This document shows positions 1 to 34,459 of a DNA stretch of 34,459 bases, piece by piece (positions within the stretch are counted from its first letter, which is position 1; each line of letters opens with the position of its first letter). The notes under the pieces are model-generated. The model was not told the DNA's origin. It did not search any database and saw only the letters and a program-made list of their open reading frames with translations. A program made the position numbers and the translations under genes. The stretch is from Neoechinorhynchus agilis (Eukaryota > Animalia > Acanthocephala), in contig JBMGUZ010000026.1 in the NCBI GenBank assembly GCA_051530055.1, forward strand, positions 1 to 34,459. The letters run 5' to 3'.

Positions 1-28
1 TCATATTTACTGCTATGAACTAGCAAAC

Positions 29-229
29 ATGACCCAGTTTCGTGAAAAAATAAATGACCAGGATTGCGATTGTACCCTCAGGTCACACAAGCAGATGAAG
101 ACGCCTCGCATGGAGAATCGAGCTCGAGGGAAAAGAAGAGGGAGGCCCAAAAAGAGGTGGAAGGACAGTGTGAGCAGAGATTTCAAGACGCTGGGAAAGG
201 AGAACAAAGACGAAAACCGACAGTGCTGA
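29..229 (+). mobile_element. RTE-clade non-LTR retrotransposon, ORF C-terminal remnant
   Basis: Translation contains GKRRGRPKKRWKDSVSRDFKTLG, matching the G-x-R-x-RGRP-x-x-RW-x-D-x-V-x-x-D C-terminal motif of RTE elements; no RT core present. Confidence 0.6.
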
Positions 230-244
230 AAAGAACGACCTCTC

Positions 245-650
245 AAGTGAGAGAAAAGTTCAAAGAAATGTTGTTATTGGCGATTACTGATTGATCATTG
301 CACGACGAAGTCTGCGTTCTTATTAGAAGGAAAATTCTACGACCAGACGAACGGAGTGGCAATGGGATCACCGCTAGGACCAGCGATGGCCAACATCTAT
401 ATGATCGAATATGAGAATCAATCGAAATAAACAGTTCAATAATAAAGTTCGAGTGTGTAACAATTCGCCATTGAGAATACACATCCAATCTAAGAACAAT
501 TGGATGGAAAATTGGCGACGAAATCCATTGTAAAGAATCATAGAAGGTTCTTCAAACTTTCAGCATTAATTCTTTTTAAAACATTTCTGGCAATTGCCCT
601 TTGAGATTTGTCCATGTGAAATGGCAGATTATGAATCGGAATGGAGTTTA
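245..650 (+). mobile_element. Penelope-like element (PLE) reverse transcriptase remnant
   Basis: 302-430 reads TTKSAFLLEGKFYDQTNGVAMGSPLGPAMANIYM, the PLE FYxQxxGVAMGSPL..LANxxM motif; a DGKLATK-like piece follows; stops and frameshifts present. Confidence 0.7.
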
Positions 651-1686
651 AGAATCAACCATTTGTAATATTTCAGAAATTGCTTAACAAATATTTCATG
701 AAGCACAAAAAACATTTGTGACTAAATTAGCATTTTTGTAGGTTATCGGAAAATCCCATAATTAAATACATTCCTAATTTACATGCATTTCATCCGGGGA
801 GTTGACTAAATTAAGACTTTTAACATAAACTGATGGTTACAAATTTTATTACCCGTTAAAAAGCAAAATACGATAACTTGATATTTATGAAAAATAAGGG
901 GCGTTTCGTCGTGTTAAATCAACTTTTTTCTAAATTTCATAGCTCCTGAAAATCATACCTTGTCTATTTTTATACAAAGATCTTTTATATTTATTTTCAA
1001 AGTACAGATTTGCAATAAAAGCTTTTCTTTAATTAAAAAGCATGGGTTTAGTCTTTCTATCGATTTCTTGAAGGTACACATAAACGCTAATACAAGTTTG
1101 CTTCATTGTTTTCCCATTTCAATTGTTTCTACATCTCATTCAAACTCACATTTTCGTCTGCACAGCTCGTTAAGTTCTTAATTCAAATCATGATTGTTTT
1201 TCTCATAAGCTTCGATTTTAATCATATTGCAAAAGTCCAGCATACAATCGATTGATCGGGAACGCCCATTCTCTGATGACCCTTCTCGTATGTCTCAATT
1301 ATTATTGAAATTTATGGACGTCGAATCTGAATTAAGTTGGAAATTTCTGGCGATACTGATTTTTAAGAAAAAAACTAAGATCAGATTTTCGTGTACAGCT
1401 CGGGTCCGCAACATTCACCAACTTCAATTCATTTCGAGGATTGCTCCAAAACAAATACCGATCGAACTTTCATTTAATCCAAAGACAGTCAAAGTTCCTT
1501 GCATGTTATTCGGTGAATAAATCGGGACACTTTTAAAAACATTAAATAATATCGCATTTTCTCGAAGTTTGAATGAAAGTGGAATGAGAACACAGCATTC
1601 TAGAGGATAAATAAAATGTGAAGTCCGTGGCTGGCTTAAATATGCAAGAAACTCAAACGCACCAAAATCTCAGGACGTGAGAATAT

Positions 1687-1925
1687 TCATAGATGTTCGC
1701 GTCTATAGTCAACAATTCGGTTTCGGCATTCGTTTTCCTTTAAATTCACAACACTCAAATCTTCTATCTCATTCAAATACTTTAGCTCTTGCTCATCACA
1801 AATGTTATCGTAAGAAAAATCCACAGGATTAAGCTTCGACAAGTCTTGCAATGAAAATAATCCACTTGATATGCGATTATGTGATGCATCGAGAGATTCC
1901 AAATCTTTCAGGTTCTCTTTTTTTA
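1687..1925 (-). pseudogene. Leucine-rich-repeat protein fragment (SDS22/LRRcap-like), probably decayed
   Basis: ENLKDLESLDASHNRI..LQDLSKL..VDFSY..I....ELKYL.....L.VVNLKEN......DYR fits LRR plus LRR-cap spacing; ends in an early stop and downstream frames are broken. Confidence 0.55.
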
Positions 1926-2640
1926 GAAATTATAAATTGTTTAACGTTTCACGGTTACCCAACTACACTTCGCAAGTCAGTTAGAAAATTATGAGCTATG
2001 CTTGGCTAATTTTGCTGGACAAAAATAATACTAGGAATTGACCAAAATCATAAGACAAATGTCCATCGAATTTTCTAAGGGACGAAGTGCACTTCGCCAT
2101 TCAAAAATCACTCCAAGAACTTGAAGAATAATCCCGTTCAATGTCTTATTTGTTGTATCAAATAAAAAGGTTTTTGTCTCTACTCTTTTTAATTTGAAAG
2201 AAATTAAATTATTTAAGCTTTTTAAAGTTCACAAATTTTAATCTCGTCTATCAACTTATTGCTCTAACGGTGATTTATTTTTCGTCAATATTCTTTCAAG
2301 CAGATTCAATCAGTCGATTAATTTCTTTACTTAAAAGTCTAAAGCGGGAGTGTTTTCTCTTTACGGCTGTCGATGCGTTTACTGAACTTAATAATAAGAC
2401 TTTATTTCTATTTTCAAAATCAGGGATGCTTATAAAAATGTTTCCAAGAAATCCTTTTTATTTCCGCAAAAATATTCAGTACTTTCTAGTAATATCAAAA
2501 TTCGTACTTTCATTATTTTCTGTAATTTTCCTTCAAATTATTTTTGTTATTTAAAGGAAATTACACAAATCTATCGTATTGGTATCAAATACAATCTGTG
2601 AAATTTTATAAATGTTGAACTTAAATCGCAAAATACGTAT

Positions 2641-2756
2641 TATTGTTAACCTCTTCATCCGGTAAATGATTTTTTTATTAAAGAAGATGAACCTGGCGAG
2701 GTTCGAAACATCTATAATAAAAAATCATTTACCGGGTGAAGAATTAAACAATAGTT
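2641..2756. repeat. Inverted repeat / MITE-like hairpin
   Basis: 2653-2680 CTTCATCCGGTAAATGATTTTTTTATTA is nearly the reverse complement of 2715-2741; similarity continues out to ~2641 and ~2756. Confidence 0.75.
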
Positions 2757-2929
2757 CCAATCATTGTCCCGGTAGGCGCCTAGCAATTACATTTTGGGAA
2801 GGGTGTTCAGAATACAGAGAAGGAATAGGAGGACCCATTTACCTTTGAGTCTTCACAAGCATTCAAGTTCATAATTGTTCAGAAAAAAGAAGAGCGTATC
2901 CATTAGGTTGGGAATATCCAGTCGCGGGA

Positions 2930-3330
2930 GGTTCGTTCGGGTGAGAATGTGTCCGTTCGTTTGAGAATATCCGGTTTGGTTGGAAGGTCTCCGTTCGGAT
3001 GGGAATTGGTGTTTGTTGTCTGTAGGAGCGTTTGTAAGGTTGGTCTTTCCTCAGGTTCATTTTAAGTTATGATGTTCGAGAGAAGATTGAGCAGCATGGA
3101 AAAAGGAGCCGAGGCCGAGGGAGGATGAAACGAATCAGGATTACGAGTGTTGTGCTCTTGCGGAAAGAGGGGCGATATGTGGAAGAAATTGTTGTTCAAA
3201 GGTTAATAATCGTTTTGATTGTTCAATGAAAATAGCGTCAAGGCATTCGATGAGAGGGGGGAATGTCAGCTGTGCAAATATTTTGTTAATCTTTTATGAA
3301 ACATTTCAAGAGGGCAATTCACATTAATGC
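2930..3330 (-). mobile_element. 3' end of CR1/L2-like LINE (same family as 30.5-32.1 kb)
   Basis: Shares TTTCCTCAGGTTCATTT, GGAAAAAGGAGC and TTACGAGTGTTGTGCTC with 31150-31400; minus strand gives EMFHKR and HNTRNPDSFHP. Confidence 0.6.
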
Positions 3331-4689
3331 AAAACAGCGGTCCTTATTAAAGGAAGAAAGTATAAAATTTAAATTAATTCTTAAACCAGACAAATCACCA
3401 CGCAAACTAAAATAAATTTCCTTAGAAGTTTAAATCATTCGACGTCTTATTGCTACGAAGATTAGGCAAATGTAAGAAACTAACTTCAACTTCCCTTCTG
3501 TCACATTACGGTTTTAAACTAAAATAAGCAATATTAATAACGTCGTAATTTAAAGTTGCAAATAACCTAAAAACAGTCGCTTAAAACGGTTATCTTAATT
3601 ATATTCACCAAAAACCTTTTCTTTAACTAAACAAGATTCGCAACATAAACAAAAATACTCAAAGTGTCAATGTAGAATTTTTGACAGTATTATTAATGGA
3701 TATCGATTTTTTTATTTGTTCCGCAACTTAATAAAACCGCGACCGTTTTCATAACTCAACAGCGATTGTTGCGTTTCCGGAAATCATCGAGACGCTACTA
3801 AATCATTTCCCTGTATTTCTTAATCATTCTGCCATTTGAAACTGAAATATTATTGTTCAACAACAAATAATGCTCTTTTGATAATTATGGTTATTGATTT
3901 GGATGTTTTAAATAACCTTTCTTAGGGTGGTAAGAGAGAGGTAATTTAAAACACTCAAGGAACATCCCTATCATAAAACTTTATTAACAAATGGTCGGAA
4001 CGGCATCACGTTTGCAACAGGAACCACATCCCTTCTTGCCATTTCCTCTAGTTTCCTTGAAGCTCCTTAACTTCTTTTTCCTGCTCCAGTTGTTTTAAAG
4101 TGAGCAGTTCAATGAACCTTTGCTGCCTAGTGAACAAATCCACTTTACCGCTTTCACCACATTATCGATCACCACAATCCCCACCTCAAAAAATTGCAAT
4201 AATCAAGAATTATTGATTATAATAATTAGTCGTATCGTCTGCGTGTCTTTAAACACGATTTCGTGGTATTCCGTTAATCATTTTGTTTATCGGAAATGTA
4301 AATTCGTACTTTGATTCTTGTAAGAAAAGTTACAATTTCGAGTTATAACAACGTTTTGAGAAACAAGGGCAGTCGACAAACTATCAGTGACTTAACATTT
4401 ATTCTCTTTTATGCATTGAAATTTGAATTGTAGTCGAAAAAGGAAATTAAAATATGAGTTTACTGAATCATAGAAAATGATACGAGGCAATAATAAACGT
4501 GTGGTTTACGATTGCTTTCTAGAAATGCAAGAGCTTTGGAGGGTGTGTAAATGCCATCAATTGGTTCATCGGCGTTTATAAGATCTTTTGTTCGACTTGA
4601 ACTTTTTCGGGTGGATATTTTTGATTTTATTGTAGACGTTGGAATTGCTTAATTTCTTTACGATGGCTTGCGATCTATGTAACACTGAG

Positions 4690-5515
4690 ATTGGACAGGG
4701 CAAGGGTGTTCCCACACAAGTGGCGTCCCAGAGAAGGGATTTCCCTTCTCGCCACGGGAACACAGTTACCCCGTCCGGTCTTTGATTATCGAGTCTGCAG
4801 AGGTGACTTGGTTCGAGCAGATTCGGTGCGTGAATCGTATTCAGAGCCCGACTAATCATCGAGTTAATCTCGGCGTGGCGAGCATATCTGCCACCGGACT
4901 AGCGACAGGCGAGACCGTGTCTACCAGAAGTATCCACAAGAGCTCCACAATGACGGTAGTGCGGGACACAAATCGGGATTCCCAGTCGTAGGGACACTGC
5001 GATCCTTACTGTTCCGTCTCTCAGTAAATTGCCGAAGGGAATCGGAACGGCGTTCAGCCAGGAACCAGATTCCTTTAAAGAGACCGCCAACAATCGAGCT
5101 CGGGTCATCTCATCACGTGACTCGGAAAGCCTTGAGTCATGAACTCGCGTGATTGAAGGTTTGTCCCAAACTGACTGTCTCTTGCCTCTCAAGGGAACCT
5201 GATCGCACTGCGTCATGCGGCGAAATTCAATGACCGCCTCTTTAAAATTTTCGTCGAATGAAAACTCGTTTTTCAACAATTTCTCGATCAACTTTCGACT
5301 GCCTTCATAGGAACCTAAAAAAACCGGAATCGCGACATCGGCTGTTTTACGGATACCCAAACCGTCGGAAGATACAGGCAATGAAGCTTGCCTCCATGCT
5401 TCATCCGACAGTTGGATATTTAAAATCCCTTCGAGGCACCTCCTTAAATTGTGATCGATTTCCCCCAAGGAGTGTCGATGTTTGAAGAAAGGCGCTGTAC
5501 GCAACGTTAGGTGCT
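4690..5515 (-). mobile_element. CRE-clade (restriction-like endonuclease) non-LTR retrotransposon fragment, copy 1
   Basis: LRTAPFF, WRQASLPVSSDGLGIR, SGSWLNAVP, CGALVDTSGRHGLACR zinc knuckle and RPDGVTVFPWREGKSLLWDATCV endonuclease motif; truncated at both ends and frameshifted. Confidence 0.85.
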
Positions 5516-5759
5516 AGCTGCACAAAACTATTATGGATCTCATTTCACTAAGCAGCGTTTTCTGCATTTTTTTTATCATTTGTTGCATTGTCAGCTGATT
5601 TTCCTGACCGCATGTATATATTTCTTTTTTTATTAATGTGAATTAGCACTTTCCGCGGGTGGAGAAATTTTATGTTTTACATCAGAAAAGTGATATAACC
5701 ACAATGTCTTTAATGCACGGTTAAAAGTTTGTAGATTTCGCCGGATCCTCAGATACCGC

Positions 5760-6015
5760 CAGGGAAGGCGGGACTCATCAGTGAGTTTCCTCCCTTCATG
5801 GAGATATTTCGTCCCTTTGGTTGTGGGTGATTGGCGATGGTGGATCCGAACCCTTTGACCCTGAAACAGGGATCCGGGGCACGAGTCCAATAGACCACCT
5901 CCACAAACAGTTCACACTTCGAGCTATTGAGCTCAACGCCGATTTTGCAGCTTCCCTCATGACGACCTCCAAATCTTGCAACACGACGGACGGAGACCCA
6001 CCGAGTGTTTTTCAG
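5760..6015 (-). mobile_element. CRE-like RT fragment within the tandem unit (also ~6858-7113 and ~7736-7990)
   Basis: VLQDLEVVMREA, IGVELNSSKCELF and VPRIPV...SPI correspond to the post-YLDD region of the CRE copy at 17.6-17.8 kb. Confidence 0.65.
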
Positions 6016-6021
6016 ACTTGA

Positions 6022-6164
6022 ATGAACACTGTCCTTAATAGAGTCAACGCGACTCTATCATTCACCACTACGGTGATGGGAGTTCTCGCATTTGCCATAT
6101 TTGTGACAACGGCTCTCGAAAATGGCCGCGACCAAGTTCGGATTGAAGGCATAGCTGGCGAAAG
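6022..6164 (+). pseudogene. SPCS3: Signal peptidase complex subunit 3, isolated exon 1 (copy 1)
   Basis: MNTVLNRVNATLSFTTTVMGVLAFAIFVTTALENGRDQVRIEGIAGER aligns with the SPCS3 N-terminus [31 protein letters not shown]; no downstream SPCS3 exon found; donor altered in this copy. Confidence 0.8.
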
Positions 6165-6299
6165 GGTAAAAACTGTAATCCGAAACTCGATACTTTATTT
6201 GTTGTTGTTACAAAAACTCTCCATTTTTAGTGGTCACGTGCACTCGTTTTCGCTCTCGTAGCGCTAATCTTCTAATGAGTCTATTTATCTTTACAGTAT

Positions 6300-6720
6300 T
6301 CTCGTTCTGCTAATCAGCGCCACGACGACTGAGGCATTTGCGCTTTATTGTCCTAACGAAACGCGCGGATTGACTCAGTTCCATCGATTGGAGAGAATAT
6401 CGTAGAGCTCCCATTGAAAGGTCTTTAGTGAACTGCGGCGTTTTTTTTGAGCACCATCAATCCAATGGGTCAAAACGGCGACTCCTCTGATTCTGCCGTG
6501 GCGACTTTGACGTCATGAATTGAGATCGATTACCCTTTATACAAGCAAGCATTGAATTCCAACAATACGAGATTGTAATAATCAACTAGGGCCAGAAATG
6601 GATTCCTCGTCAGAGCATTTTGAACCATCATCACACGACAACCGGACGACGTCAAATTCAATGATGATGACGCAAAAGCTCTACAACAACACGCCGAGGT
6701 ATTGAACCTCCGGGCCACCT
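6300..6720 (-). mobile_element. Possible decayed hAT transposase fragment in the tandem unit (also ~8290-8740, partial ~7400-7600)
   Basis: Minus-strand GV(A/T)VLTHWIDG..KRRS resembles the hAT GVTxHWID motif; VAT-like upstream and DNKAQM (TDNxxNM-like) downstream; many stops. Confidence 0.4.
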
Positions 6721-7119
6721 CTTCTCTAAAAGGTTTTTGTTCGCTCCCAAAAGGGTAATTGGGCCTCGCAGCAAATAGATTTCTAAGAAAAGCTCACATA
6801 ATAGTCTGAACTACACGTTTTTGAGTCTGTAAATTTCTCCGGATCCAAAGATACCGCCAGGGAAGGCGTGACTCATCAGTGAGTTTCCTCCTTTCAAGGA
6901 GATATTTCGTCCCGTTGGTTGTGGGTGATTGGCGATCGTGGATCCGAACCCTTTGACCCTGAAACAGGGATCCGGGGCACGAGTCCAATAGACCACCTCC
7001 ACAAACAGTTCACACTTCGAGCTATTGAGCTCAACGCCGATTTTGCAGCTTCCCTCATGACGACCTCCAAATCTTGCAACACGACGGACGGAGACCCACC
7101 GAGTGTTTTTCAGACTTGA

Positions 7120-7262
7120 ATTAACACTGTCCTTAATAGAGTCAACGCGACTCTATCATTCACCACTACGGTGATGGGAGTTCTCGCATTTGCCATATTT
7201 GTGACAACGGCTCTCGAAAATGGCCGCGACCAAGTTCGGATTGAAGGCATAGCTGGCGAAAG
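7120..7262 (+). pseudogene. SPCS3: SPCS3 exon 1, copy 2 (start codon mutated ATG>ATT)
   Basis: Near-identical to copy 1; followed by GTTAAA donor after 143 nt. Confidence 0.8.
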
Positions 7263-7996
7263 GTTAAAACTGTAATCCGAAACTCGATACTTTATTTGTT
7301 GTTGTTACAAAAACTCTCCATTTTTAGTGGTCACGTGCATTCGCTTTCGCTCTCGTAGCGCTAATCTTCTAATGAGTCCATTTATCTTTACAGTATTCTC
7401 GTTCTGCTAATCAGCGCCACGACGACTGAGGCATTTGCGCTTTATTGTCCTAACGAAACGCGCGGATTGACTCAGTTCCATCGATTGGAGAGAATATCGT
7501 AGAGCTCCCATTGAAAGGTCTTTAGTGAACTGCGGCGTTTTTTTGAGGACCATCTATCCAATGGGTCAAAACGGCGACTCCTCTGATTCTGCCGTGGCGA
7601 CTTTTTTTGTTCGCTCCCACAAGGGTAATTGGGCCTCGCAGCAAATAGATTTCTAAGAAAAGCTCACAAAATCACATAGTGGTCTGAACTACACGTTTTT
7701 GAGTCTGTAAATTTCTCCGGATCCTCAGATACCGCCAGGGAAGGCGGGACTCATCAGTGAGTTTCCTCCTTTCAAGGAGATATTTCGTCCCTTTGGTTGT
7801 GGGTGATTGGCGATCGTGGATCCGAACCCTTTGACCCTGAAACAGGGATCCGGGGCACGAGTCCAATAGACCACCTCCACAAACAGTTCACACTTCGAGC
7901 TATTGAGCTCAACGCCGATTTTGCAGCTTCCCTCATGACGACCTCCAAATCTTGCAACACGACGACGGAGATCCACCGAGTGTTTTTCAGACCTGA

Positions 7997-8139
7997 ATGA
8001 ACACTGTCCTTAATAGAGTCAACGCGACTCTATCATTCACCACTACGGTGATGGGAGTTCTCGCATTTGCCATATTTGTGACAACGGCTCTCGAAAATGG
8101 CCGCGACCAAGTTCGGATTGAAGGCATAGCTGGCGAAAG
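7997..8139 (+). pseudogene. SPCS3: SPCS3 exon 1, copy 3 (ATG and GT donor intact)
   Basis: 143-nt exon ending AG|GTTAAA, phase 2 in codon 48. Confidence 0.8.
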
Positions 8140-8845
8140 GTTAAAACTGTAATCCGAAACTCGATACTTTATTTGTTGTTGTTACAAAAACTCTCCATTT
8201 TTAGTGGTCACGTGCATTCGCTTTCGCTCTCGTAGCGCTAATCTTCTAATGAGTCTATTTATCTTTAAAGTATTCTCGTTCTGCTAATCAGCGCCACGAC
8301 GACTGAGGCATTTGCGCTTTATTGTCCTAACAAAACGCGCGGATTGACTCAGTTCCATCGATTGGAGAGAATATCGTAGAACTCCCATTGAAAGGTCTTT
8401 AGTGAACTGCGGCGTTTTTTGAGGACCATCTATCCAATGGGTCAAAACGGTTACTCCTCTGATTCTGCCGTGGCGACTTTGACGTCATCAATTGAGATCG
8501 ATTACCCTTTATACAAGCAAGCATTGGATTCCAACAATACGAGATTGTAATAATCAACTGGGGCTAGAAATGGATTCCTCGTCAGAGCATTTTGAACCAT
8601 CATCACTCATCACACGACAACCGGACGACGTCAAATTCAATGATGATGACGCAACAGCTCCACAACAACACGCTGAGATATTGAGCTTCCAGGCCACCTC
8701 TTCTCTAAAAGGTTTTTGTTCGCTCCCACAAGGCAAATAGGGCCTCGCAGCAAATAGATTTCTATAAGAAAAGCTCACAAAATCACATAATAGTCAGAAC
8801 CACACGTTTATGAGTCTGTAAATTTCTCCGGATCCTCAGATACCT

Positions 8846-10461
8846 CATCTTAGATTAATCTATTTGACACCAATAGAAGTAGCCCTTTAATATCAGTACT
8901 TGATGTTGCTTTTCTTGTATACCGTTCAAGAGCTTCGCTTTAGAATTTTTCTTAACCTATTTGAGTTACGGTCATCTTCTTTGTTAAATTTTAGATAATT
9001 TTTCTTAACCTATTTGAGTTACGGTCATCTTCTTTGTTAAATTTTAGCGCTCCAAATTCATCGATTGATCTTCCATAATCGTCTTCATCGATAGTTTCAA
9101 TTGGCAGTTGAAGCGCATTGCTGCCGACCATCCATCGATCTTTGTGGTTGTTCGCCGTCTTTCTCGGTGTCAATCAGCTCTCCAAACTGATCGATTGAAC
9201 GGTCCCACCCATCATTATCATCGTCATTGGCAGTTGAAGCGCTTTGCTGCGGACCGTCCATCGATCCCTGTGATTGTTCGCGGTCTTGCTCGGTGTCAAT
9301 CAGCTCTCCAAACTGATCGATGGAACGACTCATTGATTGAATTTCCACAATCATCTTTATCATCTTCATCATCCATTGGCGAGCTTCGTTTTCTCATTTT
9401 CCTTGGGTTATGGTCGTCTTCTTGATCAAATTTTAGCGCTCCAAGTTCTTCGAGTGAACTTAACCAATCCCCTTCATCCTCTTCATTAATATTTCCTGCC
9501 GTTAGTTTACGGATTTCCATTACTCTCAGCGATTTATGTTCTTCAACTGTTGCTGTGTTTTGTTTTGTGATTCCTTTTATCCTCTGAGGTTCATATTTCT
9601 TCTCGTCGACAATATTAACATCTTTTTGGATGTTTCCGTTTTTCCATTGGTTTTTTTTCTAAATTCAATTATTCTCTGCGCATTATTTAAAATTTGGTCT
9701 TCGTTTGTAACAATTAATTGTTTCATTTCATTTGCGACTTCTTTGGCTTCAACTATTCTCTCATTCCAAAGCATTTCGGAATCTTGATTTTGTTCGACAG
9801 CTTCCATTTTTTTATCGCTTTGATAACGAAGCTCGGCTACTAATATTAACCATTCGCATTGATCGCTTTTAAAACACCTTTTGCGTTTTTTCTCCGATTC
9901 GATTTCAGATTCATCATCCGACTTCCTTTTTCTTGGCTCTCTGGCCACGTCTCCAGGTTCTTCAAATTCCTCGTCGATTTCCATTTCTTCATTCATTGAT
10001 TCTCCATTATCCTTGTCATTTTCATAAACTTCGAAACTCATCATTGATTGTATCGCCGGGAACCGTTCTACAAACTTTATCATCTCATTTGAAAGTTCCT
10101 CTTTCACCTTTCTCTTCATTCCATCTCGTTGGATTCCATTTTCCATCGTCTTTTTTAAATCTACTTTCCCATAATTCTTCATGTAACTGCGAAAACTTTT
10201 CGCAATTTCCTTAATAATCTCATTAAAGCCGTCCGTTCCTGCCATTTCCGTTTCCTGTTCTGCTTCTTCGATCACCTCAACAAATTGTGTCTGAATCGCT
10301 TTTTCCATTGACCTTTTTGTCCGTTCCTTTGCAAGCCAATCGCAAGCATCATTATTGACGCCGAAGATATTGCCATCCGATCCATAATTTCAAGAGTTCA
10401 ATAATACGTTAATTGTTTCAGTAATTGAAAGCGCGAAATTTGCTAAAAATCTTTTCTCTGT
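8846..10461 (-). pseudogene. Orphan multicopy gene, copy A (N-terminal hydrophobic segment, acidic coiled-coil region, 42-aa repeats); disrupted
   Basis: ORF pieces 9577-10308, 9296-9520, 9097-9372 and 8991-9173 match copies B and C; ~37-bp deletion in the hydrophobic segment; ~53-bp tandem duplication at 8945-9047. Confidence 0.8.
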
Positions 10462-10469
10462 GTTCAATG

Positions 10470-11030
10470 CTTCTATGACAACCAAAGCAACGTCGAACAT
10501 TCGCCTTAGGGGTGATTCCCACATTTCAAACAACCAACAAATTTGTGCTTTGCATTGGATTTTGTCCATTTTGTGAAGGTCTAATCGCCGAGCAGAACGT
10601 CGAAAGTTTTGATCCTTGATTTGAGTGAAACTTTGAGTGGTGTTTGACCAATGGAAGCCGCGTTTTGGTTCAATTCGTTTCGTAACCATTCAAAATGTAC
10701 ACGACTCGAATGTGTTTCTGTTCGCATTGAACACAGTAAGTTCTCTAGACAACATTGAACCTAATGAAAAGTGATTTTGTCGCAATGGTCCAAACTTTGG
10801 CCTTGTCGCCCGCATCCTTTTACATTACAAACGATATCGAAAACTGTGGCACTTCCTTGTGATGGGTTCTTTTAGTTGGAATCCGGCGAAATGTTAAAGA
10901 GCTCCTCTTAACTTATCGATCTTCTAATCGTGCCTCCTTTTGAGAGCTTCTTGATGTCGCTCGTGAATTTCTCTCTAACAAATGGGATCTTGAGGATCGG
11001 TAAGGAGTCGCTATTGGTTTCCTTCTGATA
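10470..11030 (-). mobile_element. Decayed PLE endonuclease-side remnant
   Basis: LKIPFVREKFTSDIKKL, NVV*RTYCVQC..VYI and VIEAL pieces resemble the PLE linker and GIY-YIG region; heavily degenerate. Confidence 0.4.
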
Positions 11031-11541
11031 CGAACGTCCGCCAACCGATTCTGCTCGGAAGCCCCCCCGGAGCGAAATTACCATTTTCGGTGGGTTCTTG
11101 ATTAGTGCATTTTTTCAAGATCGAAGATAGAACGAAATTTTTTGATTTGTTTAAGCAAAAAATCTTATTTGTTAATAACTCATAAATATTGCAGCAGTGA
11201 GTTCTAAACATTTGGAATGGACAAAATGAAAGCCATTAAATTTTTTATTTACTGTTCCAATGGACGGTCGCCTTCAACGATTAGAAAACTACTAAAATCC
11301 GCTGATCAATAAACATGAACTCAATAGTCATTTTATTCACAAGAATTTATTTTTCTTGACAATCTTAAAAATGTAGATTCAATTTTCTTACGTTATTCTT
11401 TTTCTCGAATTCAAAAATAATTTCGTTCCAATGATTTCACATTTATTCGGTCAATTTTAAACCTAACAATTGCAAAGATCTTCCCCCGACGCCTTTACTG
11501 ACGAAGGCTCTAAATTTTATTGAATTCTCTACATTCAATGC

Positions 11542-12876
11542 CTAAGAAGCTTTCCTTTTCCTGTCGATTTCCTCGTCCACAGGAGCTGATCGTTTCCGCG
11601 GTTCCGTCCGCGAGTTACAACTCGCAGCGGCCATCATCGCTACGGAATTCCGCCCACGCATCGGAAATGCAGCCCTCATTTTAATTGTAATTTTATCGAT
11701 TCGGTTACTATGGCGTCCGTTATTAATGTTGAATTTAACATCGTGAAGAAGTTTTCCAAGCTGATTATCCCGGATATCATCTTGCGTGATGTTTTTCTGG
11801 GCCATGGCTTTAAATATTCGTATTGCCAGCGCTTGGTTCTTTACCGTCGAATCTTCCTCGAGGTTTCTCCGCAGCACGGCGCAGAGTTGCTCCAAGCTCA
11901 TTTCTGCATTCACTTCAATCTTTTCTCTAGATTTCTTAGTTCTTTTGTTCGAAGAACTTTTATCATTTGTTGACCGCGGCTTCTTTTCTGAATGTACTTT
12001 TGCTTCTCGGACAATGAAATCATCTGGATGAATTAATTTCCGCTTTCGAGATTTGGTCGCATCTTTAGTAAAATCGCATTCCTTTTTCTTTTCTGCTTTT
12101 CGACATAATTGCTTTAGTTTTATCAGGACTTCTTTAATAATTTTACTTGTGGCTTCATCACTTTCATTTTTGGCCATTTTTTCTATAACTTCTACAATCC
12201 CAGATTCTTCAATTTCAGCTTTAGTTGTGTTTCTTAAGATAATCTTCGCAAGGATTTGACGGACCCACGCAGTGTTGGTCACGGCAAACTGTTCGTTCAA
12301 TCCGCAATGCAGTCTTTTACGCAGGGACTTTAGTGAACCTGAAACAGCCGTAGAGTATCGTTCAATCCAACGTCCTTCGCCGATATAAACGGCAGTTTTG
12401 CCGGATTCGGTTGGTGCTTTTTGTTCAACTTCACCGTTGATTTGCGAAGAGGCATCCACTTCACTTTCGGAAGCTTCATCCGTTTTAGGGAGATTGGAAG
12501 GCATCGTCGGCTTAAAAATTATTTTAGGCAATCTTTTTAACAGCTTTGCTTTTTTTGCCTCGTACTCTTGGGACTCGTCGTTCGCTCGTTTCTCATTTTC
12601 TAATTTTATCTTTTCCGCTTCGATTTGAGGGTCAACTTTTGAAGTCTTACCATCACGTTTTAGAATTACCTGCAATCTGTACTTGATTTTTTCAAGGGAC
12701 AGAATAATCTCCTCGTTGCCTTTTTCATTCATCATTTCATCAATTATTTCTAAAATACGCGATTCACGAATTTCATTGGCTGTTATTGGCCGCCTCATAA
12801 ACTCTCCGATATTAGCTCGCGCGTACATCCAATTGACGTCCTTTGAATGAATCGAGTCGATGAGTAGGTGGATCAT
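11542..12876 (-). CDS. Intronless 444-aa protein with three putative TFIIS-N-terminal (TND / LEDGF IBD-like) helical domains and basic linkers
   Basis: Long open frame; three ~75-aa segments share the pattern (I/T)T..(E/D)I.(E/D)..(I/L), e.g. ALAIRIFKAMAQKNITQDDIRDNQLGKLLHDVK; NLS-like KRK motifs. Confidence 0.65.
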   Translation of the reverse strand: MIHLLIDSIHSKDVNWMYARANIGEFMRRPITANEIRESRILEIIDEMMNEKGNEEIILSLEKIKYRLQVILKRDGKTSKVDPQIEAEKIKLENEKRANDESQEYEAKKAKLLKRLPKIIFKPTMPSNLPKTDEASESEVDASSQINGEVEQKAPTESGKTAVYIGEGRWIERYSTAVSGSLKSLRKRLHCGLNEQFAVTNTAWVRQILAKIILRNTTKAEIEESGIVEVIEKMAKNESDEATSKIIKEVLIKLKQLCRKAEKKKECDFTKDATKSRKRKLIHPDDFIVREAKVHSEKKPRSTNDKSSSNKRTKKSREKIEVNAEMSLEQLCAVLRRNLEEDSTVKNQALAIRIFKAMAQKNITQDDIRDNQLGKLLHDVKFNINNGRHSNRIDKITIKMRAAFPMRGRNSVAMMAAASCNSRTEPRKRSAPVDEEIDRKRKAS

Positions 12877-13351
12877 TTAAAGGAAAAAAAGATCTCCCAA
12901 AGTTAATTAGAAGATTCGTTAGTGCGAATTTAAGGACAATATTGATTATTGCCATCTGCGGACGGAGTGCAACAGATTTTCCGATCATGTTTCTTATCAA
13001 TGTAATGTCCTGCTCCATATCGATTTCATTGGTTTTCTTAAATATAACCAGGTACTTTTCAGAGACGAGTATTGAACACTCATCCCTGCCTGTGGCGAAA
13101 TCGCTTAGTGAGTAAACCACACGACCACCGTTGTATACAGTTCGGTACTTGAATTCTTTTTCAAGAGCATTTGCCATTTTCAATATCGCTTTTTTAATTA
13201 TAATTCGCTGTTTTAATGAAGATAAGACGTTTTCTCCGTTTGGGTTAGTGACACCCAAACCTCTATCTTTATCTTCAATCTTCACATCGTACTGCTTTAC
13301 TCTGAAAGGAGTTGAGTTGGTCAGTGGAAAATAATTGATCATCATTTTCAT
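12812..13351 (-). pseudogene. Argonaute N-domain fragment, truncated before PAZ
   Basis: INYFPL, QYDVKI, YNGGRVVYS and INIVLK..L..FGRSFFP follow the Argonaute N / linker-1 motif order; no PAZ, MID or PIWI; a Q/G-rich stop-broken stretch lies upstream (~13500-13670). Confidence 0.75.
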
Positions 13352-13904
13352 CGACTTATTTAATTTAATTTTTGTACAGTAAACATTTTTGGACGTGTTC
13401 CAACGCTGCGTTCTTGTCGCAGGGTATCTATTTCTAAACCCTAAAAATCATTAGGCTTAAAAATATGGTTCGACATTATGGGATTCATCTATCGACATAT
13501 TAATTATTTTGCTTTCTTCATTATATTGTTTTTGTGGTTCTGCATCGTTCCCCCTTTGACCTTGATTTCTCTGGTACTGTCCATGATTTTGGCATCTCCC
13601 GCCTCGATCTAACTTTATGTTTATTTATCCTCCAATTTTCTCTCTATATCGTCATGAGTGCTAACCGCTAACTGAATCAATGGATTTTCTCTAATTATTT
13701 AATCATCAACAACATAATAATCGAAATTATAGCAGCGATTTTGTATTTATGAGGCGCTAAAACGAAATAAAAACATGTAATTAAAGCCAGAACTCGAAAA
13801 TCCAACTTTAATGTAAGACTTTAAACTGTGCAATAATTTTATTTACAGAAAACACAGAAACTCTTGCAGCGTTTTAGGCTGCAGTAAAACTCGAACGAAC
13901 TCGC

Positions 13905-15077
13905 CTAGTTGTTCAGTTGCGAGTCGTCCATTGTATTGGCATGTTCGCTATTTTGTCCATTCGTTGTATCCTCTGATTGTCCGTTTGATTTATCAAATAC
14001 CAACAAATGCGATAAAGATTTTTCCAATGGTTTCAATCCATACGACTTTTTAATCGATAGCTTCACCACAAATGATTGTCGCGAAACGTCGTAGCCAATA
14101 ATCTTTGCGATTAGTCGTTCCTTTTGTGCGAATCGAGTGTCCATTTGCCGAAACCGATACTCTAACGGTCCTTGAGCCATTTCTTTAGTTGAACATCCAT
14201 CCAAATGACACTTAAAAATCGTCTTTCGAATAGCGAGTATCGATGGGGAAGCAACGTAGCACATTAATTTAGAAACAAACCGTATCTTTCCGGAATCTAC
14301 TTCTTCGACAAGAAATCTATGACCCTGGTCCTCCAGGATCTTTACTCTTTTGAATGATTTATCGGAATCTTTGACGAGACAATAATGGCCAGGATAAAGT
14401 TCTCTCGATACCTCCTCAGCGTGACGTCCATTTAAATTAATTAATTCTCGATTCAGATAAGTTCGCCATTCCTGGACAAATTGGGTTATAAAAATATTTT
14501 CAATGTTGCAGAAGTGCACTAGCTTATAAATAATTTTGATATTAATCAAATACTTGCCGTCCTCGTCCTTTCTTATAAAATCACAAAAGACATTCCCTTC
14601 AAACGCTGCCTCGGGAACTTGTGAGTGGTTTTGATTTGCAAGTACGAAATTGCCATCTTGGTTTTCCAATTTCAATTTACATGGAAGGGCCAGCCTTGGA
14701 ATGGAGTTGAAGATTCTTTTAACCGGTCGTAGATTTACCAATGGAAGCCACTCTTGGTGACCGTAATCAATGTAAAAGACTTTGAATGAAGATGTCAGAA
14801 TATTCACTTCTGTAATTTGACCCCGGTACCACTTTCCGTCCACAAGGGACTTGCCAATACATTTGGAATTAAGACCATACACAAGAAATTGATTGAAACG
14901 AAGAGATTCATAAACATTTCGTAGACCGATCTCAAGATCCAATCGATTTTTGAAGATTAAATTTGGTAGAAGGTAAATATTTTGAGGATTATCCATGTAA
15001 CTGACTTGACAATAGACTGAATCTTGTACAGAAACTATAAACTGCGGGTAATCGGCTGGAGGTACAAAAGTGCTCAT
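13905..15077 (-). CDS. Tandem extended-Tudor domain protein (390 aa, intronless CDS)
   Basis: DGKWYRGQI...FKVFYIDYGHQE followed by IPRLALPCKL is a canonical extended Tudor; a second degenerate copy reads DKSFKRVKI..FLVEEVDSG..IRKTIFKCHL; a possible 43-nt 5' UTR intron lies just upstream. Confidence 0.85.
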   Translation of the reverse strand: MSTFVPPADYPQFIVSVQDSVYCQVSYMDNPQNIYLLPNLIFKNRLDLEIGLRNVYESLRFNQFLVYGLNSKCIGKSLVDGKWYRGQITEVNILTSSFKVFYIDYGHQEWLPLVNLRPVKRIFNSIPRLALPCKLKLENQDGNFVLANQNHSQVPEAAFEGNVFCDFIRKDEDGKYLINIKIIYKLVHFCNIENIFITQFVQEWRTYLNRELINLNGRHAEEVSRELYPGHYCLVKDSDKSFKRVKILEDQGHRFLVEEVDSGKIRFVSKLMCYVASPSILAIRKTIFKCHLDGCSTKEMAQGPLEYRFRQMDTRFAQKERLIAKIIGYDVSRQSFVVKLSIKKSYGLKPLEKSLSHLLVFDKSNGQSEDTTNGQNSEHANTMDDSQLNN

Positions 15078-15204
15078 TATTGATGATTTTCTGTAAGAAT
15101 AATTTTAGTCAAGAAGCCGATCTAACTGTATACTTTCAAAGATAGAAGCAATATAAAGCTTGTGAGTGAAAAGAATAAAGGGGATACTTTATCTTGCTAA
15201 GCGT

Positions 15205-15630
15205 TATAAAATTTCAGCCAATCAGCGTGTGCATAACAGCGGGGCACCGGTATAAAATAGGAAATAAACCCTAAAAATAATTAATCATCACGTGCCGCTT
15301 TTGTTTTTACCCGTGTAATGGACGCTTTATCTTTGAATTTAATTATATATTTTGTTTGAATTATTAATTTGTTTTACACCCTTTGGATTTTTATATCATC
15401 ACCAGGTTGTTATTTTATGCAATTTCTAAAGTAGTTATTTAAGTTATCATTCTATTTAATTATTTGCTCAAATGGTGCGTATAAATTGCTTTCTCTATTT
15501 TTAAGGTTCAAGATCAATTTCAATTCCTAGAATAAATGGCATGAGACTTGTCTTAAATGTGTGATTTTGTTTCTCATTCTTAAAACGGCATCCAGCTGTG
15601 AATTGCATGCTGATTGGCTTAATTTTCTAT
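15205..15630. repeat. Imperfect ~45-bp inverted repeats about 400 bp apart (MITE-like or paired CCAAT modules)
   Basis: AGCCAATCAGC at 15216-15226 and its exact reverse complement at 15609-15619, with looser similarity on both sides. Confidence 0.45.
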
Positions 15631-16128
15631 GTGGCGTGCAATAATCCTCAAAAAAATTAACTGGACGAAACATGCATTTGTAACGAACAAGTTTAAAAGA
15701 AGCATTGCGATAGCTTTAATCGGTGTCGCCGAAACGTGATTTCTGTCTGGTGTTCTGAATGTTAAAGTGAAGAAACTCATTGAAACGTTAGGAAACGATG
15801 CTGCTCCGAGACTTAGACTTTCAAGGAAGATAAAAGAAGTCTCGCTAAATTACGACAGTTCAAACTCACGAAAAAATAAAGAAACTCAACGTCGCAATGT
15901 GCGGAATAAAGAGAAGACTTTATATAAATGATTATTACGTTTGATGAAGTTCAAATCAAAGAGATTTTGGAAACTTTTTAACGCTGAAAAACTTTGTGAG
16001 TGAATTTCGATGCTTTCGCCGCAATAAAACAGAAAAAGTGACTAACAGCTTTAAGCCGAAGACAGCGATTAAGTTCGTTACAAATCGCGCAGGTTGATGG
16101 CCATAACATTCAATAAACACTGTGACCT

Positions 16129-16505
16129 TTAGTATTTATTTCGCAAAACCGCCGGAACAGTGAGTTGTTCGCCCGCTAACAAATCTCGAACGGTGAAAAG
16201 AGCCATTGCTTGTCTGTCTGTTCCATTAGATTTAAAGTGAACCTTCTGAATGAGCAAATTGGCATTGCTCTGAGAGCGATGAAAAAGATGAGACACGTTG
16301 GTGATCGACGCTACGTTTCCATTTCTCTCCGTATCGCTGTCCTGTTGACAAACAAGATAACCCTTTGGAAGATCGTGGTTCACACGGACACCCAATCTTT
16401 TAGTTCTATGAACAAATACCTCCAAATAAGCTCGAATTTCTTGACTGACCAATGTGTTTGGACAGTGCCCTGGACATTTACACGCATCGCCACATTTTTT
16501 GAACT
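16129..16505 (-). pseudogene. Pre-SET/SET histone methyltransferase fragment (SUV39/G9a/SETDB1/SETMAR family), degenerate
   Basis: KKCGDACKCPGHCPNTLVSQEIRAYLEVF...LGVR...DLPKGYLVC, GNVA, NLLIQKV and ALFTVRDLLAGEQLT; SET-I deleted, NHSC motif and post-SET lost. Confidence 0.75.
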
Positions 16506-16509
16506 CTCA

Positions 16510-18096
16510 ATTGTCGCCCGAATGCTTGCAGTGTTGCCTCTCAATACGGCGATGCTGATATTTTGAACCAGGTATTGACCTTGCATCACCGGTTGTAACA
16601 TGAAGGCGTCGCTTCAGATCCTTCAGAAGTTGAAGAGCCTCGCTACCAAGAGAACCGTAGGTCTCAACCCCAAAAGGCACAAACAAGTGGGCCCAGGACA
16701 AATCGAGGTATTTCGTCGTTTTCCGTCTTTCGGCAGCGCTCAACCACCGAGAACTTGAGATTGCTGGCCGCGAGTGTATCGACACAGTGGCGTCCCAGAG
16801 GAGGCATTTACCTTCCCGCCACGGAAATGCGGTCACCCAGTCAGGTCTAAGCCCGTCGTCCTTACAGAGGTTAACAGGTTCCAAAATATTGGGGGTATTT
16901 ACCGCATAACAAGTGCCCGGCTCAGCACAATGTTAATTTCGGAATGTCTTGCTAATCTGCCGGCTGATTTTCAACAGATGAGACCGTGACGTCCCGACGA
17001 ATCCACATTTGCACCGCAGCTGCAACGGTGGGGTCGACACATCGGTAGTCCTAATCTCATTGAAACTCCGAGCAGTACTGCCTCGTCGAAGGGGAAAATA
17101 CCAACAGATGCAAACGGGACTGCATTCAACCAAGCACCTGATTCTCTAGTGGAGACTGCCAACAACCTGGCACGGACAACGTCGTCGCTGTACTTGATCG
17201 GAATTGGTCAGTGTACACCACTCACTGATTCCCTCTTCAAAATGCCTATCAAGACGATAAGTAGATTTCAAAATGCGCTGAACTGCGCTTCCCTCACAGG
17301 AGCCTAGAAATTTGGGCAGGGATATGTCTGCTGTTTTCCGGATGCCCAACCCTCCAGAAGATACAGGCAAGGATGCTCGTCGCCATGCCTCTTCTGGCAG
17401 CTGGACATTTAAAACTTGCTCGAGATAGTCCTTCAATCCGTCATCTCGCTTGCCACGCTGAACCTTGTGATTGAAAAACGGCGCAGTGCGTAGAGCGTAA
17501 AGGAACTTGGGGATGAAGAGGGTATTCTTTATCAAGAACAGAACCTCGTGTGATCCAAGCTCACAGACCCTATCGCAAAGCATCGATAATTTCGCTAGAA
17601 GGCAGTTAATTTCGTTTTTTACATTCCCATCAAAGACCCAACTGCCGAAAAGCTTAAGCCGGTCTAAGTCGATCATTTCTATCCTGGGGGGAACATTTTC
17701 AAAGTCGCGATTTTTTACGTCTTTTGCAGGGCTCGTCTCTATTTTAAGGAATAGAATTTCGAACTTTTCTGTGCTCAATTCAATGCCCAGCTTGCTTCCC
17801 CCATCTTGATTTTCTCCAGGTCACGGCCTCCCTGCGTAGCATCGTCCAGGTACCAAGCATTGAATTCGGCATCAGGAGAATGCGCTAATTCGTTTATTGT
17901 GAGCGCGAAACCAATGGGACCTAACGAGTCTCCCTGCTGAACGCCTCGTTCGGAAGGAATGATGTGATCGTGTCGCAGCTCAGAGCCTTTAATAGCGAGT
18001 TACGATTAACGGAATTGAAGGCGTTCCGGAAATCTAATTTCAGGATCACACACGGTTTATCGTTCTCAATAACAAATGTGCGGAGTGCGCTGTAGA
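16510..18096 (-). mobile_element. CRE-clade non-LTR retrotransposon, copy 2 (RT + zinc knuckle + RLE), frameshifted
   Basis: LDFRNAFNSV, GVQQGDSLGP, WYLDD, CSCGANVDSSGRHGLIC, RPDWVTAFPWREGKCLLWDAT, FVPFGVETYG and ISIAVLRGNTASI. Confidence 0.9.
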
Positions 18097-18363
18097 TCTA
18101 TCAAATATTCAATTAATCAAATGCCTTCCGAACCGCTAATCGACAACGACAATGGAAAAAATCGATAATGCATAGCACATCCCAACATTTGATATGGCAA
18201 AGGTATGAAGAATCTCCAGAATTTAATTTGAATTTCAATCTCTTCAAAAATCCACAAAACAAACAAAGTTACCTTCTTCAACTTCACTGTCTAATTATGT
18301 GCGCCTCCTTTAAATGTCTTATAATGCCATGGATGAAGATTTCTCCGTTCGACAACTTTAACC

Positions 18364-20237
18364 ATCTTAGATTAATCTATTTAACACCAATAAAAGTAGC
18401 CCTTTAATATCAGTACTTGATGTTGCTTTTCTTGTATACTGTTCAAGAGCTTCGCTTTAGAATTTTTCTTAACCTATTTGAGTTAAGGTCATCTTCTTGG
18501 TTAAATTTTAGCGCTCCAAATTCATCGATTGATCTTCCACAATCGTCTTCATCGATAGTTTCAGCGCATCGTTTCCGCGTGTTCTTGGATGCCTGTGATT
18601 TATTGCGGTCTTTTTCGACATCCATCAGGTTTCCCAAATGATCGATTGAACGGCCCCACCCATCGTTATCATCTTCAATGGCAGTTGAAGCGCTTTGCTG
18701 CCGACCGTCCATCGATCCATGTGATTGTTCGCCGTCTTTCTCGGTATAAATCAGCTCTCCAAACTGATCGATTGGACGGCCCCACCCATCTCTATCGTCT
18801 TCATTGGCAGTTGAAGCGCTTTGCTGCCGACCGTCCATCGATCCCTGTGATTGTTCGCCGTCTTTCTCGGTATAAATCAGCTCTCCAAACTGATCGATTG
18901 AACGGCCCCACCCATCGTTATCATCGTCATTGGCAGTTGAAGCGCTTTGCTGCCGACCGTCCATCGATCCCTGTGATTGTTCGCCGTCTTTCTCGGTATC
19001 AATCAGCTCTCAAAACTGATCGATTGAACGGCCCCACCCATCGTTATCATCGTCATTGGCAGTTGAAGCGCTATGCTGCCGACCGTCCATCGATCCTTGT
19101 GATTGTTCGCTGTCTTCCTCGAGATCCCTCAGCTTTCTAATTTCATCGATTGAATTTCCACAATCATCTTTATCATCTTCATCATCCGTTGGCGAACTTC
19201 GTTTTCTAATTTTCCTTAGGTTATGGTCGTCTTCTTGATCAAATTTTAGCGCTCCAAGTTCTTCGAGTGAACTTAACCAATCCCCTTCACCCTCTTCATT
19301 AATATTTCCTGCCGTTCGTTTACGGAATTCCTTTACTCTCAGCGAGTTATGTTCTTCAACTGTTGCTGTGTTTTGTTTTGTGATTCCTTTTATCCTCTGG
19401 GGTTCATATTTCTCTTCGACAATATTAACATCTTTTTGGATGTTTCCGTTTTGCCATTCGTTTTTGTTTCTAAATTCAATTATTTTCTGCGCATTATTTA
19501 AGATTTGGTCTTCGTTTGTAACAATTAATTGTTTCATTTCATTTGCGAATTCTTTGGCTTCAACCTTTCTCTCATTCCAAAGCATTTCGGAATCTTGATT
19601 TTGTACGACAGCTTCCATTTTTTATCGCTTTGACAGCGAAGCTCGGCTACGAATATTGACCATTCGCATTGATCGCTTTTAAAACACCTTTTGCGTTTTT
19701 TCTCCGAATCGATTTCAGTTTCATTATCTGACTTCCTTTTTCTTGATTCTCTGGCCACGTCTCTTGGTTCTTCAAATTCCTCGTCGATTTCCATTTCTTC
19801 ATTCACTGATTCTCCATTATCCTTGTCATTTTCATAAACTTCGAAACTCATCACTGATTGTATCGCCGGGAGCCGTTCTACAAATTTTATCATTTCATTT
19901 GAATGTTCCTCTTTCACCTTTCGCTTCATTCCATATCGTTCAATTCCATTTTCCATCGTCTTTTTTTAAATCTACTTTTTCATAATTCTTCATGTAGCTG
20001 CGGAAACTTTTCGCAATTTCCTTAATAATCTCATTAAAGCCGTCCGTTCCTGCCATTTCCGTTTCCTGTTCTGCTACTTCGATCACCTCAACGAATTGTG
20101 TCTGAATCGCCTTTTCCATTGAACTTTTTGTCGGTTCCTTTGCATGCTGCAATCTTCTACTCACCGCTGAACCAATAATGAAGCCAATCGCAAGCATCAT
20201 TATTGACGCCGAAGATATTGCCATCCGATCCATAATA
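18364..20237 (-). pseudogene. Orphan multicopy gene, copy B (four 126-bp repeat units)
   Basis: ORF pieces 19940-20281, 19534-19956, 19010-19618 and 18443-18964; frameshifts at A-runs and a GGA>TGA stop at 19010-19012. Confidence 0.8.
18640..19130 (-). repeat. In-frame 126-bp (42-aa) tandem repeat, about 4 units
   Basis: Unit DDDNDGWGRSIDQFGELIYTEKDGEQSQGSMDGRQQSASTAN recurs every 126 bp (18661, 18787, 18913, 19039). Confidence 0.95.
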
Positions 20238-21239
20238 GAATTATGATTTCGTGAGCATGTCTCCTCTATTTTCATGATCATTTATCCTTCAAATAAACGC
20301 CGTTTAGCACTTACGATCTATCAGAAACATTTCAAATCACTTTGTTTGTAAGTAAGCTTCTATGACATTGCTTCGTCAGTTTCTGCCTTCCATCAGACGT
20401 TCGCGAAGAGCAGAACGTCGAAAGTTTGACTCGCTTCAGTTTGAGGTTATTAAATAAATGCCATGAGTTTCGTTTTGGAAGCGAAGATTCCAAAGGATGA
20501 AGACCATATAAATTCAGTGACTCCGCAGAAGCAAAACAAAGCGATGGATTTGAAAGTAATAAACTTGAATCATATTAAAAAAATAAAGATTTAAATTTTT
20601 AATTCTACATTTCTGTGATAATTAGTGACACTGGAAAAAACGGTTTGCCGAAGTTTTGTGCAACGAACTAAAATGAGACCATTACAAAACAAGATCTTTA
20701 AATACTAAGACAATTCAATAGGCATCATTTTCCACCCCACGTTCAAAAAAGCGTCTGTCGCTGTAAATAGTTCGTTGATTGTGACCGCTTTGAAAGCTCC
20801 TCGATATCCGGAGCGTATTCTTTAGGTATCTTCGATGTTGTTGATTTCTACCCACCTCCGTTCAGGAAAGGAGACCTCTGAAAATCGAAGTTTCTTGTGC
20901 TGGCTATTTTGATTATTAAAACAACAAACCTGGATCTTGTGAATCGTTTAGAACTTGGCATGGGACCACACTTAGAAAACTACAACATTCAAAAGAAGCC
21001 CTAGCGCGACGGGTGGCTCTGTGTCCTTTACGAAGTCACAGAAGAGTTGCATTTCTGTTTTGGATGCGCAAAAGTTGAGAAGAGATTCCATCGAACGGCG
21101 TGCGGGAAAGATATCTTTTTGAAAACTCATCTCTCCATCATTACCAATGGTTGTGATGAATATTTCGAGGCCTCAGGTAGTATCCAGTACGGTTTGTAAG
21201 TTTTATACGATGGAGAAATGTGTGGTAGAAATTGAAGAC

Positions 21240-21730
21240 GAGGAAGAGAATGAAGGCACAGGTTTTTAAAATAGTTTAGAAGAAAAATTGCAGAACGTTG
21301 GATGTGAGCGTTGGGAGGATGGTGTTGTTATAAAAGTACTAAAGATCTTTGGATGGTAATCCAAAGAATCGGAGCCGTTTAAGAAGATAGAGCTCAATGG
21401 ACCCTTTTTGCAACTTGATTGTTGTGTGTTTGTTCTACTTTAGATTTTCTTGAAAATGAAGACCAAGGATACGAACAGAGGAGACACGATTGATAGGAAA
21501 ATTAAGAAGCGGTTGATTGGAAGAGCTATTTGAGATTGATTGGAAGATTTCCAAGCATTTGGTTAAGGGAAAGACATTTAAAGGAGCAAAAACGCTTGAA
21601 CGTAAGAAAACTCCTTTGAAGTAATTGAGAGTCGATGAATGCGCAATGAATGTAAGATCATCCGCGTAAAAAGAAGTATTTTGAATAAGAAGAGGATGGA
21701 ATGGGGGTCCGCCATACAAAGAGCATGAAA
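21240..21730 (-). mobile_element. CR1/L2-like LINE RT C-terminal remnant
   Basis: FYADDLTF, VSSVRILGLHF and LYLLKRLRFFGLP...TILPTLT motifs. Confidence 0.7.
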
Positions 21731-21811
21731 AGAGTCGAAAACTTTAAAAGGTGGATCTGCGTACTCTTAAAACCCCTAGGAAAAACCGTTTTTTCTTCCA
21801 AAAGGTTAAAT

Positions 21812-22240
21812 TTACGCGACAGATTGGGCACATGAAGCGATTTTGGGCCACAGGTCAGCGCATTCTTTAGCCACAGGTCCAGTAATGGCTGATCCTTTCA
21901 TTTCTCCTTTTTCATTGACGATAACTCCTGCATTATCTTCAAAATAAATGAAAGTTCCATCTTTTCGTCTATAAGGTTTTCGTTGACGGATAACAACGGC
22001 CAACAGCACTTTTTTCCTCAGTTCCGGTTTTCCCTTTTTCACGGTAATCATGACGAGATCTCCAACACAAGCGGCCGGTAGACGATTGAGCCTAGCGCCC
22101 CATCCTCTGACGCTAATGATGAACATATTCTTAGCTCCAGTGTTATCGGCGCAATTGATGACGGCACCACTCGGTAGACCTAGAGATATCCGATACTTTT
22201 TATCCGAGATTCCACCCTTGTGAGCACGTTTCGAAGCCAT
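21812..22240 (-). CDS. RPL23: 60S ribosomal protein L23 (uL14), intronless
   Basis: [22 protein letters not shown]...[11 protein letters not shown]...[38 protein letters not shown]; full-length 142 aa. Confidence 0.99.
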
Positions 22241-22350
22241 TGTTTTTTTTTGTTGGAACGCGAAAAGAGAACGAAGCGATCGTGTGACGCGGAAGAACAG
22301 TCAAAATGACGTCACGTGCGTCTTTGTGGTGTCATCGAAACACCGTTGAA
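22241..22350. promoter_or_regulatory. Compact bidirectional promoter RPL23/PBX
   Basis: 110 bp between divergent starts; minus-strand TCT/TOP-like CTCTTTTC at 22262-22269; GCGGAAG (ETS-like) and overlapping TGACGTCA/CACGTG palindromes near 22288-22318. Confidence 0.6.
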
Positions 22351-22621
22351 ATGGGAAAAAAGCACAATATGCAATCGACGGACTGGTCCAAGGCACTTTT
22401 GTCAATTACACAACAAGCGCTCGAACAGGCGCAAGAGAGCAAACAAGCGCTCAATAAACATCCACTTAAACCATTGCTTTATCAGGTTTTGTGTGAACTC
22501 AAACGATCCGCAACTCCACAAGTCGATCTGGGTCCTTTTGATTCCGATGTCGATGAACAGCTCGTACGTCTTGATACAATGCTCATCGCCGAAGGTGTAG
22601 CTCTTCCGGACGTTGGAAACA
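22351..22621 (+). CDS. PBX: PBX/extradenticle exon 1 (PBC-A domain)
   Basis: LLSITQQALEQAQESKQALNKHPLKPLLYQVLCELK...QLVRLDTMLIAEGVA matches PBC-A; phase-1 donor GTATTT at 22622; upstream in-frame ATG at 22306 is an alternative start. Confidence 0.9.
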
Positions 22622-22663
22622 GTATTTGTGCCTTTGAAAGCAGGAGGGTCGAGTCTAGGCATG

Positions 22664-25533
22664 CTTTTCGAGAAATTAAAGTTTTCTTATTTGGAAACGC
22701 ACAGGAGGTTTATTTCATCAGAATAGCGATTTTTGTTACATGTTCAAGTCTCGGGTTTTTCTTTTCGAGAATTTAAACTTTTGTTTTTGAAAACGCAGAG
22801 GTTTCATCAGAATCGCGATTTTTGTTTTATGTTCCAGTCTCGGTTTTTTTTCGAGAATTTAAAGTTTGGTCATGAAAATGTCTAGTTGGTTTCTTCTATC
22901 AGAAGCGCGATTTTTGTTTTATGTTCGAATCTCGCTGTTTCTGAAGAAATTAGAGCTCGTCCCTTAATGGAGATTGGTCTCAGAATCGCGAGTTTTGTTG
23001 ATTTGTTTACGTTCGATTCCCACTGTTTTCTTTTCGAGAAATAAGACATCGTTCTTTAGTGGGGGTTGGTCCCAGAATCGCGAGTTTTGTTGATTTGTTT
23101 ACGTTCGATTCCCACTGTTTTCTTTTCGCGAAATTAGACCTCGTTCTTTAATGGGGTTTGGTCCCAGTCCCAGAATCATGAGTTTTGTTGATTTGTTTAC
23201 GTTTGATTCTCGCTGTTTTCTTTTCGAGAAATTAGACCTCGTTCTTTAATGGGGTTTGGTCCCAGAATCGCGAGTTTTGTTGATTTGTTTACGTTCGATT
23301 CTCGCTCTTTTCTTTAAAGAAATTAGAGCTCGTTCTTTAATGGGGTTTGGTCTCAGAATCGCGAGTTTTGTTGATTTGTTTATGTTCGAATCTCGCTGTT
23401 TCTGAAGAAATTAGAGCTCGTTCCTTAATGGAGATTGGTCTCAGAATCATGAGTTTTGTTGATTTGTTTACGTTTGATTCTCGCTGTTTTCTTTGAGAAA
23501 TTAGACATCGTTCTTTAATGGGGTTTGGTCCCAGAATCGCGAGTGTTGTTGATTTGTTTACGTTCGATTCTCGCTGTTTCTGAAGAAATTAGAGCTCGTC
23601 CCTTAATGGAGATTGGTCTCAGAATCATGAGTTTTGTTGATTTGTTTACGTTTGATTCTCGCTGTTTTCTTTTCGAGAAATTAGACATCGTTCTTTAATG
23701 GGGTTTGGTCCCAGAATCGCGAGTGTTGTTGATTTGTTTACGTTCGATTCTCGCTGTTTTCTTTGAAGAAATTAGAGCTCGTTCTTTAATGGGGGTTGGT
23801 CCCAGAATCACGAGTTTTGTTGATTTGTTTACGTTCGATTATCGCTGTTTTCTTTGAAGAAATTAGAGCTCGTTCTCTAATGGGGATTGGTCTCAGAATC
23901 GCGAGTTTTGTTGACTTGTTTACGTTCGATTCTCGCTGCTTCTGAAGAAATTAGACCTCGTTCTTTAATTGGGGTTAGTCCCAGAATCATGAGTTTTGTT
24001 GATTTGTTTACGTTTGATTCTCGCTGTTTTCTTTTCGAGAAATTAGACATCGTTCTTTAATGGGGTTTGGTCCCAGAATCGCGAGTTTTGTTGATTTGTT
24101 TACGTTCGATTCTCGCTCTTTTCTTTGAAGAAATTAGAGCTCGTTCTTTAATGGGGTTTGGTCTCAGAATCGCGAGTTTTGTTGATTTGTTTATGTTCGA
24201 ATCTCGCTGTTTCTGAAGAAATTAGAGCTCGTTCCTTAATGGAGATTGGTCTCAGAATCATGAGTTTTGTTGATTTGTTTACGTTTGATTCTCGCTGTTT
24301 TCTTTTCGAGAAATTAGACATCGTTCTTTAATGGGGTTTGGTCCCAGAATCGCGAGTGTTGTTGATTTGTTTACGTTCGATTCTCGCTGTTTCTGAAGAA
24401 ATTAGAGCTCGTCCCTTAATGGAGATTGGTCTCAGAATCATGAGTTTTGTTGATTTGTTTACGTTTGATTCTCGCTGTTTTCTTTTCGAGAAATTAGACA
24501 TCGTTCTTTAATGGGGTTTGGTCCCAGAATCGCGAGTGTTGTTGATTTGTTTACGTTCGATTCTCGCTGTTTTCTTTAAAGAAATTAGAGCTCGTTCTTT
24601 AATGGGGGTTGGTCCCAGAATCACGAGTTTTGTTGATTTGTTTACGTTCGATTATCGCTGTTTTCTTTGAAGAAATTAGAGCTCGTTCTCTAATGGGGAT
24701 TGGTCTCAGAATCGCGAGTTTTGTTGACTTGTTTACGTTCGATTCTCGCTGCTTCTGAAGAAATTAGACCTCGTTCTTTAATTGGGGTTAGTCCCAGAAT
24801 CATGAGTTTTGTTGATTTGTTTACGTTTGATTCTCGCTGTTTTCTTTTCGAGAAATTAGACATCGTTCTTTAATGGGGTTTGGTCCCAGAATCGCGAGTT
24901 TTGTTGATTTGTTTACGTTCGATTCTCGCTCTTTTCTTTGAAGAAATTAGAGCTCGTTCTTTAATGGGGTTTGGTCTCAGAATCGCGAGTTTTGTTGATT
25001 TGTTTATGTTCGAATCTCGCTGTTTCTGAAGAAATTAGAGCTCGTTCCTTAATGGAGATTGGTCTCAGAATCGCGAGTTTTGTTGATTTGTTTACGTTCG
25101 ATTCTCGCTGTTTCTGAAGAAATTAGAGCTCGTCCCTTAATGGAGATTGGTCTCAGAATCGCGAGTTTTGTTTATTTGTTTACGTTTGATTCTCGCTGTT
25201 TTCTTTTCGAGAAATTAGACCTCGTTCTTTAATGGGGTTTGGTCCCAGAATCGCGAGTGTTGTTGATTTGTTTACGTTCGATTCTCGCTGTTTTCTTTGA
25301 AGAAATTAGAGCTCGTTCCTTAATGGAGATTGGTCTCAGAATCGCGAGTTTTGTTGATTTGTTTACGTTCGATTCTCGCTGTTTTCTTTGAAGAAATTAG
25401 AGCTCGTTCTTTAATTGGGGTTAGTCCCAGAATCATGAGTTTTGTTGATTTGTTTACGTTCGATTATCGCTGTTTTCTTTGAAGAAATTAGACTTCGTTC
25501 TCTAATGGGGTTTGGTCTCAGAACCGCGAGTTT
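22664..25533. repeat. Intronic satellite, 88-92-bp monomer, about 32 copies, with a ~812-bp 9-mer higher-order repeat
   Basis: Monomer GGTCCCAGAATCGCGAGTTTTGTTGATTTGTTTACGTTCGATTCTCGCTGTTTTCTTTGAAGAAATTAGAGCTCGTTCTTTAATGGGGTTT; diagnostic variants recur at 811-813 bp. Confidence 0.97.
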
Positions 25534-26251
25534 GTACGTTTCTCATACAGAAATGCCGAGGTTTCGAACTTTAGTGAATTTTGGGATAATTTTTTTTACT
25601 TATTTTTTGTTGAAAAGATAATTCATTGTTATTTGTTGATAGGAGTGATAAATGAAATTAAGATTTTATTGGATATTTCGATCTGCTATCTCGGATAAGA
25701 TCCGAGATACGAAAATGCTCCTTGAAGATAGGAGTTATTAGTTTCAATTTTGAGATGGAATGGAATTCCGGTTAAGCGCAGGATTCACTATAATTTTAGA
25801 TCGAAAATCACGAATACGAGAAATGCTTTAATTAGGAGCGGGAAATCTAAATAATTTTACATTTTTATAAATCATTTTCGCATTCTGAGACATTATCAAT
25901 CTTTTCAAACCATTTCGAAAACTGTGATTTTTAATCTGAGATTGATAGAAAAAGTAATAGGACGATGACGTCTAAACTGAAAATGTTTTAAGTATCGATT
26001 ATTTTTCTTAAAACCGCAGTGCACGAATCGTCCATTTTATTGGGATCTTCCAAAAAATTTCCGTCAATTATCAACTATTATTGTTGTACAAAAAAAGCTA
26101 AAGTATGTTTCGAATTGCGGATCATTAGCGTATTATGCGGCTCTTTTTAAGGTTAAATTGGAAAAAAACCCAGGTTGATCTACAACCTTTTTTCCTTAAA
26201 TTTGTAATTCGATCGAGTTTTTCCTTCGAGGGGTTCATTTTCTCTACACAT

Positions 26252-26346
26252 CGAGTTTTTCCCTCCTCGAGATTTGATAGCTACTAATAAGGAGGTTGAG
26301 GCCTCGAAAATTTTCATGTTTACAAATCTCGAGGAAGGAAAACTCG
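26252..26346. repeat. ~24-bp inverted repeat just upstream of the PBX exon 2 acceptor
   Basis: CGAGTTTTTCCCTCCTCGAGATTTG (26252-26276) versus CAAATCTCGAGGAAGGAAAACTCG (26323-26346). Confidence 0.8.
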
Positions 26347-26367
26347 CCGTATAGATTAAATTTATAG

Positions 26368-26780
26368 ATTTAAAATCGATCTCACAACTGAACCACTGCT
26401 ATAATAACAAGACATTGGAGAGTGCGGACGTTGCTGCTTCCTTAGAAACCACTGAGGAATATAGAGCGAAACTTGAACAAATTCGAACGGTGTACCGCCG
26501 TGAGCTAGAAAAGTACGAACAAGCTTGTAACGAGTTCTGTACTCACGTTCTGAATCTTTTGCGGGAACAAGCAACAACACGGCCAATTGGAGATGTGGAA
26601 ATTGACCGAATGGTTCAAATAATCCGAAAGCGGTTCGCTCGAATTCAAGTTCAACTTAAACAAAATACATGTGAAGCCATAATGATGCTACGGTCTCGAC
26701 TTTTGGATGCTAGACGTAAGCGTAAGAATTTTGGACGACAAGCGACTGAAATTTTAAACGAATATTTTTATTCCCATTTA
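26368..26780 (+). CDS. PBX: PBX exon 2 (PBC-B and homeodomain helix 1, ending at YSHL)
   Basis: Phase-1 acceptor TTTATAG at 26367 joins exon 1 in frame; YRAKLEQIR...[12 protein letters not shown]...[42 protein letters not shown]. Confidence 0.92.
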
Positions 26781-26830
26781 TGACGGTGTGGATCACTCGA
26801 GTACTCTTCTAAAGACGATCCATACTTGTA

Positions 26831-27145
26831 AGTAATCCATACCCGAGCGAACAAGCGAAAGAAGAACTAGCTCGTAAGTGCGGCATTACAGTAAGTCAAG
26901 TTAGTAATTGGTTCGGAAACAAAAGGATTCGGTACAAGAAGAATATTGGGAAAAATGATCCTAATTTTTACAAGTACGCCACTGGTGTTGCTAACAATTG
27001 CGGCAATAATGCGGATATTGGCAGTGGAGATGGACGTAGATCGAGTTCACCAATGAAAGATACCGTTGAGTCTTCGACTAACTCAGTTCTTAATGGATCG
27101 CCGTCTTTAAATGACCGAAGAAGTAACGATTCGGCAGATAGATGA
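26831..27145 (+). CDS. PBX: PBX homeodomain remainder and C-terminus (resumes after a 50-nt insertion)
   Basis: [41 protein letters not shown], open to TGA at 27143-27145; absent from the ORF track because it has no ATG. Confidence 0.9.
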
Positions 27146-27933
27146 AAAACTTAAGTAATCAGATTAAGTTTGAAAAATGGCTCTGTTTTGAAAAACGAGC
27201 CTGAAACTTTTGATTGACTGATGAGAATTATTGCAATCGCGTGTTTTTCCGAACCAAATACGGACATTTGCCCAATTCACATCATGTCCAATATTTTATA
27301 TTTGTTTTTCTGTTTTCATTAACGAACAGCTCTATAAAATGCGAATGCTACTTGAGGTTTAGAGCTTAAATAAAAATTCTAAAATATTTTTTCGACTGAC
27401 TATTTTTACTGAGCGGTCTCTTTGATTTTTTTTCGACCATAAATCCAATTTTGTTGATAAGATTTAAGATTTTTCGCGTTTGCTCTTATGATTCTATTTG
27501 AAAACTGAACTTGCATTCTATTTGAAGATTGAATTATTCATGTTTTTATGGAGGAAAATTAAAGGAATTTATAAAATCCAATATTTCGAAGCCACAAACT
27601 CGTGCCTCTATCTTTACATTTTCAACTTTTGTTTAAAGAATAACAACGTGTGCTTACAACTGTGAATATTCATTGTATTTTTCTCAATTTCGTATTTTTT
27701 AATTAGAAGAAATTCGAACATTTTTATTCGTTTCATAGTAAAGTTTATATTAATGATTTTGTACAATTTTCGATTTCGAACGCTAAAAGTTCCGATGGGA
27801 ATGGCATGTCCATTGCCTCAGGGATGCATCCAATATTCGTTTATGGAAAGGCGAAATTCGAGTAAGAGCTATAAAATATAGCTTTAATTTGAAAAACGAA
27901 AAAATTATGCCTTTCTCATTCGAAACATTTTAG

Positions 27934-30390
27934 ATGTTTTCAAAGAATAAATTAAGCTGTAAGATCGTTCAGTTTGTCCGGAACTACAGGAATCGGTCTC
28001 CGAACTTTGACAAAACAATCGATCACCGTTTATCTCAAGCTGGTCGATCCCTCATTGTTCAGGTAAGAGAATTTTAGTTACTAAATTCGATAAGTGTTGT
28101 TGTTGATCTTAGATTGGTAGAGCGAATACCGAAAATGCGATCGTTGATCACTGTCAACGGTACGGCCAACTCCATAAAGTCTACATAGCAAATGTCGGGA
28201 AGGTTTGGCTTACGTTTGTATCAAACTTTCAAACTCTTCAAAGAACATTGCACTGTTGGAGTTCTGTTCACGGTCAGACCTAAAGCGAATGCTGAGAGAT
28301 TGCCACCATTTCGATAATGTCGCTCGACATCCAGTCCGAACCCGACAAGTCTATTTCCATTCATTAAACAACTCACTTGAACGAGATAATCCACTAATTG
28401 AAGTTGTACCCAGTCGACCATCGATGGAAATGGTTATGGCCAACTTGAGATCTACTGATGATGTAAGCCATTGTGACTATTTTAAGCTTCTAACGTGCGT
28501 TTCATTTGAGAGACGAGCCTTCAAATGAAGCGATTTTGGGCCTATACTAAAATGACCGAAATAGATGTTCGGTTAAGATTCTTTGTTGCATCCATTTTAC
28601 AAGGTAATTTTTATCTCTCCTTTGCTATTATTAGGTTAGATTGTGGTTTCACTTTAAATATTCCCATTTCGTCAGCCGTGAGGGTATCCTTTTTTTAAAT
28701 GAATAAAGCCACTTTAAACCATTTGGTTGGACTCATCTTTAGATCTTAACCGAAAATCCTCATACATGTACTCGCCGTTGCTTCCTATGATTTCCATCAG
28801 CTTCTCAGCACTTTTATCTAATCATCTTTTCAAGATTTAAAATTCGAGTTTTGCGTATCCTCTATATTGATCGTATAAATACCTTTTTTGTTGTACTTGA
28901 TCTTCGTACTGACTCATTTAATAAATTTCATTGGGAAACTTTATTCGTTTTCTAAGAATATCTTTGTAAAGAATTGTTTGACTTAACGATGGTTTTAACA
29001 AAAATGTGAAATCCTCATTATTAGACGCGTTCACGGGTCTCTTTCCTGAATGTACCTGCTTGCCGTTTGGATCATCTGTGAGCCACTTGGGGCGTTCTGA
29101 CTGCGACCTCGATCTGGTGTTTTGCTTCGAAGATTACCGAAATGAGGTTCGTTAATAGGTCCTCAAACCTCTTACAAAACTGCACTTAGATTGAGAAAGT
29201 CAATGAAAGTAGATTTCAATTTCTGACAAAGAAAAGTTTCTTATCTGACCGACTACAAGCACAAATCTATCTAAAGGTCCCTGCTTTGCAACGAAATGTA
29301 TCAACGTTTAAAAAATTCTTTAGATCTTTGCTGATGTTATAAAGCATTTCATTCCAGAATGCTTCGAAGTTCAAATAATCTTACCAGCCAAAGTACCTAT
29401 TGTGAGGTTCTTCCACCGGTCTTCTGGAGTTTGGTGTGATATCTCGATGAGCGACTTTACAGGCTCTTATTACATGAGCAAACTTTTGTCGACTTTAAGT
29501 AGAATCGATGGACGAGTGGCTCCTTTGTTTTTCTCTATCCGACATTGGGCCAAACAAACAGGTATGTGGCGGTGGGGAAATTATAAAAAAAGAATGAATT
29601 ATATTGAAATATTTCGTCCAATCGCACTGGACTTCTTCAGTCAGGTATTGCTTGTAAGTTTCTAAATGTGGCAATACCTGACTGAAGAAGTCCAGTGCGA
29701 TCGGACGAAATATTTCAATATAATTCATTCTTTGATATGATTTATTTACCTCCACATACTCATGGAATTTATCTTTGAACAAGCAGGTGTTACAAGGTCG
29801 AATCCGGGCCCATGGATTTCTAATTTCCAGCTTACAATACTTACAATCTACTTCCTTCAACAACTCTCAAAACCGATAATTCCAAAACTTGTTTCTTCAA
29901 CTTCTGAACAACACAACGAACTAAGAATATCATCGTTAACAACAAAAAACTCCGACACACTCAGTGAGTTTAAACAACGCACTGGTATTTGATTGTATCG
30001 TTGGTTGTGTTAACATTAGGCGACCTCCTTTTCGGATTCTTTCAATTTTACAAGGATTTCAATCCATCAGAAACTGTAATGAGTTTGTATGAATCGCCTG
30101 CGCTACCTGACGTTAACCTGCGATTTCCACTCATGATTGAAAATCCACTATCTCCTGGCCTATGTGCCAGTAAAAACATCTCATTAGCCGAGTGGGAACG
30201 ATTTAAGAGCATCTGTGAGCACGCATGCAGTATAATGAACGCAAACGGAAATCTATGTGAACTGTTCGCTCAACAAGAAACGCCTTCAAACTCGCTTGAC
30301 ATGGCGTATCCATCTCCGGTTTATGTCGCACCGGACATCGACAACGATTTTGATTTTGAAACCGAAACGATAAAGGAAAGTTTTAAATAA
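27934..30390 (+). CDS. MTPAP: Mitochondrial poly(A) polymerase; exons 27934-28062, 28113-28202, 28244-28462, 28513-28603, 29025-29146, 29190-29276, 29324-29561, 29787-29963, 30020-30390 (~507 aa)
   Basis: All junctions are GT-AG and frame-consistent; RSLIVQ, RLRFFVAS, PFGSSVSHLGRSDCDLDL, AKVPIVRFFH..CDISM, GPWISNFQLT and IENPL motifs. Confidence 0.9.
29562..29759. repeat. Long intronic hairpin in MTPAP intron 7
   Basis: 63-bp arms 29589-29651 and 29671-29733 with one mismatch and a 19-nt loop; outer arms GTATGTGGCGGT / ACCTCCACATAC extend to the 5' splice site. Confidence 0.95.
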
Positions 30391-30494
30391 AATTAAAGTT
30401 GACGTGAATTTCTTTTACAAAGCGGACCTTTTATTACAATTGAAAAAATGTCCCCCTTTGGGTACTCATAAACACTCGAGTTCTAAAAGGTTAA

Positions 30495-31230
30495 ATGAAT
30501 GTGGCAGTTGATTTTGGAGTGAATTGCGGATCCGATAAGGTGGGAAAGTTGGTGATTATTGTTGTTTGTAGAAAAGTTTGTGAGGTTGGGTCTTTCCTCA
30601 AGTTCATTTCGATTGGGCAACGTGGAAAAAGGAGCGTAGGTAGAGGGGCGTGCGAGTACCGATAGGATAAATGAATACGGCTGTTGATTTTGGAGTGGAC
30701 AACGAGCTCGTTCGGGTCGGGAAAGTTGGTGGTTATTGTTTGTTGCGGAGTTTGTGTGGTTGGTATTTCCTCAGGTTCATTTCAGGTGATGATATTCGAG
30801 AAGATTGGGAAGTATGGAAAAAGGAGCGGAGGTACAAGGATGTGCGAGTACTGATAGGATAAATGAATGTGGCTGTAGATTCTGAAGTGGATTGCGGGTT
30901 CGGCCGGGTCGGGAAAGTTGACGGTTATTGTTTTCTAGGGAATTTGTGAGGTTGGGTCTCTCCTCAGGTTCGTTTCGGGTCTCGATATCCAAGAAGATTG
31001 GGCAGCGTGGAAAAAGGAGCGGAGGTACAGGAAATTGCGAGATCTGATAGGATAAATGAATGTGGCAGTTGATTTTGGAGTGGATAGCGGGCTCGGTAGG
31101 GTGGGAAAGTTGGCGGTTATTGTTTGTTGTGGAGTTTGTGTGGTTGGGTCTTTCCTCAGGTTCATTTCGATTGGGCAGGGTGGAAAAAGGAGCGTAGGTA
31201 GAGGGGCGTGCGAGGTATACGAGGATGAAA
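30495..31230 (-). repeat. Four tandem ~175-193-bp copies of the LINE ORF end / 3' UTR
   Basis: Units start at 30495, 30671, 30863 and 31056 (ATGAAT.GGC.GT.GATT.TG.AGTG); each encodes an LRSFFH-like piece on the minus strand. Confidence 0.85.
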
Positions 31231-32070
31231 TGAATTTGGGTTACGAGTGTTGTGCTCAAGTGAAAAGTGGTAAAAATTGTGGTCTGGTTGATAAGCGTTT
31301 TGATTGTTTGTTGAACATTTTATAAAGGTATTCGGTGAGAGGGGGAAGTCAATTGTCCGAATTTTAGAAGCTCTCTTGTGAAACATTTCAAGACGGCGGA
31401 TTTGAGATTTGGACAAGTTGCGAAAGACGGGATAACCGCAGGTGAGGGATGGTAAAATAAAGCAGAAGTAAAATTTGTAGAGAAAGGGTGAATGATTCCT
31501 AGATAAATTTTAAAGGCGTTTAGCTTGACGGCGAGAGTGATGTGCGAGTTCCATTTCAAATTGGATACCCAGAATTCTGAGGAAAGGTGACTCGTAGGAT
31601 GTCATTTAGAATCTCAGGGGAGGAAGCGGGTAGAATTGATATTGGACGCAATGAATCGGTAGAAATGAGATGTCCATTTTTGGGAGGAATAATAGCTTTA
31701 TTGTGAAGATAAGATTCGAGCTAGCAGATCTGCTACGCGTTTATGAATTTGTTTATCATTGTGTGAGTGTAGACGTCGGTAGAAGTCACGGCGATGACGT
31801 AATTTGGTACGAATGCCAGTTGTATTCTGCTTACGCGGAAGAACGCTCCAGTCGTCGATTATATTTGGGTTTTTTTTGTTGGCAAGGTGCCGAAAATGAT
31901 TTTGATTTGCATTTGTCTATTTTTGCAGGGAGTGTGTTTTGTTCAGTCCATTGATGAATGGGTTGATGTATTTGAATCTGCATACCAGCACGGTATTGTC
32001 GGTGAGCGATCTCAAAGCACTTTTGGTGATGCCGATGATATTTTAAGCATAGTCCTTTCTTCGTCACTCA
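31162..32070 (-). mobile_element. CR1/L2-like LINE, decayed RT C-terminal half
   Basis: TDNTVLV (YADD-like), WTEQNTL..DKCK, KWNSHI, FILPSLTCGYPVF, QIRRLEMFHKRA and HNTRN...RSFF motifs across frames. Confidence 0.7.
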
Positions 32071-32109
32071 GTTCTTAAAAAAATTACCACAATTTTAACT
32101 CCTCCAACA

Positions 32110-32480
32110 TTAAGAAATTTACCAGGGTTCTAGGAATCGACTTCCCCTCCAAGACATTTAGATTTTTAATTAATTCTTCGATTAATAAGACCTTTCTAAA
32201 AATCAAATATTTTCTTCATAGAGCCAAATATCTTGATTTGAATGTTAACATTATATTACCCGTTCTAAAAACTCTCAAAGGAGGCTCTATCTGTTTTTTA
32301 GGGAGAGGTCGGCCTCCTGAACTTAGGTTTGCCTTCTTTTTTAGATGTTTTAATAAGCTTCATAAACTTTCATCAAATTATAATCTTATTCATGAGCCTC
32401 TTTTATCTTTCCTCTCACGCTTATTTGGGAAAAATCTTATTCTTCTCTTCATTTTCTAATAAAGGTAAGTTCTTTATATC
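32110..32480 (+). mobile_element. Probable LINE RT C-terminal remnant
   Basis: RVLGIDF and QRRLYLF pieces; very degenerate. Confidence 0.3.
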
Positions 32481-32988
32481 TAATGAACCAGTATTCTACT
32501 TTTCCTCTCCTTCTAACCCTAACTTCAGCGCACAATACTCCCACGCAATTCGATTGGAATTCAACGATGCACACATTTTTTTACAATAAGCAATTTCTTA
32601 ATTGATAAAGATAGGAAAAGGTTAATGGATAGAAAGTAATACTACCAGGATAAAAGATTAATCTGGTCTTTTGGTCCTCCGAGGTGGTCTGAGATCGACC
32701 TAATACCTGAGGCCCAATAGAGCAGACGAAGGACCAACGATAACTGCTAGACTAACGAAAAACCCTAATTGTTATCTTACTAGTTGTATCAAAATCCAAT
32801 GCAAAAATGTACAAAACGGTCCTCTGCGTTCATCTTTTTTTCATTGAACAAACTGATGAACCAACGAAACGATTTGCTTTATGAGAGAACCCAAATTGAT
32901 TGATAATTGATTCTCCCAATTACCAGGTTAGTTGAGTCGCCGTAGCTCTTGGAATACAAAAAAATGTTATTGTTCCCAAATATCAACC

Positions 32989-34450
32989 ACAGAGGAAAGA
33001 TTTTTAGCAAATTTTGCGCTTTCAATTACTGAAATAATGAACGTATTATTAAACTCTATTGAAATTATGGATCGGATGGCAATATCGTCGGCGTCAATAA
33101 TGATGCTCGCGATTGGCTTCATTATTGGGTTAGCGGTGAGTAGAAGATTGCAGCATACAAAGTAACGGACAAAAAGTTCAATGAAAAAGGCGATTCAGAC
33201 ACAATTTATTGAGGTGATCGAAGTAGCAGAACAGGAAACGGAAATAGCAGGAACGGACGGCTTTAATGAGATTATTAAGGAAATTGCGAAAAGTTTTCGC
33301 AGCTACATGAAGAATTATGGGAAAGTAGATTTAAAAAAGACGATGGAAAATGGAATCCAACGAGATGGAATGAAGAGAAATGTGAAAGAGGAACTTTCAA
33401 ATGAGATGATAAAGTTTGTAGAACGGTTCCCGGCGATACAATCAATGATGAGTTTCGAAGTTTATGAAAATGACAATGATAATGGAGAATCAGTGAATGA
33501 AGAAATGGAAATCGACGAGAAATTTGAAGAACCTGGAGACGTGGCCAGAGAATCAAGAAAAAGGAAGTCAGATAATGAAACTGAAATCGATTCGGAGAAA
33601 AAACGCAAAAGGTGTTTTAGAAGCGATCAATGCGAATGGTTAATATTAGTAGCCGAGCTTCGCTATCAAAGCGATAAAAAAATGGAAGCTGTCGAACAAA
33701 ATCAAGATTCCGAAATGCTTTGGAATGAGAGAAAGGTTGAAGCCAAAGAAGTCGCAAATGAAATGAAACAATTAATTGTTACAAACGAAGACCAAATCTT
33801 AAATAATGCGCAGAGAATAATTGAATTTAGAAAAAAAACCAATGGAAAAACCGAAACATCCAAAAAGATGTTAATATTGTCGACGAGAAGAAATATGAAC
33901 CTATGAGGATAAAAGGATTCACAAAACAAAACACAGCAACATTTGAAGAACATAAATCGCTGAGAGTAAAGGAAATCCGTAAACGAACGGCAGGAAATAT
34001 TAATGAGGAGGGTGAAGGGGATTGGTTAAGTTCACTCGAAGAACTTGGAGCGCTAAAATTTGATCAAGAAGACGACCATAACCCAAGCAAAATGAGAAAA
34101 CGAAGCTCGCCAACGGATGATGAAGACGATAGAGATGGGTGGGGCCGTTCAATCGATCAGTTTCGAGAGCTGATTGATACCGAGAAAGACGGCGAACAAC
34201 CACAAGGATCGATGGATGGTCGGCAGCAATGCGCTTCAACTGCCAGTTGAAACTATCGATGAAGACGATTGTGGAAGACCAATCGATGAACTTGGAGCGC
34301 TAAAAATTAACAAAGAAGATGACCGTAACTCAAATAGGTTAAGAAAAATTCTAAAGCGAAGCTCTTGAACGGTATACAAGAAAAGCAATATCAAGTACTG
34401 ATATTAATGGGCTACTTTTATTGGTGTCATATAGATTAATCTAAGATGAG
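32989..34450 (+). pseudogene. Orphan multicopy gene, copy C (one 126-bp unit), inverted relative to A and B
   Basis: ORF pieces 32932-33165, 33181-33906, 33903-34250 and 34174-34368 are collinear with copies A and B. Confidence 0.8.
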
Positions 34451-34459
34451 GTATCTGAG

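What the first reader, a model, noticed from the sequence alone, without database searches (positions are those of the whole stretch)
11542..16505. Co-oriented cassette of small-RNA/heterochromatin domain genes: 3xTFIIS-N, Argonaute-N, 2xTudor, pre-SET/SET
Seen: four consecutive minus-strand units within 5 kb, all with intronless coding regions, whereas MTPAP in the same window has 8 introns. The block sits between two copies of the orphan gene and is bordered by PLE and CRE remnants. Known: Argonautes, extended Tudors (binding methyl-arginine in Argonaute/PIWI tails), SUV39-family SET enzymes and TND elongation scaffolds all act in RNA-guided transcriptional silencing. Inference: this enrichment is unlikely for randomly captured genes. 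It could be a lineage-specific silencing module, or a selfish or mobile region that collected non-catalytic fragments of the silencing machinery as decoys or suppressors. Two ORFs are long and open, while the two catalytic-family members are crippled.
Basis: partly seen in the sequence, partly recalled or inferred. Interest (0 to 1): 0.8.

Follow-up and report, generated by a model that had tools for sequence, protein, structure and literature searches.

The report
Decayed copy of Tudor–Argonaute–TND cluster
The four domain calls are right, but this stretch is one worn-down copy of a repeatedly duplicated block of gene-silencing genes (dead SETDB1-like, double Tudor, Argonaute, triple-TND protein) in the thorny-headed worm Neoechinorhynchus agilis. 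The Argonaute and SET "fragments" are deletion and insertion leftovers, not collected decoys.

Summary
On the minus strand of this unplaced 34-kb contig lie four units.
- A pre-SET/SET remnant (16505-16129).
- A 390-aa tandem extended-Tudor ORF (15077-13905).
- An Argonaute N-domain remnant (13606-12839).
- A 444-aa ORF with three TFIIS-N-terminal-type (TND) repeats (12876-11542).

The same co-oriented order, SETDB1-like, Tudor, AGO, TND, recurs in whole or part in at least nine other loci of the assembly. One locus has MORC upstream.

The window copy is decayed.
- A 3.1-kb deletion removed Argonaute L1 to PIWI together with the TND gene's start codon and upstream region.
- A non-LTR insertion shared with a chromosomal copy cut off the 5' part of the SETDB1-like gene. 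Its SET motifs are already dead in all four copies that retain the SET region.

Across copies, Tudor (dN/dS 0.13-0.27) and TND (about 0.35-0.5) show purifying selection. The Argonaute remnant does not (0.76).

RNA contigs cover the family, but the diagnostic bases and junctions point to other copies. The only strand-informative splice is antisense to Tudor.

Verdict: this is a real, lineage-specific, amplified cluster of silencing-type genes. The window holds a largely degenerate member. The decoy and mobile-cargo readings are not supported. The scan's first readers noted sister copies on other pieces of this genome.

The parts
16129..16505 (-). Remnant of a SETDB1-like gene: the end of pre-SET (CxC...C motif) plus a shortened SET region. 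The NHSC and ELxFDY-Tyr motifs are replaced and there is no post-SET. The 5' part is cut off at 16506 by a non-LTR insertion.
   Evidence: Pfam SET 22.2 bits. tblastn to L003/L010 copies, aa 42-164, 86-94% identity. Longer copies carry Tudor_5, Tudor_4, MBD and Pre-SET. Alignment of four copies, dN/dS 0.43-0.98.
15078..16128 (-). Spacer between the SET remnant and Tudor. It is conserved among copies (0.2-4.9% divergence) and covered by RNA contigs.
13905..15077 (-). Intact 390-aa ORF, a tandem extended-Tudor protein. Domain 1 core is about aa 72-118 and domain 2 core about aa 232-275.
   Evidence: Pfam TUDOR E 1.4e-19. PDB sequence hits to SND1, Tudor and TDRD1. AF2 and Foldseek, best match 4q5y. 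dN/dS 0.13-0.27 against intact sister copies.
14973..15015 (+). A 43-nt GT..AG intron on the plus strand, antisense to the Tudor ORF. It is seen in RNA contigs of two runs and in none of the DNA reads.
   Evidence: table 5. Sequence read.
12839..13606 (-). Argonaute pseudogene remnant, equivalent to aa 17-282 of the intact 980-aa paralog. It has lost the start, carries an in-frame stop and indels upstream, and contains the 179-aa open ORF 13351-12812 that starts at an internal Met.
   Evidence: 2 stops in the L003 frame, dN/dS 0.76; ArgoN 24.4 bits.
12838..12848 (-). Junction of a 3.1-kb deletion relative to L001 6988-10100 and L004 11538-14625. The deletion removed Argonaute L1-PAZ-MID-PIWI, the AGO-TND spacer and the first 33 codons of TND.
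   Evidence: DNA and RNA loose ends at 12837 and 12849 continue into the undeleted paralog sequence.
11542..12876 (-). A 444-aa ORF, the triple-TND protein. Only 12837-11545 is homologous to the family (aa 34-464 of the 464-aa form). Its first 13 codons are read from Argonaute-derived DNA in another frame. Repeat 1 remnant 12837-12643, repeat 2 12342-12085, repeat 3 11904-11647.
11067..11541 (-). 3' flank of the TND gene, shared by all copies. Homology to L001, L002, L004, L006, L008 and L009 ends at 11066-11092.
16507..18089 (-). Non-LTR retrotransposon remnant inserted into the SETDB1-like gene. The insertion is shared with chromosomal copy L007 (98.65% identity over 13013-18089).
   Evidence: Related elements carry RVT_1.
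9577..10308 (-). Orphan gene copy downstream of TND. Further copies lie at about 19393-20119 (-) and 33181-33909 (+). It also lies near the TND and Tudor copies in L006 and L007.

Best explanation
SHOWN. The stretch is one decayed copy of a block that has been segmentally duplicated many times in Neoechinorhynchus agilis. The duplicates lie in an array around 7.19-7.36 Mb of chromosome CM121342.1, on several unplaced contigs, and once on CM121341.1.

The fuller form of the block reads, all on one strand:
- (MORC), seen upstream in one locus only.
- A SETDB1-like gene (Tudor_5/Tudor_4, MBD, pre-SET, and a SET without catalytic motifs).
- A tandem extended-Tudor gene.
- An intronless AGO-clade Argonaute with an RG-rich N tail and an intact DEDH tetrad.
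- A protein made of three TFIIS-N-terminal-type domains.

In the window copy three things have happened.
- A 3.1-kb deletion fused the Argonaute N-domain region to codon 34 of the TND gene, out of frame. This removed the TND promoter region and start codon.
- A non-LTR insertion removed the 5' part of the SETDB1-like gene.
- Only the Tudor ORF is fully intact.

INFERRED. The ancestral block is a lineage-specific small-RNA/chromatin silencing gene cluster. In this reading the eTudor protein would dock on methyl-arginines of the Argonaute's RG tail. The multi-TND protein would act as a scaffold towards the Pol II elongation machinery.

Tandem amplification followed by decay, as in fast-evolving defence-type loci, then produces copies like this one. 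Here the Argonaute and SET pieces are pseudogene debris. Tudor, and possibly TND, may still be usable.
For: Organism and paralogs.

Gene order in other loci:
- L009: TND | 144-aa gene | Tudor | AGO.
- L004: Tudor fragment | AGO | TND.
- L003: SET | Tudor | AGO, 980-aa single ORF.
- L010: MORC | SETDB1-like | Tudor | Tudor.
- L001, L002 and L008: AGO or an AGO remnant, then TND.
- All are mapped together by tblastn.

Deletion junction. Shared TE insertion and 98.65% identity to L007.

Selection:
- Tudor dN/dS 0.13-0.27 (binomial p 3e-5 to 1e-3).
- TND 0.35-0.5 (p about 1e-4).
- AGO-N remnant 0.76 (not significant).

Domain identities.

Copy number: about 16x read depth at the window's private bases, against 90-170x over Tudor at 99% or higher identity.

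Transcription of the family: RNA contigs cover most of the block, while 11282-11472 is silent in all three RNA runs.
Against: Functional coupling of the genes is not shown. All copies descend from one block, so recurrence is not independent evidence. An older Argonaute paralog (60% identity, L012) and the distant multi-TND paralog (L011) have no such neighbours.

The RNA contigs carry the bases of other copies at 14520, 14537 and 14553. They also leave the window at 12837 into undeleted sequence, so expression of this copy is not shown.

The only strand-informative feature is a plus-strand intron, antisense to Tudor. Sense expression of Tudor is therefore not shown either.

In Tudor domain 1 the aromatic cage is only partly kept: by my reading of the SND1 alignment, Phe is replaced by Leu and the Asn by His. 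Domain 2 has no cage.

Both AF2 models have low overall confidence (pLDDT 46 and 42). Gene conversion among copies (0.2% spacer divergence against 1-2.4% in adjacent coding parts relative to L007) can distort dN/dS.
Confidence: 0.75

Rival explanations
1. The window copy is itself a working module. In this reading the 179-aa Argonaute-N protein and the SET stub are expressed as non-catalytic regulators or decoys alongside Tudor and TND.
For: The 179-aa and 107-aa ORFs are still open. The SET stub keeps the same stop codon in four copies. RNA contigs overlap both regions.
Against: The AGO-N region has lost its start, has an upstream in-frame stop and indels, and gives dN/dS 0.76. Both pieces are explained by a deletion and a TE insertion. 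RNA contigs at the diagnostic junction belong to undeleted copies. The SET dN/dS between the window and L007 is 0.98, on few changes.
Confidence: 0.08
2. The block is cargo of a large mobile element, or a selfish region, that captured silencing-machinery genes to blunt host defence.
For: It is multi-copy. The genes are intronless and co-oriented. The block is embedded in retroelement remnants, and many copies sit on unplaced repeat-rich contigs.
Against: Copy boundaries differ from locus to locus. No transposase, integrase or RT is found in a constant position. The RT fragments are separate insertions at different sites. Most copies cluster in one chromosomal region, as expected of tandem or segmental duplication. 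Other host genes here are also intron-poor.
Confidence: 0.05
3. The ancestral neighbourhood arose by chance. Unrelated genes that happen to carry chromatin or RNA domains were then copied together, with no functional link between them.
For: All copies trace to one block. Older paralogs of AGO and TND lack the neighbours. Tudor, SET and helical-bundle domains are common.
Against: Four to five adjacent co-oriented genes all belong to classes that act in small-RNA-guided heterochromatin: AGO, eTudor, SETDB1-like and MORC, plus a transcription-elongation scaffold domain. The Argonaute has an RG-rich tail of the kind eTudors bind. This is a post-hoc argument, not a test.
Confidence: 0.12

Closest known systems
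Extended-Tudor proteins of the piRNA pathway (Drosophila Tudor eTud10-11, TDRD1, SND1, Papi, Krimper)
   Same: Pfam TUDOR E 1.4e-19. The best structural match is a tandem eTudor pair, followed by sDMA-peptide-binding eTudors.
   Different: It is a small two-domain protein with no other domains. The cage is incomplete in domain 1 and absent in domain 2, by my reading of the sequence. It is only 21-30% identical to anything outside N. agilis.
AGO-clade, Ago2-like (siRNA-type) Argonautes
   Same: The intact paralog has N-L1-PAZ-L2-MID-PIWI and the DEDH tetrad. Its best PDB matches are human AGO1-4. It has an RG-rich N tail, as Ago2-type and PIWI proteins do.
   Different: It is very divergent (about 32-40% identity to other animals, 40% to Pomphorhynchus) and intronless. 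In the window only aa 17-282 survive, as a pseudogene.
TFIIS N-terminal domain (TND) proteins: MED26, TFIIS, Elongin A, IWS1, PPP1R10, LEDGF
   Same: The repeat profile matches the MED26 TND over its whole length (E 2.4e-07). The predicted fold is a five-helix bundle with TNDs as top Foldseek hits.
   Different: To my knowledge, known TND proteins carry one TND. This family carries 2-5 in tandem and nothing else. It was found only in N. agilis among 1.84 billion cluster representatives.
SETDB1/Eggless H3K9 methyltransferase
   Same: The fuller copies have Tudor_5/Tudor_4, MBD, pre-SET and SET in that order.
   Different: The SET is shortened. The NHSC and catalytic-Tyr motifs are replaced and post-SET is absent in all four copies that retain the SET region. 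Frames are broken between parts, and the window keeps only the last 125 codons.
Rapidly duplicating defence-type gene arrays (for example expanded WAGO or Ago2 families, and pseudogene-rich tandem arrays)
   Same: There are many near-identical copies. Intact and broken members are mixed, the copies are mosaic or gene-converted, and TE insertions are present.
   Different: Here a whole multi-gene block is the unit of duplication, rather than a single gene.

Membership tests
TND (TFIIS N-terminal domain, Pfam PF08711 Med26) | Sequence-profile match to a TND | tested here: met
   The single ORF is below the Pfam cut-off (11.8 against 20.6 bits). phmmer to the MED26 TND gives E 0.005. A profile of 15 family repeats against the MED26 TND gives E 2.4e-07 over 70-74 of 85 positions.
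TND (TFIIS N-terminal domain, Pfam PF08711 Med26) | Five-helix bundle fold | tested here: inconclusive
   AF2 repeat 1 has pLDDT about 70-82 with five helices. Repeats 2 and 3 score lower. Eight of Foldseek's top 10 hits are TNDs, but E-values are 0.15-0.85. In the window copy, helix 1 of repeat 1 is deleted.
TND (TFIIS N-terminal domain, Pfam PF08711 Med26) | Binds TND-interacting motifs of elongation factors | not testable with these tools
   Needs binding assays.
Argonaute (AGO clade) | N-L1-PAZ-L2-MID-PIWI architecture | tested here: not met
   The window keeps only the part equivalent to aa 17-282, with stops. The architecture is met in paralog L003 (Piwi E 1.5e-76, plus ArgoN, L1, PAZ, L2 and Mid).
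Argonaute (AGO clade) | DEDH catalytic tetrad | tested here: not met
   It is deleted in the window. It is present in L003 and L012 by alignment with other animal AGOs.
Extended Tudor (sDMA reader of PIWI/AGO tails) | Tudor core plus SN-like extension, here in tandem | tested here: met
   Pfam E 1.4e-19 with 2 stretches. Foldseek gives 83 hits at E<=0.001, the best being eTud10-11 over 403 columns. The model is of low overall confidence, and domain 2 alone gives E 0.035.
Extended Tudor (sDMA reader of PIWI/AGO tails) | Aromatic cage (four aromatics plus Asn) | tested here: inconclusive
   In the SND1 alignment, domain 1 keeps the three Tyr positions but has Leu for Phe and His for Asn. Domain 2 lacks them. 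This was read by eye, not structurally verified.
SETDB1/Eggless (SUV39-type SET methyltransferase) | Tudor_5/Tudor_4 + MBD + pre-SET + SET architecture | tested here: not met
   The window has only the pre-SET tail and the SET stub. Fuller copies L010 and L003 show Tudor_5 (32.1 bits), Tudor_4, MBD (28.5 bits), and weak Pre-SET and SET, but in broken frames.
SETDB1/Eggless (SUV39-type SET methyltransferase) | Catalytic NHSC motif, Tyr of ELxFDY, post-SET | tested here: not met
   All four aligned copies read HRSQSN and (Q/E)LTVPAV, then stop.
Cargo of a mobile element | Constant termini, target-site duplications and an element-encoded mobility enzyme in a fixed position | tested here: not met
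   Breakpoints differ among nine loci. RT fragments lie at different places. Only the fetched loci were examined.

The most novel reading that the evidence does not exclude
N. agilis carries a lineage-specific, tandemly amplified 'silencing supergene'. In it, an RG-tailed slicer Argonaute, a tandem eTudor reader, a new kind of multi-TND scaffold, a catalytically dead SETDB1-like protein and MORC are kept together and act in one nuclear small-RNA pathway. The decayed copies, such as this window, would be transcribed antisense and feed back on the intact copies as sources of double-stranded RNA.
Probability: 0.2. Interest if true: 0.75.

Novelty: new variant of a known kind. Interest (0 to 1): 0.5.

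Why it matters
Genes of the animal small-RNA and heterochromatin machinery are normally scattered across the genome. Here an Argonaute, an eTudor reader, a SETDB1-like gene, MORC and an unprecedented multi-TND protein lie side by side, and the block as a whole is the unit of duplication.

If the linkage is functional, it points to a direct tie between an Argonaute and the Pol II elongation machinery in a phylum that keeps piRNAs but lacks Dnmt1/3 (PMC12256650). It would also give a natural series of intact and broken copies for studying how such modules are born and decay.

The multi-TND family is a new domain architecture in its own right.

For genome annotation the result is practical. Several gene models in this array, such as the 437-aa Tudor-plus-AGO fusion, the split AGOs and the 396-aa TND of this contig, are pseudogene pieces.

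Tried and rejected
- Single-sequence Pfam scans left TND, ArgoN and SET below their cut-offs.
- phmmer of the ArgoN ORF against PDB found nothing relevant. Its identity came from paralogs instead.
- I looked for the cluster around an older Argonaute paralog (L012) and around a distant five-TND paralog (L011). No Tudor, AGO or TND neighbours were found, so ancient conserved linkage is not shown.
- An exhaustive HMMER search with the TND protein found relatives only in N. agilis.
- Both AF2 models came out with low overall confidence. They were used only for domain-level fold ranking.
- Private-substitution counts for the window's own branch are too few to test selection on this copy: 2 synonymous to 3 non-synonymous for TND, and 2 to 1 for Tudor.
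- Read laying at 99% identity could not show whether the window's own junction is transcribed.
- Paper searches found no description of this cluster.
- I did not test the CRE or PLE identity of the flanking elements, the MTPAP intron count, or synteny in Pomphorhynchus (the contig look-ups were exhausted).
Full report
**What is in the window**

The window is an unplaced 34,459-bp contig of the acanthocephalan Neoechinorhynchus agilis, assembly GCA_051530055.1. Its own Tudor and TND proteins appear in the protein collection as products of a 34,459-bp contig, and close paralogs carry N. agilis names.

- a SET-like stub, 16505-16129;
- a 390-aa ORF, 15077-13905;
- a 179-aa ORF, 13351-12812;
- a 444-aa ORF, 12876-11542.

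**Domain calls**

Tudor is solid.
- Pfam gives E 1.4e-19.
- PDB sequence hits go to SND1, Drosophila Tudor and TDRD1.
- Foldseek on a low-confidence AF2 model gives 83 matches at E<=0.001. The best is the tandem extended Tudor 10-11 of Drosophila Tudor, followed by sDMA-binding eTudors.
- The second domain alone is weak in Pfam (E 0.035), but the model gives it the same strand pattern as the first.

The 444-aa ORF has three repeats of about 85 aa. A profile built from 15 such repeats, taken from this protein and its distant N. agilis relatives, matches the MED26 TFIIS-N-terminal domain at E 2.4e-07. The AF2 model shows five-helix units, and TNDs fill Foldseek's top ranks.

The Argonaute-N and SET calls are sub-threshold alone. 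Homology to fuller paralogs settles both, as described next.

**The block is multi-copy**

I fetched the contigs of the paralogs and mapped all parts by tblastn. The same co-oriented order recurs:
- L003: SETDB1-like remnant, Tudor, a 6-kb insert, then an intact 980-aa single-ORF Argonaute.
- L009: TND | small gene | Tudor | Argonaute.
- L004 (chromosome CM121342.1, 7.31 Mb): Tudor C-fragment | Argonaute broken into five ORFs | TND.
- L001: Argonaute in two ORFs | TND.
- L002 and L008: an Argonaute 3' remnant | TND.
- L007 (7.34 Mb): SET stub | Tudor | Argonaute-N stub.
- L010: MORC | SETDB1-like | Tudor | Tudor.

The fuller SET gene has Tudor_5, Tudor_4, MBD, pre-SET and SET, which is SETDB1 architecture. 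In all four copies that retain the SET region, however, the SET part reads HRSQSN and (Q/E)LTVPAV in place of the catalytic motifs, and there is no post-SET.

The intact Argonaute belongs to the AGO clade. Human AGO1-4 are its best PDB matches. It keeps DEDH, has an RG-rich N tail, and is about 40% identical to a Pomphorhynchus protein and 32-40% identical to Ago2-like proteins elsewhere.

**How the window copy was damaged**

Window 11067-12837 aligns to L001, L004 and L006 at 98-98.5% identity. Window 12849-13780 aligns to the region 3.1 kb further upstream in L001 and L004. The junction alignment shows a clean deletion. It removed Argonaute L1-PAZ-MID-PIWI, the spacer, and the first 33 codons of TND.

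The present TND start codon therefore lies in Argonaute-derived DNA read in another frame, and helix 1 of the first TND is gone.

The Argonaute remnant also lacks its start and has an in-frame stop and indels upstream of the open 179-aa part.

Window 13013-18089 is 98.65% identical to L007, and this stretch includes the non-LTR remnant that truncates the SET gene at 16506. That insertion therefore predates the split of these two copies. The contig is a mosaic of parts whose nearest relatives lie 150 kb apart on the chromosome.

**Selection**

- Among intact Tudor copies dN/dS is 0.13-0.27. For example, window against L003 gives 18 synonymous and 15 non-synonymous changes (p 3e-5).
- Among TND copies dN/dS is about 0.35-0.5 (p about 1e-4).
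- The Argonaute-N remnant against the intact gene gives 0.76 (not significant).
- The SET stub gives 0.43-0.98, on few changes.

Changes private to the window copy are too few to judge. Uneven divergence to L007 (0.2% in the spacer against 1-2.4% in neighbouring coding parts) suggests gene conversion, which weakens the dN/dS inference.

**Reads**

In a WGS run, depth at the window's three private Tudor bases is about 16. Depth at 99% or higher identity over Tudor is 90-170. This copy is therefore real, and there are roughly six to ten near-identical copies.

Three probable RNA runs have contigs over most of the block, but none over 11282-11472. This argues against plain DNA carry-over. The contigs do not, however, point to this copy:
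- They carry the bases of other copies at 14520, 14537 and 14553.
- At 12837 they run on into the undeleted paralog sequence.

A 43-nt joint at 14973-15015 is absent from the DNA reads. It has GT..AG ends only on the plus strand, so it is antisense to Tudor. Family transcription is supported. Sense expression, and expression of this particular copy, are not shown.

**Interpretation**

The evidence fits a lineage-specific cluster of silencing-type genes that has been amplified by segmental duplication and is decaying copy by copy.

The decoy-collection and mobile-cargo ideas are not supported:
- The fragments have simple deletion and insertion origins.
- Breakpoints vary from copy to copy.
- No mobility gene sits in a constant position.

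Functional coupling of the genes remains an inference. All copies descend from one block, and older paralogs of AGO (L012) and of the TND family (L011) lack such neighbours.

The multi-TND family (2-5 TNDs per protein) was found only in N. agilis among 1.84 billion cluster representatives. To my knowledge it is a new architecture.

**Literature and earlier scan notes**

N. agilis is reported to keep PIWI and piRNAs with a ping-pong signature and to lack Dnmt1/3 (PMC12256650). I found no description of this cluster.

First readers of this scan noted sister copies on other pieces of the genome. I saw those notes after my own mapping, and they agree with it.

Noticed in passing
window 14973-15015 (+): A 43-nt GT..AG intron antisense to the Tudor ORF. 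It is present in RNA contigs of two runs (the dominant form in one of them) and in no DNA read. This implies a spliced antisense transcript across a Tudor copy and its upstream spacer.
   Followed up: partly
P0017-P0025; L011 10001-12050: A family of proteins made only of tandem TND-like repeats (five in P0017, four in P0018, two in P0019). There are several near-identical copies on three chromosomes, and the family was found only in N. agilis.
   Followed up: partly
L012 10001-13060: A second intronless Argonaute (1019 aa, 60% identical). It has an about-85-aa RG/RGG-rich N-terminal tail and the DEDH tetrad, and has no Tudor or TND neighbours.
   Followed up: partly
L005 8434-11716: Two head-to-head Tudor paralogs, each about 40% identical to the window's Tudor, at 13.55 Mb of CM121342.1. 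They lie next to Vps4 and DHHC genes, outside the array.
   Followed up: no
L010 3805-5879: A MORC gene (GHKL ATPase, S5 fold, zf-CW) split into two ORFs 33 nt apart. It lies directly upstream of the SETDB1-like gene.
   Followed up: no
window 8835-10460, 18363-20240, 32988-34459: Three copies of the orphan gene region (two direct, one inverted). The copies differ in the number of 126-nt internal repeats. The gene also lies near the TND and Tudor copies in L006 and L007.
   Followed up: partly
window 5680-8850: About three tandem units of roughly 0.9-1.1 kb, 91-99% identical, just upstream of the first orphan copy. The same sequence occurs at the end of L007.
   Followed up: no
window 16495: 46 of 75 DNA reads lack one base of an A-run at the start of the SET stub, so most other copies differ here by 1 nt.
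   Followed up: no
window 1-278: A repeat, 96-97% identical, is also found about 3 kb downstream of the TND gene in L001 and L006.
   Followed up: no
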